In this document: piece after piece, positions 1 through 64,000 of the stretch | How the letters are laid out: every line of letters begins with the position of its first letter | How positions within the stretch are numbered: position 1 is the first letter of the stretch | Assembly: GCA_041652815.1 (NCBI GenBank) | Contig: JBAZGN010000004.1 | Coordinates: forward strand, 15,890 to 79,889 | Direction of reading: 5' to 3' | DNA from: Candidatus Omnitrophota bacterium | GTDB taxonomy: Bacteria; Omnitrophota; Gorgyraeia; Duberdicusellales; 4484-171 | DNA: 64,000 bases | Program-made: the position numbers and the translations under genes | Notes under the pieces: generated by a model | What the model saw: only the letters and a program-made list of their open reading frames with translations | The model's database searches: none | What the model was told of the DNA's origin: nothing

Positions 1-12
1 GATGAGGAAATT

Positions 13-567
13 ATGATGGAGTATAAGGCTGGTAGCGTTAGCGCGCTTGAAGAAATCTTTCAGAGATACAAAAAACCCATACTAAATTACGCTTTTAAGC
101 TCTTATCTAGTTTTGCTGACGCCGAAGATGTAGTTGGCGAAGTTTTTTATATACTAACCTTACGTAAAGATAGCTATGAGCCGGTTGCCAAGTTTTCTAC
201 CTGGATTTATACAATTGCCCATAATGTTGCAATTGATAGGATTAGAAGAAGAAAAAGAATATTTTTCTTCTGGCAAAAAAAGGATAAAGATGGCACCTCT
301 TACGCGGAACTGGATATACCTGATACGCGGTTTATGCCAGATAATGATGCAGAGGAGAACGATATTTCCTGTTACGTTAAAAAAGCCATTGATAAATTGC
401 CTTTCCAGTTAAAAGAAGCAATTGTCTTACGGCAGTATCATAATCTAAGCTATGAAGAGATAGGCGCGGTTTTAAATTGTTCGTTAAGTAAAGTAAAAAT
501 CCTTATTTTTAGAGCAAAGGAGTGCCTGCGCAAAGAGCTTTTGCCTTATATGGAGGAAATCCGATGA
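13..567 (+). CDS. ECF-subfamily sigma-70 factor
   Basis: 184-aa ORF with sigma-70 region 2/4 features; its stop overlaps the next gene start (ATGA), as expected for a sigma/anti-sigma pair. Confidence 0.8.
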   Translation: MMEYKAGSVSALEEIFQRYKKPILNYAFKLLSSFADAEDVVGEVFYILTLRKDSYEPVAKFSTWIYTIAHNVAIDRIRRRKRIFFFWQKKDKDGTSYAELDIPDTRFMPDNDAEENDISCYVKKAIDKLPFQLKEAIVLRQYHNLSYEEIGAVLNCSLSKVKILIFRAKECLRKELLPYMEEIR

Positions 568-1925
568 TATTCATCCATTCAAAAATAAAAAAATTAATTT
601 CCGCTTATTTAGATAACGAAGTAAGCGAAAAAGAAAAGAATCTGGTAGAAGAACACCTTAAAAAATGTACTTTCTGCAGGAAGTACTATGAAGGCTTACA
701 AAAACTTTCTTCTACTTTAGGTAAATATCAGGAAGAAGAATTATCGCCTGATTTAGAGCAACGGATAAAGAATAACTTTTTAGGGAAGAAATACAAGGGG
801 GTGGCTAAAATGAAGAACAAAAAACTGATAGTCGGTATCAGTTCCGGGGCTTTGGCTATCCTTCTAATGTTTGTGTTTGTGGGCCATATGCAGACTTACC
901 TAAGACGTTCGATGCAGGGCAGAGTTCACGATACAGCAATGGAACTTTCCGGAGCAAAAGAATATGACTCAACAAACGGGCGGGTTAGATTTGAGAACTA
1001 TGTTGGTGGGTCTGGCAAGCAATATTCTTCGGGGTTAACTTCCTCTGTGCAATATCAAAATTCGTCTAAAAAAATTAAATCCGTGGATAAGGAAATATTG
1101 AGAGGGATGAATGGTTCATCTGCCGAATGGGAAAGTGGCGGGCATACTAGGGCTGATTATAACAAGCCGCTTTCTGTTACAGCTATTGAAAGTTCGGCGC
1201 AAGAAGGGCCTATTGTGATAGTTGAGCCGTATCTTCCAGCTACAGGCAAGGAAGATAAATTAATCCGTAACGCAGACGCAACCTTAGAAGTAGAAAATAT
1301 CCAGAAAGTCTATGATGAGATAGTAAAAATCGGAAAGGGGAAAAATGGTTATCTTGCCGCAGCTAATTTTAATGAATCAGCAAACGGCAGGGTTAGCGCG
1401 CAGATTATATTACGCGTGCCAAAAGAAAAATTCGAAGAAACCATTGATGAGGTGAGGAAGCTTGGACAGGTAAAAAGATTTGACATTAAAAGCATTGATG
1501 TGTCGCAGGATTACAACGCTCTTGTGTCAGAACTTAACACCATAAAGACGGTTTACGACAAAATCGCGGAGAAACTTAAGGAAAAGAAAACAGATATTCA
1601 AGCGGCAATCAGGCTTGAATCTGAACTTACGCCAATTGCAAAACGCATAGCGGCTATAAGAAATAAGATTTCCGAATATGACAATCTTATTTCTGTATCC
1701 ACAATTACAATTAACCTTTACGAGGTTTCCTGGAAGTTAATGATTCAGGAAAGCGTCAAGGAAACAAAACAGCGCTTTGTTGCGTTTGTTTCAAGCCTGC
1801 TTAAGAATTCAATAACTTTGCTTCCGCTATTGGTAATAATTTGCGTGGTCGTTATAGTTTGCGTTGTGTTAACAAAAAAATTGGTCCGCGCAATTAAAAA
1901 CATTTTTACCAAAAAAACTTCGTAA
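564..1925 (+). CDS. Membrane anti-sigma factor with N-terminal zf-HC2 zinc finger
   Basis: Start at M15 of the listed ORF (ATG 564, GGAGG RBS upstream); 'HLKKCTFCRKYY' zf-HC2 motif; internal and C-terminal TM segments; gene-coupled to the ECF sigma. Confidence 0.6.
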   Translation: MIFIHSKIKKLISAYLDNEVSEKEKNLVEEHLKKCTFCRKYYEGLQKLSSTLGKYQEEELSPDLEQRIKNNFLGKKYKGVAKMKNKKLIVGISSGALAILLMFVFVGHMQTYLRRSMQGRVHDTAMELSGAKEYDSTNGRVRFENYVGGSGKQYSSGLTSSVQYQNSSKKIKSVDKEILRGMNGSSAEWESGGHTRADYNKPLSVTAIESSAQEGPIVIVEPYLPATGKEDKLIRNADATLEVENIQKVYDEIVKIGKGKNGYLAAANFNESANGRVSAQIILRVPKEKFEETIDEVRKLGQVKRFDIKSIDVSQDYNALVSELNTIKTVYDKIAEKLKEKKTDIQAAIRLESELTPIAKRIAAIRNKISEYDNLISVSTITINLYEVSWKLMIQESVKETKQRFVAFVSSLLKNSITLLPLLVIICVVVIVCVVLTKKLVRAIKNIFTKKTS

Positions 1926-1955
1926 ATATTCCTGCATGATAAGCGTTCCTGCCTG

Positions 1956-1988
1956 CAGGGAAGGCCGAAAGGCCTTCCCTGCGTTTTT
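1956..1988 (+). terminator. Rho-independent terminator after the sigma/anti-sigma operon
   Basis: Perfect 11-bp stem CAGGGAAGGCC/GGCCTTCCCTG with GAAA loop, followed by CGTTTTT. Confidence 0.6.
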
Positions 1989-2050
1989 AAAACCAAATAT
2001 ATTTTTAATCGGGGTTTACAATAGCAAGGTTTTTGATATAATTTTTTAAT

Positions 2051-2109
2051 ACGAATTACCACGAATTCATTCGCGGTAATTCGTCCCCTTAATTCGTGGA
2101 TATTCGTGT
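2051..2109. promoter_or_regulatory. Family-D operator-like palindrome (ACGAATTACCaCGAAT-tc-ATTCGCGGTAATTCGT) plus 'AATTCGTGGATATTCGTGT' box upstream of the NSS transporter
   Basis: 16-bp arms with one mismatch; box ends 7 nt before the ATG. Confidence 0.6.
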
Positions 2110-2116
2110 ATAAAAT

Positions 2117-3691
2117 ATGAGACAAAAATGGGCTTCTAAAATCGGTATCATTCTTGCGGTTGCCGGTTCTGCTATTGGCCTGGGAAACTTTTTAAGGTTT
2201 CCTTCTCAAGCGGCAGCTAACGGCGGTGGAGCGTTTATGATACCTTATTTTATTTCTTTTCTTCTTTTAGGCATACCGCTTATGTGGATTGAATGGGCAA
2301 TAGGCAGATACGGTGGGTTTTTCGGCCATGGCACCGCACCCTTGATTTTTAACCGGCTTTGGCAGCATCGTGCTTCAAAATATTTCGGCGCGATAGGGGT
2401 ATTCGGGCCGCTTGCAATATTTATCTATTATATTTATATCGAAAGCTGGCTTTTAGGTTACGCTTTTTATTCTCTTAAAGGAACGTTTATGCAGTTTTCA
2501 GCCCAAACAGACGCGGTTGATTTTTTACATAAATATCAGGGGGTAACCACAAAAAATTTTTTTCTTATAACCTATCTTTTTTTTGTTCTTACTTTTATCG
2601 TCAATTTTACTATTATATATAAAGGAATAAAAGGCGGGATTGAAAGGTTGTGCAAGCTGGCCTTGCCGCTTCTTCTTATTTTCGCGGTTATTATTGTAAT
2701 AAGAGTAACTACGCTGGGAGCTCCTATAAAGGGACATCCAGACTGGAACATATTAAATGGGTTTGGTTTCTTGTGGAACCCTGATTTTAGCGCTCTTTTA
2801 AATGCTAAAGTATGGCTTGCGGCCGCCGGCCAGATTCTTTTTACTTTAAGTGTGGGGATAGGCGTTATCATAACCTATGCCAGTTATCTTTCAAAAGGCG
2901 ACGATATAGTTTTGTCCGGGCTTACAGCATCTTCTTTAAATGAATTTGCCGAAGTTATTCTGGGCGGCTCAATTATAATACCTTTGGCTTTTGTTTTTTT
3001 CGGTGGTAGTGGAGCGCAGGAAATAGCTCGTAGCGGAAGTTTCAATATAGGTTTTGTTTCTATGCCGTTAATTTTTTCAAAAATAAATTATGGAATGGTT
3101 TTTTCTTTTTTGTGGTTTTTTCTTTTATTCCTGGCCGGGCTCACCTCAAGCATATCGCTTTTAGAGCCGGCAGTTGCATTTTTGTGTGATGACTTGGGCA
3201 TCTCTCGCAAAAAAGCTGTTTCGATTTTGGGAGTGGCCAGTTTTTTAATCTGCCAGTTTCCTATATTTTTCCTCGCCAGGGGCGTTGTAGATGAAATTGA
3301 TTTTTGGGCTGGCTCTTTTTTTCTTGTGGTCTTTGCATTTATTGAGTGTATATTATTTGTGTGGATTTTTGGAATAGACAAAGCCTGGGATGAAATTCAT
3401 CATGGGGCCGAGCTTAATATCCCGCGTTTTTATAAATTTATTATAAAATACATTACACCATTATTTTTGATTTTTATACTTGGATTTTGGTTCTTTCAGC
3501 AGGCAGTACCGACCTTTTTACTTAAAGGGGTAGCAAAAGAAAATATCCCTTATGTTTTAGCCACTCGTGCAGGATTGTTAATTCTTTTTGTAATCATCGC
3601 AATGCTGGTGCGTAAAGCGCATAAAAAATCAATGAGGCAGTCCCGACAAAGACGGGACGTAGCCAAATTTGACCCCCGCGCCAACTTTTAG
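2117..3691 (+). CDS. Sodium-dependent transporter, neurotransmitter:sodium symporter (NSS/SNF) family
   Basis: N-terminal 'AGSAIGLGNFLRFP' NSS signature; about 12 TM segments; 524 aa. Confidence 0.85.
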   Translation: MRQKWASKIGIILAVAGSAIGLGNFLRFPSQAAANGGGAFMIPYFISFLLLGIPLMWIEWAIGRYGGFFGHGTAPLIFNRLWQHRASKYFGAIGVFGPLAIFIYYIYIESWLLGYAFYSLKGTFMQFSAQTDAVDFLHKYQGVTTKNFFLITYLFFVLTFIVNFTIIYKGIKGGIERLCKLALPLLLIFAVIIVIRVTTLGAPIKGHPDWNILNGFGFLWNPDFSALLNAKVWLAAAGQILFTLSVGIGVIITYASYLSKGDDIVLSGLTASSLNEFAEVILGGSIIIPLAFVFFGGSGAQEIARSGSFNIGFVSMPLIFSKINYGMVFSFLWFFLLFLAGLTSSISLLEPAVAFLCDDLGISRKKAVSILGVASFLICQFPIFFLARGVVDEIDFWAGSFFLVVFAFIECILFVWIFGIDKAWDEIHHGAELNIPRFYKFIIKYITPLFLIFILGFWFFQQAVPTFLLKGVAKENIPYVLATRAGLLILFVIIAMLVRKAHKKSMRQSRQRRDVAKFDPRANF

Positions 3692-3881
3692 CGGGGATTA
3701 ATTCGCACTATTATTTTTCCTACGCGACTACCTACGGCAGGCAGTTTGGAAAAATAATGTGTTCATTAAAAGAATGACTATAGCTGGCTGGATTTTTTTA
3801 ATAATTTCCTGGGTGAGCATATTGATGCTCGTGATTTTTTGCATTTACGGGGTCTTCAAAGAACCGTATAAGGATCTATAA

Positions 3882-4781
3882 ATGTTTAAAAGAAAGCGTA
3901 TTATATTGGCTTTTTTTTCAATTGTTTTCTTGGCATCTTTTTGCCTTTATTTTATATACACCGAAACTGTTTCTTGCGCTCAAAATTATAAATCTTTCGC
4001 AGCGCTTGAAGATAAAGTAGCCACAATCGCAAAAGGGTTTAGCGGAGAGTATTCTTATATAATCAAGGATATAGAAAAGCCTTACTGTGAAATATCCCGC
4101 AATGAAAATAAAATGTTTCCCGCGGCAAGCGTCATAAAACTGCCCATAGCTGCGGTAGCTTTTAATGCAGCCAAAGAAGGAAAGGTTTCGCTTTCTCAGA
4201 AATTTACAATCACTGCGAAAGATATCACCGGAGGCTCGGGAATAATAAAAACAATGCAGCCGCCCGTGGTCTTAACCTTTCAGGAAATTATCGAAACAAT
4301 GATTGTAAATAGCGATAATACTGCAACCAACAAGATTATTGATATTTTAGGCTATAAATATCTAAACAGAGGATTTAGGGAACTAGGCTTGAGGCGAACG
4401 GTTATCAAGCGCAAAATGATGGATTTTTCGAATAGGAAACATGGAGTTGAAAATTATACCAGCGTGTCAGACATAGTTTTTCTTTTAGAGAAAATCTATA
4501 AAGGAAAACTTATCGATAAAGAATCTTCACAAATGATACTGTCGTTTCTGGGCAAGCAAAAGATTAATGACCGTATCCCGCGGTATCTGCCTAAAAATGT
4601 AAAAGTTGCTCATAAAACCGGCCTTGAGAGGGGTGTGGTGCATGATGCCGGAATTATTTTTTCTTCAAGGGGCGATTGCGTAGTTTGTGTTTTTACTAAA
4701 AAAGTGAAGGACTACAGTAAGGCAAAGAAATTCATCGCCCGCCTTTCCTTGGCAACGTATAATAATTTACGTGAACAATGA
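3882..4781 (+). CDS. Class A β-lactamase-like serine hydrolase
   Basis: Signal/TM N-terminus; S-x-x-K ('ASVIK'), SDN ('NSDNTA') and KTG ('HKTGLE') motifs in the canonical order. Confidence 0.7.
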   Translation: MFKRKRIILAFFSIVFLASFCLYFIYTETVSCAQNYKSFAALEDKVATIAKGFSGEYSYIIKDIEKPYCEISRNENKMFPAASVIKLPIAAVAFNAAKEGKVSLSQKFTITAKDITGGSGIIKTMQPPVVLTFQEIIETMIVNSDNTATNKIIDILGYKYLNRGFRELGLRRTVIKRKMMDFSNRKHGVENYTSVSDIVFLLEKIYKGKLIDKESSQMILSFLGKQKINDRIPRYLPKNVKVAHKTGLERGVVHDAGIIFSSRGDCVVCVFTKKVKDYSKAKKFIARLSLATYNNLREQ

Positions 4782-4816
4782 TGTCGGATGGCAGATATCT
4801 TATACCATAAAAAAAT

Positions 4817-5119
4817 ATGTTTGTTTTAAGTAATTTTTTAATGTCCGTGGCGAATGTTTTAAATCTAATTCTGACTGTTTTATATTGGCTTATACTTATA
4901 AGGGCGTTAGTAAGTTGGGTAAGCCCGGATCCTTATAACGCGATAGTTCAATTTTTATATAAGACTACGGAACCATTGCTTTACCCTATAAGAAAGTTTC
5001 TTCCGTTTAGCCTTAAGTTTGGCCTGGATATTTCACCTCTGATAGCATTTTTGATAATATTTTTCCTCAGGCAATTCCTGGTAGCTACGTTAGTTGATTG
5101 GGCAATTAGAGTTAAATAG
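4817..5119 (+). CDS. yggT: YggT family membrane protein
   Basis: 100-aa two-TM protein with YggT-like 'LIRALVSWVSPDPYN' region. Confidence 0.65.
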   Translation: MFVLSNFLMSVANVLNLILTVLYWLILIRALVSWVSPDPYNAIVQFLYKTTEPLLYPIRKFLPFSLKFGLDISPLIAFLIIFFLRQFLVATLVDWAIRVK

Positions 5120-5306
5120 TTTAAAACCCCAGGCCAGTATTTTCTATCCCCGGCATATTTAGCCTGCCAAATCCAAGCTTGCTTTTATTCCTATTGTAGG
5201 TAGAATATTTGATAATAGAAGTGGATTACTGAGGATTTAGTTAAGTTAATTAGCATTTATCTATGTAAGTTTGCGTGTATATTGACTTACAATAAAGAGG
5301 TATAAT

Positions 5307-5624
5307 ATGAAAGAGATTGTCAATGAAATCCTGAAAGAGGAAGAGGCAGCACGAAAAATAATTGAAAAAACAAAACTTGAGGCTGAAGGTATTATCACGG
5401 CTGCAAAAAATGAAGCTAAAAATTATATTGAAAAAGCGCAAGCAGACCTTAAGCAGCTTTTAGCTCAAAAGCAAGAAGCCGCAGAAAAACTTTTTTATGC
5501 AGAAAAGGAAAAGATTCTAAAAGAGACAGAACAAGAGTGCATCCGCTTACGAAAATCGAAAGAAAAAGATATTTCCGCCATTGCAAAAGCTTATTTTTCG
5601 CAGTTGATAAGTAAACCCCGTTAG
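5307..5624 (+). CDS. V/A-type ATP synthase peripheral-stalk subunit (H/G-like)
   Basis: 105-aa all-coiled-coil Lys/Glu-rich protein; first gene of the V-type ATPase cluster. Confidence 0.5.
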   Translation: MKEIVNEILKEEEAARKIIEKTKLEAEGIITAAKNEAKNYIEKAQADLKQLLAQKQEAAEKLFYAEKEKILKETEQECIRLRKSKEKDISAIAKAYFSQLISKPR

Positions 5625-5742
5625 AGAATTTTGTCTTTTAACGGGTGATTGCCTTGGCGGTGACATCAAGACACCGCTAGTTTATGGATGCTTGATACCG
5701 ATTCTGTCGGTATTTTTCTCTAACGGGGTAAAAAAGAATAAA

Positions 5743-6783
5743 ATGTTAGACCTTACCAAGTATTCCTTCGCAAACGCTAAGATTCGTGCAATGCTCTCCT
5801 ACCTCATAGACGCGGATTATTTCAAGCGGCTAGTTGAAGCACAAGATTTTTACGAATTACTTGATTTTTTAAAGAAAACTTCCTATAAGGATATTGCCGA
5901 AAAGATTAACAGGGAAGAAGTAAATCTTGAACGTTTAGAGAAAGAATTAGTATTGAATGATTTGCATATATATAAAAAAGTCTACGGAATGCTTCCCACA
6001 AATACAGAAAAGAACTTCGTTGCTCTTTTAACTCAGCGTTTCGAAATAGATGAACTTAAGACAGTGCTTAGAATATGGCATAAGAAAATGGAAGTTGAGT
6101 TAAGTGATTACATTCTAGGAGAGAAAGTAATTTTTGATATTGATTTCAAAAAGATTCTTTCCTGCCAGAATATAGAAGAGATAATACTCATACTTGATGA
6201 AACTTCTTACAAGAAGCCGCTCCTTACGGCAAAAGACAGATTTAAGGAGAGAAACTCCACATTTTACCTTGAAAGCGCCCTGGATATAGATTATTACCAA
6301 AGGCTTATTCTATATTGCGAGAAATTATCTTCGTACGATAAAAAGATTTCGCGCAAAATATTAGGCATAGAAATTGATATCGAAAATATAAACTCATTAA
6401 TACGCTTAAGAAAATACTATTCGTTAAGTATGTCTGCGATGATGGATGTTGTTATTCCGGGCGGAGAAAAAATCGATAAAGACAGCGTAAGAAACTTTTA
6501 TACAACCGACGGCCTTTCAAAAATAGTAGAAGGCGTTGCCCTTGGCCCGTATGCTAAAGTAAAAGAATTGGTTGAAGCAAATATATATTTTATCGAAAAT
6601 TTCCTTTACGAAATTCTTTTAAGAGAGATAAGGCGTGTATTGGCGGGTTTTCCTTTTACGATCGGAACCATTATCGGATATTTAATATTAAAGCGCAGGG
6701 AAACTAAAAATCTTATTTCGTTAATCTACGCTAAAAGTTTGGGCGAAAAAAACGAAGATATATCGCATTTGATTGGAATTTAA
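5743..6783 (+). CDS. atpC: V/A-type ATP synthase subunit C (d)
   Basis: Start 'MLDLTKYSFANAKIRAMLSYL' is typical of V-type subunit C; about 347 aa; operon context. Confidence 0.7.
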   Translation: MLDLTKYSFANAKIRAMLSYLIDADYFKRLVEAQDFYELLDFLKKTSYKDIAEKINREEVNLERLEKELVLNDLHIYKKVYGMLPTNTEKNFVALLTQRFEIDELKTVLRIWHKKMEVELSDYILGEKVIFDIDFKKILSCQNIEEIILILDETSYKKPLLTAKDRFKERNSTFYLESALDIDYYQRLILYCEKLSSYDKKISRKILGIEIDIENINSLIRLRKYYSLSMSAMMDVVIPGGEKIDKDSVRNFYTTDGLSKIVEGVALGPYAKVKELVEANIYFIENFLYEILLREIRRVLAGFPFTIGTIIGYLILKRRETKNLISLIYAKSLGEKNEDISHLIGI

Positions 6784-6799
6784 AACTAATGATTAATGT

Positions 6800-6913
6800 A
6801 ATAACCAATAACCAAGATACAATAACCAAACAAATCCCAATAACCAATAATCAATAACCAAATAATTCTTTTCTAAACCGTTTGGTTATTGGAAATTGGA
6901 GCTTGGTTATTTA
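6800..6913. repeat. Family-A interspersed repeat (AACCAA-rich arm / TTGGTT-rich arm), copy 1
   Basis: 'ATAACCAATAACCAAGATACAATAACCAAACAAATCCCAATAACCAATAATCAATAACCAAA...GTTTGGTTATTGGAAATTGGAGCTTGGTTATT' between atpC and atpI. Confidence 0.75.
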
Positions 6914-6934
6914 TAAATTTTAAAGGACGAAAAC

Positions 6935-8857
6935 ATGTTTACTTCTTCTTCAATGGACATATTGAGCATGATTGTCTTTAAGGACAAGATAGAAGAGGTT
7001 TTTTCCCGTCTTGTTAAGCTTGGTATTTTTCAACCCGTTGACATTCGAAAGATAGAAGAAGAAGTAAGCAGTCTTACTTCCCTTGAGATAGAAAAAGAAA
7101 GTACTGAATTGCAGGCGCTTGAAATCTCTTTTAGGGAAATTTCACGCAAGCTCAATCTTTCGATTGTGCCTTCCCGGGACATAGAATCTTTTTCCATTGA
7201 AAGCATAAAAGGAGTTTTTAAGTCACTCGACGAAAAACTTTCGGTAAGCTTATCGGAAAGGCAGGATTTGGTAGAGGAACTTAAAACTACTGAATCGATG
7301 TTTGCCCAAATCCGGGATTATTTTGTTTTTCCGCTGAAACGTGGAACTTTCTATTCTTTTCTTCAGGTTAATCTCGGCAAGGTAGATGAGAAAAACATAC
7401 CGGTGCTTGAGCGAAGCCTTCGTGAAATTCCGCATCTCTTCTATCCGATTAGAAAACAGGATACTTTCATAGTTACGCTAATCATAGGTTTACGAAGGGA
7501 TAGGGTTGTTATTGAAAAAATTCTAAAAGATGTTGCGTGGCAAGAAATAGATTTTCCTGAGAATGCCCGGGGGTTATCCGGTGATGTTGAAACCAAATTA
7601 AAAGATAAAATAGAAGGGTGCAAGAAACGTATAGCCGAGATAGATCAGCATATAAAAAAACAGGCGCAGGAAAGCCAGGGAATCTTAAGTAAAATACGTG
7701 CGTTTATCGTTTTGAAAAAATCTTTAATCGAGGCAAAAAAATATTCTTACGCGACAGACAAAACCGTTATACTTTCAGGTTGGGTATTGCATAAGGATAG
7801 GGATAAAGTAACTAATGAAATAAAAAATATAGCCGGTGTTTCGTATATTGAGAAAAAAAGAGCAGAAGATTTAAATATTGCAAAAGAGGATATCCCGGTG
7901 CGTCTCGAGCATAACGCGATATTTAAGCCTTTTGAACTTCTTATAAATTCATACGGCATTCCTCGTTACGGAACAATTGACCCTACCATATTTGTTGCGA
8001 TCAGCTTTTTAGTCATGTTTGGTGCAATGTTCGGAGATTTAGGCCAGGGGTTGTCGCTTGCATTTGTCGGCTTGCTCATAAAAAGAGCCAAAAATATAAA
8101 AATAAAGCAGGCCTCAACGCTTCTTGTTTACTGCGGTATAAGTTCGGCTATTTTCGGCGCTCTTTACGGAAGTGTTTTCGGATATGAAGAGATAATTCCC
8201 GCTATCTGGATAAGGCCGATGGAAAATATTTTAGAGATTTTTAAAATAAGTGTAATGTTTGGCATAATAATTATTACTCTGGGTATATTGGTTAATGTAA
8301 TAAATGCGCTGCGGGATAAAGATTATATAAAGGCCCTGTTCGATAAATCCGGATTAATTACCGGAATAATTTACTGGCTTGCTATCGCGCTGACAAGTAA
8401 ATTGTTTGTTGCCGAGAAGAATATTCCCTCGATTTATCTGATTTTGATTTTCGCAGGGCTTGCCCTTATATTTCTAAAACCGGTCATAGAAACTACTTTT
8501 AAGAAGAAAAAAGAAAAAGAAAGCTTATTCGTTTCTTTTATGGAAAGCCTTGTGGATATTTTGGAAATAATAATGGGCTATCTTGCTAATACTGTTTCTT
8601 TTATACGTATTGCGGCGTTTTCTCTTGCCCACGCAGGCCTGTTTCTTGCGATTTTTGAGCTTTCTCGCCTGCTAAAAGATGTGGGAGGAGTACCTTTGTC
8701 AGCCCTGGTAATAATTTTAGGAAATATTCTTATAGTTTTACTGGAAGGCCTCGTTGTAAGCATACAGTCGCTTCGTTTAAATTATTATGAATTTTTTTCC
8801 AAGTTCTTTGTAACCGGCAAGCACGCTTATAAACCATTGACAATGAGTGAGCATTGA
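6935..8857 (+). CDS. atpI: V/A-type ATP synthase subunit I (a)
   Basis: 640 aa; N-terminal cytoplasmic coiled-coil half plus C-terminal multi-TM half with conserved 'SFIRIAAFSLAHAGL' arginine region. Confidence 0.85.
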   Translation: MFTSSSMDILSMIVFKDKIEEVFSRLVKLGIFQPVDIRKIEEEVSSLTSLEIEKESTELQALEISFREISRKLNLSIVPSRDIESFSIESIKGVFKSLDEKLSVSLSERQDLVEELKTTESMFAQIRDYFVFPLKRGTFYSFLQVNLGKVDEKNIPVLERSLREIPHLFYPIRKQDTFIVTLIIGLRRDRVVIEKILKDVAWQEIDFPENARGLSGDVETKLKDKIEGCKKRIAEIDQHIKKQAQESQGILSKIRAFIVLKKSLIEAKKYSYATDKTVILSGWVLHKDRDKVTNEIKNIAGVSYIEKKRAEDLNIAKEDIPVRLEHNAIFKPFELLINSYGIPRYGTIDPTIFVAISFLVMFGAMFGDLGQGLSLAFVGLLIKRAKNIKIKQASTLLVYCGISSAIFGALYGSVFGYEEIIPAIWIRPMENILEIFKISVMFGIIIITLGILVNVINALRDKDYIKALFDKSGLITGIIYWLAIALTSKLFVAEKNIPSIYLILIFAGLALIFLKPVIETTFKKKKEKESLFVSFMESLVDILEIIMGYLANTVSFIRIAAFSLAHAGLFLAIFELSRLLKDVGGVPLSALVIILGNILIVLLEGLVVSIQSLRLNYYEFFSKFFVTGKHAYKPLTMSEH

Positions 8858-8958
8858 GTTAAACTTAACGGTTTTGAATGAGGCCAACATTTTTTCGGCG
8901 CCCTGTCACCTTTTTGCCTGCCGATTAGGCAGGCAGGGGGCGAGGCTTGGAAAAATAA

Positions 8959-9500
<542 letters not shown>

Positions 9501-9501
9501 A

Positions 9502-9804
9502 ATGACATTTTTCTGTATTGCAGATAAAGAAAGCAGCCTGGGTTTTAAATTCTCAGGAATAGAGACCAGGGAAATTTCAACTAAATCCGAAGCCTTAGAG
9601 GCTTTTAATGTTGCATTAGCCCTAGAGAACGTCGGAATTATAATTATAACCGAAAAAGCTGCTTCTTTTATAAGAGACAAGGTCAATCAGTTTCTTTATC
9701 GTGAAGAGCTTCCGCTCATACTAGAAGTTCCTTCTAGGGGCCCTGTGAAAAAGCGAAAGAGCGTTTCTGAATCTTTAAAGGAAATGATAGGCATAAGCGT
9801 ATAA
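9502..9804 (+). CDS. atpF: V/A-type ATP synthase subunit F
   Basis: 100 aa; 'FFCIADKESSLGFKFSGIE' resembles the V-type F N-terminus; operon position. Confidence 0.7.
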   Translation: MTFFCIADKESSLGFKFSGIETREISTKSEALEAFNVALALENVGIIIITEKAASFIRDKVNQFLYREELPLILEVPSRGPVKKRKSVSESLKEMIGISV

Positions 9805-9812
9805 AATATCCT

Positions 9813-10460
9813 ATGAGAGTAAAAGAAGAAAATTATCTGAAGGAAAACATAGAAAATGCCGGGGAGATCCGCAAGAAAATCCACGAAGAAACCGAGTATG
9901 AAACAAAAGAAATACTCGCCCGCGCAAAAACTTTGGCTAAAAACTTGCTAAATGATACAAAGCTTGCCGCAGAAAAGAATAAAGCAGACGGCCTCCTTGA
10001 ATTAGAAAAGAAAATAAGCACAATTAAGGAAAGAATTTTCTCCGCGCTTAATCTTGAAAAAAAGCGAATAATCATAGGGGAGAAAAGTAAATTCATAGAG
10101 GAAGTGTTTCTTGAGGTAAACATTCAGGCAAAAGCTTTTCGAGGCCAACAGGAGTATATTCCGTTCTTAAAGAAAATAATTTTAGAAGCAATCGAGATTA
10201 TAGCAACCGGAAATTTGGAGATTCTTTATTCCCCCTTGGATGAAAAAATAATTAATGATAGTTTTATCGCGGAAGTCAAAAATTTGTGTCAAAGTAGGAC
10301 GAACCAGGAAATTTCGCTGAAATTTACGAAAAGTGATTTTAATGATATAGGGTTTATCATACAATCTCTTGATGGCAGGTTGATTTATGATGCGAGATTT
10401 GCTTCGCGGATGAAATTGGCACAGGATGATGTTTATATGGACTTATTGAGGAAATTATAG
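9813..10460 (+). CDS. atpE: V/A-type ATP synthase subunit E
   Basis: 215 aa with long N-terminal coiled coil and globular C-terminus; lies between F and A. Confidence 0.7.
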   Translation: MRVKEENYLKENIENAGEIRKKIHEETEYETKEILARAKTLAKNLLNDTKLAAEKNKADGLLELEKKISTIKERIFSALNLEKKRIIIGEKSKFIEEVFLEVNIQAKAFRGQQEYIPFLKKIILEAIEIIATGNLEILYSPLDEKIINDSFIAEVKNLCQSRTNQEISLKFTKSDFNDIGFIIQSLDGRLIYDARFASRMKLAQDDVYMDLLRKL

Positions 10461-10486
10461 ATGTCAGATACCGGAAAACTATATTT

Positions 10487-10592
10487 AACGCGAACACACG
10501 CGAATCTAACGCTAATATTCGCGAATGGAAAAAATGAGACAAAAAATTATTCGCGGCCATTCGCGTTTGATTTGCGAGAATTAGCGTTTAAA
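10487..10592. repeat. Family-C element, copy 2
   Basis: 'ATTCGCGAATGG...TTATTCGCGGCCATTCGCGTTTGATTTGCGAGAATTAGCGTTTA' between atpE and atpA. Confidence 0.65.
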
Positions 10593-10608
10593 AAAGGTTA
10601 AAATCGAT

Positions 10609-12366
10609 ATGGCAAATATTGCAGGCCGTGTATTTAGGGTTGTGGGCCCGGTTGTAGAAATCGAAGAGGTTACCACGCTTCGCATGCTGGATATGGTTGA
10701 GGTGGGCGATGAGCATCTGATTGGAGAAGTCGTGCGCCTTAAGGAAGATAAGGCGTATGTGCAAGTCTACGAAGACACAACTTCAATCAAAGCAGGGGAC
10801 CCTGTTTACAGCGATGGTTTCCCTTTATCTGTAGAATTGGGGCCGGGACTTATTGGAAAGATTTACGATGGAATACAAAGGCCGCTTGAAGCAATAAAGG
10901 AAAAAGAAGGTATTTTTATAAAACGGGGAGTTCATGTGTCAGCCTTGGATAGAAATAGAAAGTGGCATTTTTTACCTGTAAAAAAAGAAAACACGGATAT
11001 AAAACGGGGAGAATTCCTGGGAGAAGTTACGGAAACCGCTTTAATAAAGCATAAAATAATGGCGCATCCAACAGTAGAAGGTAAATTAAAATGGATTGCT
11101 AAAGAAGGGCAATATCTACTTTCGGAAAAAATTGCTATAGTAGAAAAAGATGGGCAAGATATAGACGTGTTTATGCGGAGCCGCTGGCCGGTCAGAAAAC
11201 CCCGGCCATATCTGGAACGCGAAACCGTAAGTGAGCCTTTAATTACTGGACAACGCGTAATAGACACGCTTTTCCCTGTTGCCAAAGGCGGCTGCGTTGC
11301 GATTCCCGGAGGATTTGGAACGGGCAAAACTGTCGTGCAGCATCAGCTGGCTAAATGGAGCAATGCTGATATTGTTGTGTTCGTTGGTTGTGGTGAGCGC
11401 GGTAATGAAATGACCGATGTCTTATTAAATTTTCCAAAGTTAATTGACCCGCGCACAGGCAGGGCTCTTTCTGAGCGAACAATTTTCATAGCAAACACTT
11501 CAAACATGCCTGTTGCGGCGCGCGAGGCAAGCATTTACACCGGAATTACGCTCGCGGAATATTACAGGGATATGGGTTATAATGTCGCTTTAATGGCGGA
11601 TTCAACTTCCCGCTGGGCAGAGGCGCTTCGTGAGCTTTCCGGCCGCTTAGAAGAAATGCCTCTGGAAGAAGGGTTTCCGGCATACTTACCTTCAAGGCTT
11701 GCTGAATTTTATGAACGTGCCGGTAAAGTAAAAACTTTAAACAAAGACGACGGTTCAATTACAATTATTGCTTCCATATCACCGCAGGGAGGAGATTTCT
11801 CCGAACCGGTTACATCACACACGAAAAGATTTATAAGATGCTTCTGGGCTCTTGACAGGGATTTGGCTAACGCCAGGCATTATCCATCAATCAGCTGGAT
11901 AGACAGTTATTCCGAATATCTTGATGACGTGAAAGAGTGGTGGCATAAAAATATTGACGAAAACTGGCTTAAGTTTCGTTATGAAATTATGGAGCTTTTG
12001 CAAAGAGAGCAAAGGCTGCTTCAGGTTGTAAAGCTGGTAGGGCCTGATGTTTTGCCTCAGACCCAGCGGCTTATACTTGAAATCTGCAGTATATTTAAGA
12101 ATACATTTCTTCAGCAAAGCGCATTCGATAGTGTAGATACTTATTCCTCAGCCCGTAAACAATTTCTAATGTTAAAAATAATCCTTCTGTTTTTCCATAA
12201 AAGCGAAGAACTGGTTAAAAAAGGAATAAACGTAAATGAAATAAGAGAGACTACAATCTACAAGGAAATTATGCGCATGAAACTTACCTATACTGAAAGT
12301 GACCTTGAAAAATTAGCCAAATTACCTGAAAAAATAGATGAAGCTTTGGCAGAGCTGAGTATTTAA
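10609..12366 (+). CDS. atpA: V/A-type ATP synthase catalytic subunit A
   Basis: 585 aa; P-loop 'GGFGTGKTV'; 'non-homologous region' insertion typical of A subunits; '[10 protein letters not shown]' C-terminal motif. Confidence 0.95.
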
Positions 12367-12469
12367 ATATAGTATTAATTTAGTAGTTTGGGAATATAAA
12401 TATGTTCACGGAAACAATCCGTCTGAATCCGTCTATGATGTTACTCAGTTAGCTAAACATTTACTAAAT

Positions 12470-13849
12470 ATGAAAGAATATAATTTAAGAGAATATCTTG
12501 GTTTAGATGAAATAGTCGGGCCGGTTTTTGTCATTCGCAATATTCATAATGTCGGTTACAACGAACTGGTTGATATAGTAGATAAGGATGGCAAAACACG
12601 GTTAGGCATAATCATAGAAGCAGGCAAAGGTTATGCTTATGTGGAAGTTTTAGGCGGAACCAGCGGACTTGCTTTAAAATCAAGCAAGGTAAGATTCAAA
12701 GAAAAACCGCTGATGGTCGGAGTTTCGGAGGACGTTTTAGGAAGAGTATTCGACGGGCTCGGCAATCCGCTGGATGGAATGTCTAAGCCGCTTTATGAGG
12801 ATTACGTTAATGTTAATGGTTTTGCAATAAATCCGACTGCGCGCGATTATCCTAAAAACATAATTGAAACAGGCATCTCATCCATAGATGTAATGAATAC
12901 ACTTATAAGAGGGCAGAAACTTCCGATATTTTCCGGAAGCGGATTGCCTCATGATTTGATTGCCACTCAGATTGCACGCCAGGCGCACGTAAAGAAAGAA
13001 AGTTTTTGCGTTATCTTTGTAGCCATGGGTGTTAAGTATGATACTGCAAAGTTTTTTATAAAAAGCTTCGAAGACTCAGGAGTCCTTGAGCGGGTAACTA
13101 TGTTTTTAAGTCTTGCAGACAGCCCGTCAATTGAAAGGCTGCTTACGCCAAAACTTGCATTAAGCTCGGCCGAATTTTTGGCGTTTAAGAAAAATATGCA
13201 TGTTTTAGTAATAATGACTGATATGTCAAACTACTGCGAAGCGCTGCGTGAACTTTCAACCATAAGAGGAGAAATACCAGCCAGGAAGGGCTATCCCGGC
13301 TATCTCTATAGCGACCTGGCAAGTTTGTACGAACGCGCTGGAATGATTAAAGGCATAAATGGTTCGATAACGCAGTTGCCAATACTTACTATGCCTAATG
13401 ATGATATCACGCATCCTATACCCGATTTAACCGGTTACATTACCGAGGGGCAAATTGTTCTGGAAAGGGAAATGTATGCAAGAGGAATATACCCTCCGAT
13501 AGCAGGGCTGCCTTCGCTGTCACGTCTTATGAAAGATAATATCGGTGAAGGCCTGACCAGGGAAGACCATTCAGCGCTTGCTTCGCAGCTATTTGCTTGT
13601 TATGCCAAAGTAAAAGATATCCGCGCGCTTGCTTCGATTATAGGGGAAGAAGAGCTTTCGCCTCTTGACAATCTTTATCTTAAATTCGGTGACGATTTCG
13701 AAAAGAAATTCCTAACTCAAAGTTATTATGAGAACCGTTCGCTCGAACAAGGCCTTGATCTTGGGTGGCAGGTGCTTTCGATTTTACCTGCTGATGAGTT
13801 GGTCAGAATACGCGAAGAATTGATAAAGAAATACTATAAAAAACTGTAA
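12470..13849 (+). CDS. atpB: V/A-type ATP synthase subunit B
   Basis: 459 aa; strong similarity pattern to V-type B (for example '[18 protein letters not shown]', '[18 protein letters not shown]'). Confidence 0.95.
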
Positions 13850-13876
13850 AAAGATTAAATTGATGCTGGATACTTG

Positions 13877-14575
13877 ATGCTTGATGTTCATGCCGGAATA
13901 AACCGACGAGTATCTAGAATCTGGCATCAAGTATCAAATAGCGATTTAATTAAAATCATGAGAGCAAACATAGCAGCGACAAAAACAAATCTTTTACGGG
14001 TAAAGAAAACCCTTGCGCTTACAGAGGAAGGGTACGAACTGCTTGATGAAAAAAGAAGGCTTCTCATAACTGAATTAACCTCTATAATACATGTTGTAGA
14101 CAGGTTTCAGCGCGAGCTGGATGAGGTTTTGGCTAAGGCTTATGTTTTAGTCGATAAGGCAACTATGGTTATGGGAAGGCAAAAACTTGAGGCGCTTAGC
14201 ATGGCTATAGACATAAAAAGCTCAGTTACTATTTTCAACCGAAGGATTATGGGCGTGAATATTCCGGCAATAGACCTAAAAATTGTCGAAAATGAACCGT
14301 ATTATAGCCCGGTAGGCGTAAGCTTCTATGCCGATGAAGTAGTTGTAAGGTTCAAGGAGGTTCTCAGATTAATTTCCCAGCTCGCCGAGAAAAAAATCGC
14401 ATTACTACGCATTGCAAAGGAAGTACAAAAGATTATAAGAAAAGTAAATGCTCTTGAAAAAATCCATCTACCGTTCTACAGGCAAACCCTTAAATATATA
14501 AACGATAGCCTTGAAGAAGAAGCTCGGGAATCATTCTCGATGCTTAAGCTTATCAAGGAAAGGCTGGGTAGGTAA
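13877..14575 (+). CDS. atpD: V/A-type ATP synthase subunit D
   Basis: Coiled-coil central-stalk protein; the true start may be the internal ATG at 13958 ('MRANIAATKTNLL...'). Confidence 0.8.
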   Translation: MLDVHAGINRRVSRIWHQVSNSDLIKIMRANIAATKTNLLRVKKTLALTEEGYELLDEKRRLLITELTSIIHVVDRFQRELDEVLAKAYVLVDKATMVMGRQKLEALSMAIDIKSSVTIFNRRIMGVNIPAIDLKIVENEPYYSPVGVSFYADEVVVRFKEVLRLISQLAEKKIALLRIAKEVQKIIRKVNALEKIHLPFYRQTLKYINDSLEEEARESFSMLKLIKERLGR

Positions 14576-15063
14576 TGGCGAAAATATTAAATATCGCGGT
14601 TTCTCTTTCCGGAAGTGCGGCGTCATTGATTACGGCAAAATACGCAATTTATCTTTCAAGGCAATTAAATGCCAAACTTTACGCCATATATGTAGTAGAT
14701 GCCAGGAGCTTGCATGAGCTGCTTAAGACAAGAATATTCGTAGAGATCGAGGCTGTTGAGTATGAGCGTGATTTAAAAGACCAGGGTGTAAATGTTATTG
14801 AGAGGGTAAGGAAAATGGCTGAAATAAAAAAGGTTGAATACGAGGGCTTGCTTCTTAATGGTGTGGTGCACGAGGAAGTAGTAAATAAGGTTAGAGAGCT
14901 TTCGGCCGGTTTGCTGGTTATAGGAGAGCTGAAAGAAATCGTTTCGCGCCGGGAAATATTTTACGATGAAGGAGAGAGGATTTTTAGGGAGTCGCCTTGC
15001 CCGGTTGTAGTTGTTAAGAATCCCGAAGAGGTTGAAAGGCTGTATAAAGAGGTAGAACAATAA
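14575..15063 (+). CDS. Universal stress protein (UspA) family
   Basis: 162 aa; USP-like α/β fold pattern ending 'PCPVVVVKN'; start overlaps the atpD stop (TAATG). Confidence 0.6.
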   Translation: MAKILNIAVSLSGSAASLITAKYAIYLSRQLNAKLYAIYVVDARSLHELLKTRIFVEIEAVEYERDLKDQGVNVIERVRKMAEIKKVEYEGLLLNGVVHEEVVNKVRELSAGLLVIGELKEIVSRREIFYDEGERIFRESPCPVVVVKNPEEVERLYKEVEQ

Positions 15064-15139
15064 GTAATACACGAATTTCCACGTCCCGCCCCTTAGTGTT
15101 TTTATAAAGCGGGATCCCGCCAAAGGCGGGAAATTAAAA

Positions 15140-15219
15140 ACGAATTACCGCGAATTTTTTATTCACGATATATAATTTTCATCCGTGGTCATTTGTATAT
15201 AATTCGTGGATATTAGTGT
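15140..15219. promoter_or_regulatory. Family-D second copy (left half-site ACGAATTACCGCGAAT + 'AATTCGTGGATATTAGTGT' box) upstream of ptsN
   Basis: Half-site identical to the consensus; box 18/19 identical to the copy at 2091-2109. Confidence 0.55.
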
Positions 15220-15238
15220 CAACAGGAGGTCGTACACA

Positions 15239-15709
15239 ATGAAGATATCGGATTACCTAAAAAAAGAATTTTGCATAATGGATTTAAAAGCAACCACCAA
15301 GGAGCAGGCTATACGAGAGGTTGCCAGCTGCCTTACCGTTAATGGTAAGATAAAAGATAAAGAAAAGTTTATAAATGATATCCTCGAGCGCGAAAGCCTG
15401 GGTTCAACCGGAATAGGCCATAAAGTTGCAATACCACATTCGCGCACCGAAGTAGTAAATGGTTTTGCCATAGGTTTCGGCCGCTCCAAGGAGGGGATTG
15501 ATTTTAAGGCGCTGGATGGAGATAAAGTTAATCTCATTTTTCTTATGGGCGCAAATCCCAGCGAGCTTAATTTGTATTTAAGGCTGCTTGCTGAGCTTTC
15601 CAGGCTGCTTATGGAAAATTCTTTCCGCAGGGAGTTGCTTTCCGTAAATACCGGCGAGGAAGTTGTGGATATAATAAAAAAATATGAAGCAAGCGGGTTA
15701 GTGCGATGA
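15239..15709 (+). CDS. ptsN: PTS EIIA (nitrogen-regulatory PtsN/fructose-type) family protein
   Basis: Start at internal ATG with AGGAGG RBS 9 nt upstream; conserved His in 'GIGHKVAIPHSR'. Confidence 0.7.
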   Translation: MKISDYLKKEFCIMDLKATTKEQAIREVASCLTVNGKIKDKEKFINDILERESLGSTGIGHKVAIPHSRTEVVNGFAIGFGRSKEGIDFKALDGDKVNLIFLMGANPSELNLYLRLLAELSRLLMENSFRRELLSVNTGEEVVDIIKKYEASGLVR

Positions 15710-16926
15710 TGAAAACTCAAAGCGGAGAAGTTCTTTCCATGGTTATGGCAGGTGGCCGCGGCGAGCGGTTATATCCTTTAACGCTTGAACGCACGAAGCC
15801 ATCGGTTCCTTTCGGCGGAAAATATAGGATAATAGATTTTGCCTTAAGCAACCTTATAAACTCCGGTATTTATTCTATATACGTATTAGTGCAATATAAA
15901 TCCCAATCGTTGATTGAGCATATAAGGACTACCTGGAGTAAGGGGGGCGTGCTTACCAAGCATTTTGTAACTGTGGTTCCGCCTCAAATGAGGAAAAAAC
16001 AGGAATGGTACAAAGGCACAGCTGACTCTATATATCAGAACATAAATTTAGTTTATGATTTCAAGCCAAGATTTGTTGCTATATTTGCCGGAGACCATAT
16101 CTACCGGATGAATATAAGCGAAATGATTGATTATCATTTACGTAAAAAAGCTCATCTTACAATTTCGGTTATGCCGATGGAGTCGAAATATTCCAGTCAG
16201 TTCGGCATAGTCGGTGTGAATGATGAAAATAGAGTCAAAAGTTTTGAAGAAAAACCGGTGATTTCAAGCAAAAAAACGATTTTCGCGTCAATGGGCAATT
16301 ACATTTTTGATACGGATTTTCTTATAGATGTTCTTGAGGAAGATGCTAAGCGAGACACCAGCCGCGATTTCGGAAAAGATATAATACCCTACCTTGCCAA
16401 GCGCAACGCAAAAGTTTACGCCTATGATTTTTCGAAAAATAGAATACCTGGCCTGAATAAATATGAAAGCCCTTTTTACTGGAAAGACGTAGGAACTATT
16501 GCCAGCTATTGGCAGGCGAATATGGATTTATTAGGTACATCTCCGAGCCTTGACCTGGATAACCAGAGCTGGCCTATTTATGCTTCTAACTTGGACAGCC
16601 CCCCGGCAAGAATTATAGAATCAGAGATAGAAAATTCCCTGGTTTGTGAAGGTTCTAGGATATCAGGGGCAAAAATAAAAAATTCAATTATCGGGCGCGC
16701 AGTTAAAGTTGAACAGGGCTGCATAATAGAAGATTCGATAGTAATGGATTTTACCTACATACATAAAGGTTCTCATTTGAAAAAGGTTATAACCGACCGT
16801 TTTAATATTATTCCTCGCGACAGCCGCATAGGCCATAACAGAAAAGAAGACAGCAAGAATTACTATCTGGATTCTTCAGGTATTACAGTTGTAAAACGCG
16901 GCTCAAGAAAAGCATATTACTTTTAA
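15706..16926 (+). CDS. glgC: Glucose-1-phosphate adenylyltransferase
   Basis: 'MAGGRGERLYPLT...KPSVPFGGKYRIIDFALSN' N-terminal nucleotidyltransferase signature plus LbH C-terminal region. Confidence 0.9.
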   Translation: MMKTQSGEVLSMVMAGGRGERLYPLTLERTKPSVPFGGKYRIIDFALSNLINSGIYSIYVLVQYKSQSLIEHIRTTWSKGGVLTKHFVTVVPPQMRKKQEWYKGTADSIYQNINLVYDFKPRFVAIFAGDHIYRMNISEMIDYHLRKKAHLTISVMPMESKYSSQFGIVGVNDENRVKSFEEKPVISSKKTIFASMGNYIFDTDFLIDVLEEDAKRDTSRDFGKDIIPYLAKRNAKVYAYDFSKNRIPGLNKYESPFYWKDVGTIASYWQANMDLLGTSPSLDLDNQSWPIYASNLDSPPARIIESEIENSLVCEGSRISGAKIKNSIIGRAVKVEQGCIIEDSIVMDFTYIHKGSHLKKVITDRFNIIPRDSRIGHNRKEDSKNYYLDSSGITVVKRGSRKAYYF

Positions 16927-16961
16927 GTATAGGTTGATACAGCTATTTTGTAAAATAACCA

Positions 16962-17090
16962 ATAACCAAGATACAATAACCAAACAAATTCCAATAATCA
17001 ATAACCAAACAATTTTTTCGTTATCCTTTTGGATATTGGAATTTGGTCATTGGTTATTGTTTGGTCATTGGAAATTGGAACTTGGTTATT
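16962..17090. repeat. Family-A repeat, copy 2
   Basis: The first about 45 bp are near-identical to copy 1; the right arm is degenerate TTGGTCATTGG/TTGGTTATT; between glgC and the nitroreductase. Confidence 0.75.
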
Positions 17091-17110
17091 TCTCACTATC
17101 TGTATAGAAC

Positions 17111-17638
17111 ATGGATGTATTCGAAGCAATAAAGAAAAGAAGAAGTGTTCGTGGCTACCTGGATAAACCAGTTGAGGAAGGTAAGCTTTTAAAGATCCTC
17201 GAAGCTGCCCGCCTTGCGCCTTCTGCTTCCAATAGGCAAGAGTGGAGATTCGTCGTAGTTAAGGATAAAGAATTAAAAGTGCAGCTTGCTAAAGCAGCCA
17301 AGGGCCAGGTATTTATTGGCCAGGCCCCAGTAGTTATAGCCTGTTGCGCAGAAACCGATAGCCATCTAATGACTTGCGGGCAATTGTGTTATCCTATAGA
17401 TGTAGCAATAGCTATAGACCATATGACACTTAGAGCAGTTGAATTAGGCCTTGATACATGCTGGATTGGCGCATTTTGGGAAGAAGAAGTAAAAAAAATC
17501 CTTGAGATACCAAAAGATATAAAAGTCGTTGAATTGCTTTGTTTGGGTTATGCAAAAGAAGAGCCGCAATGCCCAAAAGATCGGCTTAAAATCGGAAAAA
17601 TAGTTTTTTCCGAAAAGTGGGATAAACCTTACCGTTAA
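17111..17638 (+). CDS. Nitroreductase family protein
   Basis: 175 aa; 'RRSVRGY...APSASNRQEWRFVVV' nitroreductase signature. Confidence 0.8.
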   Translation: MDVFEAIKKRRSVRGYLDKPVEEGKLLKILEAARLAPSASNRQEWRFVVVKDKELKVQLAKAAKGQVFIGQAPVVIACCAETDSHLMTCGQLCYPIDVAIAIDHMTLRAVELGLDTCWIGAFWEEEVKKILEIPKDIKVVELLCLGYAKEEPQCPKDRLKIGKIVFSEKWDKPYR

Positions 17639-17730
17639 ACGCAGATATGCGCGAAATCCTTCCTGTAAGCAAAATGTAATTTTTCCAGTATTCCGGCAAC
17701 CGTTAAGATAGCAAAGTTTTCGGTTGAGTC

Positions 17731-17895
17731 AAGCGGTTGCGGTTGTCTGCCCGCCGCAGGCGGGCGAGCTCGTCACGGTTGCGTTAAACGTTATCCGTCT
17801 TTTTTATTCTTTTGATACGTAACCGTTAAACGAATGACGTAACGAGCCGCGCAACCGATAAACGTAAGACGTAACCCGGCAATTTAACGGTTAAT
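17731..17895. repeat. Family-B interspersed repeat (CGGTTGCG / ACGTAA modules with GCCCGCC-N4-GGCGGGC hairpin), copy 1
   Basis: 'GCGGTTGCGGTTGTCTGCCCGCCGCAGGCGGGCGAGCTCGTCACGGTTGCGTTAAACG...GACGTAACGAGCCGCG'. Confidence 0.7.
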
Positions 17896-17952
17896 ACGAG
17901 AAGAATGATTGATTTTTAGTGTTTGGGTGGTATAATTAACAAGTTTTTTGGT

Positions 17953-18082
17953 GGCGCGAATAAACGCTAATTTTAACCTTGATAGCTTTATTAAGGTATA
18001 AACGCGAATACTCGCGAATGAGAAACAAATACTAATAAACTATTCGCGACAATTCGCGTTAGATTTGCGAAAATTCGCGTTT
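17953..18082. repeat. Family-C element, copy 3
   Basis: 'CATTAAGGTATAAACGCGAATACTCGCGAATG...CTATTCGCGACAATTCGCGTTAGATTTGCGAAAATTCGCGTTTA' directly upstream of pta. Confidence 0.65.
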
Positions 18083-18099
18083 ACTGAAGGGAGGAATCT

Positions 18100-19047
18100 A
18101 TGAATCCGATTATCGAACGTATCAGGGCAAGAGCAAAACAAAACCCAAAAAAAATAATCTTTCCGGAAGATAATGACGAACGGGTGCTTGAGGCGATAAA
18201 GTATATCGAAAAAGAACGCATTGCCATCCCCATGCTTCTTACTCACGATAACCTTGAACCGGAAAAGCAGGAAGAATTCGCCAACATTTTTTACGAGAGA
18301 AAGCAGGTAAAAGGCATAACCTTCGAAGAAGCCAGAGAAATGACTGAAAATCCTCTTAACTACGCTGCGATGATGGTTAAACGTGGTTATGCTGACGGCT
18401 TTGTTGCCGGCGCAAGATTAACGTCTTCTTCAGTAATAAAAGCTTCTCTTAATTGCCTTGAACTGGATAGAAGCATTGGCCTTATTTCAAGTTGTTTTTT
18501 AATGGCTGTTCCAAATTGTGAATACGGAGAGCGAGGAGTATTTCTTTATGCTGATTGCGGAGTAATTCCGTATCCGACAAGCGAGCAGCTTGCAACGATT
18601 GCAATATCAACAGCGCGTTTTGCGAAAGAAATTTTAGAGTTTGACCCCAAAGTAGCGCTTTTAAGTTTCTCCACAAAGGGAAGCGCGGAAGGCAGGTGGG
18701 TTGATAAAATAAAGGAAGCAGTTGAGGTAGCTAAATCACGAAACAGCGGCTTTGCTATAGATGGAGAGCTTCAGGTAGATGCGGCACTCGTTCCTGATGT
18801 TGCGAAAAGAAAGCTTGGCGACAGCGAAGTTGCGGGGCGTGCCAATGTTTTGATTTTTCCTAATCTTGATGCGGGTAATATTTGTTATAAAATAACCCAA
18901 AGGCTTGCGAATGCCCGCGCAGTTGGGCCTATAATTCTTGGCACAGTGCAACCGTGCAGCGACCTTTCGCGCGGCTGCGATGTAGATGATATTGTTGACT
19001 GTACGGCAGTTACAGTAATAAGAGCGCAAAAAGCCGCACAAAAATAA
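18100..19047 (+). CDS. pta: Phosphate acetyltransferase
   Basis: 315-aa Pta/PtaB catalytic domain; adjacent to ackA. Confidence 0.85.
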   Translation: MNPIIERIRARAKQNPKKIIFPEDNDERVLEAIKYIEKERIAIPMLLTHDNLEPEKQEEFANIFYERKQVKGITFEEAREMTENPLNYAAMMVKRGYADGFVAGARLTSSSVIKASLNCLELDRSIGLISSCFLMAVPNCEYGERGVFLYADCGVIPYPTSEQLATIAISTARFAKEILEFDPKVALLSFSTKGSAEGRWVDKIKEAVEVAKSRNSGFAIDGELQVDAALVPDVAKRKLGDSEVAGRANVLIFPNLDAGNICYKITQRLANARAVGPIILGTVQPCSDLSRGCDVDDIVDCTAVTVIRAQKAAQK

Positions 19048-19061
19048 GCCCGAAAAATGAA

Positions 19062-19093
19062 CCCCGCCCTTCCAAAAGATAGGAAGGGCGGGG
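19062..19093 (+). other. pta-ackA intergenic GC hairpin (CCCCGCCCTTCC-N8-GGAAGGGCGGGG) with a third half-site copy at 19129-19140 covering the ackA RBS/start
   Basis: 12-bp perfect stem; the 3' arm sequence recurs at 19129-19140, ending at the GTG start. Confidence 0.55.
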
Positions 19094-19139
19094 TAAAAAT
19101 ATCTCTACTAAAAAAATAATCTAAAGGAGGAAGGGCGGG

Positions 19140-20240
19140 GTGAAAATACTAGTAATAAATTGCGGCAGTTCTTCCATAAAGTATAAACTTTATGAATTCC
19201 CCAGAAAAAAATTAATTACAAAGGGGTTAATTGAAAAAATCGGAGAAAAAAATTCTTCCATACAAAACCATTCGCAGGGAATAAAAGAATTATTTTCCCG
19301 CCTCGTTAAAAACAGGATACTAAAGGACATAAATGAAATTGCTGCTATAGGCCACAGGGTTGTCCATGGCGGCGAAACATTCAAAAAGCCCACCGTAATA
19401 GATGCGCAAGTAATTGCGAAGATAAAAGACTGTATTGGCCTTGCTCCTTTGCATAATCCGGCAAATCTTGAGGGTATTCTTGGCTGTAAAGAAGTTTTAC
19501 CCGAAATCCGCCAGGTTGCCGTGTTTGATACGGCATACCATCAGACAATTCCCGACTACGCGTATTCTTACGCAATACCCGGAGAATATTACAAAAAATA
19601 CGGAGTTAGAAAATACGGATTTCACGGCACATCCCACCAGTTTGTTGCGCATAAATGCGCTGAGGTTTTAAATAAACCGTTGAATAAGCTAAAAATAATA
19701 ACCTGTCATCTTGGAAACGGTTGCAGCATTGCTGCTGTGGATAGAGGAAAAGTAATAGATACTTCAATGGGCTTTACTCCACTGGAAGGCCTGATTATGG
19801 GTACACGCTGCGGCGATATTGATGTTGCAGCAGTTTTTTATATAATGGAAAAAGAACGCCTGACAATTCATCAAATGGATGAAATTCTAAACAGAAAGAG
19901 CGGGCTTTTGGGTGTTTCCGGCATAAGCAATGACATAAGAACGCTCAAAGAAGAGGTTAAAAAGAAAAATACATCTGCAAAACTTGCAATTGATATGTTT
20001 TTACACAGGATAAAAAAATATATAGGCGCGTATCATCTTATTTTAGATGGGGCTGATGCCGTATGTTTTACTGCCGGAATAGGTGAGAATAACCCGGCTA
20101 TGATAAATAAGCTAAAAAAACATATCCGCAAAATATCACGCAAGGTTAAAGTTTTGGTTGTGCCCACCGATGAAGAGCTGATGATTGCAAGTTTAACCTA
20201 CGGGTTGCTTAATAATACATCCAAGCCGAAAAAAGACTAA
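19140..20240 (+). CDS. ackA: Acetate kinase
   Basis: GTG start; 'KILVINCGSSSIKYKLY' N-terminal signature and 'VHGGE' motif. Confidence 0.9.
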   Translation: MKILVINCGSSSIKYKLYEFPRKKLITKGLIEKIGEKNSSIQNHSQGIKELFSRLVKNRILKDINEIAAIGHRVVHGGETFKKPTVIDAQVIAKIKDCIGLAPLHNPANLEGILGCKEVLPEIRQVAVFDTAYHQTIPDYAYSYAIPGEYYKKYGVRKYGFHGTSHQFVAHKCAEVLNKPLNKLKIITCHLGNGCSIAAVDRGKVIDTSMGFTPLEGLIMGTRCGDIDVAAVFYIMEKERLTIHQMDEILNRKSGLLGVSGISNDIRTLKEEVKKKNTSAKLAIDMFLHRIKKYIGAYHLILDGADAVCFTAGIGENNPAMINKLKKHIRKISRKVKVLVVPTDEELMIASLTYGLLNNTSKPKKD

Positions 20241-20261
20241 TCTTAAATTACGGAGGTAATT

Positions 20262-20624
20262 ATGTTACGGACAATGTTGAAATCAAAAATTTACTACGCA
20301 ACAGTAACAGAAGCGCAGCTTCATTATAAAGGAAGCATTACTATAGATGAGGACATAATAGAAAAGGCAAATTTGCTGGTTCATGAAAAAGTCGAAGTCC
20401 TCAACATGAATAACGGCTCACGCATAGAAACCTATGTGATTTCCGGTAAACGCGGTAGCGGTATAATTTGTTTAAACGGCCCGGCAGCAAGGACCGGCAT
20501 AAAAGGGGATAAGCTGGTTATATTAGCGTATGGTTTATACGACGAAAATGAAATTAAGGGATTAAAGGCAAATTACGTGGAGCTTGACGATGCAAACAAA
20601 ATTAAGAATATACACCTGGCCTGA
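20262..20624 (+). CDS. panD: Aspartate 1-decarboxylase
   Basis: 120 aa; 'MLRTMLKSKIYYATVT' and 'GSITID' pro-enzyme cleavage region. Confidence 0.9.
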   Translation: MLRTMLKSKIYYATVTEAQLHYKGSITIDEDIIEKANLLVHEKVEVLNMNNGSRIETYVISGKRGSGIICLNGPAARTGIKGDKLVILAYGLYDENEIKGLKANYVELDDANKIKNIHLA

Positions 20625-21117
20625 GCGCATTTTATCTAAAAAATGCAGAAAAGTTTCCGTAGTGGACGATAAGATAAGGAAGATTATTGATGAGATGCGG
20701 CTTTTGATGATTGAAGGTAAAGGTGTTGGTATTGCTGCAAACCAGGTCGGGATTGATTTAAGATTGGCAGTTATTGAATTCGAAGATAAAATTTTTAAAA
20801 TTGTCAATCCGCGCATATTAAAGAAAGAAGGGAAAGTCAAATTTTTAGAAGGCTGCCTTAGCTTCCCCGGTTTGGAAGTTGAAATCAACAGAGCGAAAAA
20901 AATATGGGTTTCTTATACTAACGAAAAGAATGAACCGGTTGACCTTGAGCTGGATGGCATATTCTCTATAGTATTTCAGCATGAGATAGATCATTTAGAC
21001 GGTATATTGATAAGCGATAAAATATCATTCTGGAAGAAAATGAAAGTTGCCCCGCTGCTGAAGAAAATCAAAAAAGATACCAAAAATGAATTGTCTAAAC
21101 AAGCAAAAAAATATTAA
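20584..21117 (+). CDS. def: Peptide deformylase
   Basis: 'GIAANQVG', 'EGCLSFPG' and 'QHEIDHLDG' motifs; the 5' end overlaps panD by about 40 nt, so the start is uncertain. Confidence 0.85.
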
Positions 21118-21286
21118 CGATTGTAACTGTTCGTACGAGCCTTGTGCAAGAAAAGGTGTTTGTTGCGAGTGCCTGCGTTATCACCGCGCAAGTTCAGAAC
21201 TTCCTGCCTGCTATTTTGCATCTGATGCCGAAAAAACATACGACCGTTCAATAAATCATTTTTTAAAAGTTAACAAAAATAAATGA
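21086..21286 (+). CDS. Small Cys-rich hypothetical protein (9 Cys in 66 aa)
   Basis: ORF wedged between def and trxB; its stop overlaps the trxB start (ATGA); coding status uncertain. Confidence 0.35.
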
Positions 21287-22215
21287 AAAAAACTATAGAT
21301 TTAGCCATAATCGGCGGCGGTATCGCGGGAGTTAGCGCTGCTATTTATGCAAAGAGAGCAGGTTTAAATTTTTGTCTTTTTGAGCCGAAAGCAATCGGCG
21401 GCCAGCTCTTACTTATGGAAACTGTCGATAACTATACGGGTATTTCTCTTGGTACAAAAGCAATAAACCTTGCCACACAGCTTGAAGATACCATAAAAGA
21501 ATTACAGATAGAGGTGATACCCGAAGAAATATCAAAATTTGAAATATCAGGCAAGCAGATTAATTTGACTACTTCTGAAAACTCATTTGTTGTTAATGCA
21601 GCTATAATTACAACCGGCGCATCTTTTAAGAAGCTTGGTGCAAGCCGTGAGGAGGAGCTTACCGGAAGAGGAGTTTCTTATTGTGCTATTTGTGATGGTT
21701 TTTTCTTCAAGAATAAAACTGTTGCGGTTGTCGGCGGCGGAAATAGCGCGGTTGAAGAAGCGTTATATCTTTCGAATATCTGCAGTAAAGTATATTTGAT
21801 ACATCGGCGCAAAGAATTACGTGCGATAGAATACCTGCAAAAAGAACTTTTACGTAAAAGTAATGTTGAAATTATTTTTGACACGGTTATCGAAGAGTTA
21901 AAGGGTGCGGATTGCCTTACGGGCGCAGGTATAAAAAATACAATTACTGGGGTTTCCGGCACTCTTTCTCTAAATGGTTTATTTGTAGCCATAGGAGTAA
22001 ACCCGAACACGCAAGCCTTTAAAGATGCAATATCGCTTGATGAATCCGGCTTTATTACTACTGATGAAGAAATGAAGACAAATCATAATTTTGTCTGGGC
22101 AGCAGGTGATTGCAGGAAACGCCCGCTACGGCAACTGGTAACCGCATCCAGTGAGGGGGCAATTTCTGCGGTGAGTGCTTATAAATACCTTAAAGGCGGG
22201 TATATTAGCGCATAA
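21283..22215 (+). CDS. trxB: Thioredoxin-disulfide reductase
   Basis: '[12 protein letters not shown]' FAD site, redox 'CAICDG' and '[13 protein letters not shown]' NADPH site. Confidence 0.85.
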
Positions 22216-22243
22216 TAAACAGATGGCAGATGGGAGGCGGTGA

Positions 22244-23194
22244 GTGAAAAAAACGATTTCGTTGCTGTTTAAACTTTTCGTAAGCCTTGCCATTCTTTTT
22301 GTTCTTTTTAAACTGGTCCCTTATAAAGAATTAATCGAAGTTTATAAAAAATCGCAAAAGCTGTATATTTATTTATCTTTTCTCGTCTTTATTCTTACTT
22401 CTGTGATTGGTGTTTTTCGTTGGCAGTTTCTTCTTCATGCGCTTGGCGTAAAAGTTTCAACTAAAAACGCTTTCTCGTCCACCTTTGCAGGGCTTTTTTT
22501 TAACCTCATATTTCCTTCTTTTGTCGCCGGAGATATATTTAAGGGCTTTAGCATATCAACGCACCACGGCCAGGCAAAAAAAGTTGCCTCCAGCGTTCTT
22601 ATGGATAGATTTAGCGGCGCAATTGCGTTAGTTTTAGTTGCATTTTTTTCTTATATGTTCGGCAGGAATATTTTTCGGGAGAAAGAAGTCGCATTATCCC
22701 TTGGTTTATTATGTTTGGTCATCGGCATTGTTTCATGCATAATTTTCAGTAAAAGGATTTTTTCTTTTTTGCTTAAAATTCTGGGCAAAAACCATTCTTT
22801 AAAAAGCAAGTTGGTAGATTTTCACGACCATCTTTATTTTTTCAGAAAAAATCCCTCAGTATTTCTAAAAAGCATGTATTTTTCTTTACCTATCCAGCTT
22901 CTTACTCCGCTTATGTTTTACGTAGGCTCAAAAGCATTTGGGTTACATGTCAGCATGCTGTATTTTTTTATTCTGGTTCCCATAATAATGATGATAGCCT
23001 TAATTCCTATTACAATCGCCGGTGCAGGAACGCGCGAGGCAGCTTCAATTTACTTTTTTTCGCTAATCGGCATAGACAAAACCATAGGCTTAGGCCTTTC
23101 TCTTTTAAATTTAGCATTTACTATATTTGTGGGGTTACTTGGAGGGCTTTTTTATGTTACTGTATATCATCGACGGCTTCAATCTCGTTCATAA
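22244..23194 (+). CDS. Flippase-like/UPF0104 (lysyl-PG-synthase TM-region-like) membrane protein
   Basis: GTG start; 8+ TM segments; 'AGAGTREAASIYFFSLIG' motif of the UPF0104 family. Confidence 0.5.
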   Translation: MKKTISLLFKLFVSLAILFVLFKLVPYKELIEVYKKSQKLYIYLSFLVFILTSVIGVFRWQFLLHALGVKVSTKNAFSSTFAGLFFNLIFPSFVAGDIFKGFSISTHHGQAKKVASSVLMDRFSGAIALVLVAFFSYMFGRNIFREKEVALSLGLLCLVIGIVSCIIFSKRIFSFLLKILGKNHSLKSKLVDFHDHLYFFRKNPSVFLKSMYFSLPIQLLTPLMFYVGSKAFGLHVSMLYFFILVPIIMMIALIPITIAGAGTREAASIYFFSLIGIDKTIGLGLSLLNLAFTIFVGLLGGLFYVTVYHRRLQSRS

Positions 23195-23618
23195 AATACC
23201 TTCCGTAAAAAAATCAGACATTCCGCAGCTTGAACTTATCCGTTATATAAAAAAACATAAACTTACCGGAAGCCTCAATAACAAAGTTATTGTTATCTTC
23301 GACGGCTCTGTAGAAATGCAGGCAAGAAATGAATCTGAATTCGAGGTAGTTTTTAGCGGCGAGCGAAGCGCCGATGACTTAATAAAGGCGAGAATAGATA
23401 AAATAAAAAATTCAAAATACCCCGTATCCGAGCTTGTTGTAGTAAGCGATGACCGCGAGATACGTGACTATGCAAAAAAACAAGGCGCAGTATCCCAGAG
23501 AATTGGGGATTTTATAAAGTCGACAAAACAAAGTATTAACGAAGAATCCAAAGATATCAGTTATCCATTGCAAAAAGAGATAACGGATGAGATGCGTAGG
23601 ATATGGTTGAAAGAATAA
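23154..23618 (+). CDS. NYN/PIN-like YacP family RNA-binding/nuclease domain protein
   Basis: Start at internal ATG with GGAGGG RBS; 'LLYIIDGFNLVH' and 'VIVIFDG' NYN signature. Confidence 0.6.
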   Translation: MLLYIIDGFNLVHKIPSVKKSDIPQLELIRYIKKHKLTGSLNNKVIVIFDGSVEMQARNESEFEVVFSGERSADDLIKARIDKIKNSKYPVSELVVVSDDREIRDYAKKQGAVSQRIGDFIKSTKQSINEESKDISYPLQKEITDEMRRIWLKE

Positions 23619-23729
23619 TAAACGTAATGGCTGTCAGCCCTCAGTTTTCAGCTATCAGCAAAAAATCTTAACGCTGAAGACTGACGGCTGAAAGCTGGCA
23701 GCTATTTATTGTTTCTAGTCTGGACAAAA

Positions 23730-24485
23730 ATGAGTTATATTAAGTTTCTTGGAACCGCCGGTGCGAGATTTGTAATGATTAGGCAGCTTCGTTCATCTGC
23801 CGGTATTTGGTTTTCCTATAAATCAACAAACGTATTTATTGACCCCGGGCCGGGCGCTTTGGTGCGTTGCGGCAGCAGCCGGCCGAAACTGGATCCGGCA
23901 AATCTGGATGCGATAATCCTAACCCACAAACATCTCGACCACGCCGGTGACATAAACGCAATGATAGAGGCTATGACCGAGGGTGGGTTTAAAAAAAGAG
24001 GAGTGCTTTTTCTGCCCAAGGATGCGCTGGGGGAGGGTGGCGTTATCTTTTCGTATTTAAAAGATTTTCCGGAAAAAAAAGTTATGCTTGAAAAAGGAAA
24101 TTTCTCGGTAGGAGATATCAAGTTTGAAGTTCCCATAAAAAATCTCCATCCTGTTGAAACTTACGGATTGAAATTTAAAGCAGGTAACGAAGTAATTTCA
24201 CTTGTTTCCGACACTGATTATTTCGAAGATTTAATCGATGCCTACAAGGATTCAACTGTGTTAATTCTTAATGTTGTTTTTTATCAAAAGCGTGACGATA
24301 TCCAACATTTATGTCTTGAAGAAGCGCTGGAAATCATCAAAAAAATAAAACCCAAAAAAGCAATAATTACGCATTTTGGTATGACGCTCTTACAGGCAAA
24401 GCCGCATATCCTTGAAGAAAAAATACGGGAAAGTTTAAAAATGGACATAAGTTTTGCCTATGATGGTATGAAAATAGAGTTTTAG
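23730..24485 (+). CDS. MBL-fold metallo-hydrolase
   Basis: 'ILTHKHLDHAGD' HxHxDH motif. Confidence 0.7.
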   Translation: MSYIKFLGTAGARFVMIRQLRSSAGIWFSYKSTNVFIDPGPGALVRCGSSRPKLDPANLDAIILTHKHLDHAGDINAMIEAMTEGGFKKRGVLFLPKDALGEGGVIFSYLKDFPEKKVMLEKGNFSVGDIKFEVPIKNLHPVETYGLKFKAGNEVISLVSDTDYFEDLIDAYKDSTVLILNVVFYQKRDDIQHLCLEEALEIIKKIKPKKAIITHFGMTLLQAKPHILEEKIRESLKMDISFAYDGMKIEF

Positions 24486-24557
24486 AGCATTGACAAACTT
24501 ATTCTTTTGGTTTATTCTGTCCTATGCTAGTAAAGTCACTAATAAAAATTTAAATAT

Positions 24558-25607
24558 ATGTCAAAATCAGAGAAAAGAAAATTCCAGCGAATAATCTTAA
24601 AGCCTGCCGCAACCGTAAGCAAGGAACCTGTAAAGATTACGGTAATCGATTACAACGAAACAGATTACCAGTATAAAGAGGTCTCTTCCGTAGATGAATG
24701 TCAGACATTTAGGGATAAACCCACTGTTACCTGGATAAATGTTGAAGGTATACACCGGCCAGATATACTCGAGAAGCTTGCCAACTGCTTTAACCTCCAT
24801 CCGCTTATCCTTGAAGACATAGGCGATATTGAACAACGCCCTAAAATGGAGGATTTGGAAAGCTATATTTATGTAGTTTTAAAGATGCTTTCTTATGATG
24901 TTGAAAATGCAGAAATAGAAATAGAACAGATAAGTTTGGTTGTCGGGCATAATTTCGTAATTTCTTTTCAGGAAACAGTCGGAGATGTATTTGACCCGGT
25001 AAGAGACCGCATAAAAAATGCCAAAGGCCGCATAAGGAAAATGGGCGCAGACTACCTGGCTTACGCGCTGGTTGATGCTATTGTAGACCATTATTTTAAG
25101 ATACTTGATGAATTCGGAGAAAAAATAGAATTTTTGGAAGAAGAAATCATAACCCGTCCGGATCAGCTTGTACTTAAGGAAATCTACCATCTAAAGCGGG
25201 AAATAATATTCCTGCGTAAAGTTATTTTTCCTCTAAAAGAGATGCTTCGTTCGCTTGAAAGAAGCGATTCGCCGCTTATCAAAGAGCCGACAAGAATTTA
25301 TTTCAGAGATATTTACGACCACGTTATACAGGTTGCTGATTCAATGGAAATGTTTCGAGAAATGCTTACCGGAATGGTTGAAGCCTATCTTTCCAGCTTA
25401 AGTAATAAATTAAACGAGGTAATGAAGGTTTTAACCGTAATTGCCACCATATTTATGCCTCTTACTTTTGTTACCGGAATATTCGGAATGAACTTCAGGT
25501 ATATTCCCGGTCTCGAAAGAGCCTGGGGTTTTCCTATAGCTGTTATCCTTATGCTTGCAATCGCTATCTACATGCTTCAATACTTCAAAAAGAAAACCTG
25601 GCTTTGA
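24558..25607 (+). CDS. corA: Magnesium/cobalt transporter CorA
   Basis: 349 aa; C-terminal two-TM region with 'GMNF' motif. Confidence 0.85.
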   Translation: MSKSEKRKFQRIILKPAATVSKEPVKITVIDYNETDYQYKEVSSVDECQTFRDKPTVTWINVEGIHRPDILEKLANCFNLHPLILEDIGDIEQRPKMEDLESYIYVVLKMLSYDVENAEIEIEQISLVVGHNFVISFQETVGDVFDPVRDRIKNAKGRIRKMGADYLAYALVDAIVDHYFKILDEFGEKIEFLEEEIITRPDQLVLKEIYHLKREIIFLRKVIFPLKEMLRSLERSDSPLIKEPTRIYFRDIYDHVIQVADSMEMFREMLTGMVEAYLSSLSNKLNEVMKVLTVIATIFMPLTFVTGIFGMNFRYIPGLERAWGFPIAVILMLAIAIYMLQYFKKKTWL

Positions 25608-25630
25608 TAGCAGTTTTAATTAGCTAAACC

Positions 25631-25708
25631 GGCCCCATCGTCTAGCTTGGCCTAGGATGTCAGCTTCTCAAGCTGAATACACCGGTTCAAATCCGGTTGG
25701 GGCTGCCA
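25631..25708 (+). tRNA. tRNA-Glu (anticodon CTC), CCA encoded
   Basis: Cloverleaf parsed by hand: acceptor GGCCCCA/TGGGGCT, D stem GTCT/GGAT, anticodon stem TCAGC/GCTGA with loop TTCTCAA, T arm ACCGG-TTCAAAT-CCGGT; weak hairpin plus T-run follows. Confidence 0.8.
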
Positions 25709-25854
25709 TAAAAAATCCTCACCATTTTTTGGTGGGGATTTTTTTATGTATGCCCCACTGATTTGAATCCAGCGTACGAAGTACCCCGGTTCTAACCGCT
25801 AGAATCCAGCCTTTCCTAAAAGCGGTTCCACGAGCTCCGCCTGTGGCGGGACGA

Positions 25855-25874
25855 GTGAAATCCGGTTGGGGCTG
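25855..25874 (+). repeat. Direct repeat of the tRNA-Glu 3' end (att-like remnant)
   Basis: 17 bp identical to tRNA positions 25689-25705 (AAATCCGGTTGGGGCTG), about 150 bp downstream of the tRNA. Confidence 0.6.
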
Positions 25875-25948
25875 TTGCTTTCTTAACCTTCTGTGATATA
25901 TTGTTACAGAGGGTTTTATTGAATTTAATAATAAAAAAGGGGAGTATG

Positions 25949-27013
25949 AATAAAAAAATAACTGTTATTTTATCGTTAATGTTTTTATTTATTTCTTCAT
26001 CGGTTTTTGCTGAAACAATTGTTCTTAAATCAGGCAGAACCGTAGAAGCAAAAATACTGAAAAAAACAGATAACTCTATAAAAGTAGATGTAGAAGGTAT
26101 ACCCATAACCTACTATCTTAATGAGGTTGAAAGTATCGATGGTAACAGAATAAATATTGCATCTTCTGCTAAAGACTCCTCTTCCGACAATAAATCTTTA
26201 TCACAATCGCAAAATGAAAACCCAAAAGCCAAAGCATTTTTTGAGAATGGAACAAAATATTTCGAACAAGCCAACTACACTGAGGCAATAAAGGAATTTA
26301 CCAAAGCAGTAGAGATTAATCCTGATAATGCAAGAATTTATGTTAGTATTGGAATGTCTTATGCTGGATTAGGTCAAACACAGCTGGCAATAGGGAATAT
26401 CCAAAAAGCAAGGGAATTGTTACGTAGGCAAGGTGATTATTTAGGCGTTGACGCAATGGACGAGTCTTTGGCGCACCTTGTTTCACAGAAAAAAGAAATT
26501 TCTATAGAAGGAAATATTTCTGATTACGCCAAAGTCATTGAGGCCGATCCGCAGAACGGTTATGCTTACGTAATGCGAGGCAGGCTATATAAGAAAAATG
26601 GCAATTTTGATAATGCTATTTCTGATTACACTAAGGCTATCGATATTAATCCAAAAAATGTATTTGCCTATAATGGTAGAGGGCTTACTTATGAGGAGAA
26701 AGGTCTTTACGACCAGGCCATTTTAGATTTCACCAAAGCTATTGAAATATCTCCAATATATAGCACTGCTTATGGGAACCGTGCCTATGCTTATGTATTG
26801 AAGGGTAATTTAGAACAAGCGATACCTGATTATAATAAACTTATTGAAATGAAACCGACTGATTCCGATGTTTATATTGGTAGAGCCTATACTTATTATC
26901 TTATGAAAAGGTATGATAAAGCCTGGGATGATGTGCATAGGGCAGAATCTCTCGGTTACAATAACCCCACATTTATTAACGAATTAAAAAAAGCTTCTGG
27001 TAGGGATAAATAA
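25949..27013 (+). CDS. TPR-repeat lipoprotein/secreted protein
   Basis: Signal peptide; multiple 34-aa TPR units ('AIxDYTKAIEINP' recurrent). Confidence 0.7.
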   Translation, partial: NKKITVILSLMFLFISSSVFAETIVLKSGRTVEAKILKKTDNSIKVDVEGIPITYYLNEVESIDGNRINIASSAKDSSSDNKSLSQSQNENPKAKAFFENGTKYFEQANYTEAIKEFTKAVEINPDNARIYVSIGMSYAGLGQTQLAIGNIQKARELLRRQGDYLGVDAMDESLAHLVSQKKEISIEGNISDYAKVIEADPQNGYAYVMRGRLYKKNGNFDNAISDYTKAIDINPKNVFAYNGRGLTYEEKGLYDQAILDFTKAIEISPIYSTAYGNRAYAYVLKGNLEQAIPDYNKLIEMKPTDSDVYIGRAYTYYLMKRYDKAWDDVHRAESLGYNNPTFINELKKASGRDK

Positions 27014-27323
27014 ACCTATATTAATTGTAAAACAGACATTTCTTCATACACTTTTCCAACTTCTTCTGAGAGAATAAAAGTTCTAAAATCGTCCACGAAG
27101 GGCATTCCTTTGCGATATTCTTTAACCCCAAATTGTTCCCCTATGTATCCCCCGAAGCCATACCATTTTGAATCCCGTGCGCACAGTATTCGGTTTGTTC
27201 TTTATTCTTCTTTATGCTATAATTTTTCCATGCATTTTATGAGGTGGCACAGGTCTTTAGCGCAAAAGATTTCTCAGGGCGCAGAAGAAAGTGTTTTAAT
27301 CGATGCCTATTGCAGGAGGTAAG

Positions 27324-29825
27324 ATGCCAACAGCAAAAAATAACTTACAAGATAATTGGATTACGGTAAATTCGGATATGACAGAAAAGGGTATTGAGCA
27401 TTCTTTCTGGTCTATCCTTAAATTCAGATTGGGAAAAGATAAATATACTGCGACCAAAGAAGATAAGTTTATGGCTCTGGCAACCGCATTAAGGGACAGG
27501 CTTATTGAGCGATGGCTAAACTCGCAGGAGGCATTTCACAAATCCAATACAAAGCGGGTTTATTATTTATCCCTTGAATTTCTTATCGGAAAATTGTTTG
27601 AGACAAATATGCTCAATCTCGGGTTGCAGGAAGAAATAACAAAAGTAGCGGATGATGTTGGTATTAGTATTGAAGATTTAATGGAGTGTGAGCCTGATGC
27701 CGGTTTGGGTAACGGCGGATTAGGAAGGCTGGCCGCCTGTTTCATGGATTCAATGGCAACACTGGGCATTCCCGCGCACGGCTATGGAATACGTTACGAT
27801 TACGGTATATTCAAGCAAAAAATCATAAACGGCAATCAGGTAGAATTTCCTGACGCCTGGTTTGATAAGAGCGACCCCTGGGAGTTCGCGCGGCCGGAAT
27901 ATACGGTGAAGGTGCGCCTTTTTGGGCATACCCGGATGTTTAACGATAAGCAGGGAAAATTATGTGTAGAATGGATCGACACCAAAGATATCTTTGCCAA
28001 GCCTTACGATATTCCCGTTGTCGGTTATGAAAATGATTTTGCCAATACGCTTCGGCTCTGGGCAGCGCATAGCAGCAATGAATTTGAGTTGGATTACTTT
28101 AACCACGGCGACTATGAGCGCGCTATGATTGATAAGGTTTTCTCCGAGATAATCTCAAAGGTTTTATATCCCGGAGACGCTGCCTACCGGGGAAAAATTT
28201 TGCGCCTCACGCAGGAGTATTTCTTTAGCGCCGCTTCTATTTCCGATATCATCAGGCGTTTCAAAACCGAGAATTCCGACTTACGGCTCCTTCCCACGAA
28301 AGCGGTTATCCAGTTAAACGATACGCATCCTTCTATCGCTATTGCCGAGATGATGAGGATTCTTATTGACGAGGAAGGCATGGAATGGGAGAGCGCCTGG
28401 AAAATCACCCGAGATACTTTTGCTTACACAAACCATACCGTTATGCCGGAGGCATTGGAGAAGTGGCCGGTTTCTACTTTCCAACAGGTGCTTCCGCGGC
28501 ATCTGGAATTAATCTATGAGATAAACCGGCGTTTTTTAGACGAGGTGTCTGTCAGGTTTCCCGGGGATATGGATAGATTAAGCAGGATGTCTATCATCGA
28601 AGAGGGTAACCCTAAGATGGTGCGCATGGCGTATCTTGCGATTATTGGATCGCATTCGATAAATGGCGTTTCGAAATTGCATAGCCGCCTTCTTAGAGAA
28701 GACCTGTTTAAAGATTTTTATGAGATGTTTCCCGAGAATTTCAACAATAAAACAAACGGTATTACCCAAAGGCGATGGCTGCTTAAATCAAATAAAGGCT
28801 TAAGCCGTTTAATCACTGAGTCAATAGGCAATAAATGGATTACTGATTTAAGCCAGACAAAAAAGCTGCTTGATTTTGTAAAAGACAATTCTTTCTGCAA
28901 GAAATGGCAGCAGATTAAGAAAGAAAATAAGCAGGCCTTAGCCGATTTTATTTACAAAGCAAATAATATCCGCGTTAACCCGGATTCTATTTTTGACGTA
29001 CAGGTAAAGCGAATTCATGAATACAAACGCCAATTGCTCCTTTGTGTTTATATTGTTTCGCAATACCTTATGATTAAAAATAACCCAAAATCTTCTTTTG
29101 TCCCCCGGACTTTTATTTTCGCAGGCAAAGCTGCTCCTGAATATTTTATGGCCAAGCGTATTATTAAGTTCATTAATAATATTGCCGAGGTAATCAATAA
29201 AGATAAAGATATTGACGATAAGCTAAAGGTCGTATTTCTTGAGGACTATAGAGTATCTTTGGCAGAGAGGATATTTCCGGCAAGTGATTTATCCGAACAG
29301 ATATCTACTGCCGGCACCGAGGCTTCAGGCACGGGATGCATGAAGTTTATGCTTAATGGCGCACTCACTATCGGCACCTATGACGGTGCAAACATAGAAA
29401 TCTGCGAAGAGGTAGGCGAAGATAATATATTTATCTTTGGCCTGCGGGTAGATGAGATTAAAAAAATCCGACAGAAAGGATATTGGCCGCAGGATTATAT
29501 TAACCGCTCGCAAAGTTTAGGGGAAGCAATCCGCTTTATCCAGAACAATTTTTTCTGCCTGCAAGAGCCGGATCTTTTTAAGCCTTTGGCTGATAACCTG
29601 ATCTATTCCGACCCATATCTTATCTGCGCTGATTTTGACAATTATTGCCAAACGCAGGAAAAAGTTTCAAAGAATTATCTTGATAGTGCAAGTTGGACCA
29701 AGAAATCCATTATCAACGTCGCTAAATCCGGTAAGTTCTCCAGTGACCGGACCATAAAAGAATACGCTAAAGATATCTGGGATGTAGCTATCAACGATCC
29801 GTTGAATCAAAAAAAGAAAAAATAG
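27324..29825 (+). CDS. glgP: Glycogen/α-glucan phosphorylase
   Basis: Start at ATG 27324 with AGGAGG RBS; pyridoxal-phosphate signature 'EASGTGCMKFMLNGALTIGTYDGANIE'. Confidence 0.9.
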   Translation: MPTAKNNLQDNWITVNSDMTEKGIEHSFWSILKFRLGKDKYTATKEDKFMALATALRDRLIERWLNSQEAFHKSNTKRVYYLSLEFLIGKLFETNMLNLGLQEEITKVADDVGISIEDLMECEPDAGLGNGGLGRLAACFMDSMATLGIPAHGYGIRYDYGIFKQKIINGNQVEFPDAWFDKSDPWEFARPEYTVKVRLFGHTRMFNDKQGKLCVEWIDTKDIFAKPYDIPVVGYENDFANTLRLWAAHSSNEFELDYFNHGDYERAMIDKVFSEIISKVLYPGDAAYRGKILRLTQEYFFSAASISDIIRRFKTENSDLRLLPTKAVIQLNDTHPSIAIAEMMRILIDEEGMEWESAWKITRDTFAYTNHTVMPEALEKWPVSTFQQVLPRHLELIYEINRRFLDEVSVRFPGDMDRLSRMSIIEEGNPKMVRMAYLAIIGSHSINGVSKLHSRLLREDLFKDFYEMFPENFNNKTNGITQRRWLLKSNKGLSRLITESIGNKWITDLSQTKKLLDFVKDNSFCKKWQQIKKENKQALADFIYKANNIRVNPDSIFDVQVKRIHEYKRQLLLCVYIVSQYLMIKNNPKSSFVPRTFIFAGKAAPEYFMAKRIIKFINNIAEVINKDKDIDDKLKVVFLEDYRVSLAERIFPASDLSEQISTAGTEASGTGCMKFMLNGALTIGTYDGANIEICEEVGEDNIFIFGLRVDEIKKIRQKGYWPQDYINRSQSLGEAIRFIQNNFFCLQEPDLFKPLADNLIYSDPYLICADFDNYCQTQEKVSKNYLDSASWTKKSIINVAKSGKFSSDRTIKEYAKDIWDVAINDPLNQKKKK

Positions 29826-30213
29826 ATGAACCCTGAAAGGGCTATCTAGATAGTTAAAAAAGGCTCCGACTCTCAATTTTTCCCCCCACCATTGTTAAAA
29901 TATTTTTAAAAATCGTGAAGCGAAAGAAGTAGGTTCTGATTTTATCAGGGGTTTTTGAGGTTGAGGAAAAGCCTATAAGGGTGTATACTGATCAATACCA
30001 GAAATCCTTGAATTAAAGTCAGTGATTTCTAGTATTTATTGCCCCGTCGTATATCGAGCGAAGGCGGGATTAATGGGGTGCGGCTACATTGCGAAATTTT
30101 ATACATTCATATCAAAATTGGATAAAAGTTATGGGTATACCTTTGCTGAAAGCGGTGAAGGTTTTTTAGTTTTTGGGCAGATATTATAAAAAATTATTAT
30201 TGAAAGGAGAAGC

Positions 30214-30561
30214 ATGGAAGATGTTAAAAAAATAACCGAAAAAATTAAAAAATTTCGCGACGATCGAGATTGGATGCAATTTCACGATCCTAAAAATATG
30301 GCTGTTTCAATTATTCTCGAAGCTTCTGAGTTGCTAGAGCACTTTCAATGGAAAACAATTGAGGAGGTGGAGGAGTATTCAAGGCAAAACAAAGGCGAGA
30401 TTAGAGACGAAATTGCTGACATTGCTTTATATCTTTTTGAATTAGCGGATAATCTAGGAATTAATTTAATCGATGCAATGGAGCAAAAACTCAAAAAAAA
30501 TGAAATGAAATATCCAATTGAAAAAGCTAAAGGAAAGCATACTAAATATAACAAATTATAA
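30214..30561 (+). CDS. MazG-like nucleoside triphosphate pyrophosphohydrolase (small, single-domain)
   Basis: 115 aa; 'EASELLEHFQWK' and 'EIADIALYLFELAD' EExxE/ExxD metal-binding helices; strong GGAG RBS. Confidence 0.7.
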   Translation: MEDVKKITEKIKKFRDDRDWMQFHDPKNMAVSIILEASELLEHFQWKTIEEVEEYSRQNKGEIRDEIADIALYLFELADNLGINLIDAMEQKLKKNEMKYPIEKAKGKHTKYNKL

Positions 30562-30564
30562 TTC

Positions 30565-33009
30565 ATGAGACTTTACTCTGGAAGCTCTGCCCAATTTATC
30601 CAAGATGTCATTCAAAATCAAATAGCAGAAAAATTAAAACTAGCTTTTTTTGATTACTTTCGTTTTTATCCCTCACCCGGAGAAATAAATTCATGGAGAA
30701 ATTCTTTGAGATCGATTTCTCAGACTTTTCAATATGCAAATTTATTAGACCACGGAATAATCCTTGAATACCAGTTACCGTTGACTTCCAAAAGATTAGA
30801 TTGCTTAATTTGTGGTAAAGATAAAGAAAATATAGATAATTCTGTTATTGTGGAGCTAAAGCAATGGGATAAATGTGAGGAGGCTATTGGAGAGAATGAG
30901 GTTTTGACTTGGCTGGGCGGCGCTAAAAGAGAAGTGCTGCATCCTTCAGTTCAAGTCGGTCAATATAAGATGTATTTAGAAGATACACATACTGCTTTTA
31001 ATGTTGACGAGAATCCTATTAGATTAAATGCATGTACCTACTTACATAACTATAGTTATTATTCCGCGGATGTTATTTTTTCTCGTAAATTTAAACAAGC
31101 ATTAGATTCCTATCCATTGTTTACAGCAGACGATGTTGACAAAATGAAAGATTATTTGCTAGACAGATTAGCTTCAGGAATGGGCATGGAAGTTCTCAAA
31201 AGAGTGGAGAAAAGCAAATACAAGCCAAGTAAGAAATTAATGGATCATGTTGGGTCGGTAGTAAAGAATAAATTGAAAGGTAAAGACGTAAAAATCTTAG
31301 GAGGAGTTCAAAATGACTATATCCTTCTAGATGAGCAGTTAATTGCGTACGATAAAGTTTTAGCTTTGGTAAAAAGGGGTTTTCATGATAAACAAAAGAA
31401 TATCCTAATAATTAGTGGTGGTCCAGGAACAGGTAAATCGGTCATAGCATTGAAACTCTTAGCTGATTTAAATGAAATGCATTACAACGCGCAATATGCA
31501 ACTGGTTCAAAGTCATTTACGGAAACATTACGAAAAATTGTTGGGACAAGAGCTGCTGCACAATTCAAATATTTTTTGAGTTATGCTGATGCCCAAAGTA
31601 ACGAAATAGATATATTAATTTGTGATGAAGCTCATAGGATACGCGAAAAAACGGTCCGCAGATACGGTAGACCTTCCGGTATAAAACAAGTCGAAGAGAT
31701 AATCCAAGCCGCAAAAGTAGTAGTGTTTCTAATTGATCAAGATCAAATTGTCCGCCCCGGAGAAATAGGTTCCAGTGATTTAATTAAAGAATATGCAAAT
31801 AAACATATTTGTAAAATATCGGAATATGAATTAGCGGCTCAATTTAGGTGTAATGGTTCTGACGCTTTTATAAATTGGGTGAACAATACTTTGGTTATTA
31901 GGAAAACTGCTAATGTTATATGGGATTTGCATGAAGAATTTGATTTCAAAATATTTACATCGCCCTTTGAGCTAGAAAAGGCTATCAGAAATAAAGTAGA
32001 TAAAGGGTATACGGGCAGAGTAACTGCAGGTTTTTGTTGGGAATGGAACTATCCCAAGGAAGATGGTACCTTGATAGACGATGTTATAATCGGTGATTAC
32101 AAACGCCCCTGGGATGCTAAGCATGACGCAAAAAAACTTGCTTTAGGGATACCGAAGGCTTCATTTTGGGCCTACGATCCTAATGGTATAAATCAAATAG
32201 GATGTATCTATACGGCTCAGGGATTTGAGTTTGATTATGTTGGTGTAATCTTTGGTGAAGATCTTAAGTATAACTTTGATGAGCAGAACTGGGTAGCTCA
32301 CAAAGAAAATTTTGCTGACTCTCAAGTTTTAAGAGCGAAGGATGAAGACTTACTTAAATACCTAAAAAATATTTATCGTGTTCTCTTGACCAGAGGCATA
32401 AAGGGTTGTTATGTTTATTTCATGGACAAGGATACCGAACGTTTTTTTAAATCGCGTATCGAAGGTGTACCTATTTATAAAGAAGAAACGCTTAAGCTTT
32501 CTGATTTAGTTACCGTGGAAGATCAATTGATCCATAAAATTGAGCAAGATATTGCCGAAAATCTTAAATATGTAGAGTATTTACCAGTTTATTCTTTAGA
32601 GGTTGCTGCCGGTAATTTTGGTCAAGCCATGAGTAGCGAAGAAGAGGGATGGATCAAGACAGATATTGGTAAAAAGTTGGATAAACGAATGTTTGTTGCA
32701 AGAGTTGTTGGTCATTCGATGGAGCCTTTAATTCCGGAAGGCAGGTACTGTATTTTTAGGTGGGGGGTTGAGGGGACTAGACAAAATAAGATTGTTTTAG
32801 TTCAGCATAATAGCATTGCTGATCCTGATACTGGAGGCAAATATACAGTTAAGAAATATACGAGCAAGAAAAAAATTGTTGATGGTGTAGCATGGGAGCA
32901 CGAAGCAATAAAACTTTTGCCATTAAATACAGCTTACAAGCCTATAGATATTCCTAATTCAGAAGAGGGTAGCTTTATTGTGATAGCTGAATTTATTAAG
33001 GTATTGTAA
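30565..33009 (+). CDS. Fusion: N-terminal PD-(D/E)xK-like region + DUF2075-type P-loop/DEAH SF1 helicase-like ATPase + C-terminal LexA/CI-type S24 autopeptidase domain
   Basis: D79 and E97-x-K99 in hydrophobic strands; Walker A 'GGPGTGKS' (285-292); Walker B 'ICDEAH' (352-357); 'YTAQGFEFDYVGVI' and 'VLLTRG' DUF2075 hallmarks; C-terminal 'VAAG' (A682-G683), 'GHSMEP' (S718), 'TVKKY' (K763/764) with LexA-like spacing. Confidence 0.75.
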   Translation: MRLYSGSSAQFIQDVIQNQIAEKLKLAFFDYFRFYPSPGEINSWRNSLRSISQTFQYANLLDHGIILEYQLPLTSKRLDCLICGKDKENIDNSVIVELKQWDKCEEAIGENEVLTWLGGAKREVLHPSVQVGQYKMYLEDTHTAFNVDENPIRLNACTYLHNYSYYSADVIFSRKFKQALDSYPLFTADDVDKMKDYLLDRLASGMGMEVLKRVEKSKYKPSKKLMDHVGSVVKNKLKGKDVKILGGVQNDYILLDEQLIAYDKVLALVKRGFHDKQKNILIISGGPGTGKSVIALKLLADLNEMHYNAQYATGSKSFTETLRKIVGTRAAAQFKYFLSYADAQSNEIDILICDEAHRIREKTVRRYGRPSGIKQVEEIIQAAKVVVFLIDQDQIVRPGEIGSSDLIKEYANKHICKISEYELAAQFRCNGSDAFINWVNNTLVIRKTANVIWDLHEEFDFKIFTSPFELEKAIRNKVDKGYTGRVTAGFCWEWNYPKEDGTLIDDVIIGDYKRPWDAKHDAKKLALGIPKASFWAYDPNGINQIGCIYTAQGFEFDYVGVIFGEDLKYNFDEQNWVAHKENFADSQVLRAKDEDLLKYLKNIYRVLLTRGIKGCYVYFMDKDTERFFKSRIEGVPIYKEETLKLSDLVTVEDQLIHKIEQDIAENLKYVEYLPVYSLEVAAGNFGQAMSSEEEGWIKTDIGKKLDKRMFVARVVGHSMEPLIPEGRYCIFRWGVEGTRQNKIVLVQHNSIADPDTGGKYTVKKYTSKKKIVDGVAWEHEAIKLLPLNTAYKPIDIPNSEEGSFIVIAEFIKVL

Positions 33010-33011
33010 AT

Positions 33012-33704
33012 ATGATTAAATCCGGAGATGTTATTTCTTATTTAGATATGTGCAAAGAAGAAGGAGTTAACCTCCAGCGAGGAATGAATTATCGATTACG
33101 AAGTGGATTTAGTGTTATTCTTATGAGCGTAAGGCTCGGTGCGCCATATGCTGATAAGGTTGAAGAAAATGGTAAAATTCTAATTTATGAAGGTCATGAT
33201 ATTCCTCAAACAAGTGGGGGGCCTATTCCGAAAAAAGTAGATCAGCCTAAGAATAATCCCGGAGGCAGCTTAACTCAAAATGGCTTATTTTATAAAGCGG
33301 CTTTAGAATATAAAGATAAGCGAAAAGATCCAGAGTTAGTTAAGGTCTACGAGAAAATACGATCAGGAATTTGGGCATATAACGGCATATTTAAATTGAT
33401 AGACTCATGGCAAGAGAATAGTAACGCAAGAAAGGTTTTTAAATTCAAGCTTAAGATGGTAGAGGAAGTTCAAAGAAGTGTGATTAAGCAAAAAGATATC
33501 GAGCACAATAGACTAATTCCAACTTCTGTGAAACTAGAAGTTTGGAAACGAGATAAAGGTAAATGTGTGGTGTGTGGTAGTGCTGATAATTTGCATTTTG
33601 ATCATATAATTCCTTATTCGAGAGGAGGGTCTTCGTTGGTTGCAAAAAACGTTCAATTGTTGTGTGCAAGACATAATATTGGGAAACGAGATAAGATTGA
33701 ATAA
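33012..33704 (+). CDS. HNH endonuclease with N-terminal putative modified-base-binding (SRA/YDG- or PUA-like) domain; candidate type IV restriction enzyme
   Basis: C-terminal 'CVVCGSADNLHFDHIIPYSRGG...NVQLLCARHN' Zn-HNH motif; N-terminal about 170 aa with 'G..hxYxG' core reminiscent of SRA; starts 3 nt after the helicase gene. Confidence 0.6.
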   Translation: MIKSGDVISYLDMCKEEGVNLQRGMNYRLRSGFSVILMSVRLGAPYADKVEENGKILIYEGHDIPQTSGGPIPKKVDQPKNNPGGSLTQNGLFYKAALEYKDKRKDPELVKVYEKIRSGIWAYNGIFKLIDSWQENSNARKVFKFKLKMVEEVQRSVIKQKDIEHNRLIPTSVKLEVWKRDKGKCVVCGSADNLHFDHIIPYSRGGSSLVAKNVQLLCARHNIGKRDKIE

Positions 33705-33757
33705 ATAATAGTTCCATTTTTAAAAAATAGATACTTTTGGAATTATTTTTTAATTAC

Positions 33758-34165
33758 ATGTTCGACAAATTAGATTTCTTCCAACTTCTACCCCGTCTTC
33801 GACGTTCTAAATTCCGTTCCAAATTTAAACTCGACCAAAAGGATTTGGATTATATTGAAAAAGTGGGGATGGAGAAGATAAAACAGCATGCGCAGGATTT
33901 TATAGAAAAGCGGCTAGCGCCGGCAGAGCCGCCGAATGACGGAAGACAAACACCATTCAAGGGGCATCCGGTTTTTAAGGCACAGCATGCAACCGCCACT
34001 TGCTGCCGCAGTTGCCTTCTAAAATGGCATTCAATTCCTAAAGGCCGCGCGTTAACTGCTGATGAATGTCAGAAAATTATCGATATCTTACTCGCCTGGA
34101 TTGTCTGGCAAACCAATTCCACCCCGGAGGTGGAACGCAGCACAAACCTAAATCCCACCGCGTAG
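33758..34165 (+). CDS. DUF4186 family protein
   Basis: 'RSKFRSKF', 'RLAPAEPPNDGRQTPFKGHPVFKAQHATATCCRSCLLKWH' match the DUF4186 hallmark as remembered; start assigned to the internal ATG. Confidence 0.55.
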   Translation: MFDKLDFFQLLPRLRRSKFRSKFKLDQKDLDYIEKVGMEKIKQHAQDFIEKRLAPAEPPNDGRQTPFKGHPVFKAQHATATCCRSCLLKWHSIPKGRALTADECQKIIDILLAWIVWQTNSTPEVERSTNLNPTA

Positions 34166-34189
34166 CTGGAATGGATCCGCTTATACAAT

Positions 34190-34229
34190 TTACACTACAT
34201 TTTAAATTTCATGGTATAATGTAGTGTAA
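34190..34229. promoter_or_regulatory. Palindromic element (12-bp arms TTACACTACATT/AATGTAGTGTAA, 16-bp spacer containing TATAAT) just upstream of the two-gene cassette
   Basis: Perfect inverted repeat read directly; -10-like TATAAT inside; AAGGAGG RBS and ATG 34245 follow. Confidence 0.7.
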
Positions 34230-34244
34230 AAACAAGGAGGCATT

Positions 34245-34550
34245 ATGAAGGTATTAAAAGGTATTTTATCGGAGAGTAAAGAATACTATCTTAGCATTAA
34301 GCGAAAGATAGAAAAAAGGCTCACAGAGCTACCTAAAGGTAGTATTAAGGAGCGAAGAATTTCAGGACAAAAATATTATTACCTGCAACAGCGAGTCGGG
34401 AAGAAGATATCACACAAGTATTTAGGGAAGCAAAAGCCAGAGCTTATTATAAAACAAATAAAAGAACGGGATGTTTTGAAACTTGAGTTAAAAAAAGTAA
34501 TCGCGTCCCTTAAAATGATACGAAAGTCAGAAGGCAAAAAACATGGTTGA
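34245..34550 (+). CDS. Small basic protein, putative partner/antitoxin of the downstream nucleotidyltransferase
   Basis: 101 aa, Lys/Arg-rich; strong RBS; stop overlaps the downstream start (ATGGTTGA). Confidence 0.5.
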   Translation: MKVLKGILSESKEYYLSIKRKIEKRLTELPKGSIKERRISGQKYYYLQQRVGKKISHKYLGKQKPELIIKQIKERDVLKLELKKVIASLKMIRKSEGKKHG

Positions 34551-35232
34551 ATCAGTTAATAAAATACTTAAGGTATTTGCTGACAATGGTCTTTTTGAAG
34601 AAGGAGTAGAGCTTATTGGAAGCTGGTGTTTCCACCTCTATCAAAAACATCTGGGCGCAAAAAGTTTTCCATTGAGGACGCAAGATATTGATTTTCTGAT
34701 ACCTAATCCTTATCGTGGGAAGGAGCATAAAGATTTTATAGACCAGCTAAAGGAATTGGGTTTTAATTACGATTTTAGTAATAATGGGTCTTTATATCTT
34801 TGGAACGCTGATTTTAAAATAGAATTTATAACTCCCCTAAAGGGCCGTGGATTAGAAAAGAGCATAAAGATTAAGGCGTTTGGTTTTAAAGCCATACCGC
34901 TAAGATTCGTTGATTTATTGTTAAACCACCCTATCAATATAAACGATAATGGCATTAATATTAAAATACCTAATCCAGCTAATTTTTGTCTTCACAAACT
35001 TATAGTCGCATCGCGTAGAAAAAAATTAGACAAAGCTTCAAAGGATTTACAACAGGCAATTTGTACCTCTGTAATCTTGGATAAACAAGAAGTTAAGAAA
35101 TTATTTGAGACTTTGCCAAAAAAATGGAAAAAAGCGATTTTAAAAATGCTAGAAAAGTCCAAAAAAGAATTGCCTTTATTACTTGAAGAAATAAATCAAT
35201 TAGAATTTACACTACAAGGTACTAAAAAATAA
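34543..35232 (+). CDS. Nucleotidyltransferase-fold protein, AbiEii/DUF1814-like (putative type IV TA toxin / Abi effector)
   Basis: 'IGSWCFHLY...RTQDIDFLI' resembles the G[GS]...R.S.DIDF nucleotidyltransferase motif; translationally coupled to the upstream small gene. Confidence 0.5.
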   Translation: MVESVNKILKVFADNGLFEEGVELIGSWCFHLYQKHLGAKSFPLRTQDIDFLIPNPYRGKEHKDFIDQLKELGFNYDFSNNGSLYLWNADFKIEFITPLKGRGLEKSIKIKAFGFKAIPLRFVDLLLNHPININDNGINIKIPNPANFCLHKLIVASRRKKLDKASKDLQQAICTSVILDKQEVKKLFETLPKKWKKAILKMLEKSKKELPLLLEEINQLEFTLQGTKK

Positions 35233-35246
35233 ATAATGTAGTGTAA
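35207..35246. repeat. Second copy of the cassette-flanking palindrome (TTACACTACA ... TGTAGTGTAA, 18-bp spacer)
   Basis: Shares 'AATTTACACTACA' and 'ATAATGTAGTGTAA' with the 34190-34229 copy; overlaps the last codons of the nucleotidyltransferase gene. Confidence 0.7.
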
Positions 35247-35328
35247 TGGATAACTGGTTAAAATCCTAAAAAAACCGAATCCTGCCTCGTAGGTGGGCGT
35301 GGAAAGAATGTAAAAAACATCATTCGCT

Positions 35329-36867
35329 ATGAAAAAAATCATTTTTTTCGCTTTAATCTTTATCTGTTCAATTCCGTTGTGTCTTGCCGAAAATTTAACG
35401 CAGGATAAAACAATCAAAGTAGAAGTAGGCCAGAATTTTACGATTACTCTTGAAGCTAACGCTACTACCGGCTACGAGTGGCAATTTGCTAAGCCGCTGG
35501 ATGAAAATAGTTTTAAGTTAATAAGTTCAGAGTATGTAGCGGACGAAACAAATCGCATTGGCGCAGGCGGCAGGCAGATTTGGATTTTAAAAGCGCTTAA
35601 GGCAGGAGAGACAGTTATTTCCTTTAAATACGTGCGGCCGTGGGAAAAAGATACTCCGCCGGCAAAAGAAGAATCATTCTTGATTAATGTTACAGGCGCA
35701 GAAATTACTTCTAGTTCTATCAAGCCGGAGTTTTCAGAGATCTTGAAAAGCGAATGGCAGGCGTATAAAAGCGATAAGCCTAATTTTACTGGCGGGCTTG
35801 CCATGCAAATACTTTCACCTAAGGGTGATTATTTTATAGCAACAGATATGGGTGATAATGTTACTAATGCTCATCATTTTCGTATAGCGAGCGTAACTAA
35901 AACCTTCACTGCTGCAGGAATAATGCTGCTTAATCAAAGAGGCGCGCTTAATATTGACGATAAGATTACGGATAATATTCCAGGCAAGGGCGTTGCCTAT
36001 ATACCTGACACTCCCGATTACGATATACCTTATAAAAATGATATTACTATTCGAATGCTTCTTATGCATCGGGCAGGCATATTTGATATTACAAACAATA
36101 ATATTCCCGATAATGAATTCTCGCATAACCAGCCTTACGTCGGGCAAAGTTACCTTGATTATATGGAGGAGAAAGACAAAAACCACACTTTTACCTTTGA
36201 TGAATTAGTAGGCGTTAATGCCAGTAACCAGTTATCTTTTTTTAAACCCGGAACAGCTTATCATTATTCCGATACTGGGTATTCTATGCTTGGAAAAATT
36301 ATTGAAAGAGTTTCCGGTAAGTCGTATGCTGATTTTATTAAAGATGAATTATTGGTACCAAACGGCCTGCTTGATACCACCCTTCCTGCCGCCGGCGCTG
36401 ACCAGGCTTTACCCGAACCTTTTATCAAAGGATATGTTTGGATGGCTGGCGAGAGCGAGGAGGTTACTAAATCTAACATGTCCCCGCATGTTGCTGAAGG
36501 GAATATAGCAACTACCTCAAAAGACCTTATTGCCTGGTGTAAAAAATTATTCCATGGCGAAGCCGGCTTAACCAGAGAGACAATTGATATGATGGAGGCC
36601 GGTATCAAGAAAGACGGCAGCCCGGATTCAAGTTATGGCCTGGGTATTTCATACGCCGTGGGTGCCGGTTATGGGCATGCCGGAGCGCACGAAGGGTATC
36701 TCACGCTGATGTATTACAATCCGGATACCGATACTTCCTATGTTATGCTTACCAATATGTGGAATGTCGAAAATGGCCTGGAATCTATTACGGCCGAGAT
36801 AAAGGCAATGATAGCAATCGCCAATAAGATTTTAAAGAAAATGGAAACTGATACCGTCCGGAAATAG
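35329..36867 (+). CDS. Secreted fusion: chagasin-like protease inhibitor (I42) domain + β-lactamase/transpeptidase-fold serine hydrolase
   Basis: Signal peptide; 'NATTGYEW' chagasin motif; 'FRIASVTKTF' S-x-x-K motif; 512 aa. Confidence 0.7.
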   Translation: MKKIIFFALIFICSIPLCLAENLTQDKTIKVEVGQNFTITLEANATTGYEWQFAKPLDENSFKLISSEYVADETNRIGAGGRQIWILKALKAGETVISFKYVRPWEKDTPPAKEESFLINVTGAEITSSSIKPEFSEILKSEWQAYKSDKPNFTGGLAMQILSPKGDYFIATDMGDNVTNAHHFRIASVTKTFTAAGIMLLNQRGALNIDDKITDNIPGKGVAYIPDTPDYDIPYKNDITIRMLLMHRAGIFDITNNNIPDNEFSHNQPYVGQSYLDYMEEKDKNHTFTFDELVGVNASNQLSFFKPGTAYHYSDTGYSMLGKIIERVSGKSYADFIKDELLVPNGLLDTTLPAAGADQALPEPFIKGYVWMAGESEEVTKSNMSPHVAEGNIATTSKDLIAWCKKLFHGEAGLTRETIDMMEAGIKKDGSPDSSYGLGISYAVGAGYGHAGAHEGYLTLMYYNPDTDTSYVMLTNMWNVENGLESITAEIKAMIAIANKILKKMETDTVRK

Positions 36868-37054
36868 AACCTGGATATTAACAGTCGCCTGATTGGCTTT
36901 GCAGTTATTTTTTATTTGCCCTTAATCCATTACTGTATTACAATAATTGAAATAGCCGCTCTCATAGAAATACGAAAGACGGAGCTTGCGCTAATAGCAA
37001 CGCAAATAAATTCCCCGCGTAAAAAGCCCCGAAGAGAAAGGTGTAATTAATAGC

Positions 37055-37486
37055 ATGAAGACAGCGTTTAATATTTTTGTTTTGCTTTTTTTGTTTGTTA
37101 GTTTCCCGGGGTATTGTGTGCCTGCCGATAGTTCCTTCGAACAGTTAAAACTCGAACTTAAAAAAGAAGGCGTATCGAATGAGTTTATGAAAGTCACGGA
37201 AAATTCCGTAAAAAAAATGATTCTGTCAAACGCACCCATAGTTGAGATAAAACCTGTTTTATTAGATTTGTGGAAAGAAGACGTGCAAGGCAGGGCTTTA
37301 AAGAATGCAGTAGCCGCGGTAGCGGAACTCATCGCTAGCGGGGATAATGCCAAAGACGCAGCGCAAATTGCTTCTGGCGCGGCGCATAAGGCTGAGTCTG
37401 AAGGCCTAGGCGGCTTTGGCATCGGTATGAGAGTTAAAAAAGCAGTTCAGGATAGAAAGGCCTATCTTAAGGCTCTGAAGAAATAA
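37055..37486 (+). CDS. Secreted hypothetical protein
   Basis: Signal peptide; 143 aa, Ala/Lys-rich. Confidence 0.45.
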   Translation: MKTAFNIFVLLFLFVSFPGYCVPADSSFEQLKLELKKEGVSNEFMKVTENSVKKMILSNAPIVEIKPVLLDLWKEDVQGRALKNAVAAVAELIASGDNAKDAAQIASGAAHKAESEGLGGFGIGMRVKKAVQDRKAYLKALKK

Positions 37487-37512
37487 TTTTGCATTTATAA
37501 AGGGTAGATAAA

Positions 37513-38370
37513 ATGTCTAATAAATCTAATTTTACTAAATATATGCGTCATGGTTCAGCAATCGTAAAAGGAACCATCGGCCTGGGAAGATTTCTGATTC
37601 CTTACCGGATTTATGAAAGCGATGGCCCGCACATTATATGCCTTAACGGCGTGCAGCAATCTATGGCAATGTGGCACACCGTTATTTTACGCTATGCCCC
37701 GCATTACCGAATAGTGCTTTTTGATTTTCCTAATGAAGGTAGGGGCAAGGTTGTTTCAGGCCCGGTTTTTGTTACGTTGGATGAACAGGTAGACATTCTG
37801 CGTGAGGTCATAAAAGCTACAGGCACTAACAAGGCCGTTACGATATGCTCTGCTTCATGGGGAGGAATAGTTGCACTGGCATTTGCTTCGCGGTATCGTA
37901 ACGAAGTAAAGCAATTGTGCCTGGCGAGCCTGGGGACAAAAGCAAACGAAAGAATGGTTGAAACAATTAAAAGAGGCTCGCAGATAGATTCCGGTGACCG
38001 GCAAAAAATGGCCGATACATTGATTGAAAGTTTCGGGCAAAATCTACCTGAAAGTATTAAGAATAAAATTATCAGGCAGTTTCAGGCTATGAGTGAAGAG
38101 AATTTGCGCGCGTTTTATGAGCATGGTTTATTCGTTGTATCGACAAAAAAGCTTGGTGATTTAATTAAGCTTTCGCAGATTACGGCAAAAACCTATTTAA
38201 TTCATGGAGAAAATGATACGATTATCGACCCGGAAGATGTTGAGTTTCTTGCTTCCCAAATTAATCAATGCGAGGTTAGAACCATAAAAGGGGCAGGGCA
38301 TTTTCTGCATCTGGAGAAAGACGGAGCATTTGACATTTATAAAGATATTTTGCCGATACCTGCGAAGTAG
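37513..38370 (+). CDS. α/β-hydrolase fold protein
   Basis: 'CSASWGG' nucleophile elbow; C-terminal 'GAGHF' His region. Confidence 0.75.
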   Translation: MSNKSNFTKYMRHGSAIVKGTIGLGRFLIPYRIYESDGPHIICLNGVQQSMAMWHTVILRYAPHYRIVLFDFPNEGRGKVVSGPVFVTLDEQVDILREVIKATGTNKAVTICSASWGGIVALAFASRYRNEVKQLCLASLGTKANERMVETIKRGSQIDSGDRQKMADTLIESFGQNLPESIKNKIIRQFQAMSEENLRAFYEHGLFVVSTKKLGDLIKLSQITAKTYLIHGENDTIIDPEDVEFLASQINQCEVRTIKGAGHFLHLEKDGAFDIYKDILPIPAK

Positions 38371-38592
38371 AGGGACTATAGTGTTAAGCGTTGAAAGTGC
38401 AATTTGCTGGCAACAACTGGAGAGGATAGAAAATATTTATAAACATTGCCCCGAAGCGCCTGTATATTCAAAAAATCTCTCACGAGAGTACTCGTTCGAC
38501 ATTTTTTGAGAGCGCTTCGGGATAATTCGGCTACGCAACTTTTCGGCACTCCCTTAGGTCGCTTGAAAAGTTGCTGCCTCATTAGGAGTAAC

Positions 38593-39072
38593 ATGAAGAA
38601 ACAGTCAAAGAATGAAGCGGGCATCCTGGGATTTATTGCAAAGATACACCAACAACTTGCCTTGTTGGACAAAAAGGTAGATGTATTAATTACTAAAACT
38701 ATGGCGCCCAAGCCGCCGGAAATCAAACCTTTTTCTCACCCTAAGCCTTTCCAGCAGCAGGCGAATGCTCACGCTCAAGCGCAAAGGCAAAATGAGCGTT
38801 TCAGAGAAAGAGTTATGCATAAAGCAATTTGCGCGGATTGCAGAAAACAATGCGAAGTGCCTTTCCGGCCAAGCGGTGACAGGCCTGTATTTTGCCAGGA
38901 ATGTTTCTCACGCCGTAAAAGCGGCAACGCCTTTGGCGCAAATGCCGATAATCGTCCAAAAACAATAACCCCGATTCATACAGCAAGCGTTAACCGGTTG
39001 CAGCCGGTTAGAACGAAAAAGACCGTTGCCAGGAAAAAACCAGCTTCCAAAAAGAAAAAAAGCAAAAAATAG
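38593..39072 (+). CDS. Zinc-ribbon protein with Lys-rich C-terminal tail
   Basis: Start at internal ATG with GGAG RBS; 'CADCRKQCEVPF...FCQECF' CxxC-x16-CxxC; tail 'KKTVARKKPASKKKKSKK'. Confidence 0.5.
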   Translation: MKKQSKNEAGILGFIAKIHQQLALLDKKVDVLITKTMAPKPPEIKPFSHPKPFQQQANAHAQAQRQNERFRERVMHKAICADCRKQCEVPFRPSGDRPVFCQECFSRRKSGNAFGANADNRPKTITPIHTASVNRLQPVRTKKTVARKKPASKKKKSKK

Positions 39073-39090
39073 GAAACAACTCGGCAAATA

Positions 39091-39459
39091 ATGGTTAGGC
39101 AGCAATTATCGCTTATTTTGGCGGTGTTATTCTTGTCTGCGTGCGCGGATAATACTCCTGTAGCCGGGCCATATCCTAAGACAGGGATGGCTTCCTGGTA
39201 TTCCGCCAGGATTACTGCAACGGGTGAGAGGTTCGATGATAATGATTTAATCTGCGCTCTACGCAAAAAAGATTTTGGCAAGCATTACAAGGTTTGTAAT
39301 ACAGCTAACAATAAATGCGTGGCAGTCAGGCATAACAATTTCGGCCCTTCAAAATACTTTTACAATCAGGGCCGGATTATTGATTTAAGCAAGGCAGCAT
39401 TTTCCCAAATAGCAGATTTAGAAGAAGGCATAATCGAGGTTACAATAGTAGAAGAATAA
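39091..39459 (+). CDS. RlpA-like double-psi β-barrel lipoprotein
   Basis: Lipobox 'LSAC'; 'GMASWYSARITATGERFD' and 'VAVRHNNFGP' DPBB motifs. Confidence 0.65.
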   Translation: MVRQQLSLILAVLFLSACADNTPVAGPYPKTGMASWYSARITATGERFDDNDLICALRKKDFGKHYKVCNTANNKCVAVRHNNFGPSKYFYNQGRIIDLSKAAFSQIADLEEGIIEVTIVEE

Positions 39460-39512
39460 AGGGACCAGTTTAATTGCGTTAGCAGCGTAAAAAAAAAGGA
39501 GAAAGATATTTT

Positions 39513-40157
39513 ATGGGATTAGCATCGCTTTTATTTAGTAACCCGGCGTTATTTTTTATATTGGCTGTCTTGCTGCTTTATTCGGTTATCGCCCATGAGG
39601 TTGCGCATGGATGGGTTGCGCATCTCTTCGGAGATAATACAGCCAAAAATTCCGGCAGATTAACGCTTAATCCAGTATCCCATATTGATCCTCTGGGAGC
39701 GATTATGCTTTTACTCGTTGGATTTGGCTGGGCAAAGCCTGTCCCGGTTGATTTCTATCGTTTGAAAAATTATCGCGTAGGCTTAATTGCGGTTTCTTTG
39801 GCAGGCTGCTTAGCTAATATACTTATAGCAACTATTGGTATATTCTTTTTGCAGTTTCCTGCTATAAACACAAACCCGATGCTTAAGGTAATCTTTACGA
39901 TTCTGGTTAGAGTAAATATTATCCTTGGCGCTTTCAATTTAATTCCCATACCGCCCCTTGACGGCTCAAAAATACTTATGGCATTTCTATCTGTTTCCGG
40001 CCAGCAAATTATGGCGCGCCTTGAACGCTATGGATTTTTTATAATCATTATTTTACTTTATACCGGCCTGCTTAATCCCGTCATAACTTTTATGCAGAAT
40101 TTAATTTATACGGTGATTTATTTGCTGTTTAGGTTGTTTGGCCAAAAGCCTTATTGA
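39513..40157 (+). CDS. Site-2 protease family (peptidase M50) zinc metalloprotease
   Basis: 'HEVAHG' HExxH in a TM helix and 'LNLIPIPPLDG' second metal-binding motif. Confidence 0.7.
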   Translation: MGLASLLFSNPALFFILAVLLLYSVIAHEVAHGWVAHLFGDNTAKNSGRLTLNPVSHIDPLGAIMLLLVGFGWAKPVPVDFYRLKNYRVGLIAVSLAGCLANILIATIGIFFLQFPAINTNPMLKVIFTILVRVNIILGAFNLIPIPPLDGSKILMAFLSVSGQQIMARLERYGFFIIIILLYTGLLNPVITFMQNLIYTVIYLLFRLFGQKPY

Positions 40158-40267
40158 AACCCGATTAGATCCTATTTTTCATTTGCCCCCAATCAATTCC
40201 CGTATTAAAATAGTAAGATATTGGAAGATTAAAAATCCAGAAGGTTTCTAAAACAAAAAGGACACAT

Positions 40268-41305
40268 ATGAAAGAACCGCAAAGAGGGTACATAGTTGGG
40301 GAAAAAGATGTCGATAATTTAATCGATAAACTCACTAAGCTTTCTGCTTATCCCGGGACTGAATACCTGCTACGTGAAATATTTACGACTGTTGTTAAGC
40401 TGGGTAAAGAGTCAAGCGATAAAGGGGACCTTAAGCTTGTAAACAATGCGCTTAAGGAATTACGGTATTCTTTTAAAATATTTTCCCCGTATAGGAATGT
40501 TAAGAAGGTAGTAGTTTTTGGTTCGGCACGTTCGAAAAAGGACTCATCCGAATATAAGATGGCTGAAGAGTTCGCCAGAAAAATAACAGAGAAGGGTTAT
40601 ATGCTGGTTACCGGCGGCGGCCCGGGAGTTATGGAGGCAGGCAATAAAGGCGCAAAGAAAGGTACGGACTTTGGGCTAAATATCCGGCTTCCTTTTGAAC
40701 AAAAAACAAACCCGTATTTAGAAGAAAAAGAAAAAATCATTAACTTTAAATATTTTTTTACCAGGAAACTTATTTTCATAAAGGAAACCGATGCCACAGT
40801 CCTTTTCCCCGGAGGTTTCGGCACAAACGATGAAGGCTTTGAGGCACTTACCTTAATCCAGACTGGTAAATCAAAACCCAGGCCGATAGTTTTAATTGAA
40901 CCGAAAGGCTCAACCTATTGGGCAAGTTGGAAGCGTTTTATAAATAACCAACTGGCCAAGAGCAGATTTATAAACAAAGAAGATTTTCATCTTTTTACTA
41001 TCGAGAAAGATGTCAATCGCGCAATTGACTATATAGAAAATTTTTACAAAGTATATCACTCAATAAGGTATATTTCCGGCTTAACCGTTATCCGGCTGAA
41101 CAGAAAAATTTCAGATAAAACATTAAATTTTTTAAATAAAGAATTTAAGGATATTTTAACCAGCGGTAAAATAATACTTTCTACCGCGATGAATGAAGAA
41201 CTTCAAAAAGGAGAGCATCTCGATTTACCGCGGCTTATAATGCACTTTAATCTGCATGATTATGGCAGGCTCTGCAAAATGATTTGTGTTATTAATGAGG
41301 ACTAG
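40268..41305 (+). CDS. LOG family (TIGR00730) Rossmann-fold protein with extensions
   Basis: 'VVVFGSARS', 'LVTGGGPGVMEA' and 'PGGFGTNDE' LOG signatures. Confidence 0.75.
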   Translation: MKEPQRGYIVGEKDVDNLIDKLTKLSAYPGTEYLLREIFTTVVKLGKESSDKGDLKLVNNALKELRYSFKIFSPYRNVKKVVVFGSARSKKDSSEYKMAEEFARKITEKGYMLVTGGGPGVMEAGNKGAKKGTDFGLNIRLPFEQKTNPYLEEKEKIINFKYFFTRKLIFIKETDATVLFPGGFGTNDEGFEALTLIQTGKSKPRPIVLIEPKGSTYWASWKRFINNQLAKSRFINKEDFHLFTIEKDVNRAIDYIENFYKVYHSIRYISGLTVIRLNRKISDKTLNFLNKEFKDILTSGKIILSTAMNEELQKGEHLDLPRLIMHFNLHDYGRLCKMICVINED

Positions 41306-41420
41306 ACGAAAATCAGCAAACAATAGGCTTTGATGCCTGGGTATTTGAGTTATAAAATAAAACAGCCCCGACAAACGTCGGGGCGCTCCAAATAGGATCA
41401 GAAAGGAGTTTCTGTCTTTT

Positions 41421-41789
41421 TTAGTACCCGATTGCGTGATTTATCAATACCCAGCCGGTCCAGCCGGAATATCCGCCGGAAGTTATCTCTATTTTTGCTG
41501 TTTTTTCCCAAAAATTGGCTTCCAAAATACGCGCTTTTGTTCCGTTTTCTACCTCAAATGCAACATGGCCTAACATTTTCGTCAGGTAATTTTGCTTTTC
41601 AGAGCCCATGAGGTTTCCGGTTAAGCTGTTGAAAGAACGTTTGCTTTTACCTGTATATACAGGAATCTTTCCCGCGAAGCTTTTAAGCTCCACTTCTTTT
41701 CCTATATATTCGTCATACTGGGCAAAACTAGTAGGTAAATATGCAAGAATCAATGCGCACGCTATAATTATGACCACGGATTTTCTCAT
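41421..41789 (-). CDS. Secreted hypothetical protein (possible SH3b-like)
   Basis: Only convincing minus-strand gene; signal peptide from the internal Met 'MRKSVVIIIACALILA'. Confidence 0.45.
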   Translation of the reverse strand: MRKSVVIIIACALILAYLPTSFAQYDEYIGKEVELKSFAGKIPVYTGKSKRSFNSLTGNLMGSEKQNYLTKMLGHVAFEVENGTKARILEANFWEKTAKIEITSGGYSGWTGWVLINHAIGY

Positions 41790-41894
41790 TTTACACCTCC
41801 GATGAGCCGGCTTAGCCAACCCAATTTTAATAATACCATAAACATATGCCAAAAAACCACAAAAACAGCAAGGTTTTTGTAAACGTTTTCATGC

Positions 41895-42010
41895 AACGCG
41901 AACAATCGCGAATAGGTTTTGATGGTTTCATTAAGGTATAAACGCGAATTTATGCGAATAAATCTATTCGCGGCCATTCGCGTTGGATCCGCGATAATTT
42001 GCGTTTATGT
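41895..42010. repeat. Family-C element, copy 4
   Basis: 'CATTAAGGTATAAACGCGAATTTATGCGAATAAATCTATTCGCGGCCATTCGCGTTGGATCCGCGATAATTTGCGTTTA' upstream of hisF. Confidence 0.65.
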
Positions 42011-42133
42011 TAATTTTCGTTGATTTTTTAATGAGTATGGTATAATCTACCCCGTTAGAGAAATTAATAAATGCCTCAATAAAGCTAAAAATAATGATTT
42101 ATCGGTGAGGTGATTGCGTAATTCTCTAACGGG

Positions 42134-42997
42134 GTGAAGCCTATGTTGGCCAAGAGAATTATTCCCTGTCTTGATATTAATAAAGGCAGAGTAGTAAAGG
42201 GCGTGCATTTTGTAAATCTAAGGGATGCAGGAGACCCCATAGAAAACGCTTTATTTTATGAAAAAGAAGGCGCTGATGAACTTGTTTTTCTTGATATTAC
42301 CGCAAGCTATGAAAAAAGAAAGACTACGCTTGATTTGGTGAAAAAAGTTGCCGAATGCGTTTTTATGCCTTTTACCGTGGGCGGCGGCATAAGCAGTGCC
42401 GCAGATATACGAGAACTCCTTTTAGCCGGAGCCGACAAAGTTTCCATAAATACCATAGCCGTTAAGAACCCAAAGCTTATCACTGAAGCAAGCAATATTT
42501 TTGGGGCCCAGTGCATAGTGGTTGCGATTGATGCAAAAGCAGTCCACAGTCCACAGTGTGCGAAGCGAAGCGAAGCCTCCCCGAAGGGGGCCGCAGTCCA
42601 TAGCAAAAATAAAAAACTATCGACTATGGACTATCGACTGTCGATTAAAAAGTGGGAGGTTTACATAAACGGCGGAAGGACGGCTACAGGGCTTGATGCG
42701 GTTAGCTGGGCGAAGGAAGCTGAGAAGCTTGGGGCAGGAGAAATACTTCTGACCAGTATGGATTATGATGGAACAAAAGACGGTTATGATGTAGAATTAA
42801 CCAAAGCAATATCTGCGGCCGTAAAGATACCTGTAATTGCTTCAGGCGGAGCCGGAAAAATAGAAGATTTTTATGAGGTGTTTGTTAAAACCGCTGCAAC
42901 AGCAGCATTGGCAGCATCGATATTCCATTATAGAGAAATTAAAATAAAAAATATAAAACAATATCTTAAGAAAAAAGGAATTGAGGTGAGGATATGA
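42134..42997 (+). CDS. hisF: Imidazole glycerol phosphate synthase cyclase subunit, with about 30-aa in-frame insertion
   Basis: '[15 protein letters not shown]', '[13 protein letters not shown]', 'GGGI' and '[17 protein letters not shown]' HisF motifs; 287 aa instead of about 253. Confidence 0.85.
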
Positions 42998-43380
42998 ACA
43001 GACCAAAGGCAACCCTTCGATTACGCTCAGGGCAAGAAGGCCAAAGGCCAAAGACCGGAATAAATAAAATATCACAGTTGAAGTTTGATGAGAAGGGGTT
43101 GATCCCGGCGATCATCCAGGATTATAAAAACGGTGATGTATTGATGGTTGCTTACATGAATAAAGAGTCGCTAAAAATTACCCTTCGTGAAAAACGCACA
43201 TGCTTTTATTCACGGTCGCGCAAAATGTTATGGAGGAAGGGCGAAACCAGCGGCCATGTTCAAAAAATAAAATCAATTTATTACGATTGCGATAAGGATG
43301 CCTTGCTGATTAAAGTTCAGCAAATTGGAGCAGCTTGTCATACTGGAGAGTGGAGTTGCTTCTATAGGAAAATGATTTAG
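42994..43380 (+). CDS. hisI: Phosphoribosyl-AMP cyclohydrolase
   Basis: 128 aa; 'GLIPAIIQD', 'MVAYMN', 'CDKDALL' motifs; ATGA overlap with hisF. Confidence 0.85.
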
Positions 43381-43530
43381 ATACTTGTAACACGTCACAG
43401 GTAGCACGTAACACGTGATGAGGTCGCCCCAGAACCTGTTACCCGTTACCTGTTACGTCCACTCCAAGTGGACTCGCCTAAATGTTTTTATATGGTGGCG
43501 AGGATACGTGTTACAACACGGTGACTAGAT

Positions 43531-45012
43531 ATGCAAATACATCCGTCTCCGAAAGATTTTGTTAAATTAGCGAAAAAGAATAATCTGATTGTTCTATCGC
43601 ATAAATTCTATTCTGATTCGCTTACCCCGGTTTCTATCTATCATAATCTTTCAAAGCAATTCAAGGAAGAAAGTTTTCTTCTTGAGTCAGTTGAAGGAGA
43701 AGAGAAGATTAGCCGTTTTTCTTTTATGGGTTTTATGCCCATAGGGGTATTTAAAAGTAGAAGCAAAGCAATCAGCATAAAAAATCAGAAAGAAACAACT
43801 TTTGAAACCGAAAAAAACCCGCTCTTTGAACTTAGAAAATTAATGCGTGAGTTTAAAGTGGCACCTAAAGAAAATTTACGTTTCTTTGGGGGATTTGTCG
43901 GCTACCTTGGTTATGACCTTGTAAGGTTTTATGAACCGATAGGCGGCAGGAAAAAAGATTCGCTAAATACTCCCGATACTTATCTCATCCTTCCGAAATT
44001 TCTGATAATTTTTGACCATCTTAAAAAGCAAATCGAAATCCTTTCTTTTGTGAAGATAAACACAAAGCAAAACCTTAGAAGCTTATATGCTAAAGAGGTA
44101 AAAGTTATCGAAGGAATATTTAAAAAATTGCAAAATCCGGCAAGGCTAAAAACATTAACAATGTCCGGCGCGGCAAAGGCTAATCTTAAATCAAATTTAA
44201 GCAAGAAAGATTTTGTATCGATAGTTGAGAAAGCAAAAAAATACATAAGAGAGGGAGAAATAATACAAACGGTTCTTTCGCAAAGATTTTCAGTAGATTT
44301 TTCCGGCGACCCTTTCAACGTATACCGCTATTTGAGAATACTTAATCCGTCGCCCTATATGTTTTATTTAAACTTCAAGGATTTAAAAATTGCCGGATCA
44401 AGCCCGGAAATGCTTTTGCGCTGCGAAAAAGGCATTTTAACGACACGGCCAATTGCCGGAACCCGTCCGAGGGGGAAAGATGAACTTGAAGAAAAGAAGT
44501 TTGAGAAGTCATTACTGGATGATCCCAAGGAACGCGCGGAGCATATAATGCTTGTTGACTTGGCACGAAATGATTTAGGCAGAGTCGCCGAAAGCGCCAG
44601 CGTTACCGTTCCGGTATTTATGACCATTGAACATTTCTCTCACGTGATGCACATAGTAAGCGAGACAAGGGCACAGCTTAAAAAAGGGAAAGATATATTT
44701 TCTGCATTCATCAGCTGTTTTCCGGCAGGGACAGTAAGCGGAGCGCCGAAGGTAAGGGCTATGCAGATAATAAATGAGCTTGAAGGCCGTGCGCGGGGAA
44801 TATATGCAGGAAGCGTTGGATATTTTTCCTTCACAAATAGCTTAGATACGTGTATAATAATAAGGACTATAATATTCAAGAACAGGAAAGCCTATATTCA
44901 GGCTGGAGCCGGTATAGTTATGGATTCAAAGCCTGAAAAAGAATATAAGGAAACGTTAAATAAAGCAAAAGCGCAAGTGTTAGCTGTTAGGCTGGCAAAA
45001 AGCTTAGTTTAA
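43531..45012 (+). CDS. Anthranilate synthase component I family (TrpE/PabB)
   Basis: Chorismate-binding domain motifs ('GTRPRG', 'LVDLARNDLGRV', 'GSVGYFS'); no trpG/D neighbours, so TrpE versus PabB is unresolved. Confidence 0.85.
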   Translation: MQIHPSPKDFVKLAKKNNLIVLSHKFYSDSLTPVSIYHNLSKQFKEESFLLESVEGEEKISRFSFMGFMPIGVFKSRSKAISIKNQKETTFETEKNPLFELRKLMREFKVAPKENLRFFGGFVGYLGYDLVRFYEPIGGRKKDSLNTPDTYLILPKFLIIFDHLKKQIEILSFVKINTKQNLRSLYAKEVKVIEGIFKKLQNPARLKTLTMSGAAKANLKSNLSKKDFVSIVEKAKKYIREGEIIQTVLSQRFSVDFSGDPFNVYRYLRILNPSPYMFYLNFKDLKIAGSSPEMLLRCEKGILTTRPIAGTRPRGKDELEEKKFEKSLLDDPKERAEHIMLVDLARNDLGRVAESASVTVPVFMTIEHFSHVMHIVSETRAQLKKGKDIFSAFISCFPAGTVSGAPKVRAMQIINELEGRARGIYAGSVGYFSFTNSLDTCIIIRTIIFKNRKAYIQAGAGIVMDSKPEKEYKETLNKAKAQVLAVRLAKSLV

Positions 45013-45024
45013 AAGGAGGAGACA

Positions 45025-45621
45025 ATGAAGAAGACAATTTGTTTTTTTATAATTTTGTTTCAAGTATTTTTATTATCTTCTTATGCCGAGGTGAAAGCTG
45101 AAAGTAAAGAGGCTGCGGCGCAACCACAGCAGGCTGCTCCAATTACTGTCAGCCAGCCAGTTACGGAAGCCCCAGCAGTGGAAGAGGTTACTGCACCGGT
45201 AGAAGAAGTTACCGTACCGGTTGTAAAAAAAGAAGAAGTTAAAAAGAAGCCAGTAAAAAAAAGACAACCTAAGAAAGGAAAAATTAAAAAAGCAAAACCT
45301 CAAGAACCATGTCAAATGCCACAGGAAGCACAGGGTACGGTTGTCTTAAGAGAGCGCGTATCAGATCAAAATCCTTTACGTAAAGTTGCGCGTGGAGCTG
45401 TAAATACTACTTTGGGTTGGGTTGAAATTCCGCGGCAGATGATAAAAGTAAATAGGACACAAGGCGATATCGCAGGTGTATTCTGGGGCCCTTTAAAAGG
45501 ATTTGCTTTCTTTGTTGGTAGAACAGCAGTTGGGCTTTATGAGGTAACAACGTTTTTACTCCCTCCATACAAGCCTGTTGTAACTCCTGAATTTATATTC
45601 TCGGAAAGCGACGATGATTAG
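45025..45621 (+). CDS. Secreted protein with C-terminal TIGR04073-like (exosortase-system-associated) domain
   Basis: Signal peptide; Lys/Pro-rich linker; C-terminal 'ARGAVNTTLGWVEIPRQM...GRTAVGLYEVTTFLLPPY...PEFIF'. Confidence 0.5.
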   Translation: MKKTICFFIILFQVFLLSSYAEVKAESKEAAAQPQQAAPITVSQPVTEAPAVEEVTAPVEEVTVPVVKKEEVKKKPVKKRQPKKGKIKKAKPQEPCQMPQEAQGTVVLRERVSDQNPLRKVARGAVNTTLGWVEIPRQMIKVNRTQGDIAGVFWGPLKGFAFFVGRTAVGLYEVTTFLLPPYKPVVTPEFIFSESDDD

Positions 45622-45735
45622 TTGAAAGTAGAAGCGGATTTCCGCGGATAGTAACGCGGATTTACGCATGGTTATCTGTGCGTTTATCGGCGTAGATATC
45701 CGCGTTCATCCACATTTATCCCTAAAGGAGGGTTT

Positions 45736-45981
45736 ATGGTTAGAATAAGATTAAGAAAACCGGGTAAGGTTGCGAAAGGAAGATATCATTTTAAAATGGT
45801 TGCGATGGAAAAACGCAATGCAAGAGATTCGGAATATCTGGAGCAAATCGGCCATTACGATCCTTCCAGAAAGCTTCTGAAAATAGATATCGAAAAATAC
45901 GATAAGTGGATAAAAAAAGGCGCAATACCCACGGAAACAGTAGCCTCGTTATACAAGAGATATAAAAAGGAAAATAAATAG
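45736..45981 (+). CDS. rpsP: 30S ribosomal protein S16
   Basis: 'MVRIRLRKPGKVAKGRYHFKMVA...HYDP' S16 signature; AAAGGAGGG RBS. Confidence 0.9.
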   Translation: MVRIRLRKPGKVAKGRYHFKMVAMEKRNARDSEYLEQIGHYDPSRKLLKIDIEKYDKWIKKGAIPTETVASLYKRYKKENK

Positions 45982-46150
45982 TAGAAGCGAATTCCCGCGG
46001 AACGTAGATATCCGCGAAAAGACACTTCTAAACCTACCCCTCGTGCCTGTATATCGGTTAAATTTCCTGGCCACAGGCCGTGAAATTTAACCGAAGCACT
46101 TCGGGGTTAATTCGCCCCGCCGTTACGTCGGGGCTCATTAAGGAGTTAAA

Positions 46151-46438
46151 ATGCAACCAAATCCAGGCGCAGGTATGGCTAATATATTATTTCTCGTAGT
46201 TATATTCGGAATTTTCTATTTTATGCTAATCCGGCCCCAGCAGAAACAGCAGAAGAAACATCAGGAGATGATTAACAATTTAAATAAAAATGACGAAGTA
46301 GTTACCTTAGGCGGCATGCACGGCACAATCATAAACGTAAAAGAAAAAACTTTTGTTTTAAGGGTTGATGATAATGTTAAGATAGAAATAGATAAAAGCG
46401 CAATTTCTTATATAGTAAAAGCGAGGCAAAAAGAATGA
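46151..46438 (+). CDS. yajC: Preprotein translocase subunit YajC
   Basis: 95 aa; single TM helix + 'LIRPQQKQQK' + 'GDEVVTLGGMHGTI' pattern. Confidence 0.85.
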   Translation: MQPNPGAGMANILFLVVIFGIFYFMLIRPQQKQQKKHQEMINNLNKNDEVVTLGGMHGTIINVKEKTFVLRVDDNVKIEIDKSAISYIVKARQKE

Positions 46439-48591
46439 TTAGAAATGCTGATTTAAAAATAAGATACGTTATAATCGGCGCGCTTGTTATATTCAGTGCA
46501 TTGGCGATTTATCCTTTGGATAAAAAAATAAACTTAGGGTTAGATTTAAGAGGTGGAATGTACGTATTGCTTCGTGCCGATATCTCTTCCATCCCTAAAG
46601 CTCAGGTTTCTGATGCGATAAGCGGAGCAATTGAAAAAGTCAGAACCAGAATCGACTCTTTCGGTGTTAAAGAAACTTCCATACAAATTCAAGGAGACAA
46701 TTCCATTCTGGTTCAGCTCCCTGGTGCAGTAGATAGAGAAATAATCAATAAATTAAGAGAAGTAGGAAAGCTTGAATTCAATCTTGTCGTGGATGATAAA
46801 GAAAAGTTTGAAGCGGCGGTTAAAGGAAATGTTCCGGCAGGGTACGAATTAAAAGACTACAAAGGGGCAATTCTTATTCGTAAGGATGCTTCGCTCGCCG
46901 GAGCTGATTTATCCCAAAGCTCTGTTGGTTTCGATCAATATGGTACGCCTAACGTAAGACTTCAATTTACCGCAGAGGGCGCAAAGAAATTTGCCAAAGT
47001 AACCGAAGAAAATGTCGGAAAACAATTGGCAATTATCCTTGATGGAAAAATTATGAGCGCGCCGGCCATCCGCGAGCCAATATTAAGCGGGCAAGCTGAG
47101 ATTACGGGCGATTTTACTCTTGATAAAGCCCGTACGATCGTTTCGGTGTTAAATTCCGGAGCTCTTCCGATACCCTTGGTGGTTGAGGAAGAACGAACAG
47201 TTGGGCCTCTTTTGGGCTCTGATTCCATAACAAAAGGAATAAATGCTTGTCTTCTTGGTGCGGCTTTAGTTTTTATTTTCATGCTCGTCTATTATTTCGT
47301 CGGCGGCGTTGTCGCAGATGTGTGCCTTGTTTTCAATATATTGTTTACCCTGGCAGCGTTAAATATATTAAAAGCAACCCTTACGTTGCCGGGTATCGCC
47401 GGTATGATCCTAGCTTTGGGTATGGCAGTTGATGCTAATGTTTTGATATTTGAAAGAATACGCGATGAATTGTCTGCGAATAAACCGTTAGGCGCAGCTG
47501 TAAAGAATAGTTTTGACAGGACATTTTTAACTATATTTGATTCAAATCTTACTACAATAATAGCAGCAGGTTTTCTTTTTATATTTGGTACAGGCCCTAT
47601 CCGAGGCTTTGCTACAACACTTATTTTGGGTATTCTTATAAGTATGTTTACGGCAATTTTTGTAGGTAAAACCATATTCGCAACAATGCTTAAGGGTGGC
47701 TTGAAGAAAATGTCGATGCTTCAATTTTTCCCGGCTTCAAAGATAGATTTTTTAAAACCACGTTATGTTTGTATTGCGTTATCGGCTATCTTAATAGTTA
47801 TCAGTATGTACGGATTCTTTTCAAAGGGTGAAGCAGTATACAGTATAGATTTTAAAGGCGGGCAGGTTTTGGAATACAAATTAACTCCTGCGCCTGCCAT
47901 TGAAGATGTGAGAAAGATATTAAAGGATGCAGGCCTACCCGGCTTAACTATTCAGGATTTTAAAGATGTAAAAGGCGGAATAAACATAAAGAGCAAGGAA
48001 GATGTTGCCGATAAAGTAGAGGAAGTTCTAAAGAAAAATTATAAAGAAGTAGAAAGATTAAGAGTAGATAAAGTAGGGCCAACTGTAGGAGCATTGCTTA
48101 AAACTAAGGCGTTATGGGCAATTGCGCTTTCGCTTTTGGGAATTCTTGCTTATGTGTTTATCAGGTTTAAACATTTTGATTTTGCTCTTGCCGGAGTTAT
48201 TGCGCTTTTGCACGACGTGCTTATCGCTCTTGGATTTGCCGCAATGTTCGGATATGAGATTGATCTTTTGATAGTTACGGCGCTTTTAACTATCGCAGGT
48301 TATTCCATAAATGACACAATAGTTATATATGACCGCATAAGGGAAATAGCTCCGCGCATGCATAAAGCTTCTATCTATCAGATACTAAACCAGGCATTGA
48401 ATAACACATTTTCAAGGACGATAATTACGTCACTTACGGTATTTTTCGTAACGCTTGCTATGTATCTTTTAGGCGGAGAGGCATTGAAAGGTTTTTCTTT
48501 TGTGCTTTTGGTTGGTTTTATTTCCGGAGTTTATTCAACCATATATATCGCATCCGCCCTGGTTCTTGTTTTTCGAGGAGCTAAGGCTTAA
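46435..48591 (+). CDS. secDF: Protein translocase SecD/SecF fusion
   Basis: 718 aa, two periplasmic-loop + 6-TM modules; ATGA overlap with yajC. Confidence 0.9.
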   Translation: MIRNADLKIRYVIIGALVIFSALAIYPLDKKINLGLDLRGGMYVLLRADISSIPKAQVSDAISGAIEKVRTRIDSFGVKETSIQIQGDNSILVQLPGAVDREIINKLREVGKLEFNLVVDDKEKFEAAVKGNVPAGYELKDYKGAILIRKDASLAGADLSQSSVGFDQYGTPNVRLQFTAEGAKKFAKVTEENVGKQLAIILDGKIMSAPAIREPILSGQAEITGDFTLDKARTIVSVLNSGALPIPLVVEEERTVGPLLGSDSITKGINACLLGAALVFIFMLVYYFVGGVVADVCLVFNILFTLAALNILKATLTLPGIAGMILALGMAVDANVLIFERIRDELSANKPLGAAVKNSFDRTFLTIFDSNLTTIIAAGFLFIFGTGPIRGFATTLILGILISMFTAIFVGKTIFATMLKGGLKKMSMLQFFPASKIDFLKPRYVCIALSAILIVISMYGFFSKGEAVYSIDFKGGQVLEYKLTPAPAIEDVRKILKDAGLPGLTIQDFKDVKGGINIKSKEDVADKVEEVLKKNYKEVERLRVDKVGPTVGALLKTKALWAIALSLLGILAYVFIRFKHFDFALAGVIALLHDVLIALGFAAMFGYEIDLLIVTALLTIAGYSINDTIVIYDRIREIAPRMHKASIYQILNQALNNTFSRTIITSLTVFFVTLAMYLLGGEALKGFSFVLLVGFISGVYSTIYIASALVLVFRGAKA

Positions 48592-48609
48592 TCAAGTTAA
48601 ACTTTCCAA

Positions 48610-48715
48610 GGTTGCGTCATTCGGTTGCGTTGTACGTAAAACGTTTGACGAATGACGAAACGAGCTCGCCCGCCGAAGGCGGGCAGACAGCCGATAGACG
48701 ATATACATAACCGAT
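48610..48715. repeat. Family-B repeat, copy 2
   Basis: 'CGGTTGCGTTGTACGTAAAACGTTTGACGAATGACGAAACGAGCTCGCCCGCCGAAGGCGGGCAGACAGCCGATAGACG' between secDF and mfd. Confidence 0.75.
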
Positions 48716-48744
48716 TGGTACCTTTCCAATCTTCCCCTAAGGCC

Positions 48745-50637
48745 ATGTTCGACACCCTCAAAATATACACAAATAAAGAGCTTTCCCTTGAAGCTACCAG
48801 TTGCGAACTTACAACTCTTGGATATCGCAGGGTTGATAGTGTGCTCGAGGAAGGAGATTTTTCTCTGCGCGGCGATACTCTTGAAATTTTTCCCGTCAAT
48901 TTCACTTTTCCTTTGCGGCTTGAATGGGAATTTGATGTTGTTAGAAAAATATACAGTTTTGATAAAACCCTCAATAAAAAAATCATCGATTACGATTTCC
49001 TCATCGTAATACCCCATTTTAAAAAAGTAAAAAAATATACAAGTGAAGACTTTCCTCTCGAAGCGGTTTTACGCCTTAAAAGAGGCGATTTTGTAGTGCA
49101 TACCAGATACGGAATCGGGAAATTTGTCGGCATAAAAAAACTGAAACTGAAGGAAAAAGAGGATTATTATTTTGAGATAGTATACGATAATAACGATAAA
49201 TTATATGTTTCAAAAGAAGATGCTCATTTAATCCAGAAATATACAAGTTTTTCAATTAGAACGCCTAAGTTATCCCGTTTAGGTTCGCAAGAGTGGGTGC
49301 GCACTAAAATGCGGGTTGAGCGCGGGATAAAAGAATTTGCGCTTACACTTATGCGTATGGAGGCGCAGAGAAAACTTATAGGCGGGTTTAAATTTTCAGG
49401 TGACGTTCCCTGGCAGAGCCAATTTGAAAAAACTTTTCCTTACGAGGAAACTGAAGACCAGGCTAAGGCAGTAGTTGAAACTAAACAGGATATGCAATCT
49501 CCTGCGTGTATGGATAGATTAATTTGCGGAGACGTAGGTTATGGTAAGACAGAAGTTGCTATGCGTGCGGTTTTTAAGGCGGTTATGGATAATAAGCAAG
49601 TCGCATTCTTGGTCCCGACAACGATTCTTGCTTATCAACACTATAAAAATCTTTCCGGTAGGCTAAAAGATTTTCCAGTAAAAGTAGAAATGCTTAGCCG
49701 ATTTCGTACGCCTGCGGAACAAGAGAAAATAATCAAAGAATTACGCGCTGGCAAAATCGATATTATAGTTGGGACTCACCGCCTTACCTCAGATGACGTG
49801 GGTTTTAACGACTTGGGGCTATTGGTTATTGACGAAGAACACAGGTTTGGCGTTGAGCATAAAGAAAAAATAAAAAAACTTAAAATAGGCATTGATGTTT
49901 TGACTCTTACGGCTACCCCTATACCGCGTACTTTATACATGAGCCTTATCGGGATTAGAAATATTTCTTTAATAAAAACTCCGCCCAAGGACAGGCTTGC
50001 GGTTAAGACAAAAGTTATCCAATACAATCCGAAAGCGTTAAAAGATGCTATAGTGCATGAAATAGCAAGGGGCGGGCAGGTATTTTTTATCCACAATCGC
50101 ATAGAAACTATACCAAAGTGGGAAAAAATATTGAGAAATATATTACCCAAAGAAATAAAAATGTCGGTTATCCACGGCCGCTTGTCAGCAGGAGAAATTG
50201 AGAACGTGATGTTTGATTTTATCGAAAAAAAGATTGACTGCCTTCTTTCAACCGCAATAGTTGAGTCAGGAATAGATATACCCTCGGCAAATACTATAAT
50301 CATAAGCGATGCGCATACTTTCGGCCTTGCGGATTTACATCAACTGCGCGGCCGTGTAGGCAGGTTTAATGTTCAGGCTTTTGCGTATTTGCTGGTACCG
50401 AATCTTAGTTCGATATCCAGCGAAAGCAGGCAAAGGCTTCTAATGATTGAGCAGTATTCTCATCTTGGCGCGGGCTTTGAAGTAGCCATGAGTGATTTAG
50501 AACTGCGCGGAGCGGGGAACATTTTAGGCAGACAACAGCACGGGTTTGTCTGGATGGTCGGTTTTGATTTATATTGCCGTATTTTAAAGAAAGAGATAGA
50601 ATATCTAAAAGACGCTTTCAGGATTGAAGTTGGCTAG
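48745..50637 (+). CDS. mfd: Transcription-repair coupling factor homologue lacking N-terminal UvrB-homology (D1-D2) and C-terminal D7 modules
   Basis: RNAP-interacting domain '[17 protein letters not shown]...DKLYV'; helicase motifs '[11 protein letters not shown]', 'VIDEEHRFG', 'QLRGRVGR'; TRG motif '[16 protein letters not shown]'; about 630 aa versus about 1150 for canonical Mfd. Confidence 0.75.
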
Positions 50638-50643
50638 ATATAA

Positions 50644-50750
50644 TGGTTGCGTTAATCGGTTGCGGTTGCGCAACTCGTATCGGTTGCGTTGTACGTAAAA
50701 CGTTTGACGATTGACGAAACGAGCCGCGTAACCGGCAGACGCTAAACGTA
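50644..50750. repeat. Family-B repeat, copy 3
   Basis: 'ATGGTTGCGTTAATCGGTTGCGGTTGCGCAACTCGTATCGGTTGCGTTGTACGTAAAACGTTTGACGATTGACGAAACGAGCCGCG' after mfd. Confidence 0.75.
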
Positions 50751-50769
50751 TCATCGTGGGAGAGAAACA

Positions 50770-51654
50770 ATGAAAAAAATATTTTTTGCAATTATATTTT
50801 TAGGGCTCACTCTTGGGGCCCATAGCGAAGAAATCACAAAGATTGTGGCAAAGGTTAACAGCCAGGTAATTACCGCAAAAGATTTGGATGACTACTATAA
50901 AGTGCTAACCTATAAAGTGCCGGGCGGGCCTGGTATTAACCAGGATGAAACAAAAGGTAAAAAAGAGGCTTTAACAAAATTGATTGAGGATAAGTTGATA
51001 TTAGATGAAGCCAAGAAGAAGAATTTAGAAGTTTATCCGCACCTCGTGACAGGCCAGCTTAATAAGATAATTGAATCATATCCTTCGCGGGAAGATTTCG
51101 AAAACTCTCTTATCGAGCGTGGCCTTACCGTGACTGTTCTTAAAGAAAGAATATTAGGGCAATTTTTAATGCGCCAAGTGATAGATATTTATGTGGGCAG
51201 TTATGTTTCTGTTTCTCCCCAGGAAATAAACAGGTATTACGAAGAGCATAAAAATGAAATGCTTTCTCCTGAGAACTACTCTATCTGGATAGCTCAAAGT
51301 AAAGATAAAAACAAAATCGTTAAAATTGCTCAAACTATAAAAGAAAAAGGCATACTCGAGGCGGAAGGAGAATACCCAGATGAGATTATAAAGCTTGAAA
51401 CTAAGATAAGTGAGCTTAAAGAAGAAATTGCTCAAGCTCTTCTAAAATTAAAACCAGGCGAGCATGTCATAAAAAATATAGATAATGTCAATTATTTAGT
51501 GTATTTAGAAAAGATTATCCCGCCGAAACAACTTACCATCGAGGAGGCTCAGGAAATTGTGCGTAGTATTATCTGGAATAATAAATTCCGCCAGAGGTTT
51601 GAGGAATGGGTGAAGCAGCTTAAGGAAGGCGCAGTTATAAAAACTTATCTTTAA
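50770..51654 (+). CDS. surA: SurA-N-domain periplasmic chaperone-like protein
   Basis: Signal peptide; SurA N-terminal-like region; conserved surA-pdxA-rsmA neighbourhood; no obvious PPIase motif. Confidence 0.55.
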   Translation: MKKIFFAIIFLGLTLGAHSEEITKIVAKVNSQVITAKDLDDYYKVLTYKVPGGPGINQDETKGKKEALTKLIEDKLILDEAKKKNLEVYPHLVTGQLNKIIESYPSREDFENSLIERGLTVTVLKERILGQFLMRQVIDIYVGSYVSVSPQEINRYYEEHKNEMLSPENYSIWIAQSKDKNKIVKIAQTIKEKGILEAEGEYPDEIIKLETKISELKEEIAQALLKLKPGEHVIKNIDNVNYLVYLEKIIPPKQLTIEEAQEIVRSIIWNNKFRQRFEEWVKQLKEGAVIKTYL

Positions 51655-51667
51655 TCCAGCCTATTTT

Positions 51668-52594
51668 ATGTCTAAAGAAAAAATCATAGTTACCATAGGG
51701 GATCCCGCTGGCTGCGGACCGTATATTACATTAAAAGCAATCGAAAATTTAGAAAATTGTGGGGCGGAATTTTTTGTTGCCGGCGATAAAAAAATATTAA
51801 ACCGCTTTGATATTTATAAAAAAATAAATAAGCGAATAACTTTGATTGATTTAAATACACCCGGTATAGATAAGCTAAAACCCGGGCATATTTCAAAGCT
51901 TTCGGGCTACGCTAGCATCAAGTATCTTAAAAAGGCTCTGCAAATTATGAGCGAATACGGTATAAATCGGCTCGTGACTGCTCCGCTGTCAAAAGAGGCA
52001 GTGCAGTTGAATTTGTCCGATTTTATCGGCCATAGCGAATATCTGGCTGATTATTTTAAGTGTAGGATAGAAATGATGATGGTTTCCGCAAAGCTTAAAA
52101 CAGTTTTATTTACTCGCCATGTCCCGTTTAAAAAAGTGCCGGTTTTTATAAATAAAAGCAATCTTAACAATACCTTTAGCCTGGTTTTGAAATCACTAAA
52201 AGGCATATTTAAAATAAAACGCCCAAAAATTGCGGTTGCCTCATTAAATCCGCACGCAGGCGTAAATACTTTTTTAGGCAGTGAAGAAAAAATTATCCAT
52301 AAAGTTATACATAATTTTGGCGAAAATTTTTATGGGCCGTATCCCGCAGACAGCCTTTTTACCGAAGATGCCATAAAACAATATGATTGCATAATCGCTC
52401 TTTATCATGACCAGGGAATGATTCCCTTTAAATTGTTATCCATGAAAACCGGAGTTAACTTTACCATAGGCTTGCCTGTAATAAGGACTTCGCCCGCTCA
52501 CGGTGTGGCGTTCGAGGTTATGCGCCGGAATAAAAAACCATTCGCATCGTCTATGGTGGAAGCAATTAAATTGGCACTTAGGCTAAAAATATAA
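51668..52594 (+). CDS. pdxA: 4-hydroxythreonine-4-phosphate dehydrogenase
   Basis: 'TIGDPAGCGP' N-terminus, 'LYHDQGMIPFK' and 'RTSPAHG' motifs. Confidence 0.85.
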   Translation: MSKEKIIVTIGDPAGCGPYITLKAIENLENCGAEFFVAGDKKILNRFDIYKKINKRITLIDLNTPGIDKLKPGHISKLSGYASIKYLKKALQIMSEYGINRLVTAPLSKEAVQLNLSDFIGHSEYLADYFKCRIEMMMVSAKLKTVLFTRHVPFKKVPVFINKSNLNNTFSLVLKSLKGIFKIKRPKIAVASLNPHAGVNTFLGSEEKIIHKVIHNFGENFYGPYPADSLFTEDAIKQYDCIIALYHDQGMIPFKLLSMKTGVNFTIGLPVIRTSPAHGVAFEVMRRNKKPFASSMVEAIKLALRLKI

Positions 52595-52642
52595 ATAATT
52601 CAAAAATGTTTTGCGCTACGTTACATTAACGTCTACAAAAAT

Positions 52643-52785
52643 AAATAACCAAGCTCCAAGAAACAATAACCAAACAATGACCAATAACCAAATCTCAATA
52701 ACCAAACATTCTCGTTTGGTTATTGGTCATTGGGAGTTGGATATTGTTTGTATCTTGTATCTTGATTATTGGTTATTTTAATCGA
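52643..52785. repeat. Family-A repeat, copy 3
   Basis: Degenerate AACCAA arm and TTGGTTATTGGTCATTGG arm; between pdxA and rsmA; abuts a family-B fragment. Confidence 0.65.
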
Positions 52786-52836
52786 TACGTAAAACGTAAC
52801 CGTAAAACGATACAGCATCGTAACCGTAACTGTTCT
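52786..52836. repeat. Family-B fragment (ACGTAACCGTAA modules)
   Basis: 'CGATACGTAAAACGTAACCGTAAAACGATACAGCATCGTAACCGTAAC' immediately after the family-A copy 3. Confidence 0.5.
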
Positions 52837-52854
52837 GCAAGCTAAAAATAAAAT

Positions 52855-53637
52855 ATGAAACTTTCACATTCTTTGGGGCAGGTGTTTTTAACCGAAAAAA
52901 ATTACATTCAAAAAATAATAAATTCACTCGATATCAAAGATGAAATTGTCCTTGAAATCGGTTCAGGCCCGGGAGAAATAAGCGCAGCAATTTGTGAAAG
53001 ATGTAAATTTTTATACTGTATTGAATTTGACCCGCGCTTTGTAGGCGTTCTGGAGCAAAAATTTAAAAATAAGATAAACGTTAAAGTTATACATTCGGAC
53101 ATACTTAAATTCAGCATTTACGATTTGGGCGAAAAGCTTGTTGTTTTCGGAAACGTACCTTACCAGATAAGCAATTCGCTTATTAGCTATCTTACCGAAA
53201 ATAGAACATTTATAAAAAAAGCCTTTCTTACTTTTCAAAAAGAATTTGTAGATAAGTTAATTGCAAAAGCCGGAACTAAAGATTACAGTTTTTTAAGCTG
53301 TTTTATACAATATTATGCTGGAATAGAAAAAGTTTTCGATATTCCAAAAGGCGCATTTACTCCGGTACCGAAAATCGATTCTTCCTTTATAGCACTTGAT
53401 TTTTATGATAAGCCTCTTCATAAAGCAGAAGATGAAAACCTGCTTCTTAGGGTAATGCGTGGTGCTTTTGGCCAACGCCGGAAGAAAATTTCCAATTCGC
53501 TTTCAAAATTTATTGCTACTCAGGATTTTTTTTCTTCTTTGAAAATAGACCCTAATGCGCGGGCGGAAAATATTTCACTTAAAGAATATGTTGATATTGC
53601 CAATAAAATCTCCGGAGAAAAATTAAAGCGTAGGTAA
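52855..53637 (+). CDS. rsmA: 16S rRNA (adenine1518/1519-N6)-dimethyltransferase
   Basis: 'LGQVFL', 'VLEIGSGPGEIS' SAM motif, 'FGNVPYQISN' catalytic motif. Confidence 0.85.
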   Translation: MKLSHSLGQVFLTEKNYIQKIINSLDIKDEIVLEIGSGPGEISAAICERCKFLYCIEFDPRFVGVLEQKFKNKINVKVIHSDILKFSIYDLGEKLVVFGNVPYQISNSLISYLTENRTFIKKAFLTFQKEFVDKLIAKAGTKDYSFLSCFIQYYAGIEKVFDIPKGAFTPVPKIDSSFIALDFYDKPLHKAEDENLLLRVMRGAFGQRRKKISNSLSKFIATQDFFSSLKIDPNARAENISLKEYVDIANKISGEKLKRR

Positions 53638-53690
53638 CCGGCATTATTGGATTTACAAAATATAGTGGTATAATTTCAATTGGCATAAAT

Positions 53691-54080
53691 ATGGGGGGCC
53701 TAATGCAAAAGCGCATATATTATCACGATACGGATTGCGGAGGAGTTGTTTATTACGCCAATTATCTTAAGTATCTTGAAGAAGCGCGCACTGAATATAT
53801 GGAGGTGCGCGGGCTTAACCTAAAGGAGCTTTCGGAAAAAGGCACTTTGTTTGTTGTAAGAAGTGTCAATATCGAATACAAAGCTCCTGCGCACTACGCA
53901 GACATTTTAGAAATATCTACCAAGGTAAACAAGATACGTAATGTTTCTGTTGAATTCCTGCAGGAAATAAAACGAGAAGGAAAAATCCTCGTATCTGCCT
54001 TGACCACTCTTGTGTGTATTGACAAAAACTTTAGGCCCTGTGCGATGTGCGATGAATTTTTAAATAACCTTTCAAAATGA
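53691..54080 (+). CDS. Acyl-CoA thioesterase, 4HBT/YbgC family
   Basis: 'YYHDTDCGGVVYYANYLKYLEEAR' hotdog-fold signature. Confidence 0.7.
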   Translation: MGGLMQKRIYYHDTDCGGVVYYANYLKYLEEARTEYMEVRGLNLKELSEKGTLFVVRSVNIEYKAPAHYADILEISTKVNKIRNVSVEFLQEIKREGKILVSALTTLVCIDKNFRPCAMCDEFLNNLSK

Positions 54081-54424
54081 AATACAAAATTCTTAATAAA
54101 ACTAAAGGCATTTATATTGCGCAAAACGGGCATTTGGCAGAAACATTCTTTCAACGTTTTTTAGGGCTTATGCTTCGCGAGGCAATCGCGAAGGATGAAG
54201 CGCTTATTTTTCGTGATGTTAACTCAATACATATGTTTTTTATGAGGTTTCCCATAGATGTTGTATATCTTGATGGAGATAATAAAGTGCTTAAAATCAA
54301 ACATTCGTTAAAGCCGTGGCGCATGTCAAGTTGTATACGCGCAAAAGCTACCATAGAACTTCCTGGCCGAAAGGCCCAAGAAACCGCTACCGAGATAGGC
54401 GATACCCTTGAATTCATTGAATAA
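54077..54424 (+). CDS. DUF192 family protein
   Basis: 'GLMLRE...ALIF...IHMFFMRFPIDVVYLD' pattern; ATGA overlap. Confidence 0.6.
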   Translation: MKYKILNKTKGIYIAQNGHLAETFFQRFLGLMLREAIAKDEALIFRDVNSIHMFFMRFPIDVVYLDGDNKVLKIKHSLKPWRMSSCIRAKATIELPGRKAQETATEIGDTLEFIE

Positions 54425-54515
54425 TAAGGCTAAATTACCCTGATTTTAGTCGACGAAAACGGCTAAATACTATTGACGTAAGGGGCTTTTTCGTTTATTA
54501 TATTAGCTTACGCTT

Positions 54516-55538
54516 ATGCCAAAACAAACAAAAGTTGCAATATTGGGTGCTACTGGTTTTACCGGGGAAAAACTCGTTGAAATTCTGCTTTCTCATCCGG
54601 GGGTAGAGGTTACTTATCTTTCTTCGCGGACAGAGGCGCCTGTTGCTTACTCTAAGTTTTTTCCGCGGTTTTTGAATAAAACCAGCCTTAAGTGCGAGAC
54701 GTTAAATATAGAAAAGTGCTGTAAGCTTGCGGATGTTATATTTTTGTCTTTGCCGCACACGGTTTCCATGGGTTTTGTGCCGCACTTACTTGGAAAGAAG
54801 AAGAGAGTGATTGACTTGTCTGCTGATTACCGGTTTAAGGATACAAATCTTTATAAAAAATATTATAAAGTGGCGCATAAAGACAGCGAGAATCTGCCCA
54901 AGGCAGTTTACGGTTTACCCGAACTTTTTAAGAAAGATATAGAAAAAAGCAGTCTTATCGCGAATCCAGGTTGCTATCCAACGTCGATAATCCTTGCGCT
55001 TTTTCCTTTGGTGAAAGAAGGTTTAATTGAAAAAAAGATTATAATCGATTCAAAATCAGCCATAACCGGTGCAGGCAGAAAAGCGGTTATGGAATACCAT
55101 TATTCGAATATTTCAAATAACCTCTGGGCGTATAAGCCGTTTATCCATCAACATATCCCTGAGGTTAGCGAAGTTTTAAAGCTAAGCACCGGAGTAACAA
55201 TTTCGCCGCAATTTACGCCGCATGTAATCGGCGTTGAGGCGGGCATATATTCGACAATATACGTAACTTTTACCAAAAGCGTAAACGAAGAAAAAATTAA
55301 TAATATTTATTCCAAATATTACAAAGATTGCCGGTTTGTAAGATTACTCAGCGGTTTACCTAAATTGAAAGACGTAGTAGGTACAAATTTCTGCGATATC
55401 GGTTTTGCCTTAGACGAAAAAAAGGAAAATGCCGTAATTGCCTCCAGCATCGACAACCTTATCAAAGGTGCAGCAGGCCAGGCTGTACAGAATATGAATC
55501 TAATGCTTGGTTTAGACGAAGCAGCAGGGCTTTTATGA
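54516..55538 (+). CDS. argC: N-acetyl-γ-glutamyl-phosphate reductase
   Basis: 'VAILGATGFTG' NAD site and 'ANPGCYPTS' catalytic Cys. Confidence 0.9.
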   Translation: MPKQTKVAILGATGFTGEKLVEILLSHPGVEVTYLSSRTEAPVAYSKFFPRFLNKTSLKCETLNIEKCCKLADVIFLSLPHTVSMGFVPHLLGKKKRVIDLSADYRFKDTNLYKKYYKVAHKDSENLPKAVYGLPELFKKDIEKSSLIANPGCYPTSIILALFPLVKEGLIEKKIIIDSKSAITGAGRKAVMEYHYSNISNNLWAYKPFIHQHIPEVSEVLKLSTGVTISPQFTPHVIGVEAGIYSTIYVTFTKSVNEEKINNIYSKYYKDCRFVRLLSGLPKLKDVVGTNFCDIGFALDEKKENAVIASSIDNLIKGAAGQAVQNMNLMLGLDEAAGLL

Positions 55539-56638
55539 TTAAACTACCTGCCGGTTTTTTGCTTTCCGGTATAAAATGCGGGCTTAAGAAGAACAATAAA
55601 ACTGACTTAGGCCTTATCTATTGCGAATCTTATGCAGAGGCTCTCGGGTTTTTTACAACAAATAAAAATGTTTCTTATTCGGTTATCCTAAGCAGAAAAA
55701 ATATTTCAAATCCGATAAAAGCAATTATCGCAAACAGCGGCAATGCCAATTGTTTTTCGCATAAAAATGGGTTGAAAGATACCGAGAACATAACTTCGCA
55801 GCTTGCTAAATATCTTTCGGCCAACAAGAATAGCATTCTTATAGCCTCAACCGGGATTATCGGCAAAAGGCTTTCCGGAGAAAAGATTATTTCAGCATTT
55901 CCCCGGCTGGTTGCAGAATTGGGAAAAGATAAGGCCGAAAGCTTCTCTCAAAGCATATTGACAACGGATACTTTTAAAAAGATTTCTTATTCTGAAATTA
56001 AATCGGATAACGGCAACGCACGGATATTGGGTTTTGCCAAAGGCGCAGGCATGATTGCACCTAATGTAGCAACTATGCTCGTGTTCATACTTACTGATGC
56101 AATCTTGCCCAAGGTTTTGTTTAAATCGATAGCCAAAGAGGCGATTGATGAAAGTTTTAACTCTGTAACCGTAGATGGATGTATGAGCACAAACGATACT
56201 GTTTTTGTTCTTTCAAGCAAGAAAAATGTTTTAAAAACTGCAAAAGAGATTAAGGCTTTTTCAAAAGAATTTAAAAAAGTGTGTTTGGATTTGGCAACTA
56301 TGCTGATTAAAGATGGTGAGGGCGCAACTAAGTTTATTAAAATTTCCATAAAAGGCGCAAAGAGCAAAGCGGAGGCAAAGAAAGCAGGGCTTTCTATAGC
56401 AAATTCAAATCTTTTTAAATGCGCAGTCTACGGAGCTAATCCTAATTGGGGTAGAATCATAGCGGCTTTAGGCCATGCAGGAATTTTAGTGCCGGAAGGC
56501 ATACCGATTAAAATGTCGGATCTTACGAAAAAAGATATCAACATCGAAGTTGATTTAAAAAGAGGGGTATTTGCCCAAACAGTATACACTTCTGATTTGA
56601 CACCGGAATACATTAAAATAAACGCCGAGTATAGTTAA
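55535..56638 (+). CDS. argJ: Bifunctional glutamate N-acetyltransferase/ornithine acetyltransferase
   Basis: 'GMIAPNVATML' autocleavage/active-site region (ATML); ATGA overlap with argC. Confidence 0.9.
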   Translation: MIKLPAGFLLSGIKCGLKKNNKTDLGLIYCESYAEALGFFTTNKNVSYSVILSRKNISNPIKAIIANSGNANCFSHKNGLKDTENITSQLAKYLSANKNSILIASTGIIGKRLSGEKIISAFPRLVAELGKDKAESFSQSILTTDTFKKISYSEIKSDNGNARILGFAKGAGMIAPNVATMLVFILTDAILPKVLFKSIAKEAIDESFNSVTVDGCMSTNDTVFVLSSKKNVLKTAKEIKAFSKEFKKVCLDLATMLIKDGEGATKFIKISIKGAKSKAEAKKAGLSIANSNLFKCAVYGANPNWGRIIAALGHAGILVPEGIPIKMSDLTKKDINIEVDLKRGVFAQTVYTSDLTPEYIKINAEYS

Positions 56639-56655
56639 TAAACATAAGGAGACTA

Positions 56656-57507
56656 ATGGTAAAAGAAGCAATAAAAAAAGCAGATATTTTGATAGAAGCT
56701 TTGCCGTATATAAAAAAATTTCACAAGAAAATATTTGTGATTAAATACGGCGGCTCAATATTAAGCGAAGAAAGAGTCCGTAAGTCGGTTCTTGAAGACA
56801 TTGTATTCCTGCGTTATACGGGAATAAGGCCTATTCTAGTTCATGGCGGAGGCCCTAATATTACGGAAAAACTAAAAGAACATAAAATTACAACAGAATT
56901 TTTCGACGGAATGCGCGTAACCGATGAGTTTACGCTTAAAATAGTCGAAGAAGAATTAAACGAGTTGAATGATTTAATCGTCAGAGAGATAAATGCTTAC
57001 GGTGCAAATGCCCGGGGTTTTAAAAAAGAAGACCAGCTGCTTGCCGCAGCTAAGAAGCGCACAAAAAAAGATTTAGGTTTTGTCGGTGAAGTTGTAGATT
57101 ACAACAAAATGAAATTACAGGAAGCATTAGAGACATCGATTCCGGTAATTACCCCCATGGGCATTTCCCGAGAAGGAGTTGCTTTTAATATAAATGCAGA
57201 CGATGTAGCTTTTTTCCTTGCTTCAAAGCTGAACGCGGAAAAGCTCGTTTTGCTTACGAATACTTTAGGTGTTATGCGTAATCAACAGGATGAATCATCG
57301 CTTATTTCCACAATAACAATGAAAGACGCAGACGAATTAATCGATAAGAAAGTTATCAGCGAAGGAATGGTTCCTAAAGTGCGTGCCGCGGTAAAATCCA
57401 TAGAAGAAGGCGTGGGTAAGGCTCATATCGTTGACGCAAAGATACCGCACGCAATATTACTTGAGATATTTACCAACGAAGGAATTGGAACGGAGATAAT
57501 TAAATAA
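56656..57507 (+). CDS. argB: Acetylglutamate kinase
   Basis: 'FVIKYGGS', 'VHGGGP' amino-acid-kinase motifs. Confidence 0.9.
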   Translation: MVKEAIKKADILIEALPYIKKFHKKIFVIKYGGSILSEERVRKSVLEDIVFLRYTGIRPILVHGGGPNITEKLKEHKITTEFFDGMRVTDEFTLKIVEEELNELNDLIVREINAYGANARGFKKEDQLLAAAKKRTKKDLGFVGEVVDYNKMKLQEALETSIPVITPMGISREGVAFNINADDVAFFLASKLNAEKLVLLTNTLGVMRNQQDESSLISTITMKDADELIDKKVISEGMVPKVRAAVKSIEEGVGKAHIVDAKIPHAILLEIFTNEGIGTEIIK

Positions 57508-57510
57508 TTA

Positions 57511-57640
57511 GGTAGAGGAGATGGTTGCGTTAATCGGCTACGGTTGCGCAACTCGTCACGGTTGCGTCTAACGTAGAACGTAACCGTAAGACGAAACGAG
57601 CTCGCCCGCCGAAGGCGGGCAGGCAACCGATAGACGTAGA
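57511..57640. repeat. Family-B repeat, copy 4
   Basis: 5' 45 bp near-identical to copy 3; 3' 'GACGAAACGAGCTCGCCCGCCGAAGGCGGGCAGGCAACCGATAGACG' near-identical to copy 2; between argB and argD. Confidence 0.75.
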
Positions 57641-57662
57641 ACATAATACGATATTGTTTATT

Positions 57663-58847
57663 ATGAAAAGCGAAGATATAAAAAAAATGTTTTCATCATA
57701 TTCCCTTAATACCTACAAAAGAGTAGGGCCTGTTTTTGTGAAAGGAAAAGGAAGTTTTCTTTGGGATAGCGAAGGAAGAAAATACCTGGATTTGTTTCCC
57801 GGATGGGGCGTTTCAATCCTGGGGCACTGCCATCCGCAGGTTGTAAAGGTTATAAAAGAGCAAGCAGCGAAGCTTATACATTTGCCGAATAACCTTTATC
57901 AGGAAGAGCAGGCGATTTTGGCGAAAGAAGTAATAAAGAGCACTTTTCCCGGAAAAGTATTTTTTGCAAATTCAGGCGCAGAAGCAATTGAAGCAGCAAT
58001 TAAATTAACCAGGCTTTACGGAAATAAAACCGGCCGTTACGAAGTTATTACCATGAAGAATTCTTTTCATGGAAGGACTTTTGGCGCGCTTTCTGCAACC
58101 GGCCAGGGTAAGTATAAAGACCCATTTAAGCCGATATTACCTGAATTTAAGGAAGCCATATTTAATGATTTTGAAAGTTTTAAATCGCAGGTAAATGATA
58201 AAACCGTTGCTGTTCTTTTAGAGCTTATACAGGGCGAAGGCGGAATAAACATTGCTTCAAAAGAATATGTCAAAAATTTAAAGGAATTCTGTAAGGATCA
58301 TGATTTGCTTTTTATAGCCGATGAAGTTCAAACCGGTATGGGCAGAACCGGCAAATTGTTTTGCTATCAGAATTATGATATTACGCCTGATGCATTGGTC
58401 GTGTCAAAAGGCCTTGGCGCAGGTGTTCCGGTTTCTGCAATCGTCGTAAAAAATGAGATTGCGGATTTGTTTAAGCCAGGGCTGCACGCTTCAACTTTTG
58501 GCGGCTCGCCCCTGATTACAAAAGTGACGCTTGAAGTTTTTAAAATTATAAAGAAAGATAAAATTCTAAATAATACAATAAAAATGGGTAGCTACTTGGT
58601 TAAGAAACTGAATAAATTAAAAGAAAAGTTTGCATTTATTAAAGAAGTGCGGGCTATGGGCCTTATGACAGGAGTTGAGCTAAGTATTGATTCATTTCCA
58701 ATATTTATGAAAGCGTTAGAGAAAGGGCTGATTATAAACTCAACGCACCAAACAGTATTAAGGATTATGCCGGCTCTTACTGTCAAGAAAGAAGAAATCG
58801 ACAAGGGGCTGGAAATTTTAGAGGAAGTTTTCAGCTCCCATTCCTAG
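57663..58847 (+). CDS. argD: Acetylornithine aminotransferase
   Basis: Class-III aminotransferase; 'FIADEVQTGMGRTGK' and PLP lysine in 'VVSKGLG'. Confidence 0.85.
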   Translation: MKSEDIKKMFSSYSLNTYKRVGPVFVKGKGSFLWDSEGRKYLDLFPGWGVSILGHCHPQVVKVIKEQAAKLIHLPNNLYQEEQAILAKEVIKSTFPGKVFFANSGAEAIEAAIKLTRLYGNKTGRYEVITMKNSFHGRTFGALSATGQGKYKDPFKPILPEFKEAIFNDFESFKSQVNDKTVAVLLELIQGEGGINIASKEYVKNLKEFCKDHDLLFIADEVQTGMGRTGKLFCYQNYDITPDALVVSKGLGAGVPVSAIVVKNEIADLFKPGLHASTFGGSPLITKVTLEVFKIIKKDKILNNTIKMGSYLVKKLNKLKEKFAFIKEVRAMGLMTGVELSIDSFPIFMKALEKGLIINSTHQTVLRIMPALTVKKEEIDKGLEILEEVFSSHS

Positions 58848-58934
58848 ATTCTCCCGACGTAACGTCGGGAGAAAAAGCGGAGCGGGACGTCGCCCCACAG
58901 ATACACGTGGGGCTCCGGAGTATAAAACATTAAA

Positions 58935-59855
58935 ATGGCAAGGCATTTTTTATCTTTAAGAGATTTTTCGAAAGGCGAGATTTATAAACTCATTGATTTG
59001 GCTTTGGATATTAAGGCGAATCCTTCAAAGTACGGCCAAGTTTTATCCGGAAAATGCGTAGGGCTTTTCTTTGAAAAGCCTTCTTTGCGGACAAAGGCAG
59101 CTTTTTATATCGGCGCACTGCAGCTTGGAGGCCAGGCGATTTATTATTCTCCGGATGAGGTTCAACTTGGGCTGCGGGAAAAAATAGCTGACGTAGCAAG
59201 GACGTCTTCCCATTTTATGGACGCGGCAGTCCTTAGAACTTTTTCGCACGAAAAAGTTCTAGAATTTGCAAAATTTTCTACAGTGCCGGTTATAAATGCG
59301 CTGAGCGACCTTCTGCATCCTTCGCAGACCCTTGGCGATTTAATTACCATGAAGGAATTGAAGGGGAGTATTGAAAAGCTTAAAGTAGCTTACATCGGCG
59401 ATGCCAATAATGTTTGTAATTCTTTGATGGATGCTTTTTCTATTTTGGGCGGTATTTTGTATATTGCAGCCCCTAAAGGATACCAGCCGGAGAAGAAAAT
59501 GCTGGATAAAACAAAAAGTTATTGCGCAGCAAGCGGAGCACAAATTATTATAACGGCATCAATTGCGGCGGCAGCTAAGATGAGTGATGTTTTATATACT
59601 GATGTCTGGGTTTCTATGGGCCAGGAAAAAGAAAAAGCAAAGAAGAAAAAGATTTTTAAAAATTTCCAGATAAATGATAAACTTTTAAAATTAGCAAAGA
59701 AAGATTGCCTTATTATGCATTGTCTTCCGGCGCATAGAGGTGAAGAAATAACCGATAGCGCTATGGAAAGTAAGAATTCGGTAGTTTTTTTACAAGCAGA
59801 GAACCGGCTGCATGCGGCCAAGGCGATTTTAGCTTACGTTTTTGGAAAGTGCTGA
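58935..59855 (+). CDS. argF: Ornithine carbamoyltransferase
   Basis: 'KPSLRTK' carbamoyl-P site, 'DVWVSMGQE' and 'HCLPAHRGEE'. Confidence 0.85.
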   Translation: MARHFLSLRDFSKGEIYKLIDLALDIKANPSKYGQVLSGKCVGLFFEKPSLRTKAAFYIGALQLGGQAIYYSPDEVQLGLREKIADVARTSSHFMDAAVLRTFSHEKVLEFAKFSTVPVINALSDLLHPSQTLGDLITMKELKGSIEKLKVAYIGDANNVCNSLMDAFSILGGILYIAAPKGYQPEKKMLDKTKSYCAASGAQIIITASIAAAAKMSDVLYTDVWVSMGQEKEKAKKKKIFKNFQINDKLLKLAKKDCLIMHCLPAHRGEEITDSAMESKNSVVFLQAENRLHAAKAILAYVFGKC

Positions 59856-59898
59856 TAAGTGTAGAAAATAAAAACGGATTCCGGTAAAAGAGGTAAAT

Positions 59899-61068
59899 AT
59901 GAAAAAAATAGTTTTAGCATATTCAGGTGGGCTTGATACGTCTTGCTGTATTCAATGGTTAAAAGACAAAGGCTTTGATGTAGTATGCTTTTCCGCCAAT
60001 TTAGGTAGCGAATTTTCCCCGGACGATTTAAAAAAACGGGCGATAAAAAGCGGCGCTTCCAAAATCTATATAAAAGATTTAAGAGAAGAATTTGCGAAAG
60101 ATTATATATTAAAATGGCTTAAGGCAGGCGCCTTGTATGAGAGTAAATATGTTTTAAGTACAAGTTTGGGCAGGCCGTTGATTGCGAAATATCTTGTAGA
60201 TGTTGCGAAAAAAGAAAAAGCCCAGTTTGTAGCCCATGGTTGTACCGGTAAAGGCAATGACCAGGTAAGGTTTGAGGCAACCTGTGCGATACTTGCGCCA
60301 CAGATTAAGACAATTGCACCCTTAAGGGAATGGGAGCTTTCTTCGCGGGAAGAAGAAATAGAGTATGCAAAAGAACATAATATCCCCATAAAAGCGACAA
60401 AAGAAAAAGTTTACAGTATAGATAAAAACATCTGGGGAGTAAGTGTCGAAGGCGGCGTATTAGAGAACTTAGAAAATGAGCCGCCGCAAAATTCATATTA
60501 TTTTGTTAAGCCACTCAATAAAACTCCGGATAAGGAAGTTTATGTTGAGCTTGAATTTGTAAAAGGCGAACCGGTTAAATTAAACGGCAAAGCGCTTAGC
60601 TTGGTAAGTTTAATTGAAAAATTAAATAAAATTGGTGCCAGTTGCGGTATCGGCAGGACAGATTGCCTGGAAGACAGGGTGGTAGGTATAAAATCAAGAG
60701 AAATCTACGAAGCCCCTGCAGCGTGGATTTTATACACCGCGCATAAAGAGTTGGAAGCTCTGACTTTAGACAGGGAGATTTTATTTTTCAAAGATATGAT
60801 TGCGCAAAAGTATTCGCAGCTTGTATACCAGGGGCTCTGGTTTACTGCGCTAAGAGAATCCTTTGATGCGTTTGTAAATGAAACGCAAAGATGCGTTACC
60901 GGTAAAATTGTGCTTAAGCTATACAAAGGTAATATTGTTATAGCAAAAAGAGCTTCTAAAAATAGTTTATACAAAAAAGCGTTTGCTACATATGGCGAAG
61001 GCGATAAATTCGATAAGACTATGGCGGAAGGGTTTATAAAGATACTGGCAATGCCGTATCAGAGGTAG
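59899..61068 (+). CDS. argG: Argininosuccinate synthase
   Basis: 'AYSGGLDTS' PP-loop. Confidence 0.9.
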   Translation: MKKIVLAYSGGLDTSCCIQWLKDKGFDVVCFSANLGSEFSPDDLKKRAIKSGASKIYIKDLREEFAKDYILKWLKAGALYESKYVLSTSLGRPLIAKYLVDVAKKEKAQFVAHGCTGKGNDQVRFEATCAILAPQIKTIAPLREWELSSREEEIEYAKEHNIPIKATKEKVYSIDKNIWGVSVEGGVLENLENEPPQNSYYFVKPLNKTPDKEVYVELEFVKGEPVKLNGKALSLVSLIEKLNKIGASCGIGRTDCLEDRVVGIKSREIYEAPAAWILYTAHKELEALTLDREILFFKDMIAQKYSQLVYQGLWFTALRESFDAFVNETQRCVTGKIVLKLYKGNIVIAKRASKNSLYKKAFATYGEGDKFDKTMAEGFIKILAMPYQR

Positions 61069-61117
61069 TTGTTAGGTTATTAAGTTGATAAGTTTGTAAG
61101 TTTAAAAGGAGAGAGAA

Positions 61118-62506
61118 ATGGCGAAGAAATTGTGGGGAACAAGATTTGCCAAAAAAACGAATTTGCTTACGTATACTTTTACTTCCAGCATCTCTTTTGA
61201 CAAGAAATTGGCAAAATATGATGTATTAGGCAGTATTGCCCATGCGAGAATGCTGGGAGTCAAGAAAATAATACCGGCCAATGATGCTGCGTTGATAGTA
61301 AAAGGGCTTTCTTCTATTTTACAGGATGTTAAGTCGGGAAAATTCAAATTCGATTTAAAAGCAGAAGACGTGCATTCGAATATTCAGGATGTGCTTTTTA
61401 AAAAAATTGGCCCGGCAGCTAACAAATTACACACGGCACGGTCAAGAAACGACCAGATTGCTTTGGATGTCAGGATGTATTTGAAAGAAGAAGTAAAAGA
61501 ACTGGAACACTTAATAAAATTTTTGCAGAAAGCTATATTAGGCTTTGCAAAGAATAATTCTAAAGTAATTATTCCGGGCTATACCCATCTTCAAACTGCC
61601 CAGTGTGTTTTGTTTGCGCATCATTTGCTTGCATATATCGAAGGGCTAGAGCGGGATAAAGCAAGGCTTCTTGATGCTTACAAAAGAATAGATGAAATGC
61701 CTCTTGGCAGTTGCGCTCTTTCAGGAACCGGGCTTCCTATAGAAAGGAAATATGTCGCAAGAGAGTTGGAATTTAAGGATGTTACTCAAAACAGTATAGA
61801 TAGCGTAAGTGACAGGGATTTTATAATTGAGGTGCTTGCTGATTTATCTATCTTAGCCGTGCATCTTTCGCGCATTTCGGAAGATTTGATTCTCTGGTCG
61901 ACAAGAGAATTTAATTTTATTGACATTGATTTTTCTTTCTGTACCGGTTCAAGTATTATGCCGCACAAGAAAAATCCCGACGTGCTTGAGCTTGTAAGGG
62001 GGTTTGTCGGAAAAATCCACGGAGATTTTTCAAGTGTTTTAATACTTATGAAAGGGCTGCCGTTTTCTTACAATAGAGATTTACAGCTTGATAAGCCGCC
62101 GCTTTTTAATTCCGTAGATACTATAAAAAATATTTTAACAATATTAGCTGAACTTTTTAAAAATATAAATGTTAAGGAAGATGTCATCGCGCAAAGGGTA
62201 ATGGATGAATCGTTATTTTCCGTCGATATCGTAGAATATCTTATCAAAAAAGGATTATCGTACAGAGAAGCGCATGATATTGTGGGAAGATTAGTACGGG
62301 ATTCGCTTGATAAAGGCATAAACATTTCAAGTCTTGAGCCGTCGGAATTAAAAAAATACAGCAATAAATTGGATTCCGGAATAAAAAATATACTTAATGC
62401 ATGGGCTTCCGTCAATTTGAAAACTTCCCATGGAAGCACTAACCCTCGCCTTGTGGCAAAGCAGTTAGCTCTTTGGTCTAAAAGGTTAATTTCTCGTAAG
62501 CAATAA
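61118..62506 (+). CDS. argH: Argininosuccinate lyase
   Basis: Fumarate-lyase signature 'GSSIMPHKKNPD'. Confidence 0.9.
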   Translation: MAKKLWGTRFAKKTNLLTYTFTSSISFDKKLAKYDVLGSIAHARMLGVKKIIPANDAALIVKGLSSILQDVKSGKFKFDLKAEDVHSNIQDVLFKKIGPAANKLHTARSRNDQIALDVRMYLKEEVKELEHLIKFLQKAILGFAKNNSKVIIPGYTHLQTAQCVLFAHHLLAYIEGLERDKARLLDAYKRIDEMPLGSCALSGTGLPIERKYVARELEFKDVTQNSIDSVSDRDFIIEVLADLSILAVHLSRISEDLILWSTREFNFIDIDFSFCTGSSIMPHKKNPDVLELVRGFVGKIHGDFSSVLILMKGLPFSYNRDLQLDKPPLFNSVDTIKNILTILAELFKNINVKEDVIAQRVMDESLFSVDIVEYLIKKGLSYREAHDIVGRLVRDSLDKGINISSLEPSELKKYSNKLDSGIKNILNAWASVNLKTSHGSTNPRLVAKQLALWSKRLISRKQ

Positions 62507-62524
62507 TTTAGAAAGAGTTTAGTC

Positions 62525-63778
62525 ATGCACGAATTTAAATACAAAAATAACCGGCTTTATTGTGAAGGTGTTTCTGTTGAGAAGCTTGCCAGAAAATTTG
62601 GCACGCCTCTTTATGTTTATAGCTATGCTACTTTAATTGACCATTATTCAAAATTGAAATCAGCTTTTAGGCAAATAAATCCCCTTATTTGTTATTCGGT
62701 AAAAGCGAACTCTAATTTATCTATTTTAAAAGCTTTAGTCAGCAAAGGCGCAGGGCTTGATATCGTTTCGGGAGGGGAGCTTTTCCGCGCAATAAAAGCA
62801 GGATGCCCGGCGGAAAGAATCGTTTATGCATCAGTCGGAAAAACTGACGGAGAAATCAGAGTTTCCATAAAAAGAGGCATTTTGTCTTTTAATGTTGAAT
62901 CAATTGCCGAGTTAGAAAATATAAATAGAATTGCTAAGATATTCAATAAAGTAGCAAACATAGCAATAAGAATAAATCCTGACGTTGAACCAAAAACCCA
63001 TAAGTTTATTACTACCGGTAAGCTTACAAATAAATTCGGAATAGATTTTAATAGTGCTTATGAGATTATTATTCAACGCTATAAATTCACAAACCTAAAT
63101 ATCTGTGGGCTTCATATGCACATAGGTTCACAGATAACCGAGGCTGATCCTTATGTTGCCGCAATACTTAAATTAGCTTCTTTTATAGAAAAGTTAAAAG
63201 GGCAGGGTATTAATCTAAAATATCTTAATATCGGAGGCGGCCTGGGTATTGTTTATGATAAAGAAAATCCGCAGACCGCAGAGAAATTTGCACAAAGAAT
63301 TTTGCCTTTGCTCAAAAAGACAGGGCTTAAAATTATAATGGAGCCTGGCAGGTTTATCGTTGGAAATGCAGGAATTTTACTTACAAAAGTATTGTACATA
63401 AAGTCGACACCAGTAAAGAAGTTTGTTGTTGTGGATGCGGGTATGAATGATTTGGTGCGCCCTGCTTTATATGACGCTTACCACCAAGTTCTTCCTACGT
63501 CTTATGTCCCATGCCCTTCGTCTTATGAAAAAGTGGATGTAGTCGGCCCTATCTGTGAAAGCGCTGATTATTTTGCAAAGGAAAGGAAGCTTCCGTATGT
63601 CCTCGCCGGAGATTATCTTGCTGTAATGAGCGCAGGCGCTTATGGCTTTAGTATGGCTTCTAACTATAATTCCCGCAGGCGCGCCGCTGAGGTGCTTGTA
63701 CGTGGGAATAAAGCATTTCTTATCCGTAGACGCGAGACTTTTACGGATTTAATCCGAGATGAAATAATTGAACCTTAA
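62525..63778 (+). CDS. lysA: Diaminopimelate decarboxylase
   Basis: PLP-binding 'YSVKAN' region and 'GGGLG' motif; fold-III decarboxylase. Confidence 0.9.
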   Translation: MHEFKYKNNRLYCEGVSVEKLARKFGTPLYVYSYATLIDHYSKLKSAFRQINPLICYSVKANSNLSILKALVSKGAGLDIVSGGELFRAIKAGCPAERIVYASVGKTDGEIRVSIKRGILSFNVESIAELENINRIAKIFNKVANIAIRINPDVEPKTHKFITTGKLTNKFGIDFNSAYEIIIQRYKFTNLNICGLHMHIGSQITEADPYVAAILKLASFIEKLKGQGINLKYLNIGGGLGIVYDKENPQTAEKFAQRILPLLKKTGLKIIMEPGRFIVGNAGILLTKVLYIKSTPVKKFVVVDAGMNDLVRPALYDAYHQVLPTSYVPCPSSYEKVDVVGPICESADYFAKERKLPYVLAGDYLAVMSAGAYGFSMASNYNSRRRAAEVLVRGNKAFLIRRRETFTDLIRDEIIEP

Positions 63779-63847
63779 GGATATTTTTATTGTCGAATGG
63801 TTTATCCTGAGGCCGTAAGGCCGAGGCAGCTAGAGGATCTAAATAAA

Positions 63848-64000
63848 ATGAAGAAGACAATTAATTTTTGCAAAATGGTTGCAGCGGGGAATGATTTTGT
63901 GGTTATCGCAGAGCAGCTGCAAGCTAAAAACCCTGAATTAGCAAGAAAGATGTGCGATAGAAAATATGGCGTTGGTGCGGATGGTATGCTTTTGGTTGAA
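63848..64000 (+). CDS. dapF: Diaminopimelate epimerase (5' fragment, runs off window)
   Basis: 'FCKMVAAGNDFVVI' N-terminal DapF signature. Confidence 0.8.
   Translation, partial: MKKTINFCKMVAAGNDFVVIAEQLQAKNPELARKMCDRKYGVGADGMLLVE

What the first reader, a model, noticed from the sequence alone, without database searches (positions are those of the whole stretch)
30214..35246. Compact defence-like accessory island between glgP and the I42/β-lactamase gene
Six or seven tightly packed genes with noticeably lower GC than the flanking housekeeping genes:
- A MazG-like NTP pyrophosphohydrolase.
- The helicase-S24 fusion.
- An HNH nuclease with a reader-like N-domain.
- A DUF4186 protein.
- A palindrome-flanked small-protein plus AbiEii-like nucleotidyltransferase pair.

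This is the classic defence-island mix of nucleotide-depleting, nuclease/helicase, restriction and toxin-antitoxin/Abi functions, with no integrase or transposase.

A plausible wiring: the modification-dependent HNH enzyme cuts modified phage DNA, RecBCD/RecA* forms on the breaks, the S24 domain then self-cleaves, and the nuclease-helicase is activated. MazG trims the dNTP pool and the nucleotidyltransferase cassette acts as an abortive-infection backstop. This wiring is speculative.
Basis: inference. Interest (0 to 1): 0.75.

Follow-up and report, generated by a model that had tools for sequence, protein, structure and literature searches.

The report
Patchwork defence island, not one circuit
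This 5-kb stretch of an Omnitrophota genome holds three independent accessory modules, and its core is a dCTP-pyrophosphatase-like enzyme paired with a nuclease-helicase, a pairing found across bacteria and archaea that I could not find described as a system.

Summary
**Observation: confirmed.**
- There are six same-strand genes at the stated coordinates, with the predicted domains.
- The stretch is the lowest-GC 5 kb of the window: 35.3% against 38.8%.

**Interpretation: partly supported.** The region is a patchwork, not one wired circuit.

**Module 1 (30214-33704)** is a tightly packed operon of three genes:
- a DCTPP1-like MazG;
- a PD-(D/E)xK nuclease + SF1B/DUF2075 helicase + LexA-like S24 protein;
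- an SRA-HNH type IV endonuclease.

Across 80 related loci:
- MazG abuts the helicase in 55 of 80.
- The SRA-HNH abuts it in only 3.
- Other modification-reader HNH nucleases recur beside the pair: VcaM4I-like in 17 of 80, and MrcB_N-HNH.
- S24 is fused in about a quarter of relatives, with the Ser/Lys dyad and an Ala/Cys-Gly site conserved.

**Module 2:** the DUF4186 gene has the highest GC in the window and never co-occurs with the other genes.

**Module 3:** a small protein plus a GSU2403-type nucleotidyltransferase.
- The pair is conserved in 79 of 82 loci.
- It is bracketed by two copies of TTACACTACA-N20-TGTAGTGTAA.
- These arms are better conserved than the proteins.
- The upstream copy encloses an extended -10 promoter.

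No function was tested. The mechanisms given are inferences.

The parts
30214..30561 (+). g1: all-alpha NTP pyrophosphatase of the MazG-like / DCTPP1 (RS21-C6) type, 115 aa. The metal-binding motif is present: E36, E39 ... E66, D69.
   Evidence: Pfam PF12643 at E 6e-20. Full-length alignment to Archaeoglobus pyrophosphatase 4qgp (E 8e-26) and to mouse dCTP pyrophosphatase 1 6sqw/2a3q (E 3e-17), with the ExxE and ExxD motifs aligned. A homologue abuts the helicase gene in 55 of 80 related loci.
30565..31314 (+). g2 N-terminal domain (aa 1-250): PD-(D/E)xK nuclease, NERD-like.
   Evidence: E68, R77, D79, E97-L-K99, Q130 and Y134 are invariant in 27 sequences of 24-69% identity. D79 and E97/K99 lie on consecutive strands of the model. 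Weak hits fall only in PD-(D/E)xK clan families: NERD in 4 of 27 members (E 6e-4), PDDEXK_9, REase_MTES_1575 and AHJR-like. No PDB sequence match.
31396..32427 (+). g2 central domain (aa 278-621): SF1B helicase of the DUF2075 / Schlafen group-3 type. Walker A is GGPGTGKS at 285-292, and the motif D354-E355-x-H357 is present.
32584..33009 (+). g2 C-terminal domain (aa 674-814): LexA/UmuD-like S24 self-cleaving peptidase. The putative scissile bond is A682-G683 (nt 32608-32613), with Ser718 and Lys763 as the dyad.
33012..33704 (+). g3: SRA-HNH endonuclease of type IV, modification-dependent architecture. SRA is aa 1-150 (33012-33461) and HNH is about aa 165-230 (33504-33701).
   Evidence: Pfam HNH/HNH_5 plus a weak SAD_SRA hit. 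The AF2 model with Foldseek returns only SRA domains. Invariant residues C185, C188, H195, D197, H198, N213, H221 and N222. It starts 2 nt after the g2 stop codon.
33737..34165 (+). g4: DUF4186 protein of unknown function. Probably not part of either neighbouring module.
   Evidence: Pfam PF13811 at E 7e-50. GC 0.45 and GC3 0.47 against 0.27-0.34 for its neighbours. Absent from all 80 helicase loci and from the 96 loci L083-L178 (85 cassette-derived, 11 g3-derived). No PDB or PADLOC hit.
34190..34229 (.). Palindrome 1: TTACACTACA-N20-TGTAGTGTAA. It encloses an extended -10 (TGGTATAAT) and ends 15 nt before the g5 ATG. Inferred to be an operator overlapping the cassette promoter.
   Evidence: The same arms occur upstream of 60 of 68 assessable homologous cassettes. 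The loop ends in TGnTAnAAT in 32 of 40 non-redundant loci.
34245..34550 (+). g5: 101-aa basic protein. Its 66%-identical homologues carry a precomputed DUF6788 label. Inferred to be the regulator/antitoxin partner of g6.
   Evidence: A homologue lies directly upstream of the nucleotidyltransferase, with an 8-nt overlap, in 79 of 82 loci. My own hmmscan gave no DUF6788 hit.
34543..35232 (+). g6: GSU2403-family nucleotidyltransferase-fold protein (PF12281). The Pol-beta motifs G26-S27 and D48-x-D50 are intact. Inferred to be the toxin/effector.
   Evidence: Pfam at E 3e-29. Invariant residues. More than 100 clusters at 66-93% identity. No AbiEii or PADLOC hit.
35207..35246 (.). Palindrome 2: the same arms and the same 20-nt spacing, spanning the g6 stop codon (35230-35232). 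It has no promoter motif. Inferred to be a second binding site or a 3' hairpin.
   Evidence: Conserved at 57 of 76 assessable homologous cassettes. The two palindromes lie 1008-1029 bp apart in 46 loci. 0 of 40 loops carry the -10 motif, and the stop codon lies in the loop in 30 of 40.

Best explanation
The 5-kb stretch is three unrelated accessory modules that ended up side by side, not one circuit.

**Module 1 (30214-33704) is an operon whose gene starts follow the previous stop within 2-3 nt.**
- Its conserved core is a DCTPP1-like NTP pyrophosphatase plus a PD-(D/E)xK-nuclease / SF1B-helicase. This has the same domain architecture as the Nhi anti-phage enzyme but belongs to a different sequence family.
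- A modification-dependent HNH nuclease is appended to this core. Here it is an SRA-HNH.

Inferred mechanism for module 1:
1. The SRA domain flips out 5-modified cytosines in invading DNA, and the HNH domain nicks or cuts.
2. The nuclease-helicase loads on the breaks or on replication intermediates and degrades the DNA processively.
3. The pyrophosphatase hydrolyses dCTP-type nucleotides, most plausibly 5-modified dCTP.
4. The phage precursor pool is thereby drained, and modified dC released from degraded DNA is not re-incorporated into the host chromosome, where it would become a target of the cell's own type IV enzyme.
5. The C-terminal S24 domain is a LexA-like self-cleaving switch. RecA-ssDNA filaments formed at the breaks stimulate cleavage at A682-G683. 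This releases a protein roughly 50 residues longer than the naturally S24-less homologues of about 625 aa (it keeps the linker up to A682), which I take to be the active form.

**Module 2** is a DUF4186 gene of unknown role and different composition.

**Module 3 (34190-35246)** is a mobile, autoregulated two-gene cassette that resembles a toxin-antitoxin pair.
- It consists of a small basic protein plus a GSU2403-type nucleotidyltransferase.
- Its promoter sits inside a conserved palindromic operator.
- A second copy of the operator spans the end of the cassette.

**Shown here:** the domains, the gene adjacencies, the conservation statistics and the cis elements.

**Inferred:** every biochemical activity, the substrate of the pyrophosphatase, RecA dependence, the direction of the S24 switch, and toxicity of the nucleotidyltransferase.
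For: **The pair**
- MazG lies within 150 bp of the helicase in 55 of 80 loci from many bacterial and archaeal phyla. In 46 it is upstream on the same strand, with gaps of -3 to +49 nt in 45 of them and one 64-nt overlap.
- The pair persists in relatives of 26-37% identity: Priestia, Halalkalicoccus and B. thuringiensis plasmids.

- SRA-HNH occurs in L006, L080, L070, L176/177 and L117.
- An HNH_2 protein occurs in 17 of 80 loci against 0 of 85 control loci. Its HNH region matches the modification-dependent enzymes VcaM4I (E 7.5e-13) and TagI.
- An MrcB_N-HNH gene overlaps MazG in Priestia.
- An earlier paper noted modification-dependent endonucleases next to DUF2075 NTPases (PMC6765204).

**Defence context**
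- Neighbours hit HNH, REase, mad2, PDC-S05/S09, capH and RmrA models.
- Relatives sit in plasmid islands with restriction-modification systems.
- Family members are fused to N6_Mtase, Type_ISP_C, caspase and PNP_UDP domains.
- Nhi has the same nuclease + DUF2075 architecture and protects against phage (10.1101/776245).

**Individual domains**
- g1 resembles DCTPP1.
- S24: fold, catalytic dyad and cleavage site are conserved. A second, more canonical S24 is fused at the same position in Patescibacteria relatives.
- g3 has an SRA fold.

**Cassette**
- The pair is conserved in 79 of 82 loci.
- The palindrome arms are identical although the proteins are only 56-74% identical.
- The upstream loop holds a -10 element.

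**Independence of the modules**
- There are no g4, g5 or g6 homologues in the 80 helicase loci.
- g4 has a different composition.
Against: - Nothing was tested experimentally.
- PADLOC models recognise g2 only weakly and partially (67 bits to PDC-S41; Nhi and AbiO over aa 249-482 only) and do not recognise g1.
- SRA-HNH itself abuts the helicase in only 3 of 80 loci. About three quarters of loci show no reader nuclease within the fetched flanks, so the pair does not need one.
- Most SRA-HNH homologues stand alone.
- 18 of the assessable loci lack MazG.
- Identity to the window proteins for MazG and for the helicase is uncorrelated (Spearman -0.08). This argues against a tight physical complex, though it is compatible with a role on small molecules.
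- 16 of 105 S24 sites read A-T or A-S, which in LexA would be expected to cleave poorly.
- The g2 model is mediocre (pLDDT 64.8, pTM 0.35), so nothing can be said about how S24 docks.
- The N-terminal nuclease call rests on motifs and weak hits only.
- One contig (L117) does carry the cassette next to an SRA-HNH / MazG / helicase set, so complete independence of module 3 is not proven.
Confidence: 0.55

Rival explanations
1. All six genes form one integrated defence circuit: the HNH enzyme cuts, RecA* forms, S24 cleaves and activates the helicase, MazG trims dNTPs, and the nucleotidyltransferase pair acts as an abortive-infection backstop.
For: All six genes are on the same strand and tightly packed. 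Five of the six have low GC3. In one other contig (L117) the nucleotidyltransferase cassette lies directly upstream of an SRA-HNH / MazG / helicase set.
Against: g4, g5 and g6 have no homologue in any of the 80 helicase loci. The closest triplet relatives (L176/L177) are followed by different genes. The cassette occurs in entirely unrelated contexts and has its own promoter and operator. g4 has a different composition.
Confidence: 0.07
2. The MazG + nuclease-helicase (+S24) pair is a DNA-damage or replication-stress repair module, not anti-phage defence. On this view it processes forks or ends in the manner of Dna2 or SLFN11, is switched by the SOS signal, and uses MazG as an ordinary house-cleaning enzyme.
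For: An S24/LexA-type switch is the hallmark of SOS-regulated functions. The helicase resembles Dna2, RecD2 and SLFN11. DCTPP1 relatives are known as pool-sanitising enzymes (my own knowledge; alignment). Sequence conservation across phyla is high at 47-70%.
Against: The distribution is sporadic and the genomic contexts vary. The pair occurs on plasmids beside restriction-modification systems. It is recurrently adjacent to type IV-like HNH nucleases. Family members are fused to methylase/Type ISP, caspase and PNP domains. Its architecture is shared with the proven defence enzyme Nhi.
Confidence: 0.12
3. The S24 domain does not act as an activating switch. Either it is a LexA-type dimerisation module that is never cleaved, or its cleavage shuts the enzyme off to spare the chromosome during a genuine SOS response.
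For: LexA and CI C-terminal domains mediate dimerisation, and Nhi is reported to dimerise. 16 of 105 sites carry A-T or A-S. No docking information can be drawn from the model.
Against: Ser and Lys are kept in about 94% of homologues, and A/C-Gly in 85% of recognisable sites. That is not expected for a purely structural domain. The product left after cleavage resembles the natural S24-less homologues of about 625 aa apart from a linker tail of roughly 50 residues, and these make up three quarters of the family.
Confidence: 0.25
4. The two TTACACTACA-N20-TGTAGTGTAA palindromes are the ends of a mobile cassette, that is, recombination or transposition sites, rather than operators. Alternatively they act as RNA hairpins recognised by the nucleotidyltransferase.
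For: Identical elements bracket the cassette at a fixed distance of 1008-1029 bp in 46 loci. The cassette sits in unrelated contexts. The downstream copy has no promoter.
Against: No recombinase is encoded in or next to the cassette. The upstream copy encloses a conserved extended -10, so transcripts should start in or after the right arm and would lack the 5' hairpin. The arms are invariant rather than covarying, which fits sequence-specific protein binding.
Confidence: 0.2

Closest known systems
Nhi and 'Nhi-like' nuclease-helicase immunity proteins (Bari et al., 10.1101/776245; Millman et al., 10.1101/2022.05.11.491447)
   Same: Both have an N-terminal PD-(D/E)xK nuclease followed by an SF1B helicase that overlaps DUF2075. 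Both have a variable C-terminal domain, a sporadic distribution driven by horizontal transfer, and defence-gene neighbours.
   Different: The sequence family differs. The PADLOC Nhi and AbiO models match only aa 249-482, at E about 1e-14. Nhi works as a single gene, whereas this family is usually paired with a MazG-like pyrophosphatase and often with a reader-HNH nuclease. The C-terminal domain here is an S24 autoprotease, not a glyoxalase/bleomycin-resistance domain.
SRA-HNH type IV (modification-dependent) restriction endonucleases: TagI, ScoA3IV/Sco5333 (PMC6765204)
   Same: [quoted passage not shown]
   Different: g3 is shorter (230 aa against about 310 for TagI). Its HNH domain matches PF01844/HNH_5 rather than the HNH_2 type that matches TagI and VcaM4I. 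Here it is packed 2 nt behind the stop codon of a helicase gene, with probable translational coupling. Specificity has not been tested.
LexA / UmuD / lambda CI self-cleaving S24 proteins
   Different: The cargo attached to the S24 domain is a nuclease-helicase of roughly 680 aa instead of an HTH DNA-binding domain or the UmuD N-terminal tail. RecA dependence and cleavage are unknown.
DCTPP1 / RS21-C6 dCTP pyrophosphatase, and defence by nucleotide depletion (dCTP deaminase, dGTPase; the latter from my own knowledge)
   Same: g1 aligns end to end with mouse DCTPP1 and keeps the ExxE...ExxD metal site. The idea of acting on the dNTP pool resembles known depletion defences.
   Different: No bacterial DCTPP1-type enzyme was found described as a defence component. 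The substrate is unknown, and it may sanitise the pool rather than deplete it.
AbiE (AbiEi/AbiEii) and MenAT nucleotidyltransferase toxin-antitoxin systems (from my own knowledge)
   Same: Both are overlapping two-gene operons with a small upstream partner, a Pol-beta-type nucleotidyltransferase with GS and DxD motifs, and a palindromic operator at the promoter.
   Different: g6 belongs to PF12281/GSU2403, not AbiEii PF08843, and has no PADLOC hit. g5 is not an AbiEi-type wHTH protein. A second operator copy at the 3' end is not, to my knowledge, a feature of AbiE.

Membership tests
Nhi / Nhi-like nuclease-helicase | N-terminal PD-(D/E)xK nuclease domain | tested here: met
   D79 and E97-x-K99 are invariant, along with E68 and Q130-x3-Y134, in 27 sequences of 24-69% identity. 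Weak hits to NERD, PDDEXK_9 and REase families. This is motif-level evidence only; there is no PDB sequence match.
Nhi / Nhi-like nuclease-helicase | SF1B helicase overlapping DUF2075 | tested here: met
   PF09848 at E 2e-91. Structural matches to Dda, RecD2, SLFN11 and Pif1.
Nhi / Nhi-like nuclease-helicase | Full-length match to the family's sequence model | tested here: not met
   PADLOC Nhi (PDLC02372) and AbiO match only aa 249-482, at E 2.6e-14 and 2e-15. The best hit, PDC-S41, scores 67 bits over short stretches.
Nhi / Nhi-like nuclease-helicase | A single gene is sufficient for phage protection | not testable with these tools
   Needs plaque assays. The genomic pairing with MazG in 55 of 80 loci suggests a two-gene unit.
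LexA/UmuD/CI S24 self-cleaving proteins | S24 fold with a Ser-Lys catalytic dyad | tested here: met
LexA/UmuD/CI S24 self-cleaving proteins | Ala-Gly or Cys-Gly scissile bond in a loop N-terminal to the catalytic core | tested here: met
   The window has LPVYSLEVAA|GNF, with A682-G683. Among homologues the site is A-G in 69, C-G in 20, A-T in 13 and A-S in 3.
LexA/UmuD/CI S24 self-cleaving proteins | Self-cleavage, stimulated by RecA-ssDNA | not testable with these tools
   Biochemical assay required.
SRA-HNH type IV restriction endonucleases | SRA (base-flipping 5mC/5hmC reader) domain | tested here: met
   All top-50 Foldseek PDB hits are SRA domains (E down to 9e-7, target TM 0.6). The Pfam SAD_SRA hit is below its cut-off (24.9 against 30.7 bits).
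SRA-HNH type IV restriction endonucleases | HNH catalytic domain with conserved His/Asn and Cys residues | tested here: met
   PF01844 at E 5e-7. H195, D197, H198, N213, H221, N222, C185, C188 and C218 are invariant in 33 sequences. The structural model of this part is poor.
SRA-HNH type IV restriction endonucleases | Cleavage depends on modified cytosine | not testable with these tools
   Needs digestion of modified and unmodified substrates.
DCTPP1 / MazG-like all-alpha NTP pyrophosphatases | PF12643 membership and the ExxE...ExxD metal site | tested here: met
   71.6 bits against a cut-off of 27. E36/E39 and E66/D69 align with the DCTPP1 and 4qgp motifs.
DCTPP1 / MazG-like all-alpha NTP pyrophosphatases | Preference for dCTP or 5-modified dCTP | not testable with these tools
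   Enzyme assay required. The preference is known for the mammalian enzyme only (my own knowledge).
AbiE type IV toxin-antitoxin (AbiEi/AbiEii) | AbiEii (PF08843) toxin domain | tested here: not met
   The only hit is PF12281 NTP_transf_8. There is no PADLOC hit.
AbiE type IV toxin-antitoxin (AbiEi/AbiEii) | AbiEi-type wHTH antitoxin upstream | tested here: not met
   g5 (101 aa) has no Pfam, NCBIfam or PADLOC hit. Its homologues are labelled DUF6788 in precomputed tables.
AbiE type IV toxin-antitoxin (AbiEi/AbiEii) | Overlapping bicistron with a palindromic operator at the promoter, and catalytic GS/DxD motifs | tested here: met
   8-nt overlap. The palindrome encloses TGnTAnAAT in 32 of 40 loci. 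G26-S27 and D48-x-D50 are invariant. These features show that it may work like such a system, not that it is a member.

The most novel reading that the evidence does not exclude
**Proposal.** The DCTPP1-like pyrophosphatase plus NERD-nuclease / SF1B-helicase pair is an undescribed, widely spread (Bacteria and Archaea) defence module.

**How it would work.**
- It acts as the processive 'executioner' for interchangeable modification-dependent HNH sensors.
- The pyrophosphatase destroys modified dCTP, which both starves the phage and prevents self-targeting.
- In the S24-fused quarter of the family, the effector itself is a direct RecA* sensor. It would be an SOS-licensed nuclease switched on by proteolytic removal of its own C-terminal domain.

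**Separate point.** The DUF6788 / GSU2403 cassette, with its invariant double operator, would be a new toxin-antitoxin or abortive-infection family.
Probability: 0.3. Interest if true: 0.8.

Novelty: new variant of a known kind. Interest (0 to 1): 0.62.

Why it matters
- **A possible missing co-factor.** DUF2075 / Schlafen-type nuclease-helicases are known single-gene anti-phage enzymes. The usual pairing with a dCTP-pyrophosphatase-like enzyme suggests that screens testing the helicase gene alone may miss an essential partner.
- **Type IV restriction.** The recurrent docking of unrelated modification-reader HNH nucleases suggests that type IV restriction is often a two-stage process: a sensor that nicks, then a processive degrader. 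It also suggests that the cell must police its own dCTP pool to avoid self-restriction.
- **A new form of regulation.** A LexA-type autoprotease fused to the effector would be a direct link between the SOS signal and an immune nuclease, a kind of regulation not yet shown for defence systems.
- **The cassette.** Its palindrome arms are conserved better than its proteins, which gives a ready-made, testable operator-repressor pair for an uncharacterised nucleotidyltransferase family.
- **Testability.** All of this can be tested with standard cloning, plaque assays and simple biochemistry.

Tried and rejected
**Searches that returned nothing useful**
- PDB sequence searches with g2, g4 and the profile of the g2 N-domain found nothing usable.
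- Rfam found nothing in 29.5-35.6 kb.
- The 390-nt leader upstream of g1 folds no better than shuffled sequence (z -0.13).
- No paper in the library mentions DUF2075 together with MazG or pyrophosphohydrolase, nor GSU2403/DUF6788/PF12281 in a functional sense. This is absence from that library, not proof of absence.

**Negative results on the island as a unit**
- No direct repeats bound the island, so there is no att-like signature.
- The promoter and terminator scans found no more sites than in shuffled sequence.
- Synonymous codon usage does not separate the island from the rest of the window.

**Results that did not reproduce or were not informative**
- The DUF6788 label for g5 was not reproduced by my own hmmscan, even at E up to 10.
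- Foldseek on the whole g2 model returned only helicases and AAA+ proteins and said nothing about the N-domain.

**Ideas considered and dropped**
- A cluster of TPR proteins upstream of some MazG-less helicases looked like an alternative partner. I dropped it as probably repeat-driven clustering, because two members have no Pfam hit at all.
- A prophage or ICE origin: there is no integrase, and only 4 phage records carry a homologue of g2.

**Not possible**

Full report
**1. What is there**

The finding's coordinates hold six + strand ORFs.

| Gene | Coordinates | Assignment |
|---|---|---|
| g1 | 30214-30561 | MazG-like (PF12643) |
| g2 | 30565-33009 | 814 aa; DUF2075/Schlafen-group-3 helicase (aa 278-621) plus Peptidase_S24 (aa 674-804) |
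| g3 | 33012-33704 | HNH plus a sub-threshold SAD/SRA hit |
| g4 | 33737-34165 | DUF4186 |
| g5 | 34245-34550 | no hit |
| g6 | 34543-35232 | NTP_transf_8 (PF12281) |

- The organism is a Candidatus Omnitrophica MAG. g2 is 100% identical to a protein on a 209-kb contig.
- Gene spacing is 3 nt (g1 to g2), 2 nt (g2 to g3), 32 nt (g3 to g4) and 79 nt (g4 to g5). g5 and g6 overlap by 8 nt.

**2. Composition**

- The stretch is 35.3% GC against 38.8% for the window, and it is the lowest 5-kb stretch in it.
- Five genes have GC3 of 0.27-0.34 against 0.369 +/- 0.040 elsewhere (p about 0.02).
- DUF4186 has the highest GC3 in the window (0.47).
- Codon-usage likelihood does not differ.
- No direct repeats bound the region. 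There is no integrase.
- Composition therefore supports 'accessory' only mildly, and it already suggests more than one origin.

**3. The nuclease-helicase and its partner**

How widespread g2 is:
- g2 has more than 100 full-length relatives at 57-71% identity.
- Across a library of 1.84 billion representatives there are 896 clusters at E<=1e-30.

N-terminal domain:
- An alignment of 27 N-terminal domains spanning 24-69% identity keeps E68, R77, D79, E97-L-K99, Q130 and Y134 invariant.
- The only weak family hits are PD-(D/E)xK families such as NERD and PDDEXK_9.
- I read the N-domain as a PD-(D/E)xK nuclease on motif evidence alone.

Helicase domain:
- It resembles SF1B enzymes: Dda, RecD2, Pif1, SLFN11 and Dna2.
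- This is the architecture of the anti-phage enzyme Nhi.
- PADLOC's Nhi and AbiO models match only the first helicase lobe. It is a different sequence family.

Neighbourhoods in 80 genomic loci from many bacterial and archaeal phyla, scanned with the window proteins:
- A MazG-like gene lies within 150 bp of the helicase in 55 loci.
- In 46 of these it is upstream on the same strand, with gaps of -3 to +49 nt in 45 of them and one 64-nt overlap.
- 22 loci lack it, and 4 of those are cut by a contig end.
- The pairing persists in distant relatives on plasmids: Priestia (34% identity), Halalkalicoccus (32%), and B. thuringiensis pBMB400 (26.5%, with a PRA-PH-type pyrophosphatase).
- I found no paper that mentions DUF2075 together with MazG or pyrophosphohydrolase.
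- g1 aligns end to end with mouse dCTP pyrophosphatase 1 (RS21-C6) and keeps the metal-binding ExxE...ExxD motif.

**4. Is the triplet conserved?**

- The SRA-HNH abuts the helicase in only L006 and L080. It is close by in L070, and 6.7 kb upstream on the opposite strand in L071.
- Its 84%-identical relative sits in the same MazG / helicase-S24 / SRA-HNH order in L176/L177. There the helicase is only 41-45% identical, so the central gene has been exchanged.
- More distant SRA-HNH homologues (71-72%) stand alone next to GmrSD_N or restriction-modification genes, or between housekeeping genes.
- The specific triplet is therefore a minor arrangement.

However, the position next to the pair is recurrently filled by other reader-HNH nucleases:
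- A roughly 310-aa HNH_2 protein occurs in 17 of 80 loci against 0 of 85 control loci. Its HNH region matches the modification-dependent enzymes VcaM4I (6yex, E 7.5e-13) and TagI.
- An MrcB_N-HNH gene overlaps MazG in Priestia.
- An HNH_4 protein lies between the pyrophosphatase and the helicase in Bacillus plasmids.
- DUF3427- or DUF3883-containing proteins also appear.
- Lutz et al. had already noted modification-dependent endonucleases adjacent to DUF2075 NTPases (PMC6765204).

Further context:
- Neighbours often hit defence models.
- Family members are fused to N6-methylase, Type_ISP_C, caspase and nucleoside-phosphorylase domains.
- Taken together, a defence role for module 1 is well supported by context. 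It is unproven.

**5. g3**

- The AlphaFold model is confident over residues 1-150.
- Foldseek returns only SRA domains, including ScoMcrA.
- The HNH residues are invariant.
- g3 is an SRA-HNH of type IV architecture.

**6. The S24 domain**

- A profile of the domain finds only LexA in the PDB and aligns Ser718 with LexA Ser119.
- The loop LPVYSLEVAA-GNF resembles LexA's LPLVGRVAAG.
- Among 113 full-length homologues the predicted scissile pair is A-G in 69, C-G in 20, A-T in 13 and A-S in 3.
- The Ser is kept in 106 and the Lys in 107.
- S24 is present in about 22 of 80 loci.
- Patescibacteria relatives carry a more canonical S24 (VGCG...GDSM) at the same position.
- Cleavage at A682-G683 would leave a protein roughly 50 residues longer than the natural S24-less homologues of about 625 aa, because it keeps the linker up to A682. 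On that basis I favour activation by removal of S24. This is an inference.

**7. Proposed mechanism for module 1**

This is inference, apart from the anatomy above.
2. The nuclease-helicase degrades from the breaks.
3. The DCTPP1-like enzyme removes modified dCTP, which starves the phage and prevents re-incorporation into host DNA.
4. In this sub-family, RecA* formed at the breaks triggers S24 self-cleavage.

MazG and helicase identities to the window proteins are uncorrelated across 62 pairs (Spearman -0.08). This fits an enzyme that acts on small molecules rather than a co-evolving complex. The test is crude.

**8. g4**

- DUF4186 has no homologue in any fetched locus.
- It has no structural or defence hit.
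- Its composition differs from its neighbours.
- I treat it as unrelated.

**9. The g5-g6 cassette**

- g6 keeps the Pol-beta nucleotidyltransferase motifs G26-S27 and D48-x-D50.
- In 82 loci holding g6 relatives (56-74% identity), a g5 homologue lies directly upstream in 79. The other three are cut by a contig end.
- The same arms occur upstream of 60 of 68 and downstream of 57 of 76 assessable cassettes, 1008-1029 bp apart. The arms are better conserved than the proteins.
- The upstream loop ends in an extended -10 (TGnTAnAAT) in 32 of 40 non-redundant loci. The downstream loop never does, and it usually contains the g6 stop codon.
- The cassettes sit in unrelated contexts.
- Best reading: a mobile, autoregulated, toxin-antitoxin-like pair with an operator over its promoter and a second site at its 3' end.
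- It is not an AbiE member. There is no AbiEii or AbiEi hit.

**10. Verdict**

- The 'defence island' label is reasonable for module 1 and plausible for module 3.
- The single integrated wiring is not supported.
- The most interesting elements are:
  - the widely conserved and apparently undescribed pyrophosphatase + nuclease-helicase pair;
  - its modular association with type IV-like HNH nucleases;
  - the LexA-type autoprotease fused to the effector;
  - the doubly bracketed nucleotidyltransferase cassette.

Noticed in passing
L117 2203-5687 (metagenome contig Ga0194125_10007952); L119 is a related locus that runs out inside the SRA-HNH gene: A second genome carries the DUF6788-like/nucleotidyltransferase cassette directly upstream of an SRA-HNH (54% identical to g3), a MazG (83%) and a nuclease-helicase (38%). 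The order differs from the window, with the HNH gene before MazG. This is the only such case among 82 cassette loci, and none of the 80 helicase loci had the cassette.
   Followed up: partly
L176/L177 122-3548, compared with window 30214-33704: MazG (89%) and SRA-HNH (84%) are close relatives of the window genes, but the helicase-S24 between them is only 41-45% identical. The central gene appears to have been swapped between lineages. Across 62 loci, MazG and helicase identities to the window proteins are uncorrelated.
   Followed up: partly
P0429, P0436, P0481, P0435, P0499 (relatives of g2): The nuclease-helicase core occurs fused to an N6 DNA methylase, a Type ISP C-terminal specificity domain, a nucleoside-phosphorylase (PNP_UDP_1) domain, a caspase domain and a PIF1 helicase.
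   Followed up: partly
L045 6097-9878; L081 3904-7890: Two divergent DUF2075 nuclease-helicase genes sit in tandem in Rufibacter glacialis and on a Hymenobacter canadensis plasmid. On the plasmid they lie next to a DNA methyltransferase and a DUF4747 gene.
   Followed up: no
window 29826-30213: The 390-nt gap between glgP and g1 holds a promoter-like site (29961-29989), a palindrome with 24-nt arms (29991-30039), and a terminator-like hairpin with a T-run (30139-30172) only about 40-50 nt before the g1 start. This could be a leader or a small RNA. There is no Rfam hit and no unusual folding energy.
   Followed up: partly
window 33737-34165: The DUF4186 gene has the highest GC3 (0.47) of 61 genes in the window, yet it sits inside the lowest-GC stretch. 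Its only listed start codon is TTG.
   Followed up: no
window 34245-34550; L083 2703-3008: Precomputed tables label the 66%-identical homologue of g5 as PF20586 (DUF6788). My own hmmscan against Pfam-A gave no such hit for g5 or its homologues, even at E up to 10.
   Followed up: partly
window 1-64000: Essentially every long ORF in the 64-kb window is on the + strand, and GC skew is positive throughout. The only tRNA is tRNA-Glu(CUC) at 25631-25708.
   Followed up: no
L020, L021, L035, L040, L058, L061, L062 (immediately upstream of the helicase): In several loci that lack an upstream MazG, the gene before the helicase is a TPR-repeat or TPR-like protein. This may be an artefact of repeat-driven clustering, or it may be an alternative partner.
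   Followed up: no

What the first reader, a model, noticed from the sequence alone, without database searches (positions are those of the whole stretch)
30565..33009. Nuclease-helicase (DUF2075-type) fused to a complete LexA/CI-type S24 self-cleavage module: candidate SOS-gated defence effector
The 814-aa ORF combines three parts:
- A PD-(D/E)xK-like N-terminus (D79 and E97-x-K99 in hydrophobic strands).
- A P-loop/DEAH ATPase core with the DUF2075 hallmarks 'GGPGTGKS', 'ICDEAH', 'YTAQGFEFDYVGVI' and 'LTRG'.
- A C-terminal 135 residues that reproduce the LexA autoproteolysis module.

The LexA-like module has 'EVAAGNF' with an Ala682-Gly683 bond (nt 32608-32613), which matches the LexA 'VAAG' cleavage site. 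The nucleophile Ser718 sits in 'VVGHSMEP', 35 residues after the Gly, compared with 34 in E. coli LexA. The general-base Lys lies in 'YTVKKY', matching the LexA 'TVKRL' lysine.

In LexA, lambda CI and UmuD this module self-cleaves when bound by RecA*-ssDNA. Here it would clip a 132-aa C-terminal domain off a nuclease/helicase body. That suggests an autoinhibited defence enzyme activated by DNA damage or phage-replication-induced RecA*, which I do not recognise as a described defence architecture. The gene sits in a tight operon with a MazG-like gene (4-nt gap) and an HNH nuclease (3-nt gap), in a lower-GC island.
Basis: partly seen in the sequence, partly recalled or inferred. Interest (0 to 1): 0.9.

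Follow-up and report, generated by a model that had tools for sequence, protein, structure and literature searches.

The report
Defence nuclease-helicase with LexA-type self-cleaving tail
A bacterial anti-phage-type nuclease-helicase carries at its end the same self-cutting module that the SOS repressor LexA uses to sense DNA damage, and this particular module turns out to be bolted onto many kinds of restriction and defence enzymes, which points to an undescribed protein-level link between the DNA-damage signal and bacterial immunity.

Summary
ORF 30565-33009 (814 aa, Omnitrophica MAG) has three parts:
- a conserved D…ExK nuclease-like N-terminus;
- a DUF2075/SLFN-g3 SF1B helicase (Pfam E = 2e-91);
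- a C-terminal S24 module (Pfam above threshold; model pLDDT 87; top 39 PDB fold hits are all LexA, λ CI or UmuD).

Ser718 and Lys763 are invariant. A682-G683 aligns with the λ CI and UmuD scissile bonds.

1. The conserved partner is the upstream DCTPP1-like MazG gene (55/80 loci, bacteria and archaea), not the SRA-HNH gene (2/80).
2. S24 is an accessory, present in 16-17 of 80 loci and gained or lost at least 18 times. One locus carries an independent, canonical S24.
3. This S24 subtype (about 1,600 clusters) is fused to Type I, IIG/ISP, III and II restriction enzymes, DruE, DrmMI and Nhi-like helicases, with the dyad kept in 90/90.

I found no paper describing this. The direction is untested.

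The parts
30214..30561 (+). MazG-like / DCTPP1-type NTP pyrophosphatase gene (115 aa). It is the conserved partner of the nuclease-helicase and ends 3 nt before it.
   Evidence: PF12643 E = 6.3e-20. PDB homologues: 4qgp pyrophosphatase 7.6e-26, and dCTP pyrophosphatase 1 / RS21-C6 2.8e-17. ExxE...ExxD acidic motifs can be read in the translated sequence. Adjacent to the core in 55/80 related loci, mostly overlapping by 4 or 1 nt.
30565..33009 (+). Whole 814-aa ORF: nuclease-like domain + SF1B (DUF2075/SLFN-g3) helicase + S24 self-cleavage module.
   Evidence: 100% identical to an Omnitrophica MAG protein (P0001). Full-length model pLDDT 75.6.
30565..31260 (+). N-terminal nuclease-like domain (about residues 1-232) with invariant E68, D79, E97-L-K99-Q100. 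The PD-(D/E)xK reading is consistent with this but not independently confirmed.
   Evidence: Invariant columns in 64 and in 31 diverse relatives. In the model, helix 38-58 is followed by strands 64-70, 77-85 (D79) and 91-99 (E97, K99), with pLDDT mostly 84-94. No Pfam or PDB sequence hit.
31396..32427 (+). DUF2075 / Schlafen-group-3 SF1B helicase core (residues 278-621) with Walker A GGPGTGKS and Walker B DEAH.
   Evidence: PF09848 E = 2.2e-91. Foldseek top hits are SLFN11, Dda, Dna2, RecD2, Upf1 and Ighmbp2. Partial PADLOC hits to PDC-S41, AbiO and Nhi.
32461..32532 (+). Disordered linker (residues 633-656) between the helicase and the S24 module. S24-less relatives end at about residue 633.
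   Evidence: pLDDT below 50 for 633-656. Relatives of 620-630 aa match residues 1-633.
32533..33006 (+). LexA/CI/UmuD-type S24 autopeptidase module (residues 657-814), including the cleavage-site region.
   Evidence: PF00717 38 bits. Model pLDDT 86.8. Top 39 PDB fold hits are all LexA, lambda CI or UmuD. hhalign to LexA, CI and UmuD at 87-92% probability.
32608..32613 (+). Predicted scissile bond Ala682-Gly683 within ...YLPVYSLEVAA|GNF.
   Evidence: Aligns with lambda CI A111-G112 and UmuD C24-G25. P1 is Ala or Cys in 112/112 relatives and P1' is Gly in 95/112. Gly in 84/90 across all partner classes.
32716..32718 (+). Ser718, the predicted nucleophile (G-H-S-M-E-P).
   Evidence: Invariant in 112/112 and 90/90. 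Aligned to LexA S119, CI S149 and UmuD S60.
32851..32853 (+). Lys763, the predicted general base (Y-T-V-K-K-Y).
   Evidence: Invariant in 112/112 and 90/90. Aligned to LexA K156, CI K192 and UmuD K97.
33012..33704 (+). SRA-HNH gene (230 aa), a likely modification-dependent (type IV) restriction endonuclease. It is a neighbour rather than a conserved component.
   Evidence: HNH PF01844 30 bits (above threshold). SAD_SRA 24.9 bits (below the 30.7 threshold). Weak PDB hits to the SUVH9 SRA domain and IscB HNH. Adjacent in only 2/80 related loci (L049, L067), both S24-bearing.

Best explanation
The gene encodes a Nhi-like defence enzyme: an N-terminal D...ExK nuclease-like domain plus an SF1B DUF2075 helicase. 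It works with a conserved upstream DCTPP1-like nucleotide pyrophosphatase. Onto this core is fused a catalytically intact LexA/lambda-CI-type S24 self-cleaving module, joined by a flexible linker. The module belongs to a distinct S24 subtype that is attached almost exclusively to restriction and defence nucleases, helicases and methylases.

The most likely mechanism is as follows. When RecA-ssDNA filaments (RecA*) form, the S24 domain docks in the filament groove and its Ser718/Lys763 dyad cuts the Ala682-Gly683 bond. This separates a 132-aa S24 domain from the 682-aa enzyme body. I judge it more likely that this switches the enzyme OFF than ON. The body is left with a roughly 50-residue disordered tail ending in ...EVAA-COOH, the same end that makes cleaved LexA a ClpXP substrate. 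The nuclease-helicase would therefore be removed while the cell repairs its own DNA. That would be a hard-wired form of restriction alleviation, an anti-autoimmunity fuse.

Shown here: the domain architecture, the fold, the conserved dyad and cleavage site, the accessory and portable nature of the module, and its partner repertoire.
Inferred: that it self-cleaves, that RecA* is the trigger, and the direction of the switch.
For: Architecture and fold.

Catalytic competence under selection:
- Ser and Lys are invariant in 112/112 close relatives and in 90/90 proteins with different partners.
- P1 is Ala or Cys in all of them. P1' is Gly in 85-93%.
- The cleavage-site region aligns with lambda CI and UmuD.

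Regulatory add-on rather than core part:
- Relatives at 70% identity lack it but keep the MazG partner.
- At least 18 gains or losses on a core tree.
- An independent fusion of a canonical S24 to the same core in L067.

Portable module on defence enzymes:
- The profile finds 1,576 clusters at E <= 1e-10.
- Partners are DUF2075 helicases, Type ISP/IIG, Type I, III and II restriction enzymes, DruE-like proteins, DrmMI, GIY-YIG, HNH and TnsA-like nucleases.

RecA* link:
- The S-8 Phe and the K-3 aromatic residue that form the pocket for RecA F203 in LexA, UmuD and CI are conserved (F710 in 112/112; Y/F760 in 112/112).
- Acidic D753 and D/E755 are near-invariant or invariant.
- No S24 fusion in 13 archaeal loci against 17/67 bacterial loci (p = 0.06).

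OFF direction:
- The topology is that of LexA and CI (functional domain N-terminal, S24 C-terminal), where cleavage inactivates.
- LexA-like proteins carry ClpXP C-degrons next to the cleavage site (PMC5742171).
- P3-P1 here is V-A-A, as in LexA. That VAA is the LexA degron is my own knowledge of Neher et al. 2003.
- The linker is disordered.
- The partners are mainly restriction-modification enzymes, for which damage-induced restriction alleviation is an established need (PMC4231737 and PMC11109961).
Against: - No experiment exists. Self-cleavage, the trigger and the outcome are all inferred.
- Sequence similarity to LexA is weak. phmmer finds nothing, and profile E-values are 0.01-0.8.
- The RecA-contact set is only partly kept. 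L113 of LexA corresponds to Ala712. The acidic patch is displaced by a 5-residue insertion.
- 15% of close relatives have Thr or Ser at P1'. Whether these cleave is unknown.
- Some LexA-like proteins cleave without RecA (IrvR, PMC7101444).
- 20 of 112 relatives would end in ...AAC rather than ...AA, a poorer ssrA-like end.
- One partner class, the DrmMI methylase, is not a nuclease.
- Cleavage-activated S24 proteins exist (UmuD), and so do damage-activated defence systems (AbpAB, PMC10732053), so the ON direction is not excluded.
- The anti-phage role of this particular MazG + nuclease-helicase family is itself untested.
Confidence: 0.42

Rival explanations
1. The S24 domain holds the nuclease-helicase in an autoinhibited state. 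RecA* formed on phage replication intermediates or on damaged DNA triggers self-cleavage, which releases an active effector that destroys phage and possibly host DNA, giving abortive infection.
For: - The same structural evidence for an intact S24 switch applies.
- UmuD is a precedent for activation by S24 cleavage (established knowledge; structures).
- Defence systems activated by host DNA damage exist (AbpAB, PMC10732053).
- Nhi and related helicase-nucleases respond to phage SSB and replication intermediates.
- The human DUF2075 relative SLFN11 kills cells after replication stress (PMC6765204).
- Some Nhi homologues are toxic when expressed, so autoinhibition could be useful.
Against: - The same S24 subtype sits on Type I, IIG/ISP, III and II restriction-modification enzymes, which discriminate self by methylation and must act on DNA at entry, before any RecA* exists.
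- The majority of the core family lacks S24, so it needs no such release.
- The S24 domain is tethered by a disordered linker of at least 24 residues, with no evidence of docking on the body.
- The LexA/CI-like topology normally gives inactivation.
Confidence: 0.25
2. The S24 module is a self-cleaving or self-associating module that does not respond to RecA*. It might cleave constitutively (maturation). It might respond to another cue, such as the enzyme's own stalled or engaged state on DNA, pH, or a phage protein. Or it might serve mainly as a dimerisation or RecA-filament-targeting domain.
For: - RecA-independent autocleavage is documented for the LexA-like IrvR (PMC7101444).
- The RecA-contact residues are only partly conserved, and there is a subtype-specific insertion before the catalytic Lys.
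- LexA, CI and UmuD C-terminal domains dimerise (established knowledge).
- DruE-type helicase-nucleases compete with RecA for ssDNA intermediates (PMC13192584), so filament targeting is conceivable.
Against: - The invariant Ser-Lys dyad and the conserved Ala/Cys-Gly site argue against a purely structural or binding role.
- The two hydrophobic RecA-pocket positions and an acidic pair are conserved.
- All 17 S24-bearing loci are bacterial, although this is only p = 0.06.
Confidence: 0.2
3. It is not a defence gene. The MazG-like/DCTPP1-like enzyme sanitises the dNTP pool, and the Dna2-like nuclease-helicase processes damaged forks. Together they form a DNA-repair pair whose activity is tuned by the SOS signal through S24, as with UmuD.
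For: - The domain order, nuclease then SF1B helicase, is that of Dna2, which is among the fold hits.
- DCTPP1 is a house-cleaning enzyme (established knowledge).
- An S24 module is a natural SOS device.
- The pair is not in PADLOC as a system.
Against: - The distribution is patchy and consistent with horizontal transfer across bacteria and archaea, with variable neighbourhoods.
- Neighbours include R-M systems, AbiEi, Dsr1, toxins and transposases.
- The S24 subtype's other partners are restriction enzymes, DruE and DrmMI.
- The closest characterised DUF2075 proteins are anti-phage (Nhi, AbiO).
- In this window the gene is next to an SRA-HNH restriction gene.
Confidence: 0.08

Closest known systems
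LexA, lambda CI and UmuD (MEROPS family S24, Pfam PF00717)
   Same: The same fold, the same Ser-Lys dyad and the same Ala/Cys-Gly cleavage-site region about 35 residues upstream of the Ser. The LexA/CI-like order is kept, with the functional domain N-terminal and S24 C-terminal. P3-P1 is VAA, as in LexA. The Phe and aromatic residues of the RecA F203 pocket are kept.
   Different: - There is no HTH DNA-binding domain. The cargo is a roughly 630-aa nuclease-helicase.
- It is a distinct subtype that plain sequence search against the PDB does not reach.
- It has its own hallmarks: W696, D-P-[DE]-T-G-G before Y-T-V-K, and W777-x-H779.
- The acidic RecA-contact patch is displaced.
Nhi (nuclease-helicase immunity, S. 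epidermidis SERP2475), 'Nhi-like' proteins and AbiO
   Same: A single polypeptide with an N-terminal nuclease-type domain followed by a DUF2075 (PF09848) SF1B helicase. Nhi is a proven anti-phage enzyme that acts on phage replication.
   Different: - PADLOC Nhi and AbiO models match only part of the helicase (residues 249-482, E about 1e-14).
- The N-terminal domain is not detectably related.
- Nhi has no MazG-like partner and no S24 tail. Its variable C-terminus is a glyoxalase/bleomycin-resistance-like domain.
Restriction alleviation of Type I enzymes (ClpXP degradation of EcoKI HsdR after DNA damage)
   Same: The same proposed physiological logic: remove a translocating defence nuclease when the host's own DNA is damaged or unmodified (PMC4231737 and PMC11109961). 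HsdR-like and other R-M enzymes carry this S24 subtype.
   Different: In EcoKI no S24 domain is involved, and ClpXP recognises the stalled enzyme directly. Here the signal would be read by a fused autoprotease. This is an inference.
Human SLFN11 and other Schlafen group 3 proteins
   Same: A homologous helicase domain (PF09848; SLFN11 is the top fold hit). There is a functional link between ssDNA or replication stress and the protein's action.
   Different: SLFN11 has an N-terminal tRNase, no S24 module and no partner pyrophosphatase. Regulation is by ssDNA binding and phosphorylation, not by autoproteolysis.
DCTPP1 / RS21-C6 (for the upstream gene)
   Same: All-alpha MazG-like NTP pyrophosphatase fold family. 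Clear sequence homology (E = 2.8e-17) with the acidic motifs kept.
   Different: It is a prokaryotic 115-aa protein translationally coupled to a nuclease-helicase. The substrate is unknown. A role against modified phage nucleotides is only a guess.

Membership tests
Peptidase S24 (LexA-like autopeptidases) | Match to the family HMM above the curated threshold | tested here: met
   PF00717 at residues 674-804: 38 bits against a gathering score of 23.3, E = 1.5e-9. 89/90 proteins of the subtype also match.
Peptidase S24 (LexA-like autopeptidases) | Beta-rich catalytic domain fold superposable on LexA, CI and UmuD C-terminal domains | tested here: met
   Model pLDDT 86.8. Foldseek top 39 PDB hits are all LexA, lambda CI or UmuD, with TM (target) 0.6-0.73. 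Type I signal peptidases come next.
Peptidase S24 (LexA-like autopeptidases) | Ser-Lys catalytic dyad at the homologous positions | tested here: met
   S718 aligns with LexA S119, CI S149 and UmuD S60. K763 aligns with K156, K192 and K97. Both are invariant in 112/112 and 90/90.
Peptidase S24 (LexA-like autopeptidases) | Ala/Cys-Gly scissile bond in a cleavage-site region N-terminal to the catalytic core | tested here: met
   A682-G683 aligns with CI A111-G112 and UmuD C24-G25. Conserved as [AC]-G in 85% of close relatives and 93% of the wider subtype. The rest have Thr or Ser at P1'.
Peptidase S24 (LexA-like autopeptidases) | Actual self-cleavage (alkaline pH) and RecA*-stimulated cleavage | not testable with these tools
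   Needs purified protein. See next steps.
RecA*-responsive S24 proteins (LexA, UmuD, CI) | RecA-groove determinants: a hydrophobic pocket for RecA F203 (LexA F111, L113, V153) and an adjacent acidic patch (D150, D151, E152) (PMC9926225) | tested here: inconclusive
   F710 (S-8) is invariant and Y/F760 (K-3) is conserved. A712 replaces L113. The acidic residues D753 and D/E755 are conserved but separated from the Lys motif by a 5-residue insertion.
LexA repressor (SOS regulator orthologue) | N-terminal winged-helix DNA-binding domain | tested here: not met
   The N-terminus is a nuclease-like domain plus a helicase. No HTH family is detected. It is not a LexA orthologue.
DUF2075 / Schlafen group 3 helicase (PF09848), SF1B | Full-length HMM match with Walker A and Walker B (DEAH) motifs and an SF1B fold | tested here: met
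   PF09848 profile positions 1-354 of 354, E = 2.2e-91. GGPGTGKS and DEAH are present. Fold hits are SLFN11, Dda, RecD2, Dna2 and Upf1.
Nhi (nuclease-helicase immunity) family | Full-length similarity to the Nhi model, and demonstrated anti-phage activity | tested here: not met
   The PADLOC Nhi model matches only residues 249-482 (profile 178-378 of 470), E = 2.6e-14. The domain plan is the same but the family is different. Activity is not testable here.
PD-(D/E)xK nuclease superfamily (N-terminal domain) | D...(D/E)xK motif on the beta2-beta3 strands of an alpha-beta-beta-beta-alpha-beta core, with recognisable homology to a known member | tested here: inconclusive
   D79 and E97-x-K99 are invariant and lie on consecutive predicted strands after a helix. 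There is no Pfam hit even at E <= 5, and no PDB sequence hit. No domain-level fold search was possible.
MazG-like / DCTPP1 all-alpha NTP pyrophosphatases (upstream gene) | HMM match above threshold and homology to solved members | tested here: met
   PF12643 at 71.6 bits against a threshold of 27. PDB 4qgp 7.6e-26; DCTPP1/RS21-C6 2.8e-17.
SRA-HNH modification-dependent restriction enzymes (downstream gene) | SRA (5mC-binding) domain plus HNH nuclease domain | tested here: inconclusive
   HNH is above threshold (30.2 against 21.4). SAD_SRA is below threshold (24.9 against 30.7). There is a weak PDB hit to the SUVH9 SRA domain (E = 0.0035).

The most novel reading that the evidence does not exclude
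A dedicated subfamily of LexA-like S24 autoproteases is a portable, protein-level DNA-damage (RecA*) sensor. Bacteria have welded it onto the effectors of many unrelated immune systems: Type I, IIG/ISP, III and II restriction enzymes, Druantia DruE, DISARM DrmMI and Nhi-like nuclease-helicases. Immunity would then be switched post-translationally by the SOS signal. Most plausibly this is a general, built-in restriction-alleviation or anti-autoimmunity fuse that has not been described.
Probability: 0.45. Interest if true: 0.88.

Novelty: new variant of a known kind. Interest (0 to 1): 0.78.

Why it matters
How defence nucleases avoid destroying the host chromosome during repair and recombination is understood for very few systems. 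The main example is ClpXP-mediated alleviation of Type I enzymes.

A self-cleaving LexA-type module fused directly to restriction enzymes, Druantia and DISARM components and Nhi-like helicases would be a simple, general and directly testable answer. The enzyme itself would read the RecA* signal and be switched. If the switch turned out to be ON rather than OFF, it would be a new way of sensing infection.

Either way it widens the biology of S24 autoproteases beyond repressors and UmuD. It gives a compact, transferable damage-responsive degron or switch for engineering. It also defines an untested two-gene module, a DCTPP1-like pyrophosphatase plus a nuclease-helicase, found across bacteria and archaea.

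Tried and rejected
- Plain sequence search of the C-terminal 176 aa against the PDB found only nanobody noise. A profile of close full-length relatives did not reach LexA either. Only the domain profile, hhalign and the fold search did.
- N-terminal domain: no Pfam hit at E <= 5 and no PDB hit with a 31-sequence profile. PD-(D/E)xK therefore stays a motif-level reading.
- SRA-HNH as an integral third component was rejected: it is present in 2/80 loci. All three occurrences, including this window, are next to S24-bearing cores (p = 0.0096, tiny n).
- The idea that the fusion is a unique oddity or a mis-assembly was rejected. There are more than 100 clusters with the same architecture, and a 100% identical protein on a 209-kb contig.
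- I checked whether S24-less close relatives have a split S24 gene downstream. They do not: P0112 is a clean 624-aa gene followed by an unrelated gene on the opposite strand.
- Upstream 388-bp intergenic region: no Rfam family. By eye there is only a CTG-N8-CAG near a weak promoter-like site. This is not the E. coli SOS-box spacing, and I did not pursue it.
- No LexA or second S24 gene in the window by tblastn.
No paper describes S24 fused to helicases or restriction enzymes, or the MazG-like + DUF2075 pair. The library lacks most subscription journals, so absence is not proof.
- The AFDB fold library was unavailable.
The PDB-based results support the same conclusions independently.

Full report
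**1. What is in the sequence**

The ORF at 30565-33009 (+) is real and encodes 814 aa. A 100% identical protein is on record from a Candidatus Omnitrophica MAG, on a 209-kb contig. All the quoted motifs are present. The nucleotide positions given for Ala682-Gly683 (32608-32613) are correct.

Pfam finds the Schlafen-group-3/DUF2075 helicase domain over its whole length (residues 278-621, E = 2.2e-91). It also finds Peptidase_S24 at residues 674-804 (38 bits against a gathering score of 23.3).

The upstream 115-aa gene is MazG-like (PF12643). The downstream 230-aa gene has an HNH domain and a sub-threshold SRA domain. The gaps are 3 nt and 2 nt. GC is 0.34-0.37 over 30-36 kb, against about 0.39-0.43 on either side.

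**2. The S24 module is genuine and looks catalytically competent**

Sequence similarity to LexA is low. phmmer of the tail against the PDB finds nothing relevant. [quoted passage not shown]

Structure settles the question. The tail modelled with its family alignment gives pLDDT 86.8 and pTM 0.81. Its top 39 PDB matches are all LexA, lambda CI or UmuD C-terminal domains. They include the cleavage-site-containing fragments 2HNF and 1JHC and the RecA-bound complexes. Type I signal peptidases follow.

| This protein | LexA | lambda CI | UmuD |
|---|---|---|---|
| S718 | S119 | S149 | S60 |
| K763 | K156 | K192 | K97 |
| A682-G683 | not in the local alignment | A111-G112 | C24-G25 |

Probabilities are 87% for LexA and 91-92% for CI and UmuD.

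Conservation in 112 full-length relatives (57-72% identity):
- Ser718, Met719 and Lys763 are invariant.
- P1 is Ala (92) or Cys (20).
- P1' is Gly (95), Thr (13) or Ser (4).

In the full-length model the module hangs on a disordered linker (residues 633-656, pLDDT below 50).

**3. The body**

The helicase core matches SF1B helicases: SLFN11, Dda, Dna2, RecD2, Upf1 and Ighmbp2.

The N-terminal 230 residues are confidently modelled. They carry E68, D79 and E97-L-K99-Q100, which are invariant across relatives down to 31% identity. These residues lie on consecutive strands after a helix, which fits a PD-(D/E)xK nuclease. No HMM or PDB sequence match confirms this.

PADLOC models for Nhi, AbiO and candidate PDC-S41 hit parts of the helicase only. 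The protein therefore shares the Nhi domain plan but is not in the Nhi family proper.

**4. What is conserved around it**

Eighty related loci were taken from one-genome-per-species contigs.
- The nuclease-helicase core (residues 1-633) occurs across many bacterial phyla and several archaeal lineages.
- A MazG-like gene is adjacent in 55/80 loci. It is usually upstream and overlaps by 4 or 1 nt.
- That gene is a clear homologue of dCTP pyrophosphatase 1 / RS21-C6 (E = 2.8e-17) and of an uncharacterised pyrophosphatase, 4qgp (7.6e-26).
- The SRA-HNH gene is adjacent in only 2/80 loci.

The conserved unit is therefore a DCTPP1-like pyrophosphatase plus a nuclease-helicase. I found no description of this pair, and the MazG-like protein matches nothing in PADLOC.

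Neighbourhoods are variable. Around the 16 S24-bearing loci they include Dsr1, AbiEi, Type I and II R-M genes, other defence candidates and transposases. A 70%-identical S24-less relative sits beside a C5-methylase/R.HinP1I/Vsr cassette and a ParE toxin. This patchy, island-like pattern fits defence better than housekeeping repair.

**5. S24 is an accessory that comes and goes**
- Sixteen of the 80 loci carry this S24 tail.
- Relatives at 70-72% identity are clean genes of 622-631 aa without it.
- On a neighbour-joining tree of 198 cores, parsimony needs at least 18 gains or losses. The tree is rough, so this is only an indication.
- In the Parcubacteria locus L067 the same core carries a different, canonical LexA-type S24 tail (PF00717 E = 8e-22; 'APCG…GDSM…TIKEY'). 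The window's tail does not detect it by tblastn. It is therefore an independent fusion.
- None of the 13 archaeal loci has an S24 tail, against 17/67 bacterial loci (p = 0.06).

**6. The S24 subtype is shared by many defence enzymes**

This is the main new result. A profile of the tail was searched against 1.84 billion representative proteins. It found 2,435 hits at E <= 1e-3, 1,576 at E <= 1e-10 and 525 at E <= 1e-30. The module lies at or near the C-terminus of proteins from 160 to 1,969 aa. Many of the short ones are gene fragments.

Pfam on 90 of the best 150:

| Family | Members |
|---|---|
| Peptidase_S24 | 89 |
| DUF2075 / SLFN-g3 helicase | 17 |
| ResIII | 16 |
| Type_ISP_C | 10 |
| DEAD | 6 |
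| MZB | 6 |
| Eco57I methylase | 5 |
| RE_endonuc | 4 |
| AlwI | 3 |
| GIY-YIG | 3 |
| TnsA-like nuclease | 3 |
| Type I R C-terminal | 2 |
| MmeI methylase | 2 |
| Type I S | 2 |
| HNH | 2 |

No HTH family is among the top 25.

PADLOC on the same set:

| Model | Members | Best E |
|---|---|---|
| Type IIG REase-MTase | 9 | 1e-153 |
| DruE | 6 | 1e-137 |
| Type I REase-MTase | 5 | 1.5e-61 |
| Type III REase | 4 | 2.6e-76 |
| Type II REase | 3 | 5.5e-102 |
| Type II nicking endonuclease | 3 | 1.6e-25 |
| DrmMI | 2 | 1e-218 |
| Type I REase | 2 | 6.6e-91 |
| Nhi / AbiO / PDC-S41 | about 10 | 7.3e-16 to 4.3e-21 |

Individual architectures are shown. One 1,969-aa DEAD-HelicaseC-MZB-S24 protein lies in an operon with PLD-like and SNF2 helicase genes on a plasmid-like contig.

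Conservation across these 90 proteins:
- Ser and Lys are kept in 90/90.
- An Asp at K-10 and an Asp or Glu at K-8 are kept in 90/90.
- Phe at S-8 is kept in 88/90.
- An aromatic residue at K-3 is kept in 89/90.
- P1 is Ala or Cys in 90/90, and P1' is Gly in 84/90.

**7. How it most likely works**

*Shown.* An intact S24 autopeptidase with a canonical cleavage site is tethered to a defence-type nuclease-helicase. It is under selection and modular.

*Inferred, step 1: self-cleavage at A682|G683.* This follows from homology and from conservation of the dyad and the site.

*Inferred, step 2: RecA* is the trigger.*
- In the cryo-EM complexes, RecA F203 inserts into a pocket made by LexA F111, L113 and V153. 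The equivalents are UmuD Y52, L54 and F94, and CI F141, L143 and F189. An acidic patch just before the catalytic Lys contacts RecA K232, R243 and K245 (PMC9926225).
- Here the S-8 Phe (F710) and the K-3 aromatic residue (Y760) are conserved. D753 and D/E755 are conserved too.
- However, the L113 position is Ala, and the acidic residues are displaced by a five-residue insertion.
- I rate this as suggestive, not proven. IrvR shows that LexA-like proteins can cleave without RecA (PMC7101444).

I think shut-off is more likely, for five reasons.
1. Most partners are R-M enzymes. These discriminate self by methylation and must act on entering DNA, before any RecA* exists. What they are known to need after DNA damage is restriction alleviation (PMC4231737 and PMC11109961).
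2. The topology is that of LexA and CI, where cleavage inactivates.
3. LexA-like proteins carry ClpXP C-degrons immediately before the cleavage site (PMC5742171). Here the body would end in …S-L-E-V-A-A after a disordered tail of about 50 residues. That LexA residues 1-84 end in VAA and are degraded by ClpXP for that reason is from my own knowledge of Neher et al. 2003. That paper was not held.
4. Most members of the core family work without any S24, so the body does not need to be released.
5. A Nhi-like enzyme that attacks replication or recombination intermediates would be most dangerous to the host precisely during SOS repair.

Against shut-off:
- UmuD is activated by S24 cleavage.
- AbpAB is a defence system activated by host DNA damage (PMC10732053).
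- 20/112 relatives would end in AAC.
- DrmMI is a methylase.

My estimates are OFF 0.42, ON 0.25, RecA-independent or other role 0.20, and repair rather than defence 0.08.

**8. Comparison with what is known, and novelty**

The module is a member of family S24 by HMM, fold, dyad and cleavage site. It is not a LexA orthologue, because it has no HTH. The body is a DUF2075 SF1B helicase with the Nhi domain plan, but in a different family.

- DUF2075 with S24
- LexA-like with helicase
- S24 domain phrases
- restriction alleviation with LexA or S24
- MazG with helicase and defence
- DruE or Type ISP with LexA or peptidase
- Nhi with LexA

None found a description of S24 fused to helicases or restriction and defence enzymes. 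The library lacks most subscription journals, so prior mention cannot be excluded. Source annotations already label some relatives 'DUF2075 family protein/phage repressor protein C with HTH and peptidase S24 domain'. The domain co-occurrence is thus visible in databases but not interpreted.

I class this as a new variant of known kinds: a Nhi-like defence enzyme and an S24 switch. There is a substantial chance that it reveals a general regulatory layer.

**9. Verdict**

The interesting object is larger than the single gene. It is a defence-specialised S24 subfamily, of which this ORF is a clean example, and an uncharacterised pyrophosphatase + nuclease-helicase module. Interest 0.78.

Noticed in passing
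window 29826-30213: A 388-bp intergenic stretch upstream of the MazG-like gene. It has a terminator-like hairpin (30139-30162) and a T-run only about 50 nt before the start codon. No Rfam family matches. It could be the terminator of an unannotated small RNA, or an attenuator.
   Followed up: partly
window 34245-34550 and 34543-35232: A 101-aa ORF with no family overlaps by 8 nt a PF12281 (NTP_transf_8) nucleotidyltransferase gene. This looks like a toxin-antitoxin-like or minimal-nucleotidyltransferase pair at the edge of the low-GC islet.
   Followed up: no
window 35329-36867: A 512-aa protein that fuses a chagasin-family peptidase inhibitor (I42) domain to a beta-lactamase/PBP-like domain. 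This is an unusual combination.
   Followed up: no
L067:6001-8277 (Parcubacteria MAG): The same nuclease-helicase core carries a different, canonical LexA-type S24 tail ('APCG...GDSM...TIKEY', PF00717 E = 8e-22). This is an independent fusion. It is followed by a frameshifted SRA-HNH gene.
   Followed up: partly
window 33012-33704; L049:8385-9083; L067:8292-8965: SRA-HNH genes follow the core only where the core carries an S24 tail: 3/18 against 0/63 (Fisher p = 0.0096, very small n, not corrected for relatedness). In L049 the two genes overlap by 4 nt.
   Followed up: partly
relatives P0003, P0051, P0064, P0067, P0088, P0093, P0099-P0120 (column of G683): About 15% of close relatives have Thr or Ser instead of Gly at P1' ('AVAT', 'AAAS') while keeping the Ser-Lys dyad. 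It is unknown whether these cleave.
   Followed up: no
window 31273-31311 (residues 237-249): The window protein has a 13-residue insert (LKGKDVKILGGVQ) found in only 4 of 112 relatives. It lies in the low-confidence linker between the nuclease-like domain and the helicase.
   Followed up: no
L083:1407-13223: A 1,969-aa DEAD-HelicaseC-MZB-S24 protein lies in an operon with a PLD-like gene and an SNF2/ResIII helicase, on a plasmid-like contig (TrbM, LPD7). This is a DISARM- or Druantia-like system carrying the same S24 subtype.
   Followed up: partly
L076:5983-8391 (Vreelandella malpeensis): The S24-bearing gene is split into ORFs of 578 and 204 aa. This is a frameshift or pseudogene in a cultured isolate.
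   Followed up: no
P0121 (287 aa): The best-scoring hit to the S24 profile has two S24 stretches in tandem and no other domain.
   Followed up: no

Follow-up and report, generated by a model that had tools for sequence, protein, structure and literature searches.

SRA-HNH enzymes are a known anti-phage restriction type. ScoA3IV, TbiR51I and TagI share this architecture, depend on 5mC or 5hmC, and function as single genes (PMC4333417, PMC6212794, PMC6765204). The TagI pocket is formed by Tyr55 and Tyr67 plus a carboxylate (PMC6212794). According to the literature, ScoA3IV and TbiR51I, once purified, are poor at telling modified from unmodified DNA in vitro. HHPV4I is an SRA-wH-HNH protein whose m6A dependence comes through the winged-helix domain and not through the SRA domain (PMC10101028), and ScoMcrA (SBD-SRA-HNH, PDB 5zmm) is a type IV enzyme with SRA and HNH domains. 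In addition, Lutz et al. put forward a coupling between modification-dependent enzymes and DUF2075 NTPases and described AmaNI, a caspase-SRA-HNH fusion (PMC6765204).

We identified a gene at 33012..33704 (+ strand) of the window, the whole 64-kb stretch of DNA that was analysed, whose two-domain product is a likely type IV modification-dependent restriction endonuclease of SRA-HNH architecture. Its unusual part is its place as the last gene of a recurring operon, behind a MazG-like gene and a helicase gene with an S24 domain.

The SRA-HNH gene and its family

The reading frame has an ATG start and encodes 230 aa plus a stop, as the preliminary description of this DNA had it, and an independent gene call on a public contig gives the identical 230-aa product. 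A 98%-identical protein matches at E 6.7e-149, and 7,924 of 8,000 scored candidates were retrieved at E <= 1e-3; 33012..33704 is thus not a chance ORF. It is a real and strongly conserved gene, with a family of at least 7,900 homologues, a figure that is a lower bound. Relatives with 61-84% identity are spread across bacterial phyla and archaea, including very distant lineages such as Bathyarchaeia and Promethearchaeota. The hosts are uncultivated anaerobic bacteria and archaea, whereas the characterised SRA-HNH enzymes come from Actinobacteria. Where public sources name members of the family at all, the names are only "HNH endonuclease" or "hypothetical protein".

Among 80 genomic loci, 77 carry the gene on its own amid unrelated, mostly housekeeping genes, which is the pattern expected for a type IV enzyme without a methyltransferase. 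A search of the 64-kb window for C5-methyltransferase motifs gave none. A scan of 2.9 million viral contigs in IMG/VR returned no relatives, and a phage origin was rejected on this basis. We also found small XRE-type HTH genes directly 5' of the SRA-HNH gene in several loci, and the longer family members carry HIT, PemK/MazF or D12 N6-methyltransferase N-termini.

Reader and nuclease domains

The N-terminal SRA (SAD/SRA, "YDG") domain spans residues about 5-150 (33024..33461, + strand). The preliminary description had compared two strings, ENGKILIYEGHD (residues 52-63) and LTQNGLFYKAAL (residues 87-98), with the SRA fold, and had held a PUA/EVE fold equally possible. Both strings are present, and the SRA comparison was borne out. 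Pfam SAD_SRA matches the window protein along almost its whole profile (positions 28-145 of 148; E 1.9e-5), at 24.9 bits, under the Pfam gathering score of 30.7 bits. The same profile matches 31/31 family members (best E 6.7e-9) and was the sole N-terminal Pfam family matched among them. The AF2 model of the protein is of moderate confidence (pLDDT 73.8). Foldseek searches of the PDB with this model returned plant SUVH SRA domains as the best 14 matches, the first being the SUVH5 SRA-5mC DNA complex (E 7.8e-8, probability 1.00). SUVH5 complexes with 5mC or 5hmC DNA gave E 7.8e-8 to 7.6e-7 and target-normalised TM-scores of 0.61-0.68, and they were followed by KYP, SUVH6/9, ScoMcrA (E 1e-5), UHRF1/2 and AspBHI. 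Comparison of the predicted structure with SRA, EVE, YTH and ASCH folds, a check put forward in the preliminary description, therefore recovered SRA, and no EVE, YTH or ASCH match was found in Pfam or among the listed Foldseek matches. An EVE or PUA N-terminal domain of the kind that marks VcaM4I and TspA15I was likewise absent from the Pfam results and the listed top 50 Foldseek matches. By profile and model, we regard the N-domain as an SRA domain, neither EVE nor generic PUA.

HMMER alignments to SUVH9 and SUVH6 place Q22 on the thumb Gln, Y46, D48 and Y59 on the pocket Tyr/Asp/Tyr, and Y123-N-G on the YDG motif, a YNG version at 123-125. Y46 and D48 are invariant among 31 sequences, and Q22 and Y59 are conserved in at least 90%. 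By these alignments, the four are candidate base-flipping residues of a putative flipped-base pocket with a gap-filling thumb. Their retention across phyla argues for a functional cytosine pocket. Plant SUVH5, SUVH6, SUVH9 and KRYPTONITE, the best sequence and structure matches of the N-domain, share the thumb Gln, the Tyr/Asp/Tyr pocket and the YDG-like motif; these are eukaryotic chromatin readers, however, fused to a SET methyltransferase and not to a nuclease.

A linker of about 20 residues, without an extra winged-helix domain in the model, leads to the HNH beta-beta-alpha-metal nuclease domain at residues about 171-230 (33522..33701, + strand). Every Zn-HNH string claimed in the preliminary description was located between residues 185 and 222: C185-x2-C188, LHFDHIIPY (194-202), N213 and LLCARHN (216-222). 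Pfam HNH (30.2 bits) and HNH_5 (29.5 bits) each pass their gathering cut-offs. The CCCH zinc site (C185, C188, C218, H221) and the catalytic D197-H198, N213 and N222 are invariant among the 31 sequences. The domain is of the PF01844/PF14279 type with a canonical D-H and is closest to IscB/Cas9 HNH domains, the best PDB sequence match being the IscB HNH domain (E 4.6e-5).

The protein resembles ScoA3IV/Sco5333, TbiR51I/Tbis1 and TagI in its two Tyr walls plus carboxylate, SUVH5-like thumb Gln, solitary occurrence and lack of a cognate methyltransferase. Sequence homology to TagI (6ghs) was rejected, as neither phmmer nor a 31-sequence family profile found it at E <= 10, and ScoMcrA is a fold-level match only, so that membership of the SRA-HNH type IV enzymes rests on architecture. 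ScoMcrA differs in its extra sulfur-binding domain, phosphorothioate dependence and much larger size. The HNH subtype also differs from that of TagI, which has Ala before the catalytic His in place of the D-H of the window protein and is longer (311 aa versus 230 aa). The one alignment of the TagI nuclease, a weak one (E 0.37), was to a neighbour protein of HNH_2 type, whereas the window protein matches Pfam HNH/HNH_5. TagI being undetected and the HNH types being different, specificity is not simply transferable, and the SRA-HNH architecture may have arisen independently of TagI. The analysis thus establishes the fold, the order of the domains, the conserved residues, a distribution in cells and not in viruses, and the mostly solitary occurrence of the gene. 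We read the 33012..33704 protein as a new, uncharacterised and divergent addition to the known SRA-HNH type IV restriction enzymes.

By analogy with characterised SRA domains, ScoA3IV and TagI, the SRA domain would scan duplex DNA and flip a 5-substituted cytosine (5mC or 5hmC) into the pocket between the Y46 and Y59 walls, where D48 would read its Watson-Crick edge while Q22 fills the gap in the helix. Binding would position the zinc-stabilised HNH domain (D197-H198, N213, N222) near the modified base, and the nuclease would then nick the DNA, or as a dimer cut it, a short distance away. Modified-cytosine phage or plasmid DNA would be destroyed in this way, and the host would be spared because its own DNA is without that modification.

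The MazG and helicase-S24 operon

The operon's first gene (30214..30561, + strand) encodes a 115-aa MazG-like all-alpha NTP pyrophosphatase (Pfam MazG-like E 6.3e-20; PDB 4qgp E 7.6e-26). This protein is homologous to DCTPP1/RS21-C6 (6sqw E 2.8e-17; 7mu5 E 1.5e-14), and DCTPP1 acts on 5-methyl-dCTP (PMC4491611). A terminator-like hairpin plus T-run at 30139..30172 (+ strand), found by a consensus scan only, is the probable 5' limit of the transcription unit. The same scan gave no + strand terminator-like sites between 30172 and 35400 and one - strand site inside the SRA-HNH ORF (33075-33060). Internal promoters or terminators splitting the operon were rejected, none scoring above shuffle expectation.

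Three nucleotides after the MazG gene, the helicase gene (30565..33009, + strand, 814 aa) begins; Pfam, PADLOC, alignments and a model of the N-domain all bear on its identity. The preliminary description had called this gene a helicase with an S24 domain, and both parts were recovered: a DUF2075/SLFN-g3 helicase core (PF09848, E 2.2e-91) at residues 278-621 (31396-32427) and a LexA/UmuD-type S24 domain (Peptidase_S24, E 1.5e-9) at residues 674-804 (32584-32976). PADLOC models PDC-S41, AbiO (2e-15) and Nhi (E 2.6e-14) match. The nearest kin, Nhi, Nhi-like and AbiO proteins, have a DUF2075 core and a roughly 250-aa N-terminal domain; the window helicase differs from Nhi/AbiO in its C-terminal S24 domain and its DCTPP1-like MazG partner. 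The linker preceding the S24 dyad contains a look-alike of the LexA-type Ala-Gly self-cleavage site, VAAG, at A682-G683 in LEVAAGNFG (32608..32613, + strand). The dyad itself lies 3' of it, with Ser718 (32716-32718, in GHSMEP) and Lys763 (32851-32853, in TVKKY). Among 22 aligned S24-bearing helicases, AAG, ACG or PCG sites are common in this linker, and G-x-S-M with (T/S)(V/I)K-x-Y, the Ser-Lys dyad, is kept in 21/22. Knowledge of LexA and UmuD suggests that A682-G683 and S718/K763 may serve in self-cleavage. Residues 1-250 (30565-31314) form an N-domain that is possibly a PD-(D/E)xK nuclease; its confident model (pLDDT 85.6) has the order alpha-beta-beta-beta-alpha-beta, in which D79 begins strand 2 while strand 3 bears E97 and K99. 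The nuclease fold was not confirmed by Foldseek, whose best PDB match reached only a non-significant E 0.12, nor by Pfam, where no match was found.

The SRA-HNH gene was said to start 3 nt after the helicase gene, which is right counted base to base (TAA at 33007-33009, a 2-nt spacer). This spacing suggests that the two genes may be co-translated. In the window and its close relatives, the SRA-HNH gene is the last cistron after the DCTPP1-like MazG and DUF2075-S24 helicase genes, unlike the solitary genes of ScoA3IV and TagI. The three-gene block occurs at about ten loci (the window, L057, L078, L082, L135, L145, L162-L164 and L165/L166), where the helicase and SRA-HNH genes elsewhere overlap by 4 nt or 1 nt or are separated by 6-nt gaps and in one case by 41 nt. 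At L162 the MazG and SRA-HNH proteins are 89% and 84% identical to those of the window, while the intervening helicase is only 39-45% identical; a very different helicase allele between two conserved flanking genes is a feature of some of the block loci. An SRA-HNH gene lies immediately 3' of 6/22 S24-bearing helicases versus 0/58 without S24 (Fisher p = 2.5e-4, with no phylogenetic correction). The S24 domains of the linked helicases are of two divergent types, and the helicase-linked SRA-HNH genes are polyphyletic within their family.

The MazG-helicase pair itself is common: of 80 helicase loci, 56 have a MazG homologue next to the helicase, which lies directly upstream in 55. No report linking DUF2075 to MazG or to S24 was found in the literature searched. 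Other HNH genes also adjoin this module, one of them encoding a nuclease homologous to the EVE-HNH enzyme VcaM4I. SRA kinship for the N-domain of neighbouring X-HNH_2 genes was rejected, since the profile-profile comparison aligned the HNH part only (probability 6.9%). A uniform third gene 3' of S24-helicases was also rejected; the genes there are heterogeneous and include an MFS transporter, a reverse transcriptase, PhoH-PIN and a UvrD-type nuclease.

The coupling to the helicase that the preliminary description proposed therefore holds as an operon link conserved in the closest relatives and recurring elsewhere, and does not extend to the family as a whole. Most members are solitary, so the coupling is real but lineage-specific. 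The helicase is absent from 77/80 SRA-HNH loci and the SRA-HNH gene from 74/80 helicase loci; a general link was rejected, with the helicase adjacent in only 2/80 genome loci. Where both are present, the SRA-HNH gene may lie upstream, downstream or with one gene between. At L001 an S24 domain 6.5 kb from the SRA-HNH gene is carried by a different, TnsA-like protein, and no S24-SRA-HNH fusion, sought as proof of coupling, was found among the longer family members. Overall, the parts of the preliminary interpretation that could be tested in silico held, and they support it.

Alternative readings and significance

The SRA-HNH enzyme most likely can act alone, with its neighbours cooperating at most as an add-on. 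A single integrated defence against modified cytosine, made of the MazG-like protein, the DUF2075-S24 helicase and the SRA-HNH enzyme, is possible, although we hold it the less probable account. The SRA-HNH enzyme would then be modification sensor and first cutter, needing its partners for activity or gaining strongly from them; the helicase, perhaps aided by a nuclease in its own N-domain, would process the cut DNA, the S24 domain would either be a switch that cleaves itself in response to damage or RecA* or serve as a docking module, and the DCTPP1-like enzyme would destroy modified dCTP. The tight spacing, the recurrence of the block, the mosaic loci, the polyphyly of the linked genes, the S24 bias across two divergent S24 types, the other HNH genes beside the module and the activity of DCTPP1 on 5-methyl-dCTP all favour such a system, as do the DUF2075 coupling proposal and the caspase-SRA-HNH fusion (PMC6765204). 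In the McaZI group (DUF3427-DUF3883), too, a modification-dependent nuclease lies beside a DUF2075 NTPase, but its reader and nuclease domains differ from those of the window protein and the coupling there is only proposed; AmaNI similarly joins a peptidase domain to SRA-HNH, but as a caspase fused to the nuclease and not as S24 on a helicase. Against integration stand the many loci with one gene and not the other, the variable position of the SRA-HNH gene, the heterogeneous genes 3' of other S24-helicases, the lack of an S24 fusion, and the fact that Nhi-type helicases and SRA-HNH enzymes each function as single genes; defence-island clustering alone could yield recurrent adjacency. More doubtful still is the specific proposal that the block is a previously undescribed defence against modified-cytosine phages in which S24 self-cleavage frees the helicase. 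Here the pyrophosphatase would clear modified dCTP from the nucleotide pool and the SRA-HNH enzyme would recognise and nick 5mC/5hmC DNA; the resulting damage, via RecA* or ssDNA, would trigger S24 self-cleavage, and the helicase thus released, possibly with a nuclease of its own, would destroy the invader. In other lineages, different reader-HNH genes could take the place of the SRA-HNH gene. That the three genes form one system at all is suggested by their arrangement.

The remaining alternatives concern the protein itself. It is unlikely that the SRA domain is a degenerate or repurposed DNA binder and the HNH domain a nickase or nuclease directed at something other than modified cytosine, such as another modification (m6A or a hypermodified base, for example), a structure in the DNA, or unmodified DNA if expression is kept tightly controlled. 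HHPV4I, with its SRA domain and m6A dependence via other domains, offers a precedent, and ScoA3IV and TbiR51I cut unmodified DNA in vitro; the sub-threshold Pfam score, the PemK/MazF- or HIT-fused members, and the XRE-type HTH genes, which suggest a need for tight control, point the same way. However, the thumb Gln and Tyr/Asp/Tyr pocket are conserved across phyla, the short linker leaves no extra winged-helix domain, and the closest structural matches are 5mC- or 5hmC-bound SRA domains. We consider a selfish, mobile, free-standing HNH homing-type endonuclease highly improbable. It would account for single-gene insertions between housekeeping genes and for unusual conservation across phyla, and the solitary, patchy occurrence in very distant lineages at 61-84% identity fits it, but the same pattern fits horizontally transferred defence genes. 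Moreover, no relatives were found in the viral contigs scanned, the gene does not lie inside host genes or introns, and a conserved modified-base reader domain is foreign to homing endonucleases. The slightest chance of all attaches to an EVE, ASCH, YTH or generic PUA reader in place of SRA: distant resemblance is expected, SRA lying within the PUA-like superfold, but no such family appears in Pfam among the 31 members, and each of the 50 best Foldseek matches listed is an SRA domain, a protein that contains one, or a larger assembly with UHRF1; the EVE-HNH structure 6yex is absent from that list.

In conclusion, the analysis identifies a very large and very conserved SRA-HNH family as candidate 5mC/5hmC-dependent restriction enzymes, with an SRA domain nearer to plant SUVH readers than to characterised bacterial enzymes. 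The family is a possible source of new epigenetic mapping tools and offers a further piece of evidence on the bacterial ancestry of eukaryotic SRA domains. The operon provides a concrete case for the proposed cooperation of modification-dependent nucleases with DUF2075 (Schlafen-type) helicases, and a helicase with a LexA-like self-cleavage domain would tie phage defence to DNA-damage sensing.

The SRA-HNH gene and its two domains

We identified the SRA-HNH gene as an ORF of 230 aa at 33012-33704 on the + strand, beginning with ATG, where a preliminary description had placed it and with all of the motifs quoted for it present in the translation. This ORF is a genuine gene, since a protein 98% identical to it matches at E 6.7e-149, the homologue search yielded at least 7,924 homologues at E <= 1e-3 (7,924 of 8,000 scored candidates), and a public metagenome contig carries an identical gene with an agreeing gene call. 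In a protein library clustered at 50% identity, 171 representatives match it at E <= 1e-30.

The C-terminal zinc-HNH nuclease was borne out, with Pfam HNH (30.2 bits) and HNH_5 (29.5 bits) both above their cut-offs over residues 185-229. An alignment of 31 homologues (69-84% identity) shows no variation at the zinc-binding CCCH residues (C185, C188, C218 and H221) or at the catalytic D197-H198, N213 and N222. The nearest solved HNH by sequence is that of an IscB (E 4.6e-5).

The window protein matches SAD_SRA over residues 20-150 (profile positions 28-145 of 148, E 1.9e-5) with 24.9 bits, below the Pfam gathering score of 30.7 bits. Each of the 31 homologues has a SAD_SRA match with E <= 1e-3, the best being 6.7e-9; Pfam found no other family in their N-terminal parts. 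When the AlphaFold2 model (pLDDT 73.8) was searched against the PDB, the first 14 matches were plant SUVH SRA domains, the top eight being SUVH5 SRA with 5mC or 5hmC DNA (E 7.8e-8 to 7.6e-7, target-normalised TM-score 0.61-0.68, probability 1.00), followed after the SUVH matches by the type IV enzyme ScoMcrA, UHRF1/UHRF2 and AspBHI. The HMMER family profile also matched SUVH9 (E 7.6e-4), and SUVH6 could be aligned as well; in these alignments the near-invariant NLQRGMN corresponds to the SUVH Q(A/S)GIDY thumb, PYAD to the pocket strand GGY(E/D)D, IYEGHD to TYTGQGG and YNG to the YDG motif. Because of the uniform SAD_SRA matches of the homologues, the SUVH structure matches and the HMMER alignments, the N-terminal domain is firmly predicted to be an SRA domain despite the sub-gathering score, as the earlier suggestion of an SRA-like reader had it. 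An EVE or PUA fold, which had been given equal likelihood, found no support from Pfam or from Foldseek, and the proposed structure-prediction check, run as the AlphaFold2 model with Foldseek, returned SRA.

Characterised SRA pockets consist of two tyrosines and a carboxylate (Tyr55 and Tyr67 in TagI; PMC6212794), and a thumb glutamine is used both by bacterial SRA-HNH proteins and by SUVH5 (PMC4333417). The counterparts predicted by sequence alignment are Y46, Y59, D48 and Q22, with Y46 and D48 invariant and Q22 and Y59 at least 90% conserved in the 31 homologues.

The domain architecture is that of ScoA3IV, TbiR51I and TagI, type IV enzymes which are toxic in dcm+ E. coli, bind DNA with 5mC and restrict phage with 5hmC. 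However, TagI was not found at E <= 10 with either the window protein or the family profile as query, and its nuclease aligned weakly (E 0.37) solely with an HNH_2-type neighbour protein as query, whereas the window nuclease is a Pfam HNH/HNH_5 match; the residue before the catalytic His is Ala in TagI and Asp here. Because of these differences, the family does not count as a close relative of the three enzymes, and we place the protein with them by architecture and inferred mechanism, not as an orthologue; the architecture possibly arose by an independent fusion of SRA and HNH. Existing names for homologues, where any, are "HNH endonuclease" or "hypothetical protein". The evidence supports a candidate type IV enzyme in an operon with the helicase, as had been proposed, and a divergent, very widespread new addition to a known kind of enzyme.

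Distribution and solitary loci

Homologues of 61-84% identity were recovered from Omnitrophota, Chloroflexota/Dehalococcoidia, Desulfobacterota, Nitrospirota, Acidobacteriota, Bacteroidota, Atribacterota, Bathyarchaeia and Promethearchaeota, and a search of 2.9 million viral contigs revealed no relatives. The gene is solitary in 77 of 80 genome loci, with unrelated, mostly housekeeping neighbours (aminoacyl-tRNA synthetases, holA, SDR, CoA-transferases), as would be expected for a methyltransferase-free type IV gene that spreads horizontally. No C5-methyltransferase motif was found within the 64-kb window. In longer family members (P0123, P0150 and P0200) the N-terminus is extended by a domain of the HIT nucleotide hydrolase, the PemK/MazF toxin or the D12 N6-adenine methyltransferase type, the last in a truncated protein that ends before the HNH domain.

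In at least six loci the SRA-HNH start is adjoined or overlapped by a small HTH gene of the XRE type; such genes, of about 80 aa, lie at solitary SRA-HNH starts in loci L007, L054, L066 and L070 (about 7760-8000), L061 and L072, and resemble restriction-system controller proteins or antitoxins. In the window, the next gene downstream of SRA-HNH is a DUF4186 gene (33758-34165), and after it comes a pair of overlapping genes, DUF6788 and NTP_transf_8 (nucleotidyltransferase) (34245-34550 and 34543-35232), which resembles a toxin-antitoxin module; L007 has a homologous pair some 5.5 kb from its SRA-HNH gene. Over the whole window, G+C is 38.8%, and GATC and CTAG occur far less often than base composition predicts (observed/expected 0.26 and 0.19).

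The MazG-like gene and the S24 helicase

The MazG-like gene (30214-30561) lies 3 nt ahead of the helicase gene and is homologous to DCTPP1/RS21-C6 (dCTP pyrophosphatase 1, PDB 6sqw, E 2.8e-17), which has been implicated in the metabolism of 5-methyl-dCTP (PMC4491611). A terminator-like hairpin precedes it, and no further terminator-like site was found on the + strand from this gene through 35400. Across 80 metagenomic helicase loci, a MazG homologue adjoins the helicase in 56, directly upstream in 55, and crude ORF clustering recovered 50 of these. MazG and the DUF2075 helicase form a conserved two-gene module; in the literature searched, no paper describes it or connects DUF2075 with MazG or with S24.

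The helicase carries a 250-aa N-terminal domain (30565-31314), a DUF2075/SLFN-g3 core (Pfam E 2.2e-91) and an S24 peptidase domain (Peptidase_S24, E 1.5e-9). Its matches in PADLOC are the PDC-S41, AbiO and Nhi models. Helicases of the DUF2075 type are often assumed to have an N-terminal PD-(D/E)xK nuclease. The AlphaFold model of the N-terminal domain is confident (pLDDT 85.6) and has the order alpha-beta-beta-beta-alpha-beta, with D79 opening strand 2 and E97-x-K99 in strand 3, which fits that fold; Foldseek found no PDB match better than E 0.12, and Pfam none. On this model the domain may be either a very divergent PD-(D/E)xK nuclease or a fold without a solved relative.

The LexA/UmuD-type S24 domain is fused at the helicase C-terminus (32584-32976, residues 674-804), and such a tail is present in 19 of the 80 surveyed helicases. 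Within an alignment of 22 (these 19 with the window, L057 and L078), the G-x-S-M serine and (T/S)(V/I)K-x-Y lysine are retained in 21, and most keep an AAG, ACG or PCG motif, the type of position where LexA and UmuD self-cleave. The window domain has VAAG at 680-683 (predicted site A682-G683) and keeps the S718 and K763 dyad. In L001 (2-1471), 6.5 kb upstream of SRA-HNH, a different protein, which has a TnsA-like endonuclease domain, ends in a related S24 domain; because S24 is found on both proteins, it may be a transferable module of defence nucleases.

Other genes recur beside the MazG-helicase module. An X-HNH_2 gene of 310 aa is found in eight loci (L087, L088, L111, L123, L130, L139, L147 and L154); its nuclease is homologous to that of the EVE-HNH type IV enzyme VcaM4I (E 4.4e-11), and no known family, nor a detectable SRA, was found in its N-terminal domain of about 190 aa. 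A short HNH protein occurs in four loci. A conserved gene pair, encoding a TPR protein of about 295 aa and a protein of 268 aa that has no annotation, lies upstream of MazG in nine loci (L098, L101, L104, L112-L115, L136 and L141), the TPR cluster occurring in 11.

Linkage of SRA-HNH to the MazG-helicase module

It is plausible, though doubtful, that MazG, helicase-S24 and SRA-HNH act as one integrated system. Gene spacing is tight, as had been noted: the helicase ORF stops with TAA at 33007-33009, 2 nt before the SRA-HNH ATG, and a helicase-S24 gene precedes the 87% identical P0003 with the same spacer. Linkage recurs in several SRA-HNH lineages, the helicase-linked genes not being one clade, and modified cytosine is a theme common to the components. 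SRA-HNH lies immediately downstream of an S24-helicase in six loci (the window, L057, L078, L082, L135 and L145, the last two with divergent LexA-like S24) and of none of 58 S24-less helicases, a correlation with the S24 tail of p = 2.5e-4 by Fisher's exact test when kinship between loci is ignored. The block also persists across a swap of helicase allele, since the 84% identical P0002 sits in the same gene order with MazG 89% and helicase 39-45% identical to the window's, while its downstream flank differs. Lutz et al. (PMC6765204) had proposed that other modification-dependent enzymes couple with DUF2075 NTPases, and they also described a caspase-SRA-HNH fusion.

On the other hand, SRA-HNH and the helicase are mostly found without each other: the metagenomic survey has SRA-HNH in 6 of 80 helicase loci, and P0004 (76% identical) is an SRA-HNH without linkage to a helicase. 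Its position varies, being upstream in L102 and L110 and separated by a BglII-like nuclease gene in L124, and other S24-helicases are followed by genes of various kinds. No S24-SRA-HNH fusion was found among the longer family members, which bear HIT, PemK/MazF or N6-methyltransferase N-termini instead, and both Nhi-type helicases and SRA-HNH enzymes function as single genes.

The BglII-like restriction endonuclease gene lies directly 5' of SRA-HNH in L102 (263-874) and L124 (6455-7084; Pfam E 1.8e-41), both of which also have the MazG-helicase module. Compared with window 30214-33704, L162 and L163 are mosaic, with MazG 89% and SRA-HNH 84% identical and the helicase-S24 between them 39-45%; these identities suggest cassette exchange or rapid helicase evolution.

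We conclude that SRA-HNH is most probably an autonomous module recruited by this lineage into the MazG-helicase operon. The operon-level hypothesis is a more novel reading than the SRA-HNH enzyme itself, and it is directly testable.
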